Assembly (NCBI GenBank): GCA_011364975.1
Contig: RDOE01000013.1
Coordinates: 1 to 58,356 of the forward strand
Direction: 5' to 3'
DNA length: 58,356 nt
DNA from: Promethearchaeota archaeon
GTDB lineage: Archaea; Asgardarchaeota; Lokiarchaeia; Sigyniarchaeales; SOKP01
Part shown: positions 1 to 58,356 of the stretch, in pieces
Layout of the letters: the number at the start of each line of letters is the position of its first letter
Position numbering within the stretch: the stretch's first letter is position 1
The notes under the pieces: model-generated
The model's database searches: none
What the model was told of the DNA's origin: nothing
The model's input: only the letters and a program-made list of their open reading frames with translations
Translations under genes and position numbers: made by a program

Positions 1-122
1 TTGAAGAGATTTCAAAATTCCACGAAGAAGAACTAAAAGTATCTAAATATGGTGAATATAAAACTTATTTGGGTACTCTTGTATACGATGCATACACTCA
101 GGAGGGAATAACGAACAAATAA
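1..122 (+). CDS. 3' end of an unknown CDS, truncated by the window edge
   Basis: Frame from nt 3 reads EEISKFHEEELKVSKYGEYKTYLGTLVYDAYTQEGITNK, then TAA at 120-122. Confidence 0.45.
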   Translation, partial: EEISKFHEEELKVSKYGEYKTYLGTLVYDAYTQEGITNK

Positions 123-460
123 TGGACTCTTGCTTTGAGAAGTTTCAATGATTTGTATTGTAAGTACAACTTAGAATTAATTAAGTTTTATTTAAACTAA
201 ATTCCAAAATTTCAACTAGATGGAATATAATTTGGTATTTTTTGTTCCAAAATATATTCATTTAAGTACAAAATTTTGGAGTTTTATTGATATTAAATTT
301 TTTTAAAAATTATAATTTCGTCTCTAATATTCAACTCTTTTTAATTAAGAACTAAAATCCTTGATATCAATTTTTTCCATATTAGTGAACATGCTCTTAA
401 TAGTGCCCCAATTTATATTATAATTAATAATAAGTATTTTTAAAAAAATGGTGATAAGAT

Positions 461-1255
461 ATTATAAAATCTGAAACGATTACTAATAATGAAAATTCAA
501 TAGCAATTGAAGTTAAAGATTTAAGGAAAACTTATTCAGGGAAGAAAACCATTAAGGATGTTAAAGCTGTTGATGGAATTTCTTTTTATGTTAAAAGAGG
601 AGAACTTTTTGGACTTTTAGGACCTAATGGAGCCGGGAAAACAACTACAATAAACATATTATGTGGTTTATTAAAACCTACAGAAGGCACTACTTTAGTT
701 GGTGGATATGATGTAAGGAAGAAACTTAATAAAGTTAAGGAATTAATTAGTATATGCCCACAAGAAGCTGCTGTATTTCCATTTCTAACGGGTAGAGAGA
801 ATATAGAATATTTCGGGAACATGCACTTGATGTCTAAAGAAAAAATAAACGAGCGAGCAGAAGAATTATTAAAGTTAATAGGTTTGTTCGACGCAAGTGA
901 ACGAAAAGCAAAAGGATATAGCGGAGGAATGCTAAGACAGTTAAATTTGATAGTTGCGTTAATTAACGAGCCTAGGATACTCTTTTTAGATGAGCCAACG
1001 GTGGGAATGGATCCTCGAGTTCGAAGAACTACATGGGACTTTATTAATTCTCTAAAAAGTCAAGATAGAACTATTATTTTAACAACCCATTATATTGAAG
1101 AAGCAGAAGTTCTCTGTGACAGAGTTGCGATAATTGATTATGGGAAACTAGTAGCACTGGATACTCCTAAGAAATTAATGGAAGAACATCAAGCTAAAAA
1201 TTTAGAGGAAGTATTTTTGAAAATTACAGGAAGAAGGATTTTGGAGGGGATATAA
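461..1255 (+). CDS. ABC transporter ATP-binding subunit (DrrA/CcmA-like)
   Basis: The 821..1255 frame is open back to a TAA at 455-457. It holds IEVKDLRKTY, Walker A GPNGAGKTT, signature YSGGM, Walker B ILFLDEPT and switch TTH. No ATG/GTG/TTG precedes Walker A, so the start is probably ATT461 or ATA464 after GGTGAT. Confidence 0.9.
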   Translation: MIKSETITNNENSIAIEVKDLRKTYSGKKTIKDVKAVDGISFYVKRGELFGLLGPNGAGKTTTINILCGLLKPTEGTTLVGGYDVRKKLNKVKELISICPQEAAVFPFLTGRENIEYFGNMHLMSKEKINERAEELLKLIGLFDASERKAKGYSGGMLRQLNLIVALINEPRILFLDEPTVGMDPRVRRTTWDFINSLKSQDRTIILTTHYIEEAEVLCDRVAIIDYGKLVALDTPKKLMEEHQAKNLEEVFLKITGRRILEGI

Positions 1256-1257
1256 AG

Positions 1258-2013
1258 ATGAAGATACAAAGAATTCTAACAGTTTTTAGAATGGAAATGA
1301 AAAAGCTGATAAGGACACCAATGTATTTGTTTTTCTCGTTGTTTTTCGTGGCAATGCTTGTTATAATATTCGGATTCGCATTAGGTAATTACTATGGATG
1401 GGGACCTGATGCATATGGAACTCCAAGAAGTATTTTTGAACACATGGTTCCAGGTTTGTTTGCTTACTCAGGAATCATGACAATTTTTACTTTTGCTTCC
1501 GCTGTTACAGGAGATCGTGATACTGGAGTGCAAAGAAGAATGAAAGCAACCCCCATAACCTCTGGGGAGGTAATATTGGGACAAATGTTCGCATATACAA
1601 TTGTACCACTACTTCAAACAGCTATAATATTAATTGTGGCGCTTCTCATGGGTTTTCATCCCATAATTACTGTTGGAGGGGTAGTAATGGTATTTGTTTT
1701 CATGATCTTTCTGAGTTTTTGCTCGGTAGGTTTTGGATTGATTAGTGCTTCGATTGCTAAAGATGCTAGATCTGCAGGCAGTTTAGCTTTTATCTTTATC
1801 GTTCCACAACAGTTATTTGGATCTTTCATTTACATGGGAGAAGGAACAAGAGTTATTGCGTATTACATGCCAAGTCAATATGTTACTGAACCGATATATC
1901 GAATTTTCTTTGGTGGTACTCTTACAGATATTTTTATTTGGATTCAGCTTGGGATACTTGTATTAATAACCTTTATTGTCTATCTAATCGGCTTAAAATT
2001 GTACGATAGGTAA
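1258..2013 (+). CDS. ABC-2 type transporter permease
   Basis: About 6 hydrophobic segments, DRDTGVQRRMKATP ABC-2 loop, 2 nt after the ATPase. Confidence 0.88.
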   Translation: MKIQRILTVFRMEMKKLIRTPMYLFFSLFFVAMLVIIFGFALGNYYGWGPDAYGTPRSIFEHMVPGLFAYSGIMTIFTFASAVTGDRDTGVQRRMKATPITSGEVILGQMFAYTIVPLLQTAIILIVALLMGFHPIITVGGVVMVFVFMIFLSFCSVGFGLISASIAKDARSAGSLAFIFIVPQQLFGSFIYMGEGTRVIAYYMPSQYVTEPIYRIFFGGTLTDIFIWIQLGILVLITFIVYLIGLKLYDR

Positions 2014-2056
2014 TTCCTATCATTTTTTTTATTTAAATGAAATCTGGTGTAGTTAA

Positions 2057-2539
2057 GTGAAATTATGGATAATTTATAATGATGGTATTGGATTTTCAAA
2101 GATAATTGCTGAGATGCTTCAAGATCGCCTTGAAGACTACATCGATGCGTCCGTTGGAAATGCAAAAAGGCTTGATCCCGACTTTTTAATCGAAGAAAAG
2201 TTAGATTATTTAATAATCGGAGATGTGATAAAGGAAGAAGTCCCAAGTTTAGAACTTCAAAGGTGGTTACTTAAATTTGGGGAAATTTCAAATAGTAGAG
2301 ACTTTGTTCTGAGATGTGTATCAGGTTTTTGTGTGACAACTCCTAATATTACAGTTCAGCCTCTATGGATAAAGTTTCTTGAAGAAAATGTAAAAACTGA
2401 GATGATTTTTCCACCATTATTACATTTAAAGTTAAATTTGAAAAATTTAACGTTAGAAAACGGAACTTTAGATCTAGTTAAAAAATATTCCGATGACATC
2501 ATTGAATATTATATTAATAATGAAAAAGGAAATGATTAA
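2057..2539 (+). CDS. flavodoxin-like protein (degenerate)
   Basis: N-terminus LWIIYNDGIGFSKIIAEML and DYLIIG resemble the flavodoxin fold, but the S/T-rich FMN loop is altered. Confidence 0.5.
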   Translation: MKLWIIYNDGIGFSKIIAEMLQDRLEDYIDASVGNAKRLDPDFLIEEKLDYLIIGDVIKEEVPSLELQRWLLKFGEISNSRDFVLRCVSGFCVTTPNITVQPLWIKFLEENVKTEMIFPPLLHLKLNLKNLTLENGTLDLVKKYSDDIIEYYINNEKGND

Positions 2540-2547
2540 ATAATAGG

Positions 2548-3225
2548 GTGTCGAAAGAAAAAGTTATGGAACATAATACAAAAAAAATCATTGAAACAGA
2601 GAACCTTAGAAAATTAATAGAAAGGTTAGAAATTGATATTTATGGTATAGCAGATATGCGCTTATTAAAGGAAATGAAAACTGGAATTCCTACAGATTTA
2701 GAAAAAATCGTAAATATCTTTCCATATGCTATCGTTTTAGGTGCTCAATACGGAAAGCTAGGGAAAAAAGCCTCTGGTGGTAAAACTGCATTATTCTTAG
2801 AAGAAGCTGCGTTTTCTATAATGGAATACTTAGAAGATAAAGGTTATAGGCAACTTATTATCCATACTGAAGATGAATTCGATCCTATCAATCGATTAGG
2901 ATTTATATCTCTTAAAATTCTAGCCAAAGCAGCAGGACTTGGCTGGCAAGGTAGATCATTATTAATTATTTCTCCAGAATATGGCCCTTTGCATCGATTA
3001 ATAGCAATTCTAACAGATTTACCTTTCCAGGTAAATCATATAATTAAAAATGATTGTGGGGATTGTCGAAAATGTATCGAAGCTTGTCCTCAAAGTGCGC
3101 TAATATTTGTTAAATTCAGCGATCATCCCTTGAATAGGGAAGATGTCTTAGATATTCGTAAATGTTTAGGAGATGATGGATGTTTGGTATGTCTTTTAGC
3201 GTGTCCTTGGCTAAAAAAGTTTTAA
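2548..3225 (+). CDS. QueG/reductive-dehalogenase-like 4Fe-4S protein
   Basis: AAGLGWQGRS, YGPLHRLIAILTD, CGDCRKCIEACP and CLVCLLACPW motifs. Confidence 0.8.
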   Translation: MSKEKVMEHNTKKIIETENLRKLIERLEIDIYGIADMRLLKEMKTGIPTDLEKIVNIFPYAIVLGAQYGKLGKKASGGKTALFLEEAAFSIMEYLEDKGYRQLIIHTEDEFDPINRLGFISLKILAKAAGLGWQGRSLLIISPEYGPLHRLIAILTDLPFQVNHIIKNDCGDCRKCIEACPQSALIFVKFSDHPLNREDVLDIRKCLGDDGCLVCLLACPWLKKF

Positions 3226-3250
3226 TAAATATAAAAAATAAAAAAAATGA

Positions 3251-5242
3251 CTATTGAAGATTATCCTTTAGATCCATAAAATAATCCAAGGATTCTGGAT
3301 TTCTTAACGCACCTCTATTCGCTACAGACATTCCTCTTAGAATTTTCGTAACAGCAATTTCCACTTTCTTACCTGAAAATGTGTAGGGTATTCCGTCGAT
3401 AGGAACTTGAAGAATTTTTGAGGGAACATGTCTGGGAGATGTTTTTGCCCTAATAGTTTTCTTTATTGTTTCTTCAAGCTCATCCGATAATTTAAGATTT
3501 TCATTCAATTGCACAAATAATAATATTTCTATGTTCCCTTGATTATCAGGAAGTCCAATTGCTAAACTATCAGTTACTTCCGGGAGTTGTTCTACTACAT
3601 TGTAAATTTCTGATGTACCAATTCTCACACCTGATGGTTTTAAAGTAGCATCAGAGCGACCCAAAAAAGTAATTCCCCCTGTATTACTATGTTCGATAAT
3701 CCAATCGCCATGTCGCCATACATTAATTCCTTGATCTTTATAAAAGTCAAAGTAGGCAGTTGTATATTTAGTCATAATATCATCATCACCCCAGAAATAA
3801 ATCGGCATTGAGGGGGAAGGAGCTTCACATACCAATTCTGCTTCTATATCTTTTACTGGTTTGCCCTCTTCATCGTAGGCTTGTACTTTCATAGCTAAGG
3901 CTTTACCTTGTAATTCCCCTGAATATACTGGGAGTATTGGAAGCGCTGTAGCAAAGCATCCATTTATATCCGTTCCTCCTGAAATGGAATTAAGATATAA
4001 ATCTTCCTTAATTTCCTTATAGACCCACTCAAATCCTTCAGGACTCAAAGTACTTGCTGTTTGAGAAATTTCTCTTAAAGAACTTAAATTATACTTTTCT
4101 TTTGGTTTTAAGTTTTGACCCATTAAATAATGTAAATAAGTCGCTGAAACTCCAAAAACTGTTACTTTAAATTTTTCAATAAGCTCAAACATTCTTAATG
4201 GATCTGGATAAAGTGGATTACCATCATAAAGAAGTATTGTTGCGCCTACAGCTAATGAGCTAATGAGCCAATTCCACATCATCCATGAGGGTGCAGTAAT
4301 ATAATTAATAATATCATTACGCTTTAAATCAGTAAATAAGATAAGTTCCTTTAAATGATTGATAAGAACTCCTCCTCCACTCTGAACCATACATTTTGGA
4401 ATTCCCGTAGTTCCACTTGAGAACATAATATAAACGGGATGATTAAAATCGACTTGCTCGAAGTGTGGCTTAACATCTTCCTTGGAGATAAAATCCTCCC
4501 AATGTACCGCTTTAGGTAAATTACTTATGTCAGGTTTAGTTTCAGATACATATTGGACGACTATAACTTTTTCTATGGAAGGAATTGCCTCCACTACAGC
4601 TTTTGCGTTAGAAATAATATTAAATACCTTATCTCTGTAGTAATATCCATCAACTGTGAATAGTACTTTTGGCTTAATTTGACTAAATCTATCAATCACA
4701 GCACTGGATTGAAGTTCAGCTCCACATGAGGCCCAAATTGCACCTATACTAGTTGTTGCAAGCATTGCGATTGGGGTTTCAATTAGGTTTGGGATATAGG
4801 ACACTACTCTATCTCCTTTTTTAACACCCATATCACGAAGTGATTTTGCTAATTTTGCTACAGCAATATTCAATTCCTTATAGGTCATTCGAGCAGTTTT
4901 CATTGATTCTCCTTGGAAAATAAAAGCTAATTGATTATCATTATATTTTAAAAGGTTTTGAGCAAAATTCAATTTGGCATCTGGAAACCATTGTGTCCCG
5001 GGAAATTTATTCAAATCATCTACAACCTTAGTATATTTTTTTGATGAAATTATGTTTCCAAATTCCCACATCGCAGCCCAAAAATCTTCAATTTTTTCCA
5101 CAGACCATTTGTATAGCTCCTTACCACCTTTAATTTTTAACTTATATTTCTTATTCACAAAATCTATAAACTTAGTAGCTTCTGCATTTTTAATCCATTC
5201 TTTTGACGGTTCCCATAATTTTTTTCTAATTTCTGAGATAAT
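3251..5242 (-). CDS. acetoacetate-CoA ligase (acetoacetyl-CoA synthetase)
   Basis: YIMFSSGTTGIPK, SISGGTD, WRHGD and GRSDATLKPSGVRIGTSEIY. The frame extends past GTG5158 to include the N-terminal LWEPS motif, so the start is probably ATC5239 or ATT5242. Confidence 0.9.
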   Translation of the reverse strand: MISEIRKKLWEPSKEWIKNAEATKFIDFVNKKYKLKIKGGKELYKWSVEKIEDFWAAMWEFGNIISSKKYTKVVDDLNKFPGTQWFPDAKLNFAQNLLKYNDNQLAFIFQGESMKTARMTYKELNIAVAKLAKSLRDMGVKKGDRVVSYIPNLIETPIAMLATTSIGAIWASCGAELQSSAVIDRFSQIKPKVLFTVDGYYYRDKVFNIISNAKAVVEAIPSIEKVIVVQYVSETKPDISNLPKAVHWEDFISKEDVKPHFEQVDFNHPVYIMFSSGTTGIPKCMVQSGGGVLINHLKELILFTDLKRNDIINYITAPSWMMWNWLISSLAVGATILLYDGNPLYPDPLRMFELIEKFKVTVFGVSATYLHYLMGQNLKPKEKYNLSSLREISQTASTLSPEGFEWVYKEIKEDLYLNSISGGTDINGCFATALPILPVYSGELQGKALAMKVQAYDEEGKPVKDIEAELVCEAPSPSMPIYFWGDDDIMTKYTTAYFDFYKDQGINVWRHGDWIIEHSNTGGITFLGRSDATLKPSGVRIGTSEIYNVVEQLPEVTDSLAIGLPDNQGNIEILLFVQLNENLKLSDELEETIKKTIRAKTSPRHVPSKILQVPIDGIPYTFSGKKVEIAVTKILRGMSVANRGALRNPESLDYFMDLKDNLQ

Positions 5243-5547
5243 AAACGCCTTTTTTATTTTATTTTTTAATGTATTGTATTAATTTCGGATAAATTTTAAA
5301 ATTAAATATTTTCATTTTAGCTTTTTGCTGAATTTAATATTTCTTTTTGAAAAATTATACCAAAAATTTAATATTATAATCGTTTAAATGATCTTTTTCT
5401 TTCATAAATTGCTCAGAATATTAATTTGATAAATTTCGTTATCCTAAAAATAATCTTTTTTGTCAATTGTAATTCGAATAATATTAAGATATCAATTAAT
5501 AATCATGCTATATTTTATTTTATATAGGAAAGTAAAATTAGGAATGG

Positions 5548-6558
5548 GTGATAAAATTGGAAATGAAAATATTAAAAGAAGGAACAGGAGAGATTTTTTG
5601 TAAAAATACCCCTTCTGAAGTTCGTAAATGGACAAGAGAGAATAAGATAAGGGCTCTAAAAGATAAACGCATGAGAATTAAAGACGCCGTCAAGAAGTTC
5701 ATTAAGGATGGGGATTATTTGGCTATCGGTGGGTTTGGGCATATTAGAATTCCTATGGCAATAATATATGAAATTGTTCGTCAAAAAATTAAGAATTTAT
5801 CCGTTGCAGGGCATACTGCTGTTCAAGATATAGATGTATTAATGGCTGGAGGATGCGTTTCTGCAGTTGATATTGCTTATGTAGTTGGATTTGAATTAAG
5901 AGGGCTATCTGGAGTTCAGAGAAGGCTGTTTGAGAGTGGTCAAGTTAAAAAGGCAGATTATACTAATGGGGCAATGTCATATCGATTAAGAGCAGGAGCA
6001 CAGGGAATTCCATTTATCCCTGTAAAAGTTATGCTCGGCACAGATACTATGATGCATTCTCCAGGAAAAGTGGTGAAATGCCCTTTTACGGGAGAAAAGG
6101 TATTATTACTACCATCTTTAAATCCTGATGTATGTATATTACATGCACATCGAGCAGATATGTACGGAAATGTTCAAATTGATGGTCATATTGTTAAAGA
6201 TGATTTACAGGCGAGAGCGTCTAAAAGAGTAATAGTAACATGTGAAGAACTAGTTAGTACAGAGAAAATTAGAGCAGAACCTGGCAGGACGATAATACCT
6301 TTTTTTATGGTGGATGCAGTAATTGAACAACCATGGGGTTCACATCCTGGAAATATGCCTTATAAGTACTATTTTGATCATGAATTTACTGAAAATTATT
6401 TGACTGCGGGGAGAGATGATAATCTTAAAGTGATTGAAGCATGGTTAGATGAGTGGATTTATAATCTTGAAGACTTTGATGAATATTTAACTAAGTTAGG
6501 TGCTAAGAGGTTATACAATCTTAGAGATCTTGAATTTTTAAGGCCACCTGTGAGGTGA
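5548..6558 (+). CDS. family I CoA-transferase subunit A (glutaconate CoA-transferase GctA-like)
   Basis: IKDGDYLAIGGF, RLRAGAQGIPF, PDVCILHAHRADMYGNVQIDG, VIVTCEE. Confidence 0.88.
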   Translation: MIKLEMKILKEGTGEIFCKNTPSEVRKWTRENKIRALKDKRMRIKDAVKKFIKDGDYLAIGGFGHIRIPMAIIYEIVRQKIKNLSVAGHTAVQDIDVLMAGGCVSAVDIAYVVGFELRGLSGVQRRLFESGQVKKADYTNGAMSYRLRAGAQGIPFIPVKVMLGTDTMMHSPGKVVKCPFTGEKVLLLPSLNPDVCILHAHRADMYGNVQIDGHIVKDDLQARASKRVIVTCEELVSTEKIRAEPGRTIIPFFMVDAVIEQPWGSHPGNMPYKYYFDHEFTENYLTAGRDDNLKVIEAWLDEWIYNLEDFDEYLTKLGAKRLYNLRDLEFLRPPVR

Positions 6559-6567
6559 AATGGAAAA

Positions 6568-7347
6568 ATGGATAAGAAGAAATACACTTTAAGAGAATTA
6601 ATGGCTGTAGTAGCCGCAAGACAGCTAGAGGATGGGAAATCAGTTGCTGTTGGAACAGGTTTACCTTTAGTTGCGGCAATGCTTGCTCAACAAACCCATG
6701 CTCCCAATTTAGTTATATTTTTTGAAGCAGGAGGAATCGCACCTCAATTACCAATTCTTCCAATTTCAGTAGGAGATTCAAGAACAATTCATAATGCATT
6801 ATGTACTACTACTTTAATTGATATTATGGATAATATGCGCAGGGGATTTATAGATTATGCATTCTTAGGGGGGGCTCAAATAGACAAGTTTGGCAATTTA
6901 AACTCTACAATGATTGGTAACGATTATGAAAAACCTAAAGTGCGGTTTCCTGGTTCAGGAGGGGCAAATGATTTTGGATCACTTGCCTGGGAGACTCTTA
7001 TTATAATGGATCGTCATAGTCCGCGTAGATTCATAGAAAATGTAGACTTTATTACTACTCCAGGATATTTATATGGACCGGGAGCTCGTGAAGAGGAAGG
7101 TTTATCAGAAGATACTGGACCATCGAAAGTGATAACAGATTTAGGTTTAATGGATTTTGAACCCCACACTAAAAGAATGCGATTAATTGCTACTCATCCA
7201 GGAATATCTGTTGATGATGTAATTAAAGCTACTGGTTTTGAACTTCTAATTGCCGATGAAGTAGGAACCACAACACCTCCCTCTCCTGAAGATTTACGGA
7301 TTTTACATGAAGTAATTGATCCTCAAGGTTTTGTGTTCAAAAAATAA
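6568..7347 (+). CDS. family I CoA-transferase subunit B (GctB-like)
   Basis: VGTGLP, candidate catalytic Glu in FEAGG, FLGGAQIDKFGNLNST, PGSGGAND, VDFITTPG. Confidence 0.88.
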   Translation: MDKKKYTLRELMAVVAARQLEDGKSVAVGTGLPLVAAMLAQQTHAPNLVIFFEAGGIAPQLPILPISVGDSRTIHNALCTTTLIDIMDNMRRGFIDYAFLGGAQIDKFGNLNSTMIGNDYEKPKVRFPGSGGANDFGSLAWETLIIMDRHSPRRFIENVDFITTPGYLYGPGAREEEGLSEDTGPSKVITDLGLMDFEPHTKRMRLIATHPGISVDDVIKATGFELLIADEVGTTTPPSPEDLRILHEVIDPQGFVFKK

Positions 7348-7361
7348 TCTCTTTTTTTATT

Positions 7362-8867
7362 TTAATTTTTTCTTCCTTCAAGTAATTTTCCCTTAAATCT
7401 TACATATTTACACACCTTAGCTAAGGCATTTACAGGGCGATCCCATAATTTAAATAAATTAAAACCATTTTCTCTAAGGCGTTTAGACCACGGACTGTTG
7501 AATGGCATAGGACTAACATGTAAAATGGGAACACTATACTTTTTTGAATTCTCAACTGTAGGTTGCACGAGTTTTTTTGCTAAAGAATCCATAATTTCAT
7601 CAGGTTGATGACCAAACTCAGCATTCTTAGCGATTTGATCATACTTAAGATAATCATCCATAACATCTTGAAATCCTACTACGCCATATTGTATTATTGC
7701 ATCTATTTCTCCAGATTTCATCAATATTTCGGGTATTGTGATATAAAAGTAAGGAAGATTCATATCAAAAGCACAATCAATAGGATTTCTGTAACTTGCA
7801 TTTGCTGGGAGCATCTCTTTTAATTCCATTTGGAGCGAATTTGATAATTCAGGTACAATCATTCCTTTTTTTTCGGCATTGTTTGCAATCATAGCACCGG
7901 GACCGCCAGAATTAGTAATGATACCTACTCGGTTTCCTTTGGGTAAAATTCCTCTTGAAAGAATTAACGCAATATCCAAAAATTCTTGTACATATTCTGT
8001 GCTTATAATTCCTGTCTCTCTAAACAAAGCATCATATATTCTAGTATCTCCTGAAAGAGAACCAGTATGACTCTGTAATGCACGATTTCCTGCTTTTGAA
8101 CCACCAACATAAATTGCAATGATAGGTTTATTGGGGCTAGTTTTCTTGGCTAATTCTAAGAATTTTCTTCCACGTTTCAATTCTTCGATATAGAGTCCTA
8201 TAACATGCGTATCTGGATCATCTTTATAGTATTCTAAACAATCAACAATGTCAATATTAGCTTCATTTCCTACAGAAAGAGATTTACTTAACCCTAAATC
8301 AATATTTTTTGGATCAAACCAAATATGACTGGAAAGAGTACCACTCTGTGAAGCGATTGAGAAATTTCCTTTCTTTAAAATCTCCCAAATAGCGGTATTG
8401 AAAGCTTGATTTTCATTTCCATTCCTATACCAATTATTAAAAACTCCTAAACAGTTAGGTCCAATAAATCTCATACGATACTTATCTGCTATTTGGCATA
8501 TTTCCTCTGTTAATGTATTCTTTCTATCATCAAGCAACTCTCTGAAACCTCCAGAAATTAAAATTATTCTTTTCACTCCTTTTTCACCGCATTCTTTGAA
8601 AATTTGAGGTACGATTTTTGCTGGCAATACAATAACAACGAGATCTGGAACTTCTGGTATGTCTGCAATCGTTTTATATGCTTTATACCCCATAACTGAT
8701 TCTAGTTCTAAATGAATAGGATATATGTGACCATCATATCCAGATTTAATCAAATTCATAATCTGAATTGCTGCGAGAGATCCGCCTTTATTGTTTGCTC
8801 CATAAAATGCAACGCTTTTAGGATTCAAGAAATGATATAAGAAATGTTTTTCAGTCATATTTTTCAC
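7362..8867 (-). CDS. acyl-CoA synthetase (NDP-forming) alpha subunit
   Basis: NPKSVAFYGA, IGPNCLG, SQSG, SVGNEAN, phospho-His SHTGSL, TNSGGPG, NPID. Confidence 0.88.
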   Translation of the reverse strand: MKNMTEKHFLYHFLNPKSVAFYGANNKGGSLAAIQIMNLIKSGYDGHIYPIHLELESVMGYKAYKTIADIPEVPDLVVIVLPAKIVPQIFKECGEKGVKRIILISGGFRELLDDRKNTLTEEICQIADKYRMRFIGPNCLGVFNNWYRNGNENQAFNTAIWEILKKGNFSIASQSGTLSSHIWFDPKNIDLGLSKSLSVGNEANIDIVDCLEYYKDDPDTHVIGLYIEELKRGRKFLELAKKTSPNKPIIAIYVGGSKAGNRALQSHTGSLSGDTRIYDALFRETGIISTEYVQEFLDIALILSRGILPKGNRVGIITNSGGPGAMIANNAEKKGMIVPELSNSLQMELKEMLPANASYRNPIDCAFDMNLPYFYITIPEILMKSGEIDAIIQYGVVGFQDVMDDYLKYDQIAKNAEFGHQPDEIMDSLAKKLVQPTVENSKKYSVPILHVSPMPFNSPWSKRLRENGFNLFKLWDRPVNALAKVCKYVRFKGKLLEGRKN

Positions 8868-8925
8868 TTATTTTTAAAAAGATTTCATCACTTTAAAATA
8901 TAAATATATATGAAATAGAATAATT

Positions 8926-10150
8926 ATGTCAAAGATATTTGATGGGTTAAGAATATTAGATTTATCACAATTTATTTCCGGACCATGGGCATCGACTTTT
9001 TTCTCAGACCAAGGAGCAGAAGTTATCAAGGTAGAAATTTGAATTCATATCGAGTTCTTTACTATACCCACCACCATTCGGTGAAAGCTTCCGCTATTTT
9101 GTTCTTTTTGATAAAACCATGTTTCCTTTATTTTCTATATTAAATAAAGGGAAAAAGTCAATCTCTTTAGATTTGAGAAAGAATGAGGCTAACGAAATTT
9201 TTAAGAAGTTGGTAAAGAAATCAGATGTAATTCTAGAGAATTTTGTAAAGGGCACCATGGAAAAATGGGGCCTTGGCTATGATATTCTAAAAGAAATCAA
9301 TCCAAAACTGATTTATGCAAAAATTTCTGGTTTTGGAAATGAAGGTTTAGACGCTTATACCAGTAAAACTGCATTTGATATCATAATACAAGCGGAATCG
9401 GGTATTTTAGATGCCTTAGGGTTTACTGAAGGACCTCCAAGACTACCAATTGGAGATTATACTGCAGGACATATTGCAGCAATAGGGATAAGTCAAGCGC
9501 TTTATCATAGAGAAAAAACTTCTAAAGGACAATTTATCGATATTTCGATGCATGATGTAATGGCATCCATCAATATAAGGGCACAAGCTCGTGAATTTGT
9601 TTCCCTTTCAAAGAATCTTGACATAGGGAGTAAATTCCTGCCTGTGTATAATCAATATAATACTAAAGATGGAAAAAGGTTGGTTTTAACAACGTTAACA
9701 GAGAAACAATGGAAAAGATTATGTAATGAAGTTTTAAAAAAACCTGAACTCTTGAAGGATAAGCGATTCGACAATATGATTAAAAGATTCTCCTATGTGG
9801 ACGAATTAGATGACATTGTTAAAACTTGGTCTGAATCTTTAACAATAGATGATGCTATAGAGAAATTGGAAGCGGTGAGAATTCCTTGTGGGAAAGTGTT
9901 AACTCTAAATGAAGTTTATCAACATTCAAATCTTAAAGCCAGGGGAATGCTATATGATCAATTTAATTTTTCTAAATGGGGTGTTGAAAAAGCGACTATT
10001 CCTGGGCCATTAATAAAGTTCTCAGAAACCGGGGGCACGGTTGAGAGTATTGGTCCAGAATTTGGGGCAAATAATAGGGAGATATATATTGATTTACTTG
10101 GTTATACTGAAGAAAACTTAAAGAAATTTACACGAGAAAAAATAATTTAG
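8926..10150 (+). pseudogene. CaiB/BaiF family III CoA-transferase interrupted by a ~31-nt insertion
   Basis: ATG8926 gives MSKIFDGLRILDLSQFISGPWASTFFSDQGAEVIKVEI then TGA at 9040. The gene resumes in another frame as PPFGESFR...NKGKKSISLDL, ENF, AFDIIIQAESG. Confidence 0.85.
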
Positions 10151-10248
10151 AGAGAATAATTCTGAGTTAATGGACTTCAATTTATTTAAATAACTAAAAT
10201 TATTAATGATCTCACATTTTAAAGCCTAAAATATAGAAAGGAATTTTG

Positions 10249-10806
10249 ATGAGTAAAGTTTTAATCTTATATGGGACGAGGTATGGTGCGACAAAAGAAA
10301 TTTCAGATGAAATCGAAAAGGTTATTAAAGATAATGGAATAACCACTGAAAGTTATGACTTGAAAGAAGTTAATTCGAAAAATATTCCACCATTAGACCA
10401 ATATGATGGAATATTAATCGGCACAGGAATTAAAATGGGTATGTGGACAAAGAAAGTAAAAAGTTTTGTTCAAAAGAGAAAGGCTGAACTAAAAAAAATG
10501 CAGGCATCATTGGGTTTCTATGTTTGCTGCGGAGAAGCAAAAAATGACGTTAGTAAAGCTATAGAAAAATATATAACTCCGAAATTAGAGAAAGTGGGAA
10601 TCCAGTCTACATTAATCAACGCCTTCGGTGGAGCATACGATTTAAGGGATGGATCTCTTGTAACAGGAATGACCCGAAAAATTGTGATCGGAATTATGAA
10701 AGAGGAGGAAGGAATCGAGAATCCTGAAGGGAAATTGTATGATTACCGAGATTGGGAAAAAATCAGAGATTTTGCAAATCAATTTGTCGAAGGGTTGAAG
10801 AAATAA
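10249..10806 (+). CDS. flavodoxin-domain protein (HemG-like)
   Basis: LILYGTRYGATKEIS, YDGILIGTGI, FGG, C-terminal DYRDWEKIRDFA. Confidence 0.82.
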   Translation: MSKVLILYGTRYGATKEISDEIEKVIKDNGITTESYDLKEVNSKNIPPLDQYDGILIGTGIKMGMWTKKVKSFVQKRKAELKKMQASLGFYVCCGEAKNDVSKAIEKYITPKLEKVGIQSTLINAFGGAYDLRDGSLVTGMTRKIVIGIMKEEEGIENPEGKLYDYRDWEKIRDFANQFVEGLKK

Positions 10807-10952
10807 TCATAAAAAGGATAAATTTTATGATTTTTTGGGAAAAAAAACGAACGGACTAAAATCACATATAATATAAACTATACCTATAAGAATTTGAAAA
10901 TATTTTTTAACACATACACATTAATTAAAAAAAACAACCTCAAGGATTAATC

Positions 10953-11246
10953 ATGAGTAATGAAGAAAAGAAAAAAGAAGAGAAACTATTGGATAAATTA
11001 AATAATGCCTTTGTTGATTTCGTAGGTAATGCATTCGGTGAATCAGGTCGCGATTTCATCGAAGATACATCTGAAAAGATTAAAGAGTTTTCGTCTTCCT
11101 CAATTAAACAATTCATGGGATTTGCAGATAATGTTCTTGAAAACCTCAAATTAAATGAAAATGAGCAGGTTATGAAAGCTCGAGACAGTGTGGAAGATCT
11201 TCTCAAACAAATGGGCTTACTCGAGGAAGATGAAGAGGATTTCTAA
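10953..11246 (+). CDS. small acidic helical hypothetical protein
   Basis: 97-aa ORF with typical codon use and an acidic tail EEDEEDF. Confidence 0.7.
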   Translation: MSNEEKKKEEKLLDKLNNAFVDFVGNAFGESGRDFIEDTSEKIKEFSSSSIKQFMGFADNVLENLKLNENEQVMKARDSVEDLLKQMGLLEEDEEDF

Positions 11247-11324
11247 TTAAAAATTACTTAATTAATTTTTTTACTATTATTTTTCTTACCTTTTATATAT
11301 TAGAAAGAAAACTAAAATAGAAGA

Positions 11325-11567
11325 TTAAAATGCATTTTTGCTTTTTAAAAAGGATTTGATTTCTTCTGTTGTGGCATTGAATAATTCAGAAATAACTGTT
11401 AATGATATATCTTCATCCATTCCTAATTTTCGATAATCTTCATATAATTTTATCCAGGTTTCTTTAGCACTGTACTTATCAGGATGTTTCTTCTGGACGT
11501 GTTCCCAGTAAGGATGCTGCAACTCTATTCCACAATAAGGACAGAATCGAGATTCTTCTTCAGACAT
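11325..11567 (-). CDS. small C2H2-type zinc finger protein
   Basis: CPYC-x8-HVQKKH followed by a helical C-terminus; likely start ATG11567 (MSEEESRF). Confidence 0.7.
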   Translation of the reverse strand: MSEEESRFCPYCGIELQHPYWEHVQKKHPDKYSAKETWIKLYEDYRKLGMDEDISLTVISELFNATTEEIKSFLKSKNAF

Positions 11568-11672
11568 TGTGTGACCACTTTTATTTAGTATAAAACTTTT
11601 ATTCAATAATTTTAATAAAATACTATTTGTTTAAAAAATTATGAATTTCTAAAATATAAATGAATTTTTATT

Positions 11673-13184
11673 ATGGATAAGAATGATTTTAGAGTTTTGG
11701 CTTTTGATATTGGGGCGAGTTCTGGAAGAGCTATAGTTGGGACATTTGTTGATAATCAATTAAAATTAGATGAATTGTATCGCTTTCCAAATGAAGGTGT
11801 TCGTATTTTTGATTCCTTTTATTGGGACATATTAAAAATATTTCAAGAGATCAAGAAATCTCTTTCTTTATATGTTAATACCTATGGCAGTCAGCTTGAT
11901 AGCATAGGGATTGATACATGGGGAGTTGATTTTGTCCTATTGGATGAGAACGACGAAATAATTGGTCCAGTATATCACTATAGAGATAAAAGAACCGAAG
12001 GTATTATGGAGCATCTTTTAAAAAAAGTTCCGAAAGAAGTCATTTTTGAACAAACTGGAATTCAATTCATGCCTATTAATAGTTCGATTCAATTATATTC
12101 AATAGTTTTAAATAATCCCGAAAAACTAAACTTAGTAAAATCATTTTTAATGATTCCAGATTACCTTAATTTTTTGTTGACAAAAGTTAAAGCATCTGAA
12201 TATTCGATTGCAACAACATCTCAATTATTTAATCCTATAAAAAAGAGTTGGGCATATGAAATTATTCAGAAAATGAATCTTAACCCTACTTGGTTTCAAA
12301 AAATTGTATTTCCAGGTACGATTATTAAAGAACTATATGAAAGTGTTGCTAATGAGGTCAAATTAGACAAAGATACAAAAGTTACGAATCCTTTATGTCA
12401 TGATACTGGTTCGGCTGTTGCTGCTGTGCCCGTAGATATGAAGAAGTATAAACGAGGTGATTGGGCGTATATCAGTTCTGGTACATGGAGTTTATTGGGT
12501 GTAGAACTTGAAAAACCATTGATTAATAATAAAACTTTGGAATATAATTTCACAAATGAGGGCGGAATAGAAGGTACCATTAGATTATTAAAAAATATAA
12601 GTGGTTTATGGCTTATTCAAGAATGTAGGCGTTTATGGAATCGTGAGGGCGTGAAATTTACCTGGGAAGAGATTGAAGAAAAAGCATTAAACAGTCAACC
12701 GTTTGAATATTTTATAAACACTGATGATCCTGTATTTTTAAATCCTCCTAACATGATCAAAGCTATTCAGGATTATTGCAGAAATAGAGGTCAAGAAGTA
12801 CCCAAAACCATAGGTGAGGTCTCTCGTGCTGTTTTAGAAGGATTAGCTTTTAGATATCGCTTTACTTTTGATAAATTAGAAGAAATTTTAGGGCAAAAAT
12901 CAAAAATCCTATATATTATTGGAGGAGGAAGCCAGAATTCAGCACTGAATCAATTTACAGCTAATATTTTAAATGTTCCTATTAAAACAGGTCCAATAGA
13001 AGCAACAGCAATAGGAAATATTCTTGTTCAAGCTTTAGGTCTCGGAAAAATTGAAAGTGTATCTGAATTAAGGGATATCGTACGTAATTCATTTGAAATT
13101 GGAGAATATTTCCCCAAAGATATAGAAGATTGGAATAATGCATATACTAATTATTTGAAATTTATTCAGAGTAAGTCTTACTAA
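11673..13184 (+). CDS. rhaB: rhamnulokinase (FGGY family)
   Basis: AFDIGASSGRA, GIDTWGVDF, HDTGSAVAAVP, YISSGTWSL, FTNEGG, IGGGSQN, EATAIGN. Confidence 0.85.
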   Translation: MDKNDFRVLAFDIGASSGRAIVGTFVDNQLKLDELYRFPNEGVRIFDSFYWDILKIFQEIKKSLSLYVNTYGSQLDSIGIDTWGVDFVLLDENDEIIGPVYHYRDKRTEGIMEHLLKKVPKEVIFEQTGIQFMPINSSIQLYSIVLNNPEKLNLVKSFLMIPDYLNFLLTKVKASEYSIATTSQLFNPIKKSWAYEIIQKMNLNPTWFQKIVFPGTIIKELYESVANEVKLDKDTKVTNPLCHDTGSAVAAVPVDMKKYKRGDWAYISSGTWSLLGVELEKPLINNKTLEYNFTNEGGIEGTIRLLKNISGLWLIQECRRLWNREGVKFTWEEIEEKALNSQPFEYFINTDDPVFLNPPNMIKAIQDYCRNRGQEVPKTIGEVSRAVLEGLAFRYRFTFDKLEEILGQKSKILYIIGGGSQNSALNQFTANILNVPIKTGPIEATAIGNILVQALGLGKIESVSELRDIVRNSFEIGEYFPKDIEDWNNAYTNYLKFIQSKSY

Positions 13185-13190
13185 ATTATG

Positions 13191-13706
13191 TTACCAATTT
13201 CTTTTTAATTGGTTATTCATTAGTTTATGAACTTCTCCAATTGCCCAAATTACATATCGATAACATGTCTTTGACCAAGTTCTCTCTCTTTGGTATTGCA
13301 TAAATGCATCTGGATCACTAAAATCATAGCCGCATAATTGAGAGCAGATTACTGAACCGAATTTCTTTTCAAATTCAGACGCAAATTTTGCTGCTTTTAA
13401 ATAAGCAATTGGTATTAGATCATCATCCATCCTTTCTTTTCCTCCTAAAATAATACCAATAGCGGCACATCCTCCACAAACAGCCCCACATGCACCCTGC
13501 CACCCCTTTTGAGATTTATAACCCCCAAATCCTCCTGCTAGAGGTATCATAGCATTATTTAATAAGCCATTTTGAATATCTAAGATTTCTAAAACACTTT
13601 TGAGGGTTAATTCAGCACAATTTACTCCTTTTCTCATTTCTGGTAAATCTTTTTCCAGTGTAGATATCTTATCGCTAAATCTCAGATCATAGTTTTTCTC
13701 TACCAT
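13191..13706 (-). CDS. C_GCAxxG_C_C family putative redox protein
   Basis: NCAE, GACGAVCGG, FGSVICSQL, C-terminal KTC. Confidence 0.85.
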   Translation of the reverse strand: MVEKNYDLRFSDKISTLEKDLPEMRKGVNCAELTLKSVLEILDIQNGLLNNAMIPLAGGFGGYKSQKGWQGACGAVCGGCAAIGIILGGKERMDDDLIPIAYLKAAKFASEFEKKFGSVICSQLCGYDFSDPDAFMQYQRERTWSKTCYRYVIWAIGEVHKLMNNQLKRNW

Positions 13707-13725
13707 ATTTTAATACCCAATTTAT

Positions 13726-14235
13726 TTATTTTGATTGAAACCCATCGGTTAAAATAATTTTAGTAGCGATCTTTGCAATAGTCCCTACAAGATTAGAGCA
13801 ATGGGTCATCATTCCTGATTTAAATGCTTCTTTCATTTCATCCGCATTCCATAAATTGAACGTCCGACCCATAAGGTTTTCTTGCACGTCATGACAGCGA
13901 CAAGATCCGTATATTTTCACATAGTTATCATGTAATTTCTTTACTAATGTATAGGACTTCATAGGTTTATACATATCTTCAAAATCCTCTTTTCCACGAC
14001 CATTAAGATATCCAATTACCATAGAAGCTCCCACTAACGCCCCACAAGTTCCATCGCCTGTAAGACCTAATCCATCTGCTAATCCACTCGCCGCCTTAAA
14101 AACATCTTCATTCCAAATACCCAGAGATTCAAATATCGCCGCTATTACTGTTTGAGCGCATCCAGTGCACTTTTGCTCATATTTTTTTCCAAGCTCATAA
14201 GCATTCATTAAAATTTTATCTTTATTCGAATCCAT
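13726..14235 (-). CDS. C_GCAxxG_C_C family putative redox protein
   Basis: GCAQ, GTCGALVGA, YGSCRC, THC; tandem paralog of 13191..13706. Confidence 0.85.
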   Translation of the reverse strand: MDSNKDKILMNAYELGKKYEQKCTGCAQTVIAAIFESLGIWNEDVFKAASGLADGLGLTGDGTCGALVGASMVIGYLNGRGKEDFEDMYKPMKSYTLVKKLHDNYVKIYGSCRCHDVQENLMGRTFNLWNADEMKEAFKSGMMTHCSNLVGTIAKIATKIILTDGFQSK

Positions 14236-14321
14236 TTATAATCACTTTTAGATTAGTGATTTGAATTAATTGTTGTTACTTATATAACTTTAATTAATGG
14301 ACATTAATGTAAATAATCCTA

Positions 14322-14867
14322 CTAAAAAATGGAGTGATGTATTTTTCTTTTAAGAGAAAAAAACCTAAAAAAATAATAACCTAATAAACTCCCAGAACTC
14401 AAACCTATAATTAAAGCTATTATCACAAAAAAGTCTACACTAAATGGTTTGTTTAACGCAATCATAAAATAATCACTTAAGTCACCGCAATTGAAATCGT
14501 TATAATCCCAGACTCCGATAGAATAGTCTGAAGCTTCATTGTAAAATCCAACATCCCATTCATAACTACCATCATTTATTGTCACTAATGAAATAGACTC
14601 AACAAATTCAGATCTTTGAAATAATCCTATTGAAACTTGTTCAATTCCTCCTTTTGAGTCCCATTTTATATTACATTTTTCTCCTATTATTATAATATCA
14701 GAACTAGATGGTTCTAAAACGTTAATATCACCAAATACGTCATCAAAGTCATTTATATAGAGGATAATTTCGTTAGTAAATGTGTTTTGCGTTAGAAAGC
14801 TTAAAATACCTAAATTTACTCCCAAAAACATTATTGGTACCAAAAGAGGGATTACTTTTTTCATCAT
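14322..14867 (-). CDS. membrane-anchored exported protein with Kre9/KNH-like beta domain
   Basis: N-terminal hydrophobic segment, IKW...VSIGL...NDGSYEW pattern, C-terminal TM helix with basic tail. Confidence 0.6.
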   Translation of the reverse strand: MMKKVIPLLVPIMFLGVNLGILSFLTQNTFTNEIILYINDFDDVFGDINVLEPSSSDIIIIGEKCNIKWDSKGGIEQVSIGLFQRSEFVESISLVTINDGSYEWDVGFYNEASDYSIGVWDYNDFNCGDLSDYFMIALNKPFSVDFFVIIALIIGLSSGSLLGYYFFRFFSLKRKIHHSIF

Positions 14868-15004
14868 ATTTAATATTTTTTCTCCTTTATCTATATTTTT
14901 CCTTTCAAATTTACTTTATTTAATTCAGATAAGTTTAAAATTAAATATGAGAAATTTTATTAAGATCATAAATAGTCACTCTGGGATTTTTATCAAGGAT
15001 TACA

Positions 15005-15442
15005 TTGAAAGAACTCTATGAGATCGGAATAGTTTTTAGGGGATTTTTATTAGTTAATTACATTTTCAAACCCATTAAGAAAAAGGAAGGTTCTAGAGAA
15101 GTTAATAAAGACCTTAGAGGAGCATTTATTACTGCAATAAATTCATTTGCGAAAAATGCGTTTAATAATTTGTCGTTAGAATATTTAGAATCAAATAATA
15201 TTTTATTTATCTTTAAAGTTATAGAGATTCAAGCCTGTGATAGCAAAATACCAGAACCATTAATACTTTATGGCTTAACAGATAAATCTAAGAAAGATAC
15301 AGATAAATTCGTAAAAAAGTTCATAGAAAAAATTGAACCAATATTACAATTGTTTAAATCTCGTTATACTAATAAAGATTTTTCAGAATTAAATCAATTT
15401 GAAGAATTTAGTGATGAAATTAAGGATTTTATTTTAATTTAA
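15005..15442 (+). CDS. longin-like small protein
   Basis: YEIGIVFRGFLLV strands, DLRGAFITAINSFA helix and C-terminal F-x2-F-x3-I pattern resemble Asgard longin-like proteins. Confidence 0.6.
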   Translation: MKELYEIGIVFRGFLLVNYIFKPIKKKEGSREVNKDLRGAFITAINSFAKNAFNNLSLEYLESNNILFIFKVIEIQACDSKIPEPLILYGLTDKSKKDTDKFVKKFIEKIEPILQLFKSRYTNKDFSELNQFEEFSDEIKDFILI

Positions 15443-15450
15443 ATGAAGTT

Positions 15451-17130
15451 TTAATAATTACTTAAATACCATCCCTTAGGTTCTGAACGGGAATATACTA
15501 TAATTCCTTCGTCCTTTAAATTTTCGAACAATTTCTCGATTGCTTCTTGATTATAACCTAGAAGTACTATATCATTTACCAATTTAACTTTTGAGGGAAC
15601 AATTTTATTCTTTTCTATATGATGAATGATGATTGTTTTCAAATTCTCCTCAGTACTCGAGATTTTTGGAATTTCATTTTGATTTATTTCAGGAGGGGAT
15701 GTATCCTTTCTCAAGGCGTCAATTAACGCCCCACCTTTCGCTTGGGGAATCTCTTGTTCAATTACTACTGGCTGGAGATGTTTAGGTTTCATTCTCGGTT
15801 GATCTAAAGTCCCACCTAATCCAATTTTATCCTCTGGAAGCGTCCATACCGAATATGATTTTTTTTCAATTTTATCTTCTTTTTCAGATATTAAGCGTAC
15901 AAACTCTTCAACTACTCTATCTTTAAGATAACCTCTCTTTTCTAAATCAGCAGCAATATCCTGAATAATTTTATTATCAATAATGTATTTAAAAATATAT
16001 TCGCGAATATTCGTAGGAATGGTTGTATATTTTAGTTCATCAACGGTAGGTTCTCCTTCCTTTATAGAAGGAGTTTCGATAACTTTGATATTATATGGAA
16101 TATCAAGAGAAGGTTTCTCTCCATATTCAAAATCACAAATACAGCGGATACTACTATCATAACCACCAAAAATAATATTAGGCATCCCTTCTTTTGGGTC
16201 AATCATAGTAGATACTATCTTAATTGAATTTTTAGCAGAAGTTTTCCACTTAAGATCAATTTCTGTAGAATTTAAAGCAGTATTTTGATAAATTCTTAAA
16301 CTTCCGTCTGCACAACCTACAATAATCTCCTTCGCATTATCCCCATCAATATCAATTAACTTTAAAGAAATGGGTCTTCCCTCTTCAATAATAATCGATT
16401 TTAATTCCTCTCCATTGCTATTTAATATCATCAATTTTGAATCATCTGTTCCTAATACTATTTCATGAAACCCATCGTTGGTTACATCACCTATTTCAAT
16501 TGTATTTATTTGGGAATTAAACATTTTCTGCCATACTATATCAGGTTTTTCTTCTTTGAATTGAATCAACTGTAAAGTCCCATTTTTTGTCCCCACCACT
16601 AATCCATAAATAGGATTTTTCTCTTCGGTTAATTTTACATATCCTAAAGTACATGCTGTTACCCAAGAATCATAATAGAATACAAATTTTGGATCAAGTG
16701 AATCAATATTTTCGAAAATTTTTAGAGTTTTATCTTCGCTTCCAAAAATTAGCTCAATATTACCATCTCGAGTAAAATCTCCAGCAGTAACACATAACAC
16801 TTTTCCTTTTGTTTTATAATTCATTATTCCAGCTAACTTATTGATCCCCTTTACGAATTTTACTACTAAGAAATTACCGTCTCCAGCTCCAACTAAGATT
16901 TCATCACATCCATCTCCAGTAATATCCACAGGAAAAGTAGCCCTTACCCAACCGTCAAAGGTAATAGTATCAAGAATATTTAATTCTTGATTCATTAAAT
17001 ATAAGGTTTTATCATGTCCTCCAAAAACTAAAAAAGATTCTCCTCCACATCTCAAAACTGAACATGTTAATATTGCATCTGGGCATTCAAACATCCAATT
17101 AAGACTGAAACGCTTTTTTAATGTTGACAT
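15451..17130 (-). CDS. FG-GAP-type beta-propeller protein with C-terminal winged-helix-like domain
   Basis: Repeats DITGDGCDEILVGAGDG, DFTRDGNIELIFGSED, DVTNDGFHEIVLGTDD, DIDGDNAKEIIVGCADG; no signal peptide; ends LKDEGIIVYSRSEPKGWY. Confidence 0.75.
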   Translation of the reverse strand: MSTLKKRFSLNWMFECPDAILTCSVLRCGGESFLVFGGHDKTLYLMNQELNILDTITFDGWVRATFPVDITGDGCDEILVGAGDGNFLVVKFVKGINKLAGIMNYKTKGKVLCVTAGDFTRDGNIELIFGSEDKTLKIFENIDSLDPKFVFYYDSWVTACTLGYVKLTEEKNPIYGLVVGTKNGTLQLIQFKEEKPDIVWQKMFNSQINTIEIGDVTNDGFHEIVLGTDDSKLMILNSNGEELKSIIIEEGRPISLKLIDIDGDNAKEIIVGCADGSLRIYQNTALNSTEIDLKWKTSAKNSIKIVSTMIDPKEGMPNIIFGGYDSSIRCICDFEYGEKPSLDIPYNIKVIETPSIKEGEPTVDELKYTTIPTNIREYIFKYIIDNKIIQDIAADLEKRGYLKDRVVEEFVRLISEKEDKIEKKSYSVWTLPEDKIGLGGTLDQPRMKPKHLQPVVIEQEIPQAKGGALIDALRKDTSPPEINQNEIPKISSTEENLKTIIIHHIEKNKIVPSKVKLVNDIVLLGYNQEAIEKLFENLKDEGIIVYSRSEPKGWYLSNY

Positions 17131-17272
17131 GATGAATATCGATTAATTTTGAAGTATATCAATAATATTATTATTAATTATACTAAATTTCTTTTAATTT
17201 TAAATATAGAGATATTTCAAAACTTATTTAATAATTTTGAAAAATTAAAAATAGTAAAAAAAAATTTTTTGA

Positions 17273-19432
17273 TTAAAATCCTGCTTGAGCATCACTTGGG
17301 CTATATTCTCCTGTACCGTGAATTTCATAAGAAATTTCGAGCTTTTCTTCAGCCTCAAGTTTGTCAACAGTCCATTTAAGAGTATCAGATCCGACTTCAT
17401 CCGTAATTTGAGGCTTTTTGGAATATTCGCCATATTCGAAATCATCTGGTACACGATCTAAGAGTATGAGTTTTTGAAGCGGGGCTGTTCCGATGTTTTC
17501 AACTGTCAATACAATTCTGTAATTGCCCAAATCTCCAATAGGTACCACTTCTTTTCCAATTCTGAATTTTCTTCTTAAATGAAGTGCTTCTATTACTGGA
17601 ACTTCTGGTTTAAATTCTAATTCTTGAGATACAGGAAAAGTATTTGCAAGGTAGATAATTTCGGACTCGAATTTTGCATCTTGAATTGGATTAATACTGT
17701 GAATTGGATATTGGAATTTTATTGTGGATTCGGGTTTAAACATACCATTGCTTGAATTTTTAAGATCTCTTAATGATATCTTAAACACACTGCCATCAAA
17801 ACTTACAGCATTTGAAGATAATTCTATTTCTTCTTTATCCCAGAATAATTTTACTTCATCTGATTTAGGGGGTTGAAATTCTTTATTGAAATATTGCTGC
17901 CTCACCACTATAGAATCTAAGGGTGCTGAACCATTATTAACCATTTTCAAGGTAGCAATAACATCTTGTTTTTTATAAGTAGGTACTTGGTCAATATCAT
18001 ATCCCATCTCTCCAGTTATACTTGCTATTTCAAGGATAACATCGGCAATGCCAATAGTGCCATTGACTAAAGTTTGAAAATCAGGCATTACTCGAAATTC
18101 AAGCTTCTTTCTAAAGGCAGGGTATTCTTCAGATTCAAATTTCCACTTATTAGAGTGCCATTGAGCACCAGCAGGTAATAATGGAACGTCTCGAGGATCA
18201 ATATCAACATATTTTTTAGCCTCATCTTCAGGTGAGTAGACATCTGCGTTAAATAACTGAATTATAAACTCTGAGGGATTCTCAAAAACGAGTTTACAAT
18301 CCCACACGCCAGGTTCTTCATCTCTTTCAACAGTGTCAATGTAAAACTTATTTCTAGTATATGCATCATATTTATCAATGGCTAACCCCTCAGCAAATGA
18401 GGAAACTGCGTTGAAGGTGACTTCTATTTTTCCAGTCCTTCTCTTGGTGATATCAGTAACATAAATCTTACAGGTGAATTTCAATATTACGGTTCTTTCT
18501 GGTTCTAATTTTTCAATATTCCATACAATTTTTTTTCCTTCGATTTCGGCTCGCCCAATAGAAGTTTCTTTAACAGTTGGATCTGAAAAATCATCAGGTA
18601 TATTTTTTACTATTTTAACCTTTGATATGGGTTTTTCAAAGAGACTTCTCAATGCAATCGCAAAAGTAACAACATTTTCCTTATCAATTGAAATTCCGAA
18701 TGCTTCTAATGAATAATCTTCTGAAGATGTACCTCCATCTAACATTGAGTCATCTTCATCCTCATCCTCCTCTTCTTCTTCTTCGTCTACTTTTGGTTCA
18801 ACTTTCTTTTCTTTGACAACATTTCCAGCTTTAACTTTCTTATCTTTTGCTGTTAATAAATCATTTTCAATATCGCGGATGTTTAAAACGCGATCTGCTT
18901 CTGCTAATGTATTTACATACTCTTTAACTAAAAGGAGATTCTTTACTTCTTTTGTTAATAAGAAATCCTCAGAGTATGTGTTTGTTTCGTCATCGATTCC
19001 TAATTCCCTGATTTTGATTTCATTTGATTTAAGATTAGTACTTTCGATGTTTTTTAATGATAAATCAATATCCCATAATCGATCTTTTTTACTGGGGTTT
19101 TCTACACTAAATTTTCCCTTGAAGTTTATGGAATTAATATTAGCGTCATGATCTAATTCCACATCGACATGTTCATCAAATTTGACTAATCCTAATAAAC
19201 CTTCTCTATTACTATCTTTTAGAAGGATTGATCCCTCTAATTCACCAGTATCTGCATCATATGTTTCAATGACAGGAGTGCTTAAATCTCGATCTACTAA
19301 AGTAACCTTTCCTTCATCTAAATCTGATCGTTTTAAACCCTCAGCAACTCGTTTTTCCTTAGCTTCTTCACGACCCCATCCCATTCGTGGTTCTTCTGGT
19401 TTCCTTTTATCTTTATCTTTTTTACGTGCCAA
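17273..19432 (-). CDS. cytosolic multi-Ig-like (DUF11-like) beta-sandwich protein
   Basis: Repeated units such as VENIGTAPLQKLILLDRVPDDFEY...LKWTVDKLEAEEKLEISY and IVWNIEKLEPERTVILKF; charged N-terminus without signal peptide; acidic insert. Confidence 0.7.
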   Translation of the reverse strand: MARKKDKDKRKPEEPRMGWGREEAKEKRVAEGLKRSDLDEGKVTLVDRDLSTPVIETYDADTGELEGSILLKDSNREGLLGLVKFDEHVDVELDHDANINSINFKGKFSVENPSKKDRLWDIDLSLKNIESTNLKSNEIKIRELGIDDETNTYSEDFLLTKEVKNLLLVKEYVNTLAEADRVLNIRDIENDLLTAKDKKVKAGNVVKEKKVEPKVDEEEEEEDEDEDDSMLDGGTSSEDYSLEAFGISIDKENVVTFAIALRSLFEKPISKVKIVKNIPDDFSDPTVKETSIGRAEIEGKKIVWNIEKLEPERTVILKFTCKIYVTDITKRRTGKIEVTFNAVSSFAEGLAIDKYDAYTRNKFYIDTVERDEEPGVWDCKLVFENPSEFIIQLFNADVYSPEDEAKKYVDIDPRDVPLLPAGAQWHSNKWKFESEEYPAFRKKLEFRVMPDFQTLVNGTIGIADVILEIASITGEMGYDIDQVPTYKKQDVIATLKMVNNGSAPLDSIVVRQQYFNKEFQPPKSDEVKLFWDKEEIELSSNAVSFDGSVFKISLRDLKNSSNGMFKPESTIKFQYPIHSINPIQDAKFESEIIYLANTFPVSQELEFKPEVPVIEALHLRRKFRIGKEVVPIGDLGNYRIVLTVENIGTAPLQKLILLDRVPDDFEYGEYSKKPQITDEVGSDTLKWTVDKLEAEEKLEISYEIHGTGEYSPSDAQAGF

Positions 19433-19598
19433 TTTGGAATACCTTTTTTACACTTTTGTAATTCTAATAAATTTATTTATGGATTGATAAACAAATGTTA
19501 GTAAAATAAATATACTCACGATAGTTAAAAAAGATTTTTTAACTAAAATATTATAAAAATTAAGTATAAAAAAATTTTATTTTGCTGTTCAGAGGGTA

Positions 19599-19796
19599 TT
19601 AAATTAATTTATCTGGTTTATTATTTATTATATTCTGGTTTAAATCCGTCGGTTTAAACATAAATCCACACATTGGACATTTTAATGCCTTTTTGCTTAT
19701 TAATAATGCTGGTTTAAAGGAAAATCCACAAACAGGGCAGGTAACTATTAAGTGCTCAGAATTCTTTTTGTTGGAATTCATAACTTTAGTCAACAT
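19599..19796 (-). CDS. small zinc-ribbon protein
   Basis: CPVC...CPMC. Confidence 0.65.
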   Translation of the reverse strand: MLTKVMNSNKKNSEHLIVTCPVCGFSFKPALLISKKALKCPMCGFMFKPTDLNQNIINNKPDKLI

Positions 19797-19829
19797 TATT
19801 GTAGATTTAAATTTTTTAGTGAAAAAGCT

Positions 19830-21254
19830 TTATGCTTGTAATATAATGATTATAACGTCATTTACATTGCATCCTGTAGGACCTGTAATTATTTCTGTTT
19901 TCATTATCTTAAAGAAAGAATTTGAATTATTATCATTAAGGTAATCAGAAGGATCTAATCCCTTAAATTTTAATTGTTCTATAATATAATTATCAATAAG
20001 AGCCCCCATAGCTGAAGAGTTGCCCTCAATTCCGTCAAGATTTACCGCAATTACTAAAAAATTGTAATTCAAATTTTTCTTCTTTATGATTTCAACATAA
20101 TTTAACAGCATTTCTTGATTCCGCCCCCCTATTCCTTCACCTCTTATTGTAACTGTCAGCTCACCCGTACCAATCATTGCCATACCATTCTTAAAATTTG
20201 TCTTATTTAATTGCTTCACTCTTGTTGTAATTAATTGATCCAAATATTTACTGAAATCTCTCGCTTCTCCTTTTATTTCATTAGAAAAAAATTCAACGTT
20301 ATAGGATTTTTTTCTTAGAAATTTCATTATTTCATGAGCTGCATTATCAACACTTCCAATTAAATAATTATGGACTTTCTTGAAACAATCGTCATTTTCT
20401 TTCGGATTCTCTTCTTCTGGATTTAATAACCCCGTTTCCAGTACATCTTTAATTTTAGGTGAGATTCTATCTAATAATTGGTACTTTTTTAAAATTTCTA
20501 TAGCATCTTTGAATGTGGTAGGATCAGGGACAGTCGGACCTGATGCGATTGAATCAAGGTTATTTCCTGTAACATCTGAAATTATTAGGCTTATCAAGTG
20601 TGCTTTACTGGTCTTATATACGGTTTTAGCTAAATTACCTCCTTTAAAGCTTGAAATGTGTTTTCGGATAGTATTTATCTCATGAATTGATGCACCAGAA
20701 TCTAATAATAACGAATTTAGATTTTGTAAATCGTGTAATAAGATATCTTTCCGAGGTAAAGGTAATAAAGCAGAACCTCCTCCGGAAATTAAACATATAA
20801 TCAGATCATCACTAGTAGCTTCTTTGATGAAATTAATCATACTTCTTGTTCCTATTAGACCATCCTTGCTAGGAATTGGATGTGAAGCCTTATTAATTTG
20901 AAATTTATTTGTGAAATTAAATGGTTCAATATTTAAGCCATTTTGAATATTAATAATACCACTATAGTTTATATTGGGAATTTGATCCAATAAAATTGCA
21001 ATAGAATAAGCCATTTCAGCAGTAGCTTTTCCACCCCCAATAATATAGATCTTGTTAAAAAGGCTGAGATCAAATATATCTTCCTGGATACATAATTTTG
21101 TGCCGTCAATTTTCACTGCGTCTTCAATTAACTTTTTAGGTCTTACTGATTCTATAGCGATCTCTAATGCTTCTAATCCTAACTTTCTTAAATCTAATTG
21201 ATCATTACTTAATTCTGGAGATAAAAAAAGATCATTATAATTTTTAATATTCAT
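19830..21254 (-). CDS. glycerate 2-kinase (MOFRL/TtuD family)
   Basis: IIGGGKA, ASHPIP, LISGGGSALL, KGGNLA, IASGPT, GGRNQE, TGPTGCNVND. Confidence 0.9.
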   Translation of the reverse strand: MNIKNYNDLFLSPELSNDQLDLRKLGLEALEIAIESVRPKKLIEDAVKIDGTKLCIQEDIFDLSLFNKIYIIGGGKATAEMAYSIAILLDQIPNINYSGIINIQNGLNIEPFNFTNKFQINKASHPIPSKDGLIGTRSMINFIKEATSDDLIICLISGGGSALLPLPRKDILLHDLQNLNSLLLDSGASIHEINTIRKHISSFKGGNLAKTVYKTSKAHLISLIISDVTGNNLDSIASGPTVPDPTTFKDAIEILKKYQLLDRISPKIKDVLETGLLNPEEENPKENDDCFKKVHNYLIGSVDNAAHEIMKFLRKKSYNVEFFSNEIKGEARDFSKYLDQLITTRVKQLNKTNFKNGMAMIGTGELTVTIRGEGIGGRNQEMLLNYVEIIKKKNLNYNFLVIAVNLDGIEGNSSAMGALIDNYIIEQLKFKGLDPSDYLNDNNSNSFFKIMKTEIITGPTGCNVNDVIIIILQA

Positions 21255-21387
21255 ATATCTTCAGTTAAAAACGTCTATTTTTTTATAATTTTGTAGAGCA
21301 TTAATTAAACTTAATATTATTTGTATTATTTCTTCACATAGAATTATAATTATCAATTAAATAAAAATTAACAAAACTTAAAAGAAA

Positions 21388-22872
21388 ATGTCTGAGTCTA
21401 AAATTTATGATCTCGTAGTAATAGGGGCTGGTCCTGGGGGATATCATGCCGCTGTGCGAGCCGCCCAATATGGTGCGAGGGTTGCCCTCATCGAGAAAAA
21501 GAATCTGGGAGGGACTTGCTTGAATTGGGGATGTATTCCAACAAAAGCCTTATATGCCTCGGCAGAACTAGTACAAAAAATTAGATCACATGGAAAGGAT
21601 ATGGGAGTGATATGCGATCTTAAACTAGATTTCACTAAAGCAGTTGAGCGCAAAAATAATGTGGTAAAAGAACTTACTGAAGGAATTGGAGCATTAGAGA
21701 AAGCATGGAAAAATGATGTATTTATGGGACATGGCAAAATTTTAGGAGGAAATGCAAAGGATGGTTTTGATATTGCTATAGAAGGGCAAGAAAGTCAGAA
21801 AATAAAAACTAAAAGAATTTTATTAGCAACTGGTTCCTCGCCCGCCCTCATTCCGGCATTTAATATCGATCACGAGCGAATACTTACAAGTGATGACATT
21901 TTACATCCTGATTTCAAGATAGTGCCTAAAAGATTACTAATTATTGGAGCGGGTGTAATTGGATGTGAATTTGCAAATATTTTCGCAACTTTCGGAAGCA
22001 AAGTGATTATGCTGGAATATTTAGCTTCTCCAATCGCAACAGAAGAACCGATGATTGTGAAAGAACTTCAGAAAAAACTGGAGTCATTAGGTGTAGAGAT
22101 CAATGTTTCACAAAATGTTCTTTCTGTAATAAATACAGGATCAGGGGTTAAAGCTACAACATGCTCAGCAGAGATTCCAAGAGATCAAGTAGAATCAGTA
22201 GAGAAATCTTATTTCGAAGCAGATTATTGCTTGGTGTCAATAGGAAGAGCAAAAGAATCGAGTAATCTTGGGTTAGAAAGCCTTGGAATCGAACTAGAGA
22301 GAGGTGCCATTAAAGTAAATCCCAAAACTTTAGAAACAAAAGCAGAAGGAATTTATGCTATTGGAGATGTGACTGGTGGAATTATGTTAGCTCATGTAGC
22401 TAGTCATGAAGGAGATGTAGCAGTAGCAAATGCACTGGCAAGTTTAGGAGGATTTAAAATAGAACCACGAAGTCCTGATTATAATGTAGTTCCTGCAACT
22501 ATTTTTACTAATCCAAATATTGGTTCGGTCGGTATAAGACGAAACCAAGCGAAAGATTTGGGATATGATCTTCTTATGGGGAGATTTCCCTATATGTCTC
22601 TGGGAAAAGCTAAATGTATGGGTGAAGAGGAAGGATTTATAATGATTTTAGCGGATAAAAATACCTATAAAATTCTGGGAGCCTCCTGTATCGGCGCTGA
22701 AGCCTCTGAATTAATTGCAGAAATAGCTTTAGCAATGCAACATGGTCTTACAGTCCATGATGTCGCTGAAACAATTCATAGTCACCCAACCATATCTGAA
22801 CTGGTCTTGGAAGGTATGGAAGATGTATTTGGAATGGCAATTCATAAAAAGGGAAGACCAATTCTTCATTAG
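21388..22872 (+). CDS. lpdA: dihydrolipoamide dehydrogenase
   Basis: GAGPGG, GGTCLNWGCIPTK, IIGAGVIGCE, HSHPTISE. Confidence 0.92.
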   Translation: MSESKIYDLVVIGAGPGGYHAAVRAAQYGARVALIEKKNLGGTCLNWGCIPTKALYASAELVQKIRSHGKDMGVICDLKLDFTKAVERKNNVVKELTEGIGALEKAWKNDVFMGHGKILGGNAKDGFDIAIEGQESQKIKTKRILLATGSSPALIPAFNIDHERILTSDDILHPDFKIVPKRLLIIGAGVIGCEFANIFATFGSKVIMLEYLASPIATEEPMIVKELQKKLESLGVEINVSQNVLSVINTGSGVKATTCSAEIPRDQVESVEKSYFEADYCLVSIGRAKESSNLGLESLGIELERGAIKVNPKTLETKAEGIYAIGDVTGGIMLAHVASHEGDVAVANALASLGGFKIEPRSPDYNVVPATIFTNPNIGSVGIRRNQAKDLGYDLLMGRFPYMSLGKAKCMGEEEGFIMILADKNTYKILGASCIGAEASELIAEIALAMQHGLTVHDVAETIHSHPTISELVLEGMEDVFGMAIHKKGRPILH

Positions 22873-22953
22873 ACTTGCTTATTTTTCTTTTTTTATTTTT
22901 TTGGTAAAATTATGGTAATTTTTGTTATATGTATTATTAAAAGGTGAAATTAG

Positions 22954-23604
22954 GTCGGCGATATCTATAATATTTTAATTACTGGACTTGCATCACAAAA
23001 TATTTCTGTAATTCATAGAATATTACTAGAACATGGTAAAATTAACCCGTTTATTGAGAAAGTAATAGGAGCCGTGTTTGAAAAAAGATTTTCAAGAGAA
23101 GGGTCTATTTATGCAACAATTAAATATCTTATAGATCAAAAGATTTATTCCTTAGAGCAGAACTTAACTAAAGATAATTTAAAAAATCCTAAATTAAATC
23201 TTAAAGATGCACACCTAGTTATTGGTTTAGAACCATATGAAACCTTCGCGAATTTGAAATATTATTCCGAAAAGACAGTAATAATATTAAATGTACATAG
23301 TTTTGATTCAAAATTTACCCAACTTGCCCTAAAGAAAAGAATTGGGGTTCCCTCAATTGGTTGTATTGTTGATATTTTAGATCAATTGGTAAGAAGAATC
23401 ATTGGTCTTGATATATATGAATTAGCAACTTCAGTATTTCAAACCGAAGAATACGTCCCTATGATTATCCTTGGATTAGCAACAAAAGAATTTAAAGAAA
23501 TTTTAAATAAAAAAAAAATGATTGAAAGTATTAATAAAGAAACACCCCGAGGGCCTAAATTAGTTGAGGCTTTCCAATATGGTTTTGATTTGATAGAATA
23601 TTAA
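22954..23604 (+). CDS. IorB/PorG-like 2-oxoacid oxidoreductase subunit (degenerate)
   Basis: Frame is open from the TAG at 22951 and reads VGDIYNILITGLASQN...SREGS...AHLVIGLEPYE...MIILG...AFQYG. The N-terminal strand lies upstream of GTG23074. Confidence 0.65.
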   Translation, partial: VGDIYNILITGLASQNISVIHRILLEHGKINPFIEKVIGAVFEKRFSREGSIYATIKYLIDQKIYSLEQNLTKDNLKNPKLNLKDAHLVIGLEPYETFANLKYYSEKTVIILNVHSFDSKFTQLALKKRIGVPSIGCIVDILDQLVRRIIGLDIYELATSVFQTEEYVPMIILGLATKEFKEILNKKKMIESINKETPRGPKLVEAFQYGFDLIEY

Positions 23605-23623
23605 AAAATGAGTACGTTTTGTT

Positions 23624-25762
23624 TTACTTTTTAATAGTTTTCACTTTAAATGATACTAACTTTCCATCTTTTATTTCAATTTCTCTATAAGCACCAGATA
23701 ACTTAGGATTAAAATAACTTCCTAAACCTAATGCTGGCGTTTGAACGATAAATGGTCCGTTTTCTTCAATTTCTTTAGCAGAAGTATACATTTCCGAATA
23801 TAGATCATAATATATTGCTGCAGGATTTTCTATTTTTTCGATTGGGAAAGGTGAATTTTGTAAATTTTCAGATGCGCCCTCCGAGGGATCACCTAATTTA
23901 AACTCTTTTAATTGATGCGTGTGTCCACATAAGGTTAAAATACAATGATTTTTACAGAAATAAATTAATTTTTCCCAATTTGAAGAGACAACTCCATATT
24001 TAACATCAAATTTTCCATCAATGCGTGCTGCTGAACGTTTTTTACCTAGCATTAAAACTCGTGATTCCATATATTCATCAATTTTAGTAAGAATTTCATC
24101 CTTATGTTTGGGTAAATCAATTCTTTTAAAGATACTGATTGTATGCTTAGGATTAATTGGTGGACCATGGAGGAAAAGCAAATTCAGGTCTTCTTTTCCG
24201 AAATTTTTATTCACAAGGTGTTCTAAATATTTAATTTGCTTATTCGATAATCCGGTAACGGAAGGATGTCCGCTTACGAAATCCATTATCCTTTTAAAAG
24301 AATCCGATCCTGTATTTAGAAAGATTAGATTGTTTTTACCTAACTTAAGAAAGAAATCAAGAGAACTATTAATTTCTGTCAAGTAAGCTTTCATCGCCCG
24401 AAAAGTTTTTGTAATAGAGCTAATTGGATTTGCCATTAACTCATCATTTAGGGCAAGCGCCTCGTTCCCATTTAAACCAATCTTTCTATACAAACCCCCC
24501 CATCTAATATCATAGTGAAAGGGTCTATATTCATGATTTCCAGGGATGGTAAAGATAGGAAATAATACTTCCTCTCCCCGAATCATTCCTCTTTTCTTTT
24601 CTTGGGGGAAATTTAAAAGAATTTCCTTAAAGACCCTCCAATTACTTCTTTCGTATTCAAAGTCAACAACTTTTCTTACATCTTTTGGAATTTTAGATAA
24701 TATTGCAAAATCTATTAAATCTCCCGTTAACACCACAAAATCCAGGTCATTAGCAAGCACTCTTTTGTTCATTAACTTAATAAATTTCCTGAAATTATTA
24801 TTGGGATTAATATAACGTTTATGTAAGGGTGTAATAGAACGTTCTGTACTAGCTTTTTTAGTTTTAGTACTAAATAATCGTTGAAAAAACGAGATTGTTT
24901 TCACACCTTCAGAAATTATCTCTCCAATTTCTGATTTCCTAACTAAAGAAGTCCAATTTTTTACAATTTCATAAATTCTATCATTTCGTTCAGCAAGATG
25001 TAAATCGGATGCCTGGACAATTTTGAGGTCATTCCAACTATTTTTTGATATAACTATGGAGTGATAATTAATTTTACTCTCATTGTTAATAAAATGAACT
25101 TTAAGGTCAAACATAATGAAATTATGGCTTTCTAAAAATTCCTTAATCTCATTATTAATATCAAATTTTATTTGGACTTTATAAAAAACGTTTAAAGCTC
25201 CCAAAATATCTTGTTTGACTAAATAGTTTCGAGGGCTGCAATAATTATCATATTCAAGACTGTCCAAATCACATATATTAACAGATTCAACGTTGGAAAT
25301 TATAGGGTCAATTTCAGAAGTTCGGAAAGCTCGAGCTTTAACTTTTTGAAACTTCCCCTTTTCTGGAAAATAGAACTTATTTCCCTGAGAATCTATAAAT
25401 TCTAGTGGATTCTTTAATAACTCTTGCTTAATTCGTTCTCTCTTCTTTTTTAAGAAAAAGCCTTTTATCTTATCCCAAAGGGAAACCTTTTTTTTTCCAA
25501 ATAATGTTAAAAGCCAAGCTTTATTCTCTTTGGCAAGTAAAGATTGTATTTTCCATGTATATTCTAATATCGGTATAATAGAGATCTTATGCTGAATAAT
25601 TTCAGTAAATTTTTCTAACTCAGCAATCTGAGTAGCAAATAACATATCTATAGAAAAGTTCTCCTGGCTAAATTTAGAGTCAATATTTAAGATTATGGGG
25701 TGCCCTAAATTAGGATTTAGAAGTAAGATTTCTCGATTTTTAGGATCTAAATTCTCATTCAA
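23624..25762 (-). CDS. calcineurin-like metallophosphoesterase with long N-terminal extension
   Basis: SDLH, GDLID, GNHE, HGPP, GHTH motifs. Confidence 0.82.
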   Translation of the reverse strand: MNENLDPKNREILLLNPNLGHPIILNIDSKFSQENFSIDMLFATQIAELEKFTEIIQHKISIIPILEYTWKIQSLLAKENKAWLLTLFGKKKVSLWDKIKGFFLKKKRERIKQELLKNPLEFIDSQGNKFYFPEKGKFQKVKARAFRTSEIDPIISNVESVNICDLDSLEYDNYCSPRNYLVKQDILGALNVFYKVQIKFDINNEIKEFLESHNFIMFDLKVHFINNESKINYHSIVISKNSWNDLKIVQASDLHLAERNDRIYEIVKNWTSLVRKSEIGEIISEGVKTISFFQRLFSTKTKKASTERSITPLHKRYINPNNNFRKFIKLMNKRVLANDLDFVVLTGDLIDFAILSKIPKDVRKVVDFEYERSNWRVFKEILLNFPQEKKRGMIRGEEVLFPIFTIPGNHEYRPFHYDIRWGGLYRKIGLNGNEALALNDELMANPISSITKTFRAMKAYLTEINSSLDFFLKLGKNNLIFLNTGSDSFKRIMDFVSGHPSVTGLSNKQIKYLEHLVNKNFGKEDLNLLFLHGPPINPKHTISIFKRIDLPKHKDEILTKIDEYMESRVLMLGKKRSAARIDGKFDVKYGVVSSNWEKLIYFCKNHCILTLCGHTHQLKEFKLGDPSEGASENLQNSPFPIEKIENPAAIYYDLYSEMYTSAKEIEENGPFIVQTPALGLGSYFNPKLSGAYREIEIKDGKLVSFKVKTIKK

Positions 25763-25899
25763 TTTTAATTAAACTCGAAAAGTGGTATTGTAATATCTTA
25801 TCATTTAATAAGAATTTAGTACATATAAATCTAAATTGAGAGTTGATACCCTATTATATACTCAAGAATAATTTGATTAAGAATAGTATGTAGGAAAAC

Positions 25900-26181
25900 T
25901 CATTCTTCAATATTTGCGAGATTCACAAATATTACGTTATCGCCACGAACAACGCAGTCACCAATTTGTTCATGTTCTTCATGAATGTTTCCATCCTCAT
26001 CTTGATATTCGAAAATCTGGCTGGTACCTTCTAAGTAAAGATTTAGGTGTTCATCAAATCCACCTAATACACCCCGAAAAAGGCGATTTCGCTTCACTTT
26101 AATAAGTATTACTTTGTTGACCGAATTTTTTAAATAATCTATTGGTCTATTAGGTCTCATTGGTTGATTTCTTCTTTCCAT
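25900..26181 (-). CDS. Sm/Lsm family RNA-binding protein (SmAP)
   Basis: RPIDYL, FRGVLGGFDEHLNLYL (Sm1), VVRGDNVIFV (Sm2); likely start ATG26181. Confidence 0.92.
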   Translation of the reverse strand: MERRNQPMRPNRPIDYLKNSVNKVILIKVKRNRLFRGVLGGFDEHLNLYLEGTSQIFEYQDEDGNIHEEHEQIGDCVVRGDNVIFVNLANIEE

Positions 26182-26304
26182 TTTTAAAAACACAAAAAAA
26201 AATATTTACAAAAATCTATTAATAATTAATAAAATTAAAATTCAGAATTAAAACCTTTTGATTTAGTTTTCCTTTTATATTATTAAATATCACAATTAAA
26301 AATC

Positions 26305-26457
26305 ATGATAGAAAATCACAAGAAAGTTGAGTTGGTAAACTGCTGTGTTAAAAATTGTCAAAAAGCAATCCCTAAAGATAAAGCAATTGTGATTGATGGT
26401 AACTACTTTTGTGAAATTTGCAGTGTTGCGTATTATAGAACTTTATTAAATCTCTAA
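26305..26457 (+). CDS. 50-aa zinc-finger microprotein (absent from the ORF track)
   Basis: MIENHKKVELVNCCVKNCQKAIPKDKAIVIDGNYFCEICSVAYYRTLLNL*. Confidence 0.65.
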   Translation: MIENHKKVELVNCCVKNCQKAIPKDKAIVIDGNYFCEICSVAYYRTLLNL

Positions 26458-26543
26458 CATATTAATACTATTATTATTGAGCCTCTAAAACTCTAAATTT
26501 TTATGGTATCGCGGTTTTATTATTATTATTAGGATAAGATCAT

Positions 26544-26652
26544 AGGCTCGTGGCGAAGACTGGATATCGCGGCAGCCTCCTAAGCTGACGGTCGGGGGTT
26601 CAATAACTTCAAGAAGATCCTTGGTGTTGAACATATCCCCCCGGGCCTGCCA
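26544..26652 (+). tRNA. tRNA-Arg (anticodon CCT) with a 31-nt intron at 58/59 (26604-26634) and encoded CCA
   Basis: Acceptor AGGCTCG/CGGGCCT, D-stem GCGA/TCGC, anticodon loop CTCCTAA, T-stem GGGGG/CCCCC; removing the intron restores T-loop TTCAAAT; junctions form a BHB motif. Confidence 0.92.
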
Positions 26653-26765
26653 TCTCTATTTCTATATAATGGCTTCATATTTTCAAATTTAGCGTTAGAA
26701 CCTTCAATACATAACGAGAATTTATATAAGAGTTTATTAGATACTTAACATGTTTAAAATTAGAG

Positions 26766-28511
26766 GTGAAAAATATGCCAAAAAAAATGTTAAGAGTTAA
26801 TATGACTAAACTCGAAGCTAAATTCGAGGATTTTCCTGCAGATTTCGCAGCATTAGGTGGACGAGCACTTACATCTACGATTGTTGCTAAAGAAGTTGAT
26901 CCACTTTGTCATCCATTGGGGCCAAGTAATAAGCTTATATTTGCCCCTGGTATAGTTACGGGAACTGCTGCTCCTACTTCAGGGAGAATTTCTGTTGGGG
27001 CTAAGTCTCCACTAACTGGAGGAATAAAAGAAGCAAATGCTGGAACTCCTTTTTCACAGAAACTTGCACGTATGAGAATTGCGGCAATTGTGGTAGAAGG
27101 AAAACATATAGGAAAGGATTATTATACCTTAAAAGTTACAAAAGATAAAGCAGAATTCATAAATGCTAATAAATGGGTTGGTAAAGGACTCTATAATGTC
27201 TATAAAGAATTATTTAAGGAATACGGAAATAAGGTAGGCATTTGTGGTGTGGGAATTGCAGCGGAACTCATGGGAGCAGCTTCAGGAATATGTTTCAACG
27301 ATCCCGAGGGACTACCGAGTCGTTATGCTGGAAGGGGCGGCCTTGGGGCTGTTATGGCGTCTAAAGGATTAAAATTTATTATTATTGATGAAACTGGAGC
27401 ACCTGGAGTTGAAATTGCTAATGAGGAGGTATTTAGAGAAGGCATTGCTAAGCTAAGAAATGCATTAACTACTCATGATGTTACTAAACCAGGTGGAGCT
27501 TTGAATTCATATGGAACAAGTGTATTGGTAAATATAATAAATGAGGCTGGGGGATTGCCGCAACGTAATTTTTCTGCGGGACAAGATGATCGTTCTGAAA
27601 AGGTTTCTGGAGAGGTTAAAGCGGAAGAGATTAAAAAACGAGGAGGAGTACGACCACATTTCTGTAGTCCAGGCTGTATTATTCAATGTTCAGAAGTATG
27701 GACAAAGGCTGGCGGAAAGGATCCAGTGGGCGTATTAGAGTATGAAAGTGTATGGGCTCTTGGCCCTAATTGTGGAATTTATAATTTAGATGACGTAGGA
27801 GAATTAAACAGAGCTTGTAATGATTTAGGACTAGATACAATCGAAACAGGAGATCTCTTAGCTGTTGCTATGGAAGGAGGACTAATTGAATTCGGAAATG
27901 GAAAAGGAGCTCTAAAATTAATGGAGGAAATACAAAAGAAAACTCCAACAGGTCGTATTTTAGCGAACGGTACTGGTTTTACTGGACAGGCATTTGGTGT
28001 GACAAGAGTACCAGTGGTGAAGAACCAAGGCTTACCTGCTTATGATCCACGTGCTATTAAAGGAATCGGAGTAACTTATGCTACAACACCTATGGGAGCA
28101 GATCACACAGCAGGATATGCTATAGCTACAGAAATAATGGGCGTCGGAGGAACTGCAGATCCTAGAGATACAAAAAAGTCAGACTTATCTCGAAATTTAC
28201 AAATCGCGACTGCTGCAGTGGATGCTACAGGATATTGTTTATTCATCGCTTTTGCTGTTTTAGACATACCAGAAGGCTTGCAAGGTGTGGTTGAAACACT
28301 GAATGGAGTACTAGGAGCAAATCTTACTGTAAATGATGTCCCCGGTTATGGAATGCAGATTATCAAGACAGAACGCGACTTCAATAAAGCTGCCGGTTTC
28401 ACAGAAAAGAATGATAGGTTGCCAGAATTTTTCTTAAAGGAAAAATTACCTCCTTTCAATGAAGTATTTAATGTACCCGATGAAGAACTAGACAAAGTTT
28501 GGGGCTCCTAA
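26766..28511 (+). CDS. aor: aldehyde:ferredoxin oxidoreductase (tungstopterin family)
   Basis: AKSPLTGGIKEANAG, AGRGGLGAVMASKGLK, CSPGCIIQC, EYES, CNDLGLDTI, PAYDPR, GADH. Confidence 0.92.
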   Translation: MKNMPKKMLRVNMTKLEAKFEDFPADFAALGGRALTSTIVAKEVDPLCHPLGPSNKLIFAPGIVTGTAAPTSGRISVGAKSPLTGGIKEANAGTPFSQKLARMRIAAIVVEGKHIGKDYYTLKVTKDKAEFINANKWVGKGLYNVYKELFKEYGNKVGICGVGIAAELMGAASGICFNDPEGLPSRYAGRGGLGAVMASKGLKFIIIDETGAPGVEIANEEVFREGIAKLRNALTTHDVTKPGGALNSYGTSVLVNIINEAGGLPQRNFSAGQDDRSEKVSGEVKAEEIKKRGGVRPHFCSPGCIIQCSEVWTKAGGKDPVGVLEYESVWALGPNCGIYNLDDVGELNRACNDLGLDTIETGDLLAVAMEGGLIEFGNGKGALKLMEEIQKKTPTGRILANGTGFTGQAFGVTRVPVVKNQGLPAYDPRAIKGIGVTYATTPMGADHTAGYAIATEIMGVGGTADPRDTKKSDLSRNLQIATAAVDATGYCLFIAFAVLDIPEGLQGVVETLNGVLGANLTVNDVPGYGMQIIKTERDFNKAAGFTEKNDRLPEFFLKEKLPPFNEVFNVPDEELDKVWGS

Positions 28512-28522
28512 GCGGATAGAAA

Positions 28523-28807
28523 ATGACAATTCTTGTAAAATTTTTCGGTGATTTACGAAAAAAAGTTAAAAACCATGAGATCACGGGCGCTCTTCCATTA
28601 AAAATTCAACTTGAGAGTGATGGGATAGAAACAATTGCTGATATCTTAAAAAAATATGCAATCACACCAGAAGAGACGTATCATCTTTTTGTGAATGGAG
28701 TATATTCCGGTCTCGACAAAAAGATTCATGATGGTGATAGAGTGGGTATATTTCCTAAAAATATGGCATTACTCTATAAATGGTATTTTACAAGAAAAAA
28801 TGAGTGA
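28523..28807 (+). CDS. MoaD/ThiS ubiquitin-like protein lacking C-terminal GG
   Basis: VKFFGDLR...FVNG...IHDGDRVGIFP followed by KNMALLYKWYFTRKNE. Confidence 0.75.
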   Translation: MTILVKFFGDLRKKVKNHEITGALPLKIQLESDGIETIADILKKYAITPEETYHLFVNGVYSGLDKKIHDGDRVGIFPKNMALLYKWYFTRKNE

Positions 28808-29048
28808 CAACAAAACTATTAAAATAACTGTTAAGTTTTTTGCGGGATTGAGAGAGTTTGGACCATCAAAAGAAACTATAGAGATTGCAAGAGATAGTGA
28901 TCTGAACTTTATTATTAAAAAATATAAAGTTCCCCTGTCGAAAGAAAAAATTATAATATTAATAAACGGAGTTCCACAACATAACAAGGATTTTAAGTTC
29001 AATGATGGAGATATTGTTGCGATATTCCCCCCAATAGGTGGGGGCTAA
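28800..29048 (+). CDS. MoaD/SAMP sulfur-carrier protein
   Basis: ATG28800 overlaps the previous stop; VKFFAGLRE...ING...DGDIVAIFPPIGGG*. Confidence 0.88.
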   Translation: MSDNKTIKITVKFFAGLREFGPSKETIEIARDSDLNFIIKKYKVPLSKEKIIILINGVPQHNKDFKFNDGDIVAIFPPIGGG

Positions 29049-29157
29049 ATCTTTTTTTTTAATTATTTTATTTTATATCTCAGATAAAGGTAAAAGACTT
29101 AAAAAAAATCTGCGTTCTAGTTTAAAATTAAAAAAAAATAAAAGTTATAATAGTTTT

Positions 29158-29370
29158 TTACATTAATTTCATTGCTAAGTCCATGTCCTCTGTGGTCAAT
29201 TTTTTTCGACCGGCATGGCGTGTCATTTCAAGAGCTTTATTTGTTGCGCCTTTTGCAACTTTTTCTAAATAATCGATTAAGGCATCAACAGCTTCTCGTG
29301 CAACCATTTCAGCGCCATTATCTTTCATTAATTTGCGGACAGGAGACCATGCAAATACTTTTTTAGCCAT
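29158..29370 (-). CDS. archaeal histone (HMf-type, tailless)
   Basis: SPVRKLMK...GAEMVAREA...HAGRKKLTTEDMDLA histone fold; GGAGG RBS upstream. Confidence 0.93.
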   Translation of the reverse strand: MAKKVFAWSPVRKLMKDNGAEMVAREAVDALIDYLEKVAKGATNKALEMTRHAGRKKLTTEDMDLAMKLM

Positions 29371-29457
29371 TTTTTATCCTCCACTTTTTGTTATTCGTTT
29401 TAAGAAAGTCTAAATGTTTAACAAAGAACTTTCTTAAGTAATAGTACTTATTTTAGA

Positions 29458-29465
29458 TATATAAA
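29458..29465 (-). promoter_or_regulatory. putative TATA box of the histone gene
   Basis: TTTATATA on the minus strand about 90 nt upstream of the histone ATG. Confidence 0.45.
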
Positions 29466-29755
29466 TATTATGGTAGATATCTGGAATCATATGTTTCGGT
29501 TAATATTTTCATCCAATCGACGGGGTTGCGAAGTCTTAGAAGAAAAGCGGGAGATATAGTTCTGAGCTTTTAGATCAGAGATTTTGGTCTTAAGGACCTT
29601 TTAAGTAGATAATGTGATAACTAGGTTGACCCGTAGTCTTATAAATAGCAAGTAGGATATTAATATTTAGATTTAGAGCATTTTATCAAACTTTTTTTAG
29701 TATTACACAAAACAGAAGTTTAACGGAATTAAATTGGTTTGATAATAGAGGTTAT

Positions 29756-30325
29756 TTATAAAATCTTCTGCATAACATATATATTTTCCAGTTCCTTTAC
29801 AACTTTAAACCCTTCAGCTTTATACAAGGAAAATGGTCCGTGATAACTATGAGCATCTGACAAATCTCCGACTCTAGGGTAAGATTCAATTATTTTTATT
29901 CCTTTATTTTTTAATTGCTTTATACTCTCTTGAAGTAATTTACGTGCTATACCTTTTTTCCTATAAGTAGGTGCTATTAAAAAGCAGACGATTGAAGCTA
30001 TCGTTCCTTTTATAGATCCTTCTATTTCCTTATCAATCGGAAGCTTAAGATAATTTTCTTTAAGGTCGACATTAATCCACCCTATTGGAGTATCATTATC
30101 ATAAGCTAAAAACCCATTTAATTTTCTTGATAATATTAAACTTTTAGAAGCCTCTCTGTTCTGCTTTTTGGTCCGTGCCATCCAATCTTGAGTTGATCCC
30201 GGGCAATAATGAAAATAGCAATAACAACCGGACCATTCGGGGTTATTTGAAAATCCGATTTCATCAAAATAATATAAAAAATCATCAATTAATTCTGGAC
30301 TTAATGGCTTAACTATAAACTTCAT
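29756..30325 (-). CDS. GNAT family N-acetyltransferase
   Basis: CYC motif, IVCFLIAPTYRKKGIARKLL, YHGPFSLYKAEGF. Confidence 0.88.
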   Translation of the reverse strand: MKFIVKPLSPELIDDFLYYFDEIGFSNNPEWSGCYCYFHYCPGSTQDWMARTKKQNREASKSLILSRKLNGFLAYDNDTPIGWINVDLKENYLKLPIDKEIEGSIKGTIASIVCFLIAPTYRKKGIARKLLQESIKQLKNKGIKIIESYPRVGDLSDAHSYHGPFSLYKAEGFKVVKELENIYVMQKIL

Positions 30326-30438
30326 TTTCGGCTCATTATTTAACTATGTAGGATAATTATAAATAAAGTATTATGATACTTTAGAATTAAAATATCTTAT
30401 AATAAGTTGTAATTTATAACGATAAAATACTTATCATT

Positions 30439-31503
30439 ATGAAAAAAATTATCGCAGTTTCAAAAGGAGATGGTATTGGTCCGGAAATTGTTACAGAAGG
30501 AGTAAAAGTTTTAGATACAATTTCAAAGTATACTGATTTTGAATTTGAGTTAAAAGATGCTCCAGCGGGGGGAGAAGTTTGGAAAAAGCATGGCGAAAAT
30601 CTTCCTGATAAATCATTTCAAACAATTAAAAACGCTGATGCATTACTTTTTGGGGCAGTGGGACTACCCGATCTTCCACCAGGAACGGGCGAGTCTGCAG
30701 TTCTCAAGATAAGACAGGGATTAGACTTATATGTAAATCTAAGACCAATAAAGTTATATAATGTTCTTCGGGATAAGTGCCCTCTTAAAGAAGAATATAT
30801 AGGTAAAGGGATTGATATTACGTTCATAAGAGAAAATACTGAGGGTTTATATAAAAATATAGGTAAACTTGAAAAAGATTCTGCTGAAAATCTCATGGTT
30901 TATACAAGAAAGGGATGTGAACGAATAATCAATTATGCATATAAATTTGCGAAAAGAATGGGACATAGAAAGTTAACATCTGTTGATAAAGCAAACCTAT
31001 TATATGCAAGTAAATTCTGGCGGACAATATTTCATGAAATTGGTGAGAAATATCCCGAAATTGAAAAAGAAGATATTTATATTGATGCTTTTTGCCAGTG
31101 GCTTATAAGAGCACCTTATAAGTTTCAAACAGTTGTTACCGATAACATGTTTGGTGATATAATAAGCGATGAAGGAGCTTTTCTTATTGGAAGCTTAGGA
31201 ATGGCTCCTAGCGGTAATATACATCCCGGCAAAGTATCCATGTATGAACCAATTCATGGAAGTGCACCCGATATTGCTGGTAAAGGGATTGCTAACCCAA
31301 TTGGAACAATTTTAAGTATTAAACTTATGTTGCAGGAATCATTTAATTTAGTTGAAATTGGAAATGAAATAGATTTAGCAGTTGAAGATGCATTAAAAGA
31401 AGGTAGAACGGTAGACATTAAACATAAAGACCTAAAAGTCCTTACTACAAGCGAGATGGGTAATTTAATTGTAGATAAATTAAAAAATAAGCTAAAAAAC
31501 TAA
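30439..31503 (+). CDS. leuB: 3-isopropylmalate dehydrogenase
   Basis: GDGIGPEI, RENTEGLY, VDKAN, NMFGDIISD, YEPIHGSAPDIAGKGIANP. Confidence 0.85.
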   Translation: MKKIIAVSKGDGIGPEIVTEGVKVLDTISKYTDFEFELKDAPAGGEVWKKHGENLPDKSFQTIKNADALLFGAVGLPDLPPGTGESAVLKIRQGLDLYVNLRPIKLYNVLRDKCPLKEEYIGKGIDITFIRENTEGLYKNIGKLEKDSAENLMVYTRKGCERIINYAYKFAKRMGHRKLTSVDKANLLYASKFWRTIFHEIGEKYPEIEKEDIYIDAFCQWLIRAPYKFQTVVTDNMFGDIISDEGAFLIGSLGMAPSGNIHPGKVSMYEPIHGSAPDIAGKGIANPIGTILSIKLMLQESFNLVEIGNEIDLAVEDALKEGRTVDIKHKDLKVLTTSEMGNLIVDKLKNKLKN

Positions 31504-31511
31504 ACAATAGC

Positions 31512-33074
31512 TTACTTTAATTTTCTTGTGTTTACAATAGCATCCAACATTACCTTTAAATTTTCATATATTTTAGTTCGAAAATCAGGTCCAATTTTTA
31601 GAAAGAGAATGGTAACAAGTTTTTCCTCCAAATTTTCTTCAATATTTAACTCTTCCATAAACCGAGACCAATTACTATCATCATCAACCCTAATTGCAAC
31701 AACTATTACCCTCTTTTTTCTAATTTTTTGAGTAACTTCAATCAAAAAATCTTTCCAATTTGGAGCAATATGTTTCTTTTCTCTCGCGTCAAAAACACAG
31801 AATACACCGTCTGAATTTGAAAGATTAAAGTTTTTATAAGTAAAGCAGCTTAAAATTAAACCATTTTTATATGTAAATAACTTCTCTTGTGAATTATTTT
31901 TAATTTCAGAATAATCGCCTAGCTTTTCAATATCAAATATAGTTTGAAAACCTGGATTCCAACTAAGCGTTTCATTAATAAAAGTTAACTCTAAAATCAC
32001 CAATTCTTTAAGGGTTAAATTTATTGCTCTATAGAGCTCATCTTTCAGGATTTCTCTTTCTTTTTGTTTACTTTTCATGATATAATGATAAGCTATTAAT
32101 TCAAAAGCTTCGTGTACATTTTCACCAGTTAAGGCGCTTGTTTCTAAGTAGGAAAGCCCTTCTTCAGAAAGAGAGGAAGCTAATTTTTGACCCTTTTCAG
32201 TAGAAATTTGTCGTTCATTGCTTAAATCAGATTTATTTCCAATGATAATTATAGGTATATCTTTTTCATCAAGAAGATTGGAAATTTCTTGAAACCAATT
32301 ATTAATGTTGATAAATGAGGAGGGTTGAGTTAAATCAAATACAACAAATGCAGCTTCTGCACCTGAATAATACATCTTCCTGAATCTTTTAAAATATTGC
32401 TGAGCTCCAATATCCCATAATTGCACATTTATATCATTTCCTTCAAAATTAAAGTTATGAGCTAAAATATTAAGACCTATTGTTGCTCGATAATCAGCCG
32501 AAAATTTTTTTTCAACAAAACGCCGTACAATAGAAGTTTTTCCTACTTCATGATCCCCAACTATTATAAATTTAAAAGCATAGGTACCATATTCCTCTTT
32601 ATTAGATTGAAAAATTGAATGCTTTAATTTTTCATGTCGATCTAATTCTTGTTCAAAATCAGGAATTGAAAGTTGTATTAAATCCTGCTCTTTTGCGTTT
32701 ATAATTTGAGCACATTTTTCAGCTAAAAAATAGGCATAAGGAGATACTTTTTCTACTGAAGCCATTGCATTAAAAATTATACTCAGAATTCTCTCTTCAT
32801 CAATTGAAATGAATAAAAGTCTATATTCATCTGTATCAAATGAGCCTGTTCCGAACTTTTTGAAAGCAAACTCATTTCGGATTCGTTCTAAAACGGGATT
32901 AATTAAGATGGTCAATACAGAAACAATTTCAAGACTGCTTTGAATATCTTTTCTTTTTTCTCCAGCAATTATTAATCCTTCTACATCTGAAACTACAACT
33001 GCTTCTACATCCGTAAACTTATCAATAAAATTATTTAAAATCTCAGTAAACATCTTATTTCTATTTATAACCAT
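31512..33074 (-). CDS. Roadblock-like domain + Rab-like small GTPase + degenerate GTPase-like domain
   Basis: VEAVVVSDVEGLIIA (Roadblock), GDHEVGKTS, TIG, WDIGAQ, GNKSD, ETSAL; C-terminal SDGVFCVFDAR. Confidence 0.85.
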   Translation of the reverse strand: MVINRNKMFTEILNNFIDKFTDVEAVVVSDVEGLIIAGEKRKDIQSSLEIVSVLTILINPVLERIRNEFAFKKFGTGSFDTDEYRLLFISIDEERILSIIFNAMASVEKVSPYAYFLAEKCAQIINAKEQDLIQLSIPDFEQELDRHEKLKHSIFQSNKEEYGTYAFKFIIVGDHEVGKTSIVRRFVEKKFSADYRATIGLNILAHNFNFEGNDINVQLWDIGAQQYFKRFRKMYYSGAEAAFVVFDLTQPSSFININNWFQEISNLLDEKDIPIIIIGNKSDLSNERQISTEKGQKLASSLSEEGLSYLETSALTGENVHEAFELIAYHYIMKSKQKEREILKDELYRAINLTLKELVILELTFINETLSWNPGFQTIFDIEKLGDYSEIKNNSQEKLFTYKNGLILSCFTYKNFNLSNSDGVFCVFDAREKKHIAPNWKDFLIEVTQKIRKKRVIVVAIRVDDDSNWSRFMEELNIEENLEEKLVTILFLKIGPDFRTKIYENLKVMLDAIVNTRKLK

Positions 33075-33196
33075 TTAAATCAACTTGTTATAGTAATAAT
33101 GTTATTGCTAAAATTATTCTTATCAATAATATAACATAACTTAAATTTAAAAATAGTTTTTCTGAATCGCGAATTATTATAGAAGCTATAATGAAT

Positions 33197-34765
33197 TTAA
33201 AGAATATTCAAAATAGTGTTGAACATGACTTCAAGTTCATCATAAATCTCTAACCGATATTCAAATCCTATTTTGAAAAATAGCAAAGAAACTAATTTCT
33301 TTTCAAGATATTCGTTTACATTAAATTCTTCCATCATTATAGACCAATCAGATTCATTAGAAACTCTTAATCCGATTAATGCTACAGCATTCTCTTTAAG
33401 TTGTTGAAGAATTTTAATTATAATTTCTTTCCATCCAGAATCAATATGTTGTTTATTTCTTGCATCAAAAATAATAAAAACTCCATCTGAATTTGTAACA
33501 TCAAACTCTTTAAATAAGTAATTGTTAATTTTTACTCCATTGGAATATTCATATACTCGTTTGTCTTTATCATCAATTGCTTTATCACATTCGCATAAGC
33601 TATTCACTTCATTAAGAATTTGAAATCCAGGACTCCAATAAGGATTTTCAGTTATAAATGTTACATTTAATGAAGCTTTTTTATTTAATATCGATTTAAT
33701 TATACCCATTAATCGAATTCTTAACTTTTCTTCCTCTTTTTCTTTGCTTCTAATGATATAATGGTACGCGATTAATGTGAATGCATCCTCGATGTTTTCT
33801 CCTGTAAGAGCGCTTGTTTCAATGTACGAGATATCTCTATTTTGGCTTTCTTTTGCTAGCTCATTCACAAATTTGACTCCATCTTGATATGATACTGATC
33901 TTTCTTGGGGTAAGTCGATTTTATTTCCTACAATAACAATAGGAATATCCTTATTCTTAACATAATCATAAAGTTCTTTATACCACTTTTTTATATTACT
34001 AAAAGACGCAGTATTTGAGATATCAAATACTATGAACCCTGCTTGCGTTCCCAAATAATATGTTTTTCTAAATCTTTTAAAGTAATCCTGAGCTCCTATA
34101 TCCCAGAGTGAAAAATCAATCTGATTGCCATAAAATTCCATCGAATGGGCAAGAATATTTAACCCAATTGTGGCTCTATAATCTAAAGAAAACTTATTTT
34201 CGACAAATCTGCGAATGATAGAAGTTTTACCAACCTCGTGGTCTCCAATAATAACGAATTTGAATTTATAGACACCACCAGAATCCAATCTCATCTGGTA
34301 TATTTGTTCCTTTATTCTTTGAGAACTTTCAGATGAATCAGATTCGATTTCAAAGTTTGGAATATAAACTTGAACCATATCACCTTCTTGAGCATTCATT
34401 ATTTGAGCTATCTTTTCTGCAAGAAAATAAGCATAAGGACTTATTTTATCAATAGAAGCCAATGTGTCCAAAACTAAACTCAAAATTATATTCTCATCAA
34501 TTGAAATAAATAGTAAACGAAATTCTTCTGTATCAAAACTCGCAGTTCCATACTTCTTAAAAGCAAATTCATTTCGCATTCTCTCTAAAATTGGATTTAT
34601 TAATCCAGTTAAAACAGATACTAATTCTATATCAACATTATCACGTTTTTCACCAGAAATTATAAAACCTTCATGATCCGAAATTAAAACTGCTTTTACA
34701 TCTTCGTTAATTGTTAAAAAATTATTTAACAGCTCTTTAAAGAGCTTATCGCTTTTAAGAGACAT
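33197..34765 (-). CDS. Roadblock-like domain + Rab-like small GTPase + degenerate GTPase-like domain (paralog)
   Basis: VKAVLISDHEGFIIS, GDHEVGKTS, WDIGAQ, GNKID, ETSAL, SDGVFIIFDAR; colinear with 31512..33074. Confidence 0.85.
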   Translation of the reverse strand: MSLKSDKLFKELLNNFLTINEDVKAVLISDHEGFIISGEKRDNVDIELVSVLTGLINPILERMRNEFAFKKYGTASFDTEEFRLLFISIDENIILSLVLDTLASIDKISPYAYFLAEKIAQIMNAQEGDMVQVYIPNFEIESDSSESSQRIKEQIYQMRLDSGGVYKFKFVIIGDHEVGKTSIIRRFVENKFSLDYRATIGLNILAHSMEFYGNQIDFSLWDIGAQDYFKRFRKTYYLGTQAGFIVFDISNTASFSNIKKWYKELYDYVKNKDIPIVIVGNKIDLPQERSVSYQDGVKFVNELAKESQNRDISYIETSALTGENIEDAFTLIAYHYIIRSKEKEEEKLRIRLMGIIKSILNKKASLNVTFITENPYWSPGFQILNEVNSLCECDKAIDDKDKRVYEYSNGVKINNYLFKEFDVTNSDGVFIIFDARNKQHIDSGWKEIIIKILQQLKENAVALIGLRVSNESDWSIMMEEFNVNEYLEKKLVSLLFFKIGFEYRLEIYDELEVMFNTILNIL

Positions 34766-34877
34766 AATGGATTCTATTATGTATAGATTAGTTCAGCCTA
34801 TATTATTACTAATTGCATACACTTAAAAGTGTGTAAATTATAATTTATTAAATAATTTTCTAGTGGTGTGCTATCTA

Positions 34878-35453
34878 TTGGTCAATTGTATTATCTGCCA
34901 TATGGGGATTATTGAAGGTGTGGATAAGGAACAAACTTGTCCTAATGGTCATCAAGTACACCATGATTGCTTAAAGGATTGGCTAATTCATTCGCAAAAT
35001 TGTCCTCTATGTAATGAAACGTACTCTTCGAGTATTCTTGTTCAATTTAAAAATTATATTCAACAAAAAGAGGATGAGAAGTTATTCGCTCTGCAAAATG
35101 CTATGAGATTAGAAGAACTTGAAAAATTAAAAAAACTTGCAGAAAAAATGGCTTTTTTAAAGTTTGAGGAATCGATAAATGTTTTAATTAAAGAGAAGGA
35201 GTATGAATATGCGCTTTCTCGGTTAGATTTTCACGATAATGAAAACCAATCCCCAGAAAGAAGTCTTAAAATTCTTTTTCTTAAAGGAAAGATAAATTAT
35301 ATGCGAGGTCGATTCGATTTAGCAATAAATCAACTATTTAAATTAGTTAAAGAGAAATATGATTATCCTGAAGGTTTTTTATATCTAGGTAAAGCCTATG
35401 AAGCATTAGGATTAAAAGATAAAGCAAAATGGGCGTATGAAAGAGTTAAATAA
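34878..35453 (+). CDS. RING-H2 finger + TPR protein (putative E3 ligase)
   Basis: CIIC...CPNGHQVHHDC..W...CPLC; TPR-like LFLKGKINYMRGRFDLAI and FLYLGKAYEALGLKDKA; likely start TTG34878 after GTGGTG. Confidence 0.82.
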   Translation: MVNCIICHMGIIEGVDKEQTCPNGHQVHHDCLKDWLIHSQNCPLCNETYSSSILVQFKNYIQQKEDEKLFALQNAMRLEELEKLKKLAEKMAFLKFEESINVLIKEKEYEYALSRLDFHDNENQSPERSLKILFLKGKINYMRGRFDLAINQLFKLVKEKYDYPEGFLYLGKAYEALGLKDKAKWAYERVK

Positions 35454-35479
35454 GCTTCGAATTTTATTATATTTATAAA

Positions 35480-36877
35480 ATGAAACCCTATTGTTTAACA
35501 ATTGCAGGATCTGATCCAACTTCTGGGGCGGGAATTCAAGCGGATATTCGCACTTTTGACCGAATTGGTGTACATCCCTTTTCGGTTATCACTGCAATTA
35601 CATATCAAACTGCTACGGAATTTTTAGGCTATAAATCTCTTTCAGATGATTTAGATAAACAATTGGATGTGATATTAAGTTCATATCCAATTAAGTTTGT
35701 TAAAATTGGCATGATAACTGATATTAAAAGTTTAGAAATAATAAAAAATGCGATAATATCTTATAATTTAATTGCAATACTGGATCCATTAAGCATATCT
35801 AGTGCTGGAGGAAGGCTTTCGAGTGAAGGTTTAGAATTTGAACTTGAAAGAGATTTATTCCCTTACATCACCATCCTTACTCCAAATTTAAGTGAAGCAA
35901 ACTTTTACGCACATATGGAGGTTAGAAATGATATTACAATAAATCTTGATCAGTTGCAATTAATTGCGAAGAATATCACTAAAAGTCTTTATTTAGATAA
36001 AAGCTCGTTCGATAAAGAGAAAGCACTAATTATAAAAAGTGCTGGTAGCAACGAAAAAAATATTTTTGATTTTGTTTGCTTCATTAATCCAAAAAGTCGC
36101 AAAGATAAATTTGAATACAAGTTATATGGAAAACCTAAAATACAAGTAAAGGGTAATGTGCATGGTACGGGGTGTGTTTTTTCTTCTGCAATTACAGCTT
36201 ATTTAGCTAAAAATTATTCAATAAAAGAAGCTGTGGATAAAGCGGAAGGTTTTTTTAATAATAAGTTTCAAAATGTTATTGATTTATCTACTAAAGGAAA
36301 AGTGTTGGATTTAACATTATCGAATGATGAAATACAAGTTATAAGTCAAATAAAAGAACTCTATAATTATATATCTAGTGATAATCGATTTGCGATACTT
36401 ATTCCAGAAGTTCGTATGAACATATCCGGGTCATTACCTGATGCTAAATCAAAGGAGGAAATTGCGGGAATCGAGGGAAGAGTAACCATCATAGATGGAT
36501 ACCCCTATGCTTCTGGAGACGTAAAGTTTGGAGTATCTGATCATACTGCTAGACTCATTCTCGAAGCAAAAAAGTATGATAATTCTATTAATTTTGTTAT
36601 TAACCTAAAATATAGTCCAGAATGGGTGAAACTCATTGAATCTAACACCGATCTGACACTTAAGGAAATTATCAGGGAGGATCAGCCTGAAAAAATGCGC
36701 AATAAGGAAGATTCGACTATGCAATGGTTAATTAAAAGAAGTATAGAAGAAATTGGAAGGATTCCTGATATAATTTGGGATAAAGGATCGATGGGTAAAG
36801 AACCAATGTTGAGATTATTCGGAAAGGATTCAAATGATATGAAACTAAAATTGAAAAAAATTATCACCTTATTCTAG
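35480..36877 (+). CDS. thiD: HMP/HMP-P kinase ThiD fused to thiamine-phosphate synthase ThiN
   Basis: LTIAGSDPTSGAGIQAD, TPNLSEA, HGTGC; ThiN part LIPEVRMNI, GIEGRV, FGVSDHTAR, GKEPM. Confidence 0.9.
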   Translation: MKPYCLTIAGSDPTSGAGIQADIRTFDRIGVHPFSVITAITYQTATEFLGYKSLSDDLDKQLDVILSSYPIKFVKIGMITDIKSLEIIKNAIISYNLIAILDPLSISSAGGRLSSEGLEFELERDLFPYITILTPNLSEANFYAHMEVRNDITINLDQLQLIAKNITKSLYLDKSSFDKEKALIIKSAGSNEKNIFDFVCFINPKSRKDKFEYKLYGKPKIQVKGNVHGTGCVFSSAITAYLAKNYSIKEAVDKAEGFFNNKFQNVIDLSTKGKVLDLTLSNDEIQVISQIKELYNYISSDNRFAILIPEVRMNISGSLPDAKSKEEIAGIEGRVTIIDGYPYASGDVKFGVSDHTARLILEAKKYDNSINFVINLKYSPEWVKLIESNTDLTLKEIIREDQPEKMRNKEDSTMQWLIKRSIEEIGRIPDIIWDKGSMGKEPMLRLFGKDSNDMKLKLKKIITLF

Positions 36878-36939
36878 TTTTTTCAATTTTTTAATAAAAC
36901 CAATTTATCTGAAATATCCATATTCTTGCTATTTATAGG

Positions 36940-38253
36940 TTAAAGTAAAGTTTTTGACTTATTTTTATCTAATGCATCTTTAAGGATTTTGATCGCACAA
37001 AATTCACCACACATACTGCATACATCATCTTCAATATTACCATTTCGATAATGGACTTTTCTTGAAAGTTCAGGATCAATCGATTGGTTTATCATTTCAT
37101 CCCAATCTAGATTCTTACGAGCGATATCCATTTTATAATCCCAATTTGAGGCTCTTTTTCCATATTTGGCAATATTTACCGCATGAGCGGCAATTTTAGA
37201 CGCAATTACACCCTGTTTAACCTCTTCCTTATTTGGTAACGCAAGATGTTCAGAAGGAGTTACATAACATAAATAATCAGCTCCTGCTAACCCTGCCATA
37301 ACTCCACCGATTGCACTTACAAGATGATCATAACCGGGAGCTATATCAGTAACTAAGGGACCTAGTACGTAAAATGGTGCCCCTTCACATAAAGATTTCA
37401 TTATTTTAATATTTCTTTCTATTTCGTTGGCGGGTATATGTCCTGGGCCTTCAACCATAACCTGGACATTTTTTTGCCAAGCCCTTTTAACTAATTTCGA
37501 GATCTCGATAAGTTCCTGTATTTGGGCATAGTCAGTAGAATCAAAGATACACCCCGGTCTCATTCCATCTCCTAGGGACAAGGTAAAATCAAATTCCTTT
37601 GCTAATTCTAATAAATAATCATAATTTTTATTAAAAGGATTTTCTAAACCATTTTCAAGTATCCAAGCTGCCAAAAATGTACCGCCTCGAGAAACTACTC
37701 CCATAGTTCTTGGATGGTCTTTTAAATAATCGACAATACTCTTTGTAACCCCTACATGAATGGTAAAGAAATCCACTCCTTCTTTAGCTTGTTCCTCCAC
37801 AACACCAAAAAGATCATCTTCATCAAAATTTATAATAGCACCTTTTCTTTCGAGGGAACGTAATGCTGATTGATAAATAGGGACAGTACCTATAGGAACT
37901 TTAACTTCTTCCAAAATTTTCCTTCTTATTTGCTTCACATCCTCCTCAGTTACTCCTGTGCTGAGATCCATAACAGTATCTGCACCATATTTAACAGCAA
38001 TTTTAGCTTTCTCTAATTCACCTTGAATATTACATACTTTCTTACTAGATCCGATATTTGCATTAATTTTAACAAGCAATCCTTCTCCAATACCGATTGG
38101 GTCAGTAATACGCTGATTTGACTTTGGAATGATAATACGTCCTTGAGCTATCCCTTTACGTATGAATTCAACATCAACTTGTTCTTTTTGAGCTACAATC
38201 TCCATGTCTTTAGTAATTTTTCCATCTCGGGCGTGCTTTAATAATGTTGACAA
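36940..38253 (-). CDS. thiC: phosphomethylpyrimidine synthase
   Basis: KINANIGSS, GTVPIYQ, VSRGG, SLGDGMRPG, MVEGPGH, CSMCGEFC. Confidence 0.95.
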   Translation of the reverse strand: MSTLLKHARDGKITKDMEIVAQKEQVDVEFIRKGIAQGRIIIPKSNQRITDPIGIGEGLLVKINANIGSSKKVCNIQGELEKAKIAVKYGADTVMDLSTGVTEEDVKQIRRKILEEVKVPIGTVPIYQSALRSLERKGAIINFDEDDLFGVVEEQAKEGVDFFTIHVGVTKSIVDYLKDHPRTMGVVSRGGTFLAAWILENGLENPFNKNYDYLLELAKEFDFTLSLGDGMRPGCIFDSTDYAQIQELIEISKLVKRAWQKNVQVMVEGPGHIPANEIERNIKIMKSLCEGAPFYVLGPLVTDIAPGYDHLVSAIGGVMAGLAGADYLCYVTPSEHLALPNKEEVKQGVIASKIAAHAVNIAKYGKRASNWDYKMDIARKNLDWDEMINQSIDPELSRKVHYRNGNIEDDVCSMCGEFCAIKILKDALDKNKSKTLL

Positions 38254-38403
38254 GTGTATTAGCCTTTAACTTTTATAATTTACAATAATAATAACAAATA
38301 TATATTTAAATTAAGTAATAAAATCTGAATTAAATTCTTTTGTTTAATACCTCATAAGTCTCTTTAATCCAAAAATAAAAAAAAAGCGATATGATTTTAT
38401 ATT

Positions 38404-38727
38404 TTACTTAGGAATAGGCATACCTACTGTTTCTAATGCCTCTGTTATCGTTGACCATACTCTGGTTTTATATTCTAGTCCCTTGATATCTTGAAACATA
38501 GTCATCCGCTTTCCAGCCCAATTTAATGCTTCTCCAAGATTTTCTCTTTTTGTTTCCATTACACTCATTGCCTTTACACCAGTTTTTCCTGTGGTTACAG
38601 ATACAGGAATCGTTTCTTTTCCTAAAGATTTATCAAATGGATATTTCTTCAGCATTTCAAAATATCTTTCAGTGACTACTTTTACTATATCAGTTGGATA
38701 CCAAATAGTAATAATTATATATGGCAT
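38404..38727 (-). CDS. hypothetical protein
   Basis: 107-aa ORF with GAGGT RBS. Confidence 0.7.
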   Translation of the reverse strand: MPYIIITIWYPTDIVKVVTERYFEMLKKYPFDKSLGKETIPVSVTTGKTGVKAMSVMETKRENLGEALNWAGKRMTMFQDIKGLEYKTRVWSTITEALETVGMPIPK

Positions 38728-38858
38728 ATTGCGTACCTCATTATATATCTATAATCTTTATTTATTAGATTTCGATGTAAATAATTATTAGATAATCTAA
38801 GATTTATATTTTACTTTGGTGTCAATTAAATTAGATTTAAATAATGAAGAAATTCTAG

Positions 38859-39326
38859 TTAAAATCCTATTTTGAGTTGTTTTAAAAGTTCAACAAGTGA
38901 TTCAGTTAATTTATATTCTTTTAATTCATCAAAGGGTACAAACCTAGCCTCTAGTGCATCATCTTGTGCTTTCGGCAGCTGATCATGATTCCCATCAATC
39001 TGTTTTACAAAGTAATTGATTAAAACATAATGATATTCAACTTTACCACTTTTATCATACATAATTTTATTAATAATACCCGCTAGACTTGTAATTTTCA
39101 CATTAAATCCTGTTTCTTCTAATGCTTCCCTTTCTGCGGCATCCTCGACTCTTTCTCCAAGATCTAAATGACCACCTGGGATTGACCAATAACCTGCATC
39201 AGGATTATATTTTCTTTTAACCAATAATAACTTTTCATTTCGAACTAATAAAACCCCTACTCCAACTTGAGGTCTTATTGGATAATGACGAGTATCAAAA
39301 GCCATTAATCTTTTCTTTTTAACCAT
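38859..39326 (-). CDS. NUDIX hydrolase
   Basis: Nudix box GGHLDLGERVEDAAEREALEETG. Confidence 0.9.
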   Translation of the reverse strand: MVKKKRLMAFDTRHYPIRPQVGVGVLLVRNEKLLLVKRKYNPDAGYWSIPGGHLDLGERVEDAAEREALEETGFNVKITSLAGIINKIMYDKSGKVEYHYVLINYFVKQIDGNHDQLPKAQDDALEARFVPFDELKEYKLTESLVELLKQLKIGF

Positions 39327-39534
39327 ATACAATCAAAATTACTAAATTGAATAAATATTATTTTTAATTTAATATTAAAATCCATGATTCTTATACCTTA
39401 ACCAAGGTTGTATATTTTAGGAAATCAAAAAGGTTATCCAAACAAAAATCCTAATTTTTTTATAATTTTATTCCTTTTTTATGCTAAGAACTAGTCTCAT
39501 GCATTAATGGGTTAAAAGCAGAAATTTTAATATA

Positions 39535-40047
39535 ATGGTAAGACCTTGGTACTGGCCAGAAGAAGGACAGCCCTATAGAACTGAAGAATTTACTTGGATT
39601 ATCAAAGGGAAATTAGCAGCTAGTTGGTGGCCAGATCCTCCTGTTTTTGAAAGATATAAAAAAGAGAATATTTCAGTTATTGTTAATTGCTCTGAATTTG
39701 ATAATAGGAAAAACATACCTGATAGGTTTTCTTATTATCATATAAATGTTCCTGATTTTGGTTTACCAACAGAAGCACAAATTAAAGAGTTCCTTAAAAT
39801 TTGTGATAGATACATTAAATTAAGAAAGGCTGTAGTTGTACATTGTGTAGCAGGATGTGGGAGGACTGGGCAATTTGTCGTAGCATGGGCTGCATATAAT
39901 GGATATATTCCAATTGATACTGATCCGGTCGAATGGATTAGAAAGTTAAGGCCTTGTAGCCTTGAAACTAAAGAACAAATGGACTTTGCGAGAAGAATAG
40001 CAAAAAAGTATTGGAAAACTAATAATGTAAAATATAAATTAGATTAA
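39535..40047 (+). CDS. dual-specificity protein phosphatase
   Basis: CX5R motif VHCVAGCGRT; acid loop VPDFGLP; RPCSLETKEQ. Confidence 0.88.
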   Translation: MVRPWYWPEEGQPYRTEEFTWIIKGKLAASWWPDPPVFERYKKENISVIVNCSEFDNRKNIPDRFSYYHINVPDFGLPTEAQIKEFLKICDRYIKLRKAVVVHCVAGCGRTGQFVVAWAAYNGYIPIDTDPVEWIRKLRPCSLETKEQMDFARRIAKKYWKTNNVKYKLD

Positions 40048-40125
40048 TTTTATATCATAAGTAAGCTCTTGTTGAATTGAAAGGTATAAAAATATTCTCT
40101 ATGCAAAATTTCTATTTTTTTAAGG

Positions 40126-41286
40126 GTGCCTATGGATAAATCTGATTATATTTATATGATTTTGGATAATGTACTAGTTTTTAATATTATATTACCTCCA
40201 ATATTTCAAGAAAATCAGTTGAATGAGCATTTAAACAAGTTTGATGATAATTCTCTTAAAATCATTGCTGGATTTAATAAAAATTTTCTTGAGTATTTTA
40301 TAAAAATATCTAATGGAAAATCTCAAGGAGATATACTTGAGCCTTTAAAAAAGATGGAAAAGATCTCCTATATGGTTGGTCCTATTGGCACGTTGAATTA
40401 TTTGACCAGCGATCAAATTGATCATATCCTAAAAAAAATGAAATCCCTAAAATTAGATGAAATTACTGAGGAAAAGGTGAGTTTAATCGCTGATGAGTTA
40501 TTAAGGCAACAATTTGCAGGAGATAACGTCTATTCTACATCTGATGCCTTAGAGAGCCAATTATCAAGTGCCGCTTTTTATTTAGTGAATATGGGATATT
40601 CTAAAGAAGAAATCCAAGAAAAATTTAACGAAGTTAGAGAAGATCAATCTAAATTAGATACTTTGTTTACGCTTCCACAGAAAGAAATTTATAGTACCCC
40701 TTCTGAAATTCAACAAGAACATATGGAATCCCCCCCAAGTCATCATGAAACCACAATTGATCAAAGCCAAGGTCTAAATGATGCTATCGCGAGACATATC
40801 CAAGCCATACATCAAGATATTACAGAGGAAAGAGCTCAAAAAGTAGATGAAATCCTCCAGTTTATAAACGCGTATGTTAAAGATAATATGAGTGAACTTC
40901 AAGAGAAAGTTTTTCGACAAATGCACCCTGATAGATTGAACCGTGCATTAAAAATGTTAAAAACTACAAAAAGAGGTTCAAAGCGGATGGAATTATATTT
41001 AGAGTGGTTTACTGAAAGTTTTCTTCTTTCAAAAATCGAGTTAAAAGTGGAGCATTGGCAAGTCTCAAGTTCTTCACAGGTTGGCAGTGCAGGGGTATAT
41101 ACTGCGGGAATTGATTTTTCACGATATGATAATATCATTAAAGATTTTCCCGATGCAAAATTAACTAAAGTTATTAATATCGCTAGAAAAATCTTACAAC
41201 ATCCAAACAAAAAAGCTATCCAAAAACTTGGGCAAGATCTTATCGCTGAAACCGGATTTGATGAGCATCTTTACTTTACTGATTGA
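40126..41286 (+). CDS. hypothetical helical protein
   Basis: 386-aa ORF with no recognised motif. Confidence 0.75.
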   Translation: MPMDKSDYIYMILDNVLVFNIILPPIFQENQLNEHLNKFDDNSLKIIAGFNKNFLEYFIKISNGKSQGDILEPLKKMEKISYMVGPIGTLNYLTSDQIDHILKKMKSLKLDEITEEKVSLIADELLRQQFAGDNVYSTSDALESQLSSAAFYLVNMGYSKEEIQEKFNEVREDQSKLDTLFTLPQKEIYSTPSEIQQEHMESPPSHHETTIDQSQGLNDAIARHIQAIHQDITEERAQKVDEILQFINAYVKDNMSELQEKVFRQMHPDRLNRALKMLKTTKRGSKRMELYLEWFTESFLLSKIELKVEHWQVSSSSQVGSAGVYTAGIDFSRYDNIIKDFPDAKLTKVINIARKILQHPNKKAIQKLGQDLIAETGFDEHLYFTD

Positions 41287-41463
41287 TTAACTTGATAAAC
41301 CAATGCTAATTTTTATTATTTAAATCCATATTTACCAAGTAAGAGTTATTCTAGTTTACTTAAATCAATTTAAACTAGATCATATTAGAAAATCTGTTAT
41401 AAACCTTAAAATTTTATACTTATTTTAATAAAATAATAAAATTATACAAATTAGAAAATTATT

Positions 41464-42261
41464 ATGCCGTATTTTAAATATGATGATGTTGAAATTTTTT
41501 ATATTCAAGAAGGTGAAAGAGAACCACTTGTTTTAATCAGCGGATTGGGGAGCAAAAATACTTGGTTATTTCAAATTCCATATTTTAAAGAAAGGATGAT
41601 GACAATTACACTTCATAATCGTGGAACTGGTAAAAGTTCAAGGCCAGATTACCCTTATACTATCGATATGTTCATGAATGATATTATTGCACTATTAGAT
41701 CACTTAAATATAAGAGAGAAAATACATCTAGCCGGAATAAGTATGGGAGGTATGATCACCCAGTATTTTGCACTAAAGTATTCTGATAAAGTTAAAACCC
41801 TTATTCTTTGTGCTACTACTCCAGTACATGTTGGTTCGAGTATTATTGAAACTCAGAAAATGATGAAAAATTTTAGTTGGGAACAAAAATTTAAAGTACG
41901 AGTGGGTGCATTATACGGGAGAGATTTTAGGAAAAAGCTAAAAAAAAATCATGATTTATATGAGCAATTAAAGCAAGAATTCATTGAAGATGGAACAGAA
42001 CTTAAGGATTGGATAAATCAAGGGGCGGCTATAGTTCACTTCGACATCAAAGAACAACTATACAAGATAAACCAACCAACTCTAATATTAGCGGGAGGAG
42101 AGGATAGTGTTATTGATATTCAATATTCTCAAATTCTTCGAGAAAAAATTCCTAATGCTACGCTTCAGATTATTCCAAATACAGGCCATAGATTCATTGT
42201 AGAAGAACCAGATAAAGTAAATGAGATTATTTGGAATTTTATTAAATTAAACTTAGATTAA
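41464..42261 (+). CDS. alpha/beta hydrolase
   Basis: NRGTGKS, GISMGG nucleophile elbow, GEDSV, GHRF. Confidence 0.9.
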   Translation: MPYFKYDDVEIFYIQEGEREPLVLISGLGSKNTWLFQIPYFKERMMTITLHNRGTGKSSRPDYPYTIDMFMNDIIALLDHLNIREKIHLAGISMGGMITQYFALKYSDKVKTLILCATTPVHVGSSIIETQKMMKNFSWEQKFKVRVGALYGRDFRKKLKKNHDLYEQLKQEFIEDGTELKDWINQGAAIVHFDIKEQLYKINQPTLILAGGEDSVIDIQYSQILREKIPNATLQIIPNTGHRFIVEEPDKVNEIIWNFIKLNLD

Positions 42262-42274
42262 ACGCTAATAAAAA

Positions 42275-43894
42275 TTATGATTGCTTTTTATAAACGGTCT
42301 TGCCTCGAATTATCGTTTCTAATACTTGGATATTTTTAATTTTTTCTTTTGGTACTTTTATTGGATTCTTATCTAATATCACTAAGTCGGCTAATTTGCC
42401 AATCTCAATACTTCCTTTAATTTCTTCTTCAAAAGCGGCATACGCAGCATTAATGGTATAAGATTTTATGGCATCTTCAATGGTAATACACTGTTCAGGT
42501 GTGAATCCATTTCGAGTCACTAATGCATGAAGACCTAAAATTGGGTTTGGATCTTCAATAGGACAATCCGAACCAGAGGCTAAAATAATTCCCTTTTCTA
42601 ATATTGATTTCATTGGATACGTGTATTTACAACGTTTTTCCCCAAGTCTTCTCGGTAACCATTTAAATTCTGAATTTATAAAGGGTGGTTGACATGAGGC
42701 TATAATATTATATTTAGCCATATCCTTCAAAACATCTTCTGTTAACATAGACGCATGTTCAATTCGATGTCTATGATTATCTCTTGGAAACTCATCCAAA
42801 AGACGCTTATAGAGATTCATTGCAATTCTATTACCCTTATCCCCAATAACGTGAATTGCGATTTGATATCCATCATTATGAGCTTCTTTCATTTTTTCAT
42901 AAATTTCTTCCTCTTTAACAACACAATAACCACAATTATTTGGAGAATCTGAAAATGGCTCAAACATACAAGCAGTCTTAGCTCCGAATGTTCCATCTAA
43001 AAATAATTTTAACCCCCCTACCTTAAATTTGCTATCTTTCTTTCCTTCATCCAAAGGTGGCTTTTTAAACTTATGCAATTTACTCACTTTTTCAGTATTG
43101 ATTAATGCATACCAGTTTTGTAAAATACAATCGTGAAAAGTTTTCCTCAAAGGTATTTCCACTGCTCCAGCACTTCCAAACTCAGAATGTGTTCCGGCAC
43201 TAAGAATTCCTTGAAGAGAAGTTATCCCTTTTTCTGCTAAATTTTTAAATGCTTGAATAGCGGCTTTCTTCATCTCATTAATTTCAGGGAAAGAGATTTT
43301 TGAAAGAATTAGATTTAAAGCTTTTTCGGAAATAATGCCGTTAATTCTTCCGACCTTATCTTTTCTAATCTCTCCACCTTCAATTATTGGAGGGGATTCA
43401 TTAATTTTTGCTAACTTTAACGCCTTAGTGTTAGCTATCCCGATATGTGAATCGTATCGCATGACAAAAATAGGATGATTTGGACATGCTTCATCCAAGT
43501 CCCATCGAGTAGGTAATTCAGGAATATCAAAATTTTCTTCCTTAAGATTAAAACAAATTAACAATTCGTTTTTCTTTTTATTTTTACAAATTTCCTTTAA
43601 GTAAGATTTAAGTTCACTAATACTTGTAATATTTGACAGATTGGGGCTTAATTGATAATATATGAAGATAATAGGATGAAGATGACAATCTATAAACCCT
43701 GGGAGTAATGTGTGCCCCTTTAGATCAACCATATGATAGTCTGTCCCAAAACTCTCTTTGATTTGAGCTAAATTACCGGTAAAGACAATTTTCTCCCCTT
43801 CAACACCCATTGCATCAATAATTGGTTCCTTTTCGTTAATGGTTAAAATTGTTCCGCCAAAATAAATAACTTTATTCAGATTTTTCTGATTCAT
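42275..43894 (-). CDS. YtcJ-like amidohydrolase
   Basis: PGFIDCHLH, KLFLDG, HVIGD, RHRIEH, GSDCP, GSIEIGKLADLVIL. Confidence 0.9.
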   Translation of the reverse strand: MNQKNLNKVIYFGGTILTINEKEPIIDAMGVEGEKIVFTGNLAQIKESFGTDYHMVDLKGHTLLPGFIDCHLHPIIFIYYQLSPNLSNITSISELKSYLKEICKNKKKNELLICFNLKEENFDIPELPTRWDLDEACPNHPIFVMRYDSHIGIANTKALKLAKINESPPIIEGGEIRKDKVGRINGIISEKALNLILSKISFPEINEMKKAAIQAFKNLAEKGITSLQGILSAGTHSEFGSAGAVEIPLRKTFHDCILQNWYALINTEKVSKLHKFKKPPLDEGKKDSKFKVGGLKLFLDGTFGAKTACMFEPFSDSPNNCGYCVVKEEEIYEKMKEAHNDGYQIAIHVIGDKGNRIAMNLYKRLLDEFPRDNHRHRIEHASMLTEDVLKDMAKYNIIASCQPPFINSEFKWLPRRLGEKRCKYTYPMKSILEKGIILASGSDCPIEDPNPILGLHALVTRNGFTPEQCITIEDAIKSYTINAAYAAFEEEIKGSIEIGKLADLVILDKNPIKVPKEKIKNIQVLETIIRGKTVYKKQS

Positions 43895-44082
43895 TATTAA
43901 GGATTATCAAACTATTTTAGTTGTATAAATTTTTGAAATAATGAAATTAATAGTTCAAATTAAAGATTGATTTTTTTATGACGCAATCTTATAGAAGAAA
44001 AATTTATAAAAGCTGGATTAATTCTAAGGATTAATCGTTTAATTCTATAAATAATCAGCTATTTATAATTGGCGAATAGAAA

Positions 44083-46401
44083 ATGGTAAAAAAATCAGAT
44101 TTAAAGAAATTGAACTCAATTATGCAAGAAGGAAATGAGTTCAAAAATGAAAAGCAATATAACAGTGCAATTGAAAAATATCTGGAAGCCTTAAGATTCG
44201 TTGAAGACAAAGTAAAAGATCCCATAGAAAAAGAAGATGAAATGTCAAACATTAAATCTCAAATAGATCAAGTCTATTCAGTGGAAATTATTGATATCAT
44301 AGAGAGAGCTAATGATTACTCAATGGATAAGAAATTTAGTGAGGCATATGATACCTTTAAGGAAGCAATGAGAATCGCCGATAAGATTGTTGATAAGGAT
44401 ATGAGAGATTATGAAGTAAAACAAATTAATTATTTAATAGAAGAAACAAAACTTAAGCAGGTAATTTATCAAGCAACGTTATTACGTAATGAAGAACAAT
44501 TCAATAAGGCTATAACTATACTAAATGATGCTTTAAACACGGGCATTTCAATACATAAAGAGGATCCAAACCATAAAATAATAAAAAACATCCAAAATGT
44601 AATTAATGAGACATATTCTCAAAAAGTCCATTTACAAATAGATAAAGCAAACCAACTTAAGGGAGAAGGGAAAATGAAGTTTATCAAGAAGCTTTGAAAA
44701 TTATAGAGAATTATTTTGAGTCTGAAATAAAGACCAATGATATTGTCGATCTGAAAAATCTAATTAACCAGGTCTTTTCTATTAAAATTAAGCCTATCTT
44801 AGAAAGGGGTAAATTACTCTTCGATCAAGGTAATTTTTCTGATGCTGTTAAAGAATTTGAGATTGCTTTGGAAATAGCTGATAGTATGTATGATTCACCA
44901 CAAAAGCAGTCTGAAATTAGTCAAATCAATAGTATAGCATCTAAGGCATTAAATCCTGTTTACTTAGAACGTATTAAACCCATATTTGACAAAGGTAAAG
45001 AATTAATTATTAAAGAGAATTTTCAAGAAAAGATTAATATTGTAAATGAAGCTCTTGAAATGTTCGAAAAAGTATTAGATATTGCTAATAAAATGGCAGA
45101 TTCTTCTGAGAAGGAAAGTAAAATAGAGGAAGTTACTGATTTAATTAAAAAAACATGTCGTACACGGATTACATACATTAAAGATAATGCTCTAAGAAAA
45201 TTAGCTCAAAAAGAATATGAGAAAGCAGTAAACGATCTTTATGCTGCTATAAGCATTGCAAAAAGGATGCCTGTACCTGAAGAACAAAACCAAGATTTAG
45301 AAGATTTAAAGAGTTCAGTAAATAAAGCATATATTACTCAAATTGATGAAGTTGTTAAAGAGGGTAATGAAGAGTTAAGAAAGAACAATTACGATGCAGC
45401 AATTAAAATATTTAATGAAGCCATGGTAATGACAAATAAGATGTATCTTACTGAAGAAATGGAAAATGAAGTAAATAAGATTAAAAGTTTGATTTATCAA
45501 GTAGAATTAAAGCAGTTAGTTGGTCGCGGTGATTTAGCAGAAGAACTACAAAAGTATGAAAAGGAAATTGAGCGTTTAACCAAAAAGATGGAATATGCAA
45601 AAACGATTGATGACAAAGACCGTAAATTTGCAGAGATGGGTAAAATAAAGGACTCAATAGATGAAGTATATCATTCTAAAATTAAATTATTAGTAGAACA
45701 AGGCAATCAACTTGCAGATAAGGAACAATTTGAGGAATCTTTTGAAAATTTTAAACGAGCAATAAAAATAAATGATATGATTGAAAGCCCCGTATTTAAA
45801 AATAAAATTGCGATAAAGTATGAATATAAACATAAAATTATTCAGAAGGCTAAGCTTGAAATTTCACGAGAACGCTATGATACTGCAATAATTGATTGTA
45901 ATAAAGCAATTGAACTAGATAATAGTTTTGTTAAAGCGTATTTCTATATTGGAATGGCCAATATTAATAAGAAGGATTATATCACGGCAATTGAATATTT
46001 TAAGAAAGCGTTGGAATTGGACTCGCAACACGCAAAATCATGGAATCATATGGGATTTTCATATGAAAAATTAGCAGAATTTGATAATGCAATCGAAGCC
46101 TATAAAAAAGCTGTAGATATTAAACCCAGTTATTCTGAAGCTTTCTTTAACATGGGAAATTCATATAAGTATAACGAAGAATATGATCGCGCCATTGAAG
46201 CTTATAAGAAGGCTACAGAGATTAACACCGAATTTGCAAATGCATGGTTCTTCATGGGAGCAGCTTATTTCGATAAGAAAGATTATAATAAAGCAATGGA
46301 GCTTATCAAAAAAGCTGTTGAGATAAATCCTAATTTAGGATTTAAAAAAGGATTTAGATAAACTTGAGGAAAAATTAGCAACTAAATTCTTAAATCAATA
46401 A
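44083..46401 (+). pseudogene. large TPR/alpha-solenoid protein with two frameshifts
   Basis: ORFs 44083..44697 and 44694..46361 are continuous TPR-like sequence across a frame change near 44673. A third frame gives a natural-looking end DLKKDLDKLEEKLATKFLNQ* at 46339-46401. Confidence 0.7.
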
Positions 46402-46472
46402 CTATATTATTCAAAACAAATATTTTAGAAAAATTTTATAAAGAATTTTATAATTCTTTAAAGAATAGGAAT

Positions 46473-47369
46473 TTATAGCAGATTGGAAGCATACTGTTCC
46501 ACCAAGTAACTTAACTTTTCAGTATCAAGTTGATTCCTTTCGATTTCGGGACACATATGCTCAAGATGACAAAGTAGTTCATTTAAGCCATCTTCTGCTT
46601 CTTTAACATCAATATTGTCCGAATCACTTAGAATTAATGAGCCCATGAGGTTTTTTGATCGTTTAAATACAATTACGTTTCCTCCCATTTTTAATTGATT
46701 TAACTCTGAATTGAAGGATTCCTTTACAAAGCTATTAATAGCAGCAAATAATCCCCCTTGGAGGATATCGTTATTGCTAGAAGATGTTAATGGAATTCCA
46801 CCTTGATCAAAAACTGTGACTGCTTTAGGACTTATTTTTTTCCTCAGTTGTTTTCCAGTTAGTTTATAATAGATTTTCATGAACGCTTTAACAATCCCAA
46901 ATCCTGTTTTACAAGATACAGGCAATATTTCAAAGGAAGGTAATTTATGTAAATCTAACGCATCAATAATCTCACCTAATGAAGCTGTTGGTTGGAGATC
47001 ATACTTATTTGCTAAAACAATCAAAGATCTTTTCTTAAAAACATCAGAGAGCTTCCAAAGCTCGTCTTTTGCTTCTGAAAATCGTTCTCTAGCGTATGCA
47101 TCAATCATAAAGATAACACATTCTGCATGAGCACACTCACCGAGCCACAAATCCCTGAAATCACTTTGACCACCCATATCCATGAGATTAATTCGAATAC
47201 CTTGAACTTCCATCGTATTAAGTTCTTTACCCATCGTTGGAGTATGTTCGATAAATGTACCAGTTTGTAAAAAGCTAACCATTGTCGTTTTTCCTGATGA
47301 ATCCAATCCACAAAGTACAACACGTTTTTCTTTTGTAAATACTCTTTTTAATATCTCTTTAACTCCCAT
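46473..47369 (-). CDS. Arf-like small GTPase fused to a C-terminal longin-like domain
   Basis: MGVKEILKRVF N-helix, GLDSSGKTT, PTMG, DMGGQ, ANKYD, SCKTG; C-terminal VFDQGGIPL...LQGGLFAAINSF. Confidence 0.88.
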   Translation of the reverse strand: MGVKEILKRVFTKEKRVVLCGLDSSGKTTMVSFLQTGTFIEHTPTMGKELNTMEVQGIRINLMDMGGQSDFRDLWLGECAHAECVIFMIDAYARERFSEAKDELWKLSDVFKKRSLIVLANKYDLQPTASLGEIIDALDLHKLPSFEILPVSCKTGFGIVKAFMKIYYKLTGKQLRKKISPKAVTVFDQGGIPLTSSSNNDILQGGLFAAINSFVKESFNSELNQLKMGGNVIVFKRSKNLMGSLILSDSDNIDVKEAEDGLNELLCHLEHMCPEIERNQLDTEKLSYLVEQYASNLL

Positions 47370-47586
47370 TTTTGTTCAATAAAATTTGTGTAATTTTTAG
47401 AATTGTTATAAAAAATAATCAATAAAAATTCTTTTTTTTATTCAATTAGTTGTACTAAACGTACGGATTATGCAAAAACTGTAATTTTACACACAATAGC
47501 ATCTATTTATTTCTTAACTATTGTAAATAAATTTAACCAAGATAAAAAAAAGATAAAAAAAGTTATGAGATAAATAAAAATTTAAG

Positions 47587-48240
47587 TTATTCCTTTATTA
47601 CAAACTTGGATATCCAAGTTCCAATAATTTTTTGTTCTTCTTCCTGATTTGGAAATACATATTTTTCATAGAATCCTTTAGTGCCTAGAAGAAAGGTCGC
47701 GCTTGCAATTATTTTGAAAACTTCAAACATAAAAGGCATCTGAAACATTTGGCCGAATCCCCAGAACAAAAAAAATAATCCCATTCCAATAGCGACACCA
47801 TTTCGATTTTTTTTTCCATCTCTTAAAAGTATGTAAGCAGGAGTGTAACTCAGAATAACCGCATAAATGATAAAAGGCATTACATTTATAACTAATAAAT
47901 TACCAGCAACCAAATAGAAGGTAATAATAAATGGGACTATATAAAATCTTTTTAAGCCTCGTAGATAAAGCATGAATTCGAATTGAACTAAAAATAAGAT
48001 ATACCCAAAAATGAATCCGATTTTAAGTCCTCCTATTAAATAGATGTTGGTATTAATTTGTAGAATGAGTGCCATTAATTCGAATCCACCGTAAATAAGC
48101 ACAGAGATGGTATAAATAGACACTGCTACATACATACGATTTTTAGTATCTCGCCATCGCTTAATACATGGTATTAAAGCTGCAATCATTAGACCTATTA
48201 CTAATAATTCTGTTGCTATTAGATTATATTGCACTGCCAT
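47587..48240 (-). CDS. predicted 7-TM membrane protein
   Basis: Seven hydrophobic segments by eye; likely start ATG48240, 1 nt after the upstream TAA. Confidence 0.75.
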   Translation of the reverse strand: MAVQYNLIATELLVIGLMIAALIPCIKRWRDTKNRMYVAVSIYTISVLIYGGFELMALILQINTNIYLIGGLKIGFIFGYILFLVQFEFMLYLRGLKRFYIVPFIITFYLVAGNLLVINVMPFIIYAVILSYTPAYILLRDGKKNRNGVAIGMGLFFLFWGFGQMFQMPFMFEVFKIIASATFLLGTKGFYEKYVFPNQEEEQKIIGTWISKFVIKE

Positions 48241-48241
48241 T

Positions 48242-48886
48242 TTACTTACCATCCCCCTCTTTGAAAATTTTAAAGTATCCAAGTGAAAATATTACAATAA
48301 AGATGTTATAGGTAATTATTATTATTTGATTTACGAAAGATAAATCTAATATCAAGGTACTAAATGCTAATGTGAAAAAAATAGCTAAACCAAGGGCTCC
48401 ATTGTCTCTAACTCGAAAACTCGTAATATATATGAATACTAGACTAGCAATGGCCGCTATTTGTATATATACATCAACCCAAGCATCAAATCCAGTAAAA
48501 TAATAAAAAATTACCATACCGCCAAAGAAAAATAGTGAAGCATAATAGAATGTCTCCCATCGATTTGCATAGAAAATCAAGGTTAATCCTAATGATACCA
48601 TCGTACCGATTAATATTGAATATAAATTAATAGTCTCAGTGTTATAACCAAATATCTCGTTTAAGAATGGAAACCATGATATATGCACCAAGTATTCCAA
48701 AACGCTCATTATTGCAAAACATGTAAAAATTGAAAAAGTTATGAGTCTAATGTAATTATATTGTCCTGTAACTCTTTTTTCTTTAAATATTTTCCTTCCT
48801 AAGATCATGGTTGCTAAGGGTATGAGTACTGCACTAAGTAAATAGCCTATTTGCCTTAGATTTTCAATTAAAAGATCTTCTGCCAT
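48242..48886 (-). CDS. predicted 7-TM membrane protein (likely paralog of 47587..48240)
   Basis: Seven hydrophobic segments; DNGALGLAIFF resembles RNGVAIGMGLFF of the neighbour; TAATG overlap with the upstream gene. Confidence 0.75.
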   Translation of the reverse strand: MAEDLLIENLRQIGYLLSAVLIPLATMILGRKIFKEKRVTGQYNYIRLITFSIFTCFAIMSVLEYLVHISWFPFLNEIFGYNTETINLYSILIGTMVSLGLTLIFYANRWETFYYASLFFFGGMVIFYYFTGFDAWVDVYIQIAAIASLVFIYITSFRVRDNGALGLAIFFTLAFSTLILDLSFVNQIIIITYNIFIVIFSLGYFKIFKEGDGK

Positions 48887-49380
48887 TAGAAAAAACTCCC
48901 TTTTAATTCTGGTTTTGATTTTAATATTTGAGCTTTAATCTCTTTAAAAATTCGTGAAAAATCAATCAATAAATCTTCAATGTAGACATCTGATTCACTA
49001 TTTATTCCTTCATAGATGGTTTGATGATAATTAGCAAGCATTTCTTCATTTAGTAAACCATTTCTTTCCAGTAGCTCGATTAATTCCTTCAACGCAGGTT
49101 TATAAATATCAACTTTATCTCGTTTATATAATAAGATAGAAAGAGAAAATAAATCATCTCTATTTGCCTCTTGTTCCACCTTAAAAATATAGGATAAAAC
49201 TAGGTATTTCTTATATCGATCTTCAATAAATTTGCCTGCTTTTGCACCAATTGGGAAACAAGACTGTAGAATTTCTCGTTCATTCCCAATTGCAGTAACC
49301 GAAGGGTATGAACTGATTATTTCAGGATTACTTCCCACGAATCCCCCTAATTTTGCTAAAATTGCATACTCCGAAGCCAT
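48886..49380 (-). CDS. stand-alone uDENN/longin-like protein
   Basis: AILAKLGGFVGSNPEIISSYP and ILQSCFPIG resemble uDENN P-x5-YP and FCFP motifs; later strands and helix fit a longin fold. Confidence 0.55.
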   Translation of the reverse strand: MASEYAILAKLGGFVGSNPEIISSYPSVTAIGNEREILQSCFPIGAKAGKFIEDRYKKYLVLSYIFKVEQEANRDDLFSLSILLYKRDKVDIYKPALKELIELLERNGLLNEEMLANYHQTIYEGINSESDVYIEDLLIDFSRIFKEIKAQILKSKPELKGSFF

Positions 49381-49617
49381 AATCAAAACCTTCTTTTTAA
49401 TTTTAATCTCAATATAGGATCAAAAATTGATCTATCTTTTTTATTAAATCTAATTTAACCCTAATTGTATTTAGATCATAGGTAAAAGATTTTATTTAAA
49501 AATTGGATTTTTTTTTATCTTTTTTGTGCGAACATCACAAATTAATGTATACAAAAGTTCATATTTTGGTAAAAAAAATATGATAAGAAAAGAATTTGGT
49601 AATAAATTATTAATTCT

Positions 49618-50886
49618 TCAAAAGGTCATAGCTTTAAGGAATTTCGGCCAAAGTGTAATCTTATTAATAGTAGGCAAAGTTGAGAATAACTTCTCTCCCA
49701 CCCATCGATCATTATCAGTGTTATATTTCTTTAAATCTTGGAGCATTATTACTTCATATACATATTTTCTAGCTGTTTTGTTATGTACTAACATTTCAGT
49801 ATATGCATTCCAGATTGATTTTAAAGAGGATTGATTTCCATAAAAGAGATATTCGCAAGCGTTTCCATTTCTAAAATATCCATCTAGAAGTAATTCGGCT
49901 ATTTCTTTATCATAAACTCTTAATTCTGCAGAGCTGAAATTGGAATTACTTTCAACTAAGGGTTTAACAACTTTAGAAGCCGTGTCTGCACTTACTAAAC
50001 CGCATAACATACCTTCATAAAAAAAGGCGGTAACTAATCCCGCGGCTTCACCTAACACAATTACTCTATCAGCGGTCATTCTACTAATAGGGTGCTTTGA
50101 AATATCCCCAATGACCACATTATCAAAATTCCAGCTAATTCCTTTTATATACTGCTGTATTTTCTGATAATTATTTAAGATTCTTTCTAACTTGGATTTC
50201 AATTCCATTGGAGTCTCCTTATCACCCATAAATCCAGTAAAGATACGCCCTTTTCCTACATTGAAGAAAAATGGTCCATTCTTGCTTATATTAGGATTAA
50301 GATGGAACATATATTGGAAATTAAAATTTTCATTTAAGAGCTCTTCACTAGCATTTGATATAAGGTAAATTCCCATAAAAGAATCTGGTGCTTCAAATCC
50401 GAGAGATTTTTGCAATTCAAATCCGTAGGATCCGCTGGCTAAAACTAAGAGTTTGGTATGATATGAGTCTCCTTTACTGTTTACTAACTCAATGGAATCC
50501 GTATGTCTAATAATTTTTGATATTTTTTCATTAAATTTTGTTGTAGCCCCTTGATCAACAGCTTTATTGATTAATTTGTGCAGGAAAACGTCAGTGTGAG
50601 TGATTCTCCCAACTTGAGGGGATCCAAATTCATTTCCTGAGATCAACCCATCTGATTTCTCACTCTTATAATTGAGTGTAAGAAATTCTTTGGGAAATGC
50701 TTCTTTATCATTCCAAAATAGATCATCCACATAGGGTTTGTTATGCTGAGCAAATATGTTCACTCGTTCTGGTATTTGCTTACTATAATTTTTAGCGTCT
50801 ATAAGTAAAACTTTTGCATATTTAGATGTTTTATACGCAAAAGATGTACCAGTAACTCCAGCTCCAATGACTGCTACATCATACAT
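49618..50886 (-). CDS. geranylgeranyl-reductase-family FAD oxidoreductase
   Basis: YDVAVIGAGVTG, LVLASG, VLGEAAGLVTAFFYEGM. Confidence 0.8.
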   Translation of the reverse strand: MYDVAVIGAGVTGTSFAYKTSKYAKVLLIDAKNYSKQIPERVNIFAQHNKPYVDDLFWNDKEAFPKEFLTLNYKSEKSDGLISGNEFGSPQVGRITHTDVFLHKLINKAVDQGATTKFNEKISKIIRHTDSIELVNSKGDSYHTKLLVLASGSYGFELQKSLGFEAPDSFMGIYLISNASEELLNENFNFQYMFHLNPNISKNGPFFFNVGKGRIFTGFMGDKETPMELKSKLERILNNYQKIQQYIKGISWNFDNVVIGDISKHPISRMTADRVIVLGEAAGLVTAFFYEGMLCGLVSADTASKVVKPLVESNSNFSSAELRVYDKEIAELLLDGYFRNGNACEYLFYGNQSSLKSIWNAYTEMLVHNKTARKYVYEVIMLQDLKKYNTDNDRWVGEKLFSTLPTINKITLWPKFLKAMTF

Positions 50887-50977
50887 GATTAACACCTAAA
50901 ATTAATTACCCTAAAAAAAGCTTATTTAATATTTAATAATCTTAATTGTCTGGAAAAAGAGTGGAGGATGAAAGTTG

Positions 50978-51730
50978 TTAAATTATATTTTGAATAGTTT
51001 TAACAATTTTATTGAGATTTATTTCTGCCATACCAAGCGGAACATTTGCTTGAAATAATATTACAATTAGTAGCGGATCTAACTTCCACGGGATTTCTAT
51101 GATTTTGGAAAATACTTTTTGTTCATTCTCCAGAGTGTAAAAGGTCATATTAAATTCATTTGCAACCATATACCTAATTTCTAGTTCTTTAAGAGAGGAG
51201 AGGAGAATATCATGAGGTAATGAGGAGAAAATTACATTTCCATTAATTGAAAATAATGCTGCTCCAATGATTTCGTCTCCTAGCATTAGACTTTTTAGGT
51301 GTTCTATAATTTTTCTATAAAGAGGTTGACTATATTCCATCTCTTCTTGTCCAGCAATAATTGTATCAATCCTAAGATCAAATTCTTTATTATCAATTTC
51401 TTGGTAATCTTCGATTTCATTTAATTGTAAAAAATCCTCAAACTGTTCCATAATACTATCAATACGTGAATTAACAAATAGTAAACTTGTTGTAGAATCT
51501 GCTAAGATAGCAAAGATGTAATTTCTTTTCACTTTAAAGACAATTCTAAAACCACCCATTTCAAGAACTTCTGGGGTTTGTTTCATAATAACATTTTCAG
51601 AAAATGTAAAGATCGCTGAAAAAAAAGGTGTTATCAAGTTCGGCTCTATACTCTCAAAATCCTTTGTGATATTCCTACTATAAATACATGAGCCTGCTTT
51701 ATTTAGTATAAACAATGAATGAATATTCAT
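50978..51730 (-). CDS. longin-like + Roadblock/profilin-like two-domain protein
   Basis: IHSLFILNKAGSCIYSR...LITPFFSAIFTF (longin-like); IIGAALFSINGNVIFSSL (Roadblock/profilin-like). Confidence 0.7.
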   Translation of the reverse strand: MNIHSLFILNKAGSCIYSRNITKDFESIEPNLITPFFSAIFTFSENVIMKQTPEVLEMGGFRIVFKVKRNYIFAILADSTTSLLFVNSRIDSIMEQFEDFLQLNEIEDYQEIDNKEFDLRIDTIIAGQEEMEYSQPLYRKIIEHLKSLMLGDEIIGAALFSINGNVIFSSLPHDILLSSLKELEIRYMVANEFNMTFYTLENEQKVFSKIIEIPWKLDPLLIVILFQANVPLGMAEINLNKIVKTIQNII

Positions 51731-52198
51731 TATGAAACGCACTGAAGTGTATATATAGAAAAATTATATGGAATTCTTCATTTAAGTATTATTAATTATA
51801 TTATAGATCTATAATATTTTAATCCTAAATATTAATTTATTGTCATATCAACTTTTCAATACAACTGTAATCAATTATCTTCTTAGACTTTTAAATCCTA
51901 GCTAATATTTTAGAGTTAAATATTTCTTTAATGACGATTTACAATATCTTTGTCTTTGTAAATCTTTCTTAGAAGAAAATAATAAATTATAAAGCCCAAT
52001 TCCTTAATAATGTGTAAATTTCTCTAATATTTGTAATTAATTGCCTTATTATATCTCTTATTACAGACTAAGTTCTATATTTATAAAATATAATGATTCT
52101 TCTTAATCTTTGATTTTTTATATTCAAGACTTAGTTGTGTTCTTTTTTTCATAATAAAGATGTTTAAATATTATCCATTCCAATTTTTAATTAAGAAA

Positions 52199-52234
52199 AA
52201 GTTGTGTGAAAGTGTCAGCCCAACCACACAACTT
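52199..52234. promoter_or_regulatory. inverted repeat upstream of thioredoxin, candidate operator
   Basis: AAGTTGTGTG-N16-CACACAACTT perfect 10-bp arms; extra half-site AGTTGTGT at 52133-52140. Confidence 0.5.
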
Positions 52235-52260
52235 AAAAAATTAAAAAATAAGGGAAAAAT

Positions 52261-52668
52261 ATGTCTGATAATGATTTAGAAAAAATACGAATAAAAAAAG
52301 CTGAAATGCTTGCTAAGGCTCAGAATATGCCTACTGATATTGTAAAAATTCATTCAGAAGCGGAATTCAATAAGTTATTGAAGGATTTTTCTGATAAATA
52401 TATTATCATAGATTTCTGGGCAGTTTGGTGTGGTCCATGTATGATGTTTGCGCCTATTTTTGAACAATTACAAAAGGAAAACGGAAAAGAGTTTATTTTT
52501 GTCAAAGTAAATACCGATGAGCTTCCATCGATAGCCCAACGCTATAGAATTACGGGAATTCCAACAATACTCTTTATAAAAAATGAAAAGGAAGTACATA
52601 AAGTCGTAGGCGCTGCGGGATATGACTATATGAAACGAACTTTAGAAAAGTTACACGCTTTCACTTAA
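52261..52668 (+). CDS. trxA: thioredoxin
   Basis: IIDFWAVWCGPC, ITGIPT. Confidence 0.92.
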   Translation: MSDNDLEKIRIKKAEMLAKAQNMPTDIVKIHSEAEFNKLLKDFSDKYIIIDFWAVWCGPCMMFAPIFEQLQKENGKEFIFVKVNTDELPSIAQRYRITGIPTILFIKNEKEVHKVVGAAGYDYMKRTLEKLHAFT

Positions 52669-52725
52669 GTTTTTAATTTTTTATTTTTATAATAACAAAT
52701 TATTTTAGGAGTTTGAGGCACTAAA

Positions 52726-53172
52726 ATGGAAAGTATATCTAAACAATTAAAGAAAATGGCAGAGGAGAAAGAGGTTTTTAAGAGCGGAAATCTGTTCAAA
52801 TGTATCTTAGGATTAAATGATATAGAATCGAAGGTATTTTCCTATTTAGTTAAAAATGATAATGTGAATACGATGGAACTTACCGATTTATTTGAAAAAG
52901 ATCGGAGTGCAATTCAAAGAGCCTTAAAAAAATTGGGAAAACTTAACTTAATTGAAAGAAATGCTATGTCTCTCAAGGATTATAGTGAGAAAACAGGGGA
53001 AGAAGACACAAACAAGCGCGGGTATTTATATGTATATAGTTCTAAAGATTTAGTCGCCGTTAAGAAACAGTTTAGAGATCTACTTGATAAATGGTATGAT
53101 TCTATGATACAATACATAGAAAATTTGGATGAGTTATTTGATTGTTACGAATCAGATGGTGAATTATGTTAA
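52726..53172 (+). CDS. TrmB-like winged-helix transcriptional regulator
   Basis: KCILGLNDIESKVF, KDRSAIQRALKKL, GYLYVY. Confidence 0.82.
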   Translation: MESISKQLKKMAEEKEVFKSGNLFKCILGLNDIESKVFSYLVKNDNVNTMELTDLFEKDRSAIQRALKKLGKLNLIERNAMSLKDYSEKTGEEDTNKRGYLYVYSSKDLVAVKKQFRDLLDKWYDSMIQYIENLDELFDCYESDGELC

Positions 53173-54024
53173 TTTGAGCTTATCTATTTCTTTTTTGACT
53201 TGATCCCAAGTAATCATTCTTTTAAACAAGAGTCTATTATTTAATGTAACACCTCTAGAAATGCCAAACTTTTCAATAAGTCTTTTTTCAGTTGTAGAAA
53301 TTACATTGATATCTATATTTTGATATAATTTTATTCCTTCTCGAATTTTTTTAACCATGTATGTTGACCAAGGACATTGATCATTACAAAATATATTTAA
53401 AGTTAATTCTTGGCTATTCAATTCATTATTCAAATTAACTGGAAGAAATTTTGGCGGAGAATTTCCCTTAAAATCAATAAAAAGCAACACTCGTTTCCCC
53501 TCTCGATCCGTTTCGATAAATCCATATTTTTTAAAAAAGTTCATGGGCATAAATTCAATAGATGTATCAAACCAGCTTTCACTATCATAAGAAAGTACAG
53601 AAGCAGATCCAAATTGACGAGCTCTCTCAATAAAGGTAGTAATTAAAGCTTTTGCAACACCCTTTCCCCAATAAGGAGGTAGTATCCACATACAATTGAT
53701 AAATAACGAATCTTTTCCTACTATTGGCTCTAAAGCATGTTCAATTGGAATACATTCCAATAATCCCATAGGAACTTTGCCGTTAATTGCTAAATCTGAG
53801 TGTTTTATCTTTCCTGCCCATTTATAGTTAATAATTTCGTCTCTTGGATTCTCTAAAGCTACAAAAAGTTCCAGACCCTTATTCATCATTTCCGTTATCC
53901 ATTCTATTCGTCTATCCATAGCTTTAGCCATGATACCTTTTCCTTCTTTCCCAACGCTAGGATCCAAACATAACGCAGGGATATAATTTAATTCATCCTG
54001 AGTTAATTTTTTAACTTCCAACAA
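53164..54024 (-). CDS. GNAT acetyltransferase with C-terminal YoaP-like domain
   Basis: INCMWILPPYWGKGVAKALI, FFKKYGF, QCPW. Confidence 0.78.
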   Translation of the reverse strand: MLEVKKLTQDELNYIPALCLDPSVGKEGKGIMAKAMDRRIEWITEMMNKGLELFVALENPRDEIINYKWAGKIKHSDLAINGKVPMGLLECIPIEHALEPIVGKDSLFINCMWILPPYWGKGVAKALITTFIERARQFGSASVLSYDSESWFDTSIEFMPMNFFKKYGFIETDREGKRVLLFIDFKGNSPPKFLPVNLNNELNSQELTLNIFCNDQCPWSTYMVKKIREGIKLYQNIDINVISTTEKRLIEKFGISRGVTLNNRLLFKRMITWDQVKKEIDKLKLT

Positions 54025-54083
54025 TTATCATCTCACAGGAGTCTAGTTTAATGTTTTTATAGAATAGAATTTAAATCTATAGT

Positions 54084-55403
54084 ATGAGTGATAATTCTAA
54101 AAAGTTTCCAGTATTGTCCATTATCCTTTTTATTTTAATCATTACATTGATAAATTCGGTTCAGAATATGATATCTCCAAATTTGTTAACTATTTCAAGT
54201 TATTTTGGATTTGGTGGGGATACAGCTCCTTTAGGATTTTTAACTTTCAATTTTATGCTTTTTACTGGCATTACAATGCTTATTTTTGGATATTTAGCAG
54301 ATAAAATTGTCAGAAAATGGATAGTCTTTATTGGATCACTAATATTTTCATTGTTCTCATCAATTGTAATACTAATCCCAGAAGGAATAGAGGGCTATAG
54401 GTTATTTTTCTTAATTACAATATTGACGGGTATCGGATATGGTGCTGTTATTCCAAGTATATTCTCATTAATGGGAGATCTAGTTTCAAAAGACGAACGA
54501 GCAAAGGGATTTTCGTTTTTTTCAATCGCATCGCTTTTTGGCACTGTTCTTGGGACGGGGATGGCATCTTTTATAGGAGAAGATTGGCGCTTTCCTTTTT
54601 TTATAGTGGGTCTTATTGGATTAATCGGGACCTTCTTTTTTCTTTTATTTAAAGAACCATCGAGATTAGGAATGGACCAATCTATTCTACTTCAAAAAGA
54701 TGGAATCGAATATACATATCGCATCCGGATTTCAGATATAAAAACCATCTTTCAGAAAAAATCAAATATATGGTTAGTGGTTAATTTTGTAGATACGATT
54801 CCAACAGGTATAATTTTAACTTTACTTTTTGCGTATATGGAAGTATTTCACGGTATTAATGATGAAGATACATCTCTTTTTCTAGTAGTAATTATTTTAA
54901 GTATTGTGGTCGGAACTATTTTCTTTGGGTATATAGGAGATAATTGGTTTAAAAAGGGAAATAAAAAAGCAAGGGTTTTATTGGCATTATTTGGAAATAT
55001 CGCTCCCATTCCTTTTTTATTTATTGGATTAATTATACCGTTTCAACCGCCAAACATATTCCCAGGGGTTTTGATATGGATAATTCTTTTTAGTATTGGT
55101 ATGTTTACTAATGGGGCAGTTAGTGGTAATTGGTATGCTTCAGTTGCGGATTTAAATCTTCCAGAAAATCGAGGAACTGTCATAGCAGCAGCTAATTTTT
55201 TTGATATTATTGGCAGAGCATTAGGACCGCTAATAGGAACTATAATTGCAGACACATTTGGATTTCTTATGGGAATGATGACTTCAATTTTTGCTTGGTT
55301 ACTTATCCCATTTTTTTGGATACCCATCTTAAGAAATGCTGTGAAAGAAATTGAGGGAACAGAGGAAATTTTTAACAAGAGAATAGTAAAACTTCAACAA
55401 TAA
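54084..55403 (+). CDS. MFS transporter
   Basis: About 12 TM segments; motif A GYLADKIVRK; DLNLPENRGT. Confidence 0.9.
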   Translation: MSDNSKKFPVLSIILFILIITLINSVQNMISPNLLTISSYFGFGGDTAPLGFLTFNFMLFTGITMLIFGYLADKIVRKWIVFIGSLIFSLFSSIVILIPEGIEGYRLFFLITILTGIGYGAVIPSIFSLMGDLVSKDERAKGFSFFSIASLFGTVLGTGMASFIGEDWRFPFFIVGLIGLIGTFFFLLFKEPSRLGMDQSILLQKDGIEYTYRIRISDIKTIFQKKSNIWLVVNFVDTIPTGIILTLLFAYMEVFHGINDEDTSLFLVVIILSIVVGTIFFGYIGDNWFKKGNKKARVLLALFGNIAPIPFLFIGLIIPFQPPNIFPGVLIWIILFSIGMFTNGAVSGNWYASVADLNLPENRGTVIAAANFFDIIGRALGPLIGTIIADTFGFLMGMMTSIFAWLLIPFFWIPILRNAVKEIEGTEEIFNKRIVKLQQ

Positions 55404-55434
55404 CCTCTATTTCCTTTTAAACAATTTTAAATTA

Positions 55435-55860
55435 TTAATCCCTTTTACATTTCTCACATTCATAATACAAATCAATTCTTTGACCTTTGGGTTTAATTTT
55501 TAAACCAGATATGATCTGTTGCCAAACTTCTTTCACTTTTTCATTGTTATAATCAGTAATGTCCCCACATTTTGAGCAAACTAGGTTTATATGGACCTTA
55601 GTATTAGGATCATATCTTATATTTCCATCACTAAAATTTAGTTCTTGGATTAGTCCCAAATCTTTAAAGAGATGGAGTGTACTATAAACTGTACCTAAAC
55701 TTATTGTTGGATAATCATTTATTAATGATTTGTAAATATTTTCAGTGGTAGGGTTATCTTTACGTTTTAATAGCGTTTCGTATTTTGCTAGGCGTTGAGT
55801 TGTTAGTTTTAATCCATGTTTTTTGAAAATTGAAGCTAATTCTTATTTACTAATACTAAT
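55435..55860 (-). pseudogene. Fur/PerR family regulator, disrupted or with a non-canonical start
   Basis: Frame reads ISISK*ELASIFKKHGLKLTTQRL...DNPTTENIY...ISLGTVYSTL...RYD...HINLVCSKCG...CEKC. In-frame TAA at 55843-55845 and no ATG/GTG/TTG before the DNA-binding domain. Confidence 0.75.
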
Positions 55861-55921
55861 TCCTACTTGAGAATTATTATCAAAAATAAATTAATACTTC
55901 ATAAGAAAAGACCTTTAATAA

Positions 55922-58171
<2,250 letters not shown>

Positions 58172-58356
58172 TCTCCAACGGCACGGTTTTTTAAGCTAGA
58201 TCATGTTTTTACTCAAATTTTATTTTAATATCTATTTTTTTTTATAGGATAGCAATTTCATCTCATTCTTTTTTTAAAAACAATAAATTGAAAAACTCTT
58301 AAATGTATTCTTATTTATAATAGAACGTGAAACTTATTTAGTAGATTATAATAATG

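Follow-up and report, generated by a model that had tools for sequence, protein, structure and literature searches.

The window, a stretch of 58,356 nucleotides analysed as a whole, carries four open reading frames (ORFs) in a row on its minus strand at positions 46473..49386, in the order S, MA, MB, ARF (ORF listing; Table 1). The sequence-only reading described the first three as tightly coupled and followed by a gap before the fourth, and its coordinates and junctions are accurate: the S stop codon overlaps the MA start codon (TTC-TAATG-GCA), and MA passes into MB as GGT AAG TAA A ATG. The 217 nt between the MB stop (47587) and the ARF ATG (47369) have a GC content of 0.18 and contain T5, T7 and T8 runs within the first 90 nt. 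An AT-rich gap of 124–278 nt precedes ARF in 34 of 34 modules with the S-MA-MB-ARF order, and T-runs occur in 32 of these 34. By its composition this spacer is likely to hold a terminator and a promoter, and the ARF transcript would then probably be separate from that of S-MA-MB, or attenuated; this fits the earlier suggestion, based on the T-rich tract, that ARF has its own transcript. In this gene order the terminator-like gap sets ARF apart and counts against reading the four genes as one unit. A gene resembling FAD-dependent geranylgeranyl reductases lies directly upstream of the module in its own family. S, MA and MB each possess about 90–125 close homologues of constant length (99 for S, at 52–98% identity; 124 for MA; 87 for MB) and are therefore more than chance ORFs. 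The MA family is nevertheless small, with 91 representatives among 1.84 billion proteins.

Table 1. Features of the S-MA-MB-ARF locus in window coordinates.
Feature	Position	Strand	Details and basis
S ORF	48886..49386	-	166 aa from TTG (49386); 164 aa from ATG at 49380
S coding part	48889..49380	-	stop 48886-48888, overlapping MA ATG
S residues N18-P19-E20, loop before beta2	49321..49329	-	conservation and model position
S residues R74-D75-D76, beta4-beta5 loop, candidate arginine finger	49153..49161	-	conservation
MA ORF	48242..48886	-	214 aa; coding 48245..48886, stop 48242-48244
MA motif D161-F171, DNGALGLAIFF, cytoplasmic loop 3/TM6 junction	48374..48406	-	BLASTP, alignment
MB ORF	47587..48282	-	231 aa from TTG; 217 aa from ATG at 48240
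MB coding part	47590..48240	-	stop 47587-47589
MB motif N147-F157, NGVAIGMGLFF, cytoplasmic loop 3/TM6 junction	47770..47802	-	BLASTP, alignment, model
MB cytoplasmic C-terminal tail, residues 188-217	47590..47679	-	conserved; pLDDT 48-69
Spacer MB/ARF	47370..47586	-	217 nt, AT-rich, oligo-T runs; sequence composition
ARF ORF	46473..47369	-	298 aa; stop 46473-46475
ARF GTPase domain, residues 1-172, predicted amphipathic N-terminal helix	46854..47369	-	Pfam Arf 7.1e-33
ARF C-terminal domain, residues about 178-298	46476..46838	-	longin-like secondary-structure pattern read by eye

The fourth gene was called an Arf-like GTPase, and it is one. Its product matches Pfam Arf (PF00025) over residues 5–166 with E 7.1e-33 and 114 bits (cut-off 22.3), the best Arf match among 65 small-GTPase matches in the 3.74-Mb genome. 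The best sequence matches in the PDB are eukaryotic ARF1 and the chains 8oun, 8oul, 8oum and 8ouk (1e-25 to 3e-22), named 'Arf GTPase' or 'GTP-binding protein', which may be Asgard ArfR structures. The motifs GLDxxGK[ST]T, PTxGK, DxGGQ, NKxD and S[CA]KTG are found in 21 orthologues, with Q68 invariant. Arf proteins bind the membrane in their GTP state through an N-terminal amphipathic helix; residues 2–13 of ARF are likewise predicted to form such a helix, with a hydrophobic moment (muH) of 0.42–0.70 in 21/21 sequences. An amphipathic N-terminus is shared with Asgard ArfR (bioRxiv 10.1101/2024.02.28.582541), described in a preprint in which the terms 'operon', 'neighbo' and 'synten' occur 0 times.

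The C-terminal domain of ARF is conserved in the 21 orthologues and has no Pfam or PDB sequence match. Its secondary structure, read by eye, follows the order beta-beta-alpha-beta-beta-beta-alpha-alpha, the pattern that makes it a candidate longin domain. A profile of this domain does not match S significantly (E 0.19), which counts against the one-unit reading. At locus L042, S is fused directly and in frame to an ARF-type C-terminal domain. Fusion of a GTPase to a longin/roadblock domain is an architecture described for MK-D1 in the accessible part of PMC10933270.

The soluble S protein, previously described as uDENN/longin-like, possesses a longin fold in its AlphaFold2 model (pLDDT 86.5, pTM 0.82), with the characteristic beta-beta-alpha-beta-beta-beta-alpha-alpha topology (E3-11, E19-25, H34-41, E51-56, E59-67, E77-84, H87-106, H112-128). 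The longin half of the description thus stands, whereas 'DENN-like' is too specific. The closest solved match to the model is the N-terminal longin of NPRL2, not uDENN: structural searches (Foldseek, VIA) rank NPRL2/Npr2 longins best, NPRL2 chains reaching Z 11.0–12.8 with 151–155 of 164 residues aligned (S 1–164 onto NPRL2 5–173), against Z 9.0 and 127 aligned residues for the uDENN domain of DENND1 and Z 7–9 for generic longins. There are 34 chains matching S at Z of at least 8, and among the matches listed all contain longin domains, including NPRL2, Npr2, the Loki Roadblock-Longin protein 8yqg, Lst4, sigma adaptins and Ykt6. Searched against Pfam up to E 1, S matches no DENN family. S was also considered as a DENN protein and rejected as such, as its 164 residues are all longin with its helices, lacking cDENN or dDENN. 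It is very probably one of the NPRL2-like Asgard longins, for which asCOGs are reported in the accessible part of a preprint by Liu et al. (10.1101/2020.10.19.343400).

Residues Arg74-Asp75-Asp76 of S are invariant in 34 sequences. Across three module types, 65 of 67 S-like genes retain the arginine of the beta4-beta5 loop, and the two genes lacking it (L075, L076) are orphans that also lack a GTPase neighbour. By aligned ranges alone, rather than residue-level superposition, Arg74 would correspond to NPRL2 Arg78, the offset being +4 at the N-terminus and +9 at the C-terminus. NPRL2 is the catalytic subunit of GATOR1, a Rag-GAP, and the conserved arginine together with the NPRL2-type fold of the model makes a GAP role for S more likely, in our view, than the pure adaptor or GEF role suggested from the sequence alone. 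According to the accessible part of a recent article (Traffic 2025, PMC12290439), GAP-type longins with an arginine finger and a motif before beta2 occur in Asgard archaea, their partner GTPase being open; this 'GP motif' is G-P at the end of the loop preceding beta2. In the S model, N18-P19 occupies this position (N18 and E20 invariant, P19 in at least 90% of the 34 sequences). However, the S clade has N-P here and the three-gene clade G-L, with G-P in L050, and this departure from G-P counts against the GAP reading.

The strongest alternative is that S is not a GAP, serving instead as a GEF or as a passive scaffold tethering ARF to a platform formed by MA and MB. Many longins are GEFs or scaffolds, as in DENN proteins, Mon1-Ccz1, the TRAPP longins and Ragulator, and S does match members of this group (DENND1 as above, DENND10 at Z 8.6, Mon1-Ccz1 at 6.8–6.9, adaptin sigma at 8–9). 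The absence of the strict GP motif points in the same direction, as does the catalytic glutamine (Gln68) that ARF has of its own. However, the NPRL2 matches lie 3–4 Z units higher and cover the whole of S, and the conserved arginine tracks the presence of a GTPase neighbour. We therefore regard a GEF or scaffold function as rather unlikely and retain S as a probable GAP.

MA and MB form a pair of seven-helix membrane proteins of about 215 aa, as the sequence-only reading proposed. The AlphaFold2 model of MB (pLDDT 83.7, pTM 0.79) contains seven transmembrane helices; MA has seven hydrophobic segments by hydropathy and is collinear with MB from TM1 to TM7. The two are paralogous (hhalign E 1.8e-11). 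Their only pairwise BLASTP match is the shared motif RVRDNGALGLAIFF / KNRNGVAIGMGLFF at the cytoplasmic start of TM6, the NG-type motif noticed earlier, in which D161-N162-G163 of MA and N147, G148, A150, G152, M153, G154 and F157 of MB are invariant (35 sequences each). Loops 1, 2 and 3 and the tail are Lys/Arg-rich, which by the positive-inside rule suggests an N-out, C-in orientation, extended to MA by its collinear homology with MB. With this orientation, conservation is higher on the cytoplasmic face than outside (0.79 vs 0.52 in MB, 0.74 vs 0.54 in MA), loop 3 being the most conserved region of MA (0.92). On the extracellular side the loops are short, with low conservation, and there is no ligand-binding domain. 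The claim that these proteins have no cytoplasmic output domain is correct for known domains (Pfam, NCBIfam), but MB carries a conserved cytoplasmic tail of roughly 30 residues, modelled at low confidence (pLDDT 48–69), whose mean majority fraction of 0.85 is joint top among MB regions.

The concern that the membrane proteins might belong to a known transporter or enzyme family is not borne out by sequence searches against Pfam, NCBIfam and the PDB. Neither protein falls into a Pfam or NCBIfam family, apart from a sub-threshold Mim2 match to the first 33 residues of MA, and neither has a PDB sequence match. A set of 66 diverse MA relatives shares no common Pfam family, giving only stray matches to LysE (1), ATPase_gene1 (1) and TgpA_N (2). 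The 7TM proteins of the three-gene variants match MA/MB at E 0.0077 and 0.12, values at which homology is not demonstrable.

In a second alternative, the boldest form of the GPCR-like logic of the sequence-only reading, MA and MB act like GPCRs: a signal-driven change on the cytoplasmic side would promote nucleotide exchange on ARF, and S would serve as an RGS/GAP-like off-switch. Of the best 50 matches of MB from 48,161 representative chains, most are GPCR-type 7TM domains, superposing over about 180–190 of 217 residues at an rmsd of about 4 A and spanning class C, adhesion, B, F and A receptors. They are led by a designed GPCR-like fold (Z 11.6, rmsd 3.9 A, 184 aligned), TAS1R (11.3), ADGRL3 (10.8) and CaSR (10.5); an alkaline ceramidase is also included, as are short local matches to helices, and no transporter or enzyme outranks the receptors. 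The top 50 Foldseek matches are all GPCRs, and re-superposition leaves receptor-type bundles alone among the matches listed. The N-out, C-in topology suggested above, the conserved cytoplasmic face, the rapid divergence of the 7TM proteins between paralogous modules (see below) and sub-threshold G-alpha matches of Arf-domain proteins of the module (Pfam; 4.5e-5 and 3.7e-9) are consistent with this scheme. In common with GPCR systems, the module ties 7TM proteins genetically, and in a conserved way, to a GTPase and to a protein that may be its GAP. However, for helical bundles Z under about 13 may reflect a common arrangement alone (tool warning), a limit that covers every match of MB (Z at most 11.6), and the Foldseek matches have E of at least 0.017 and TM of at most 0.49; the MB bundle thus resembles GPCR domains only weakly. 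There is no sequence relation to GPCR families in Pfam, and the character of the extracellular loops also counts against the scheme. Unlike GPCR systems, the module has a small Arf-type GTPase rather than G-alpha, lacks beta/gamma subunits, and in this clade always includes two paralogous 7TM genes. We know of no 7TM protein with GEF activity on an Arf-family GTPase. Exchange driven by MA/MB is accordingly quite unlikely, and we prefer to see the pair as a membrane platform or sensor.

A third possibility reverses the roles, so that the GTPase and the longin serve MA and MB, either as a targeting, insertion or trafficking device or by regulating a transporter or enzyme activity of the pair. 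The SRP receptor, in which the longin-type SRX domain of SR-alpha binds the Arf-like, membrane-anchored SR-beta, has a comparable trio of longin, Arf-like GTPase and membrane anchor. The module GTPases match Pfam SRPRB above its cut-off of 25 (28.1 bits for ARF; 34.5 and 30.8 for others), and the reductase-like gene upstream is in keeping with this reading. However, ARF matches Arf far better than SRPRB (114 vs 28 bits), and its accessory, patchy module does not have the distribution of a core targeting machine. Conservation of the reductase-like gene does not extend beyond the family, and MA/MB match no transporter or enzyme family in Pfam, NCBIfam or PDB sequence searches. We consider this arrangement very unlikely and return to MA/MB as the platform of an Arf switch.

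The linkage of the genes was surveyed in 67 S-like genes from 60 loci plus the window (58 of 68 genomes with a match). An Arf-family gene lies in the module for 60/67 S-like genes, so the link to Arf does not rest on proximity only, as was supposed earlier; polytopic membrane genes likewise adjoin 60/67. The four-gene association is conserved as 35 S-MA-MB-ARF modules, 9 ARF-S-MA-MB modules and 1 divergent ARF/S-MA-MB module, and 11 three-gene variants (S-Arf-7TM) occur in other families. Of the remaining S-like loci, 4 have ARF-S either ahead of membrane genes or with none, 3 break off at the contig end after MB, and 4 are of other kinds. With 65 small-GTPase matches in 3.74 Mb, chance adjacency of S and an Arf-family gene is unlikely. 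In the S tree the position of ARF shifts at least 3 times while adjacency is retained. Four loci in four genomes contain two complete modules; the nearest relative of each component usually belongs to the corresponding module of a different genome, L035/L036 showing this most cleanly for one module type, a pattern that suggests duplication of the modules as units. Between paralogous modules divergence is least for ARF (30–33%) and most for the 7TM proteins (62–80%). S and MB occur together in 38 genomes of the family, and the same 19 genomes of the genus lack both. The module is absent from about half of the genus, 100%-complete genomes included, and is therefore accessory.

That the genes are neighbours by descent alone, their synteny having no functional meaning, is scarcely credible: the 35 same-order modules are not independent observations, since kin inherit synteny, most come from one family whose flanks are syntenic too (c10-c6-c7-P5-c3 ... 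c11-c4-c8), and small GTPase genes of MK-D1 are generally outside operons with longin/roadblock genes (Tran et al. 2024, PMC10933270, accessible part), a pattern unlike that of the ARF module, but the three gene orders, whole-module duplications, different flanking genes (L034, L038, L044–L047), joint presence and absence of S and MB, and the reappearance of a longin/Arf/7TM trio in further families argue against it.

We propose that the four genes form one unit, an Arf switch docked on the membrane, in which S is the probable GAP and MA/MB act as platform or sensor; we give this reading an even chance. Its observed part consists of the modelled folds of S and MB, the paralogy of MA and MB, the assignment of ARF to the Arf family and the conserved linkage of the genes, from which the contacts between the proteins, the GAP activity and any sensing are inferred. 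ARF, catalytically competent by its motifs, would dock on the membrane in its GTP state via the amphipathic helix, as expected for its family. S would most likely pair with the longin-like C-terminal domain of ARF, which is supported by the in-frame fusion at L042; longin/roadblock domains pair in this manner in GATOR1, folliculin and C9orf72-SMCR8. S may then supply Arg74 as an arginine finger and act as a GAP for ARF, a regulatory role supported by NPRL2 scores above those of generic longins and by retention of the arginine. MA and MB would probably form a heterodimer serving as a membrane platform and possibly as an input, and would recruit S and/or ARF through the MB tail and the conserved loops on the cytoplasmic side. 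The state of the 7TM pair could thereby determine the place or the time at which ARF-GTP is turned off (or on). The platform role is supported by the conservation of the cytoplasmic face, by the near-invariant C-terminal tail of S (LKGSFF, modelled at low confidence), and by paralogous modules diverging least in ARF and most in the 7TM proteins.

Two eukaryotic systems offer parallels. In GATOR1 (NPRL2-NPRL3-DEPDC5), as here, a longin domain carries a conserved loop arginine, S superposing on the N-terminal longin of NPRL2 over its full length; the client Rags carry a C-terminal dimerisation-type domain of their own, like ARF, and a polytopic membrane protein takes part in the SLC38A9/Ragulator lysosome platform. 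Unlike GATOR1, S is a longin alone, without the C-terminal part of NPRL2, DEPDC5 or a gene for an NPRL3-like partner, and its GAP activity is putative. The GTPase is Arf-family by sequence, not Rag, MA/MB are 7TM proteins of an uncharacterised family, and there is no TOR kinase context. In the C9orf72-SMCR8-WDR41 complex, a longin-DENN GAP, according to the accessible part of PMC8213707, a longin pair cups an Arf GTPase (ARF1) and gives the arginine finger, and the 7TM PQ-loop transporter PQLC2 brings the complex to lysosomes. The combination of longin, Arf GTPase and 7TM protein is the same; however, C9orf72 and SMCR8 chains match S less well than NPRL2 (Z 7.0–7.6), the module lacks DENN modules and a WDR41-like adaptor gene, and no PQ-loop protein is among the best 50 matches listed for MB. 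Among Asgard studies, 'transmembrane' and 'operon' occur 0 times in the accessible part of PMC12290439, and 'transmembrane', '7TM' and 'membrane protein' occur 0 times in that of the Liu preprint; neither draws a neighbourhood link to Arf-family GTPases or membrane proteins. No description of an S/MA/MB/ARF module was found in the literature searched.

The four genes stay together in many related genomes, which suggests a membrane-bound GTPase switch, for which S can be named as the likely regulator of one archaeal Arf-like GTPase. It is a long shot that MA and MB represent a prokaryotic seven-helix receptor pair that exerts direct control over an Arf-family GTPase and has its GAP built in as an NPRL2-type longin. 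If true, Asgard archaea would possess a pathway that signals from 7TM proteins to a GTPase, either ancestral to GPCR/G-protein signalling and the eukaryotic lysosomal 7TM-longin-GTPase nutrient sensors or convergent with them.

The four genes considered here are encoded on the minus strand (listed in the table) and, counted from their ATG starts, give S, a soluble longin-fold protein of 164 aa, MA and MB, two membrane proteins of 214 and 217 aa, and ARF, an Arf-family GTPase of 298 aa with an extra C-terminal domain. The S/MA junction is TAATG and the MA/MB junction TAA-A-ATG; a 217-nt gap of GC 0.18, with T5, T7 and T8 runs, separates MB from ARF. The sequence-only reading had described this arrangement of three tightly coupled genes, a T-rich gap and an Arf-like GTPase, and the coordinates, both junctions and the gap are as it described. 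ARF is the only one of the four named by Pfam and NCBIfam (Arf, 7.1e-33, residues 5–166).

Several neighbouring genes and ORFs from related loci are listed in the table. P0005 and the FAD-dependent oxidoreductase, both upstream of S, were rejected as parts of the module, being kept within the family of the window's genome only. The haem peroxidase gene, with a GC of 0.49 against about 0.30 in the window, suggests by its composition a foreign origin. Rfam gave no match anywhere in the window. A PADLOC scan lends no support to a defence-system role: S, MA, MB and P0005 had no match, and ARF had one stray match to DndH (E 0.0055).

Coordinates of the module genes, their neighbours and related ORFs (L numbers are loci fetched from related genomes; "own family" is that of the window's genome)
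Sequence	Positions	Strand	Feature	Remarks
Window	46473–49386	−	S, MA, MB and ARF	ORF listing of the window
Window	49618–50895	−	FAD-dependent oxidoreductase, geranylgeranyl-reductase family, between P0005 and S	TIGR02032 1.8e-18, below cut-off; syntenic in 12 sources, own family only
Window	50978–51742	−	P0005, 254-aa longin-like protein	Sub-threshold match to first longin domain of FUZ/MON1/HPS1 (E 9.3e-5, 23.1 bits, cut-off 26.1), also Sybindin; 1.5–3 kb upstream of S in 12 own-family sources (11 loci and the window), not elsewhere
Window	44083–46361	+	Two overlapping TPR-repeat genes (204, 555 aa)	Convergent on ARF 3′ end; cluster c11, syntenic in part of own family
Window	31512–33074 and 33197–34765	−	Tandem ~520-aa proteins, each with central Ras/Roc-type GTPase domain	Pfam Ras 1e-48 and 5.6e-44
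Window	55979–58171	+	730-aa haem peroxidase	Pfam peroxidase 4.5e-71 in two stretches; catalase-peroxidase-like by size; sole GC-rich stretch of the window
L042	7647–8474	−	275-aa ORF, S (to ~residue 155) in frame with ARF C-terminal domain	Without MA, MB and GTPase domain
L044	9821–10273	+	Short ORF after MB matching ARF C-terminal domain alone	Locus with ARF-S-MA-MB; ORF at the site of ARF in the common order
L074	2934–3338	+	As in L044	As in L044
L075	4998–5681	−	S-like protein (218–227 aa with L076)	First two strands replaced by Cys-rich N-terminus (CPICS...C.H); Arg to K or A; no GTPase or MA/MB neighbour
L076	4773–5429	+	As in L075	As in L075
L082	2927–4330 and 4403–5087	+	Two further ORFs ~1 kb downstream of three-gene variant, likewise in L083–L086	Stretch weakly similar to ARF C-terminal domain (E ~1e-5); first 465–481 aa, second ends at contig/locus end; no Pfam family for the L082 pair

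Homologues of S (E ≤ 0.001) number 99, nearly all of 163–167 aa and 52–98% identity, and those carrying a source name are all called Asgard archaea. An AlphaFold2 model built from 34 sequences (pLDDT 86.5, pTM 0.82) has the strand and helix order of a longin plus two further helices. Foldseek returned eight matches at E ≤ 0.001, namely chains of the SEA/GATOR1 complex and a Lokiarchaeota Roadblock-Longin protein. On realignment with VIA the list is headed by a GATOR1 chain, which we take to be NPRL2 because of its length and of the label N it bears in 6ces (Z 11.0–12.8; 151–155 of 164 residues; S 1–164 on chain 5–173), with yeast SEA-complex chains at Z 11.0–12.1. Generic longins score lower (DENND1 9.0, Lst4 8.8, sigma adaptins 8–9, C9orf72/SMCR8 7.0–7.6), in alignments covering 106–134 residues. 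Given the higher scores and the longer alignment, S as modelled is an NPRL2-type longin rather than a DENN protein; of the uDENN/longin-like character first proposed for it, the longin fold stands and the DENN assignment falls.

The best-conserved positions of S are L11-G12-G13, S17-N18-(P19)-E20 just before β2, and R74-D75-D76 in the β4–β5 loop. According to passages of PMC12290439, the GAP-type longins NPRL2, FLCN, SMCR8 and C9orf72 have in common a G-P motif at the loop before β2, beside the arginine finger, and some Asgard longins carry both features, their client GTPases being posed there as a question. A passage of PMC8213707 cites Arg78 of NPRL2 as the arginine finger. Since the N-terminal offset between S and the GATOR1 chain is +4, Arg74 of S could be its equivalent, judging from aligned ranges rather than a residue alignment, and S may turn ARF off through this residue. 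S might instead act as a GEF or a scaffold; the alignment to DENND1 is compatible with such a role and the conserved Arg74 points away from it, and we consider it unlikely. The C-terminal tail of S, near-invariant and disordered (LKGSFF; DDLW in the three-gene clade described below), is a candidate docking peptide.

The PDB sequences nearest to the GTPase domain of ARF are 8oun, 8oul, 8oum and 8ouk, labelled "Arf GTPase" or "GTP-binding protein" (1e-25 to 3e-22), and eukaryotic ARF1 is matched at 6e-24. The P-loop, the switch motifs and Gln68 are kept in 21 orthologues, and the N-terminus is amphipathic in all of them (muH 0.42–0.70). The C-terminal 120 residues are conserved, yet have no Pfam or PDB sequence match. 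A seemingly strong match between S and this domain was artefactual, produced by the L042 fusion row, and E is 0.19 once that row is removed. The L042 ORF itself is either a real deletion or fusion or an assembly artefact. Passages of PMC10933270 describe GTPase-longin and GTPase-roadblock fusions for MK-D1.

Seven TM helices make up the MB model (35 sequences, pLDDT 83.7), whose first outer loop contains a small hairpin and whose tail is of low confidence. From the Lys/Arg-rich loops that follow TM1, TM3 and TM5, together with the tail, we infer an outside N-terminus and an inside C-terminus. Neither protein has a match in Pfam, NCBIfam or PDB sequences. An exhaustive search of 1.84 billion proteins with the MA profile yielded 91 representatives only, all of 52–281 aa, which leaves no room for a fused output domain, such a domain being absent in the sequence-only reading too. 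A 66-member alignment of MA relatives found nothing in the PDB (best E 0.83) and no common Pfam family. MA and MB align collinearly in hhalign across 178 columns that reach from TM1 to TM7 (probability 97.3%, E 1.8e-11), and their profiles mark them clearly as paralogues with one common predicted fold, a relationship that emerges only with deep alignments of 132 and 79 sequences (shallow ones gave E 0.02). Seven helices, about the number first noted, are predicted for both, and the motif noted at TM6 of each lies where cytoplasmic loop 3 meets TM6.

Foldseek found no match to the MB model at E ≤ 0.001, while its best 50 were all GPCRs (best E 0.017, TM 0.41–0.49). VIA-align against 48,161 representative chains placed first a designed soluble GPCR-like fold (Z 11.6, rmsd 3.9 Å, 184 aligned), followed among the best 50 by class C, adhesion, A and T receptors, alkaline ceramidase 3 (Z 10.0, rmsd 8.2 Å) and short local helix matches; realignment of the Foldseek matches listed receptor-type bundles only and added class B and F receptors. 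Microbial rhodopsins, PQ-loop/SWEET proteins and transporters are missing from these best 50 of VIA-align, and the ceramidase is their sole enzyme, though absence among the best 50 does not amount to exclusion. Because Z below about 13 may reflect a common arrangement alone in helical bundles, the modelled MB bundle appears GPCR-like in arrangement only. The ESM Atlas placed MA and MB beside unnamed archaeal and bacterial clusters only; the nearest named ones (HisKA_7TM 10%, DUF6962, DUF5692) score 0.76–0.80, a lead level only. A GPCR-like receptor driving nucleotide exchange would suit the receptor-type matches, low as their scores are; we regard it as improbable.

The inferred cytoplasmic face is the best-conserved part of both proteins: MB scores 0.79 there, 0.52 outside and 0.68 within the membrane, and MA 0.74, 0.54 and 0.66. 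MA and MB may thus hold an S–ARF pair at the membrane through these loops and the MB tail. Slightly less credible than the receptor mechanism is the reverse dependence, in which S and ARF would target or regulate MA/MB, with the SRP receptor as model.

All ORFs of 60 loci fetched from 57 S-positive genomes were scanned with the S, MA, MB and ARF profiles, giving 67 S-like genes with the window included. The order S-MA-MB-ARF occurs 35 times, and three further arrangements end at a contig edge after MB begins. ARF-S-MA-MB, with 12–65 nt between ARF and S, occurs nine times, and ARF is divergent from S-MA-MB once (L072). A genome assembled as a single contig, G138, carries the ARF-S-MA-MB order. 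ARF-S stands alone in two second copies (L046, L078) and at a contig end in two cases. Another 11 have a three-gene variant of an S-like gene, an Arf-family GTPase of 174–206 aa lacking the extra domain (Pfam Arf 9e-41 and 6e-37) and a single 7TM protein of 271–321 aa, whose homology to MA/MB was sought and not shown. The remaining four are L042, L050 (S and two TM proteins, without a GTPase), L075 and L076. The three-gene form makes up a single clade (99/97) in the maximum-likelihood tree of S, and the side of ARF switches at least three times on well-supported branches; flanking genes vary among several module loci.

Two full modules each were found in four loci from four genomes. Copies within a genome have diverged (S 52–65%, MA 62–68%, MB 64–80%, ARF 30–33%, a comparison that includes one wrong ARF assignment, in L039), and the closest relative of each component mostly belongs to the corresponding module of a different genome, a pattern that is clean for one module type in L035/L036 and weaker in L039 and L041. 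Fast 7TM against slow ARF divergence between paralogous modules fits input specificity in the membrane proteins, and is common in membrane proteins anyway.

A profile search for S in 400 genomes of the phylum gave matches in 68. With the window's genome excluded, these comprise 41/134 in its own family, 5/14 and 3/4 in two further families of the order, and 8/31, 9/12 and 1/2 in three families elsewhere, absences being soft as nine candidates were scored per genome. MB, for which nearly all candidates were scored (22 of 23–24 in three genomes), is present in 39/135 genomes of the own family, the same as those bearing S bar one MB-only and four S-only. Among the genus's 41 other species-genomes, the same 19 lack both, six of these being rated 100% complete; the other 22 have the module, which is accessory.

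The several gene orders, the whole-module duplications and the co-presence and co-absence of S and MB show a module that was passed on and duplicated whole and whose genes stayed together despite rearrangement. Related genomes do not count as independent samples; the weight lies on the variety of gene orders, on the duplications and on the three-gene variant. A mere neighbourhood of genes is hardly tenable. The tie to ARF, first thought to rest on proximity, is much strengthened by this linkage, and the receptor-to-GTPase interpretation is supported in part.

Longin and roadblock domains act as dimers cupping a GTPase, NPRL2-type longins contribute an arginine finger, and GATOR1/Rag is recruited at the membrane by SLC38A9–Ragulator. 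C9orf72–SMCR8 is likewise recruited by a polytopic membrane protein, PQLC2 (passage of PMC8213707). The simplest reading joins longin dimers, the arginine finger and such recruitment: S would pair with ARF's own C-terminal domain, of which the L042 fusion is a Rosetta-stone hint, and would switch ARF off while MA/MB hold the pair at the membrane. We give this reading, contacts and activities included, about an even chance, and its GAP detail less. We rate the module as a candidate small-GTPase switch that is regulated by a longin, sits on a membrane platform and includes a new 7TM family.

Small GTPases and longin or roadblock proteins occur by the dozen in Asgard genomes, and the window's own genome has 65 GTPase matches. 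Pairing a GTPase with its regulators is hard, since they are seldom in operons (passage of PMC10933270), and passages of Liu et al. (10.1101/2020.10.19.343400) place most ESP genes outside conserved neighbourhoods and find several ESP asCOGs similar to the NPRL2 longin. We found no description of the gene set in the full-text literature, including passages of PMC10933270, PMC11914678, PMC12290439, PMC8213707 and PMC13466386 and of the preprints 10.1101/2020.10.19.343400, 10.1101/2024.02.28.582541 and 10.64898/2026.10.28.762692; supplementary tables could list these families. Asgard "7TM proteins" and a "class C GPCR" cluster are named in a passage of the last, which gives no details; these may or may not be MA/MB.

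The module offers a concrete conserved pairing of an Arf-family GTPase with an NPRL2-type longin, which carries a candidate arginine finger, and with two membrane proteins by which the GTPase switch could be placed on a membrane. With three proteins of about 160–220 residues and a GTPase of 298, all should be expressible and the pairing directly testable. For MA/MB, a new 7TM family, this gene link is the sole functional clue. If true, the proposed switch would serve as a prokaryotic model of the way in which longin GAPs, GTPases of the Arf/Rag type and polytopic membrane proteins were brought together before eukaryotic lysosomal signalling.
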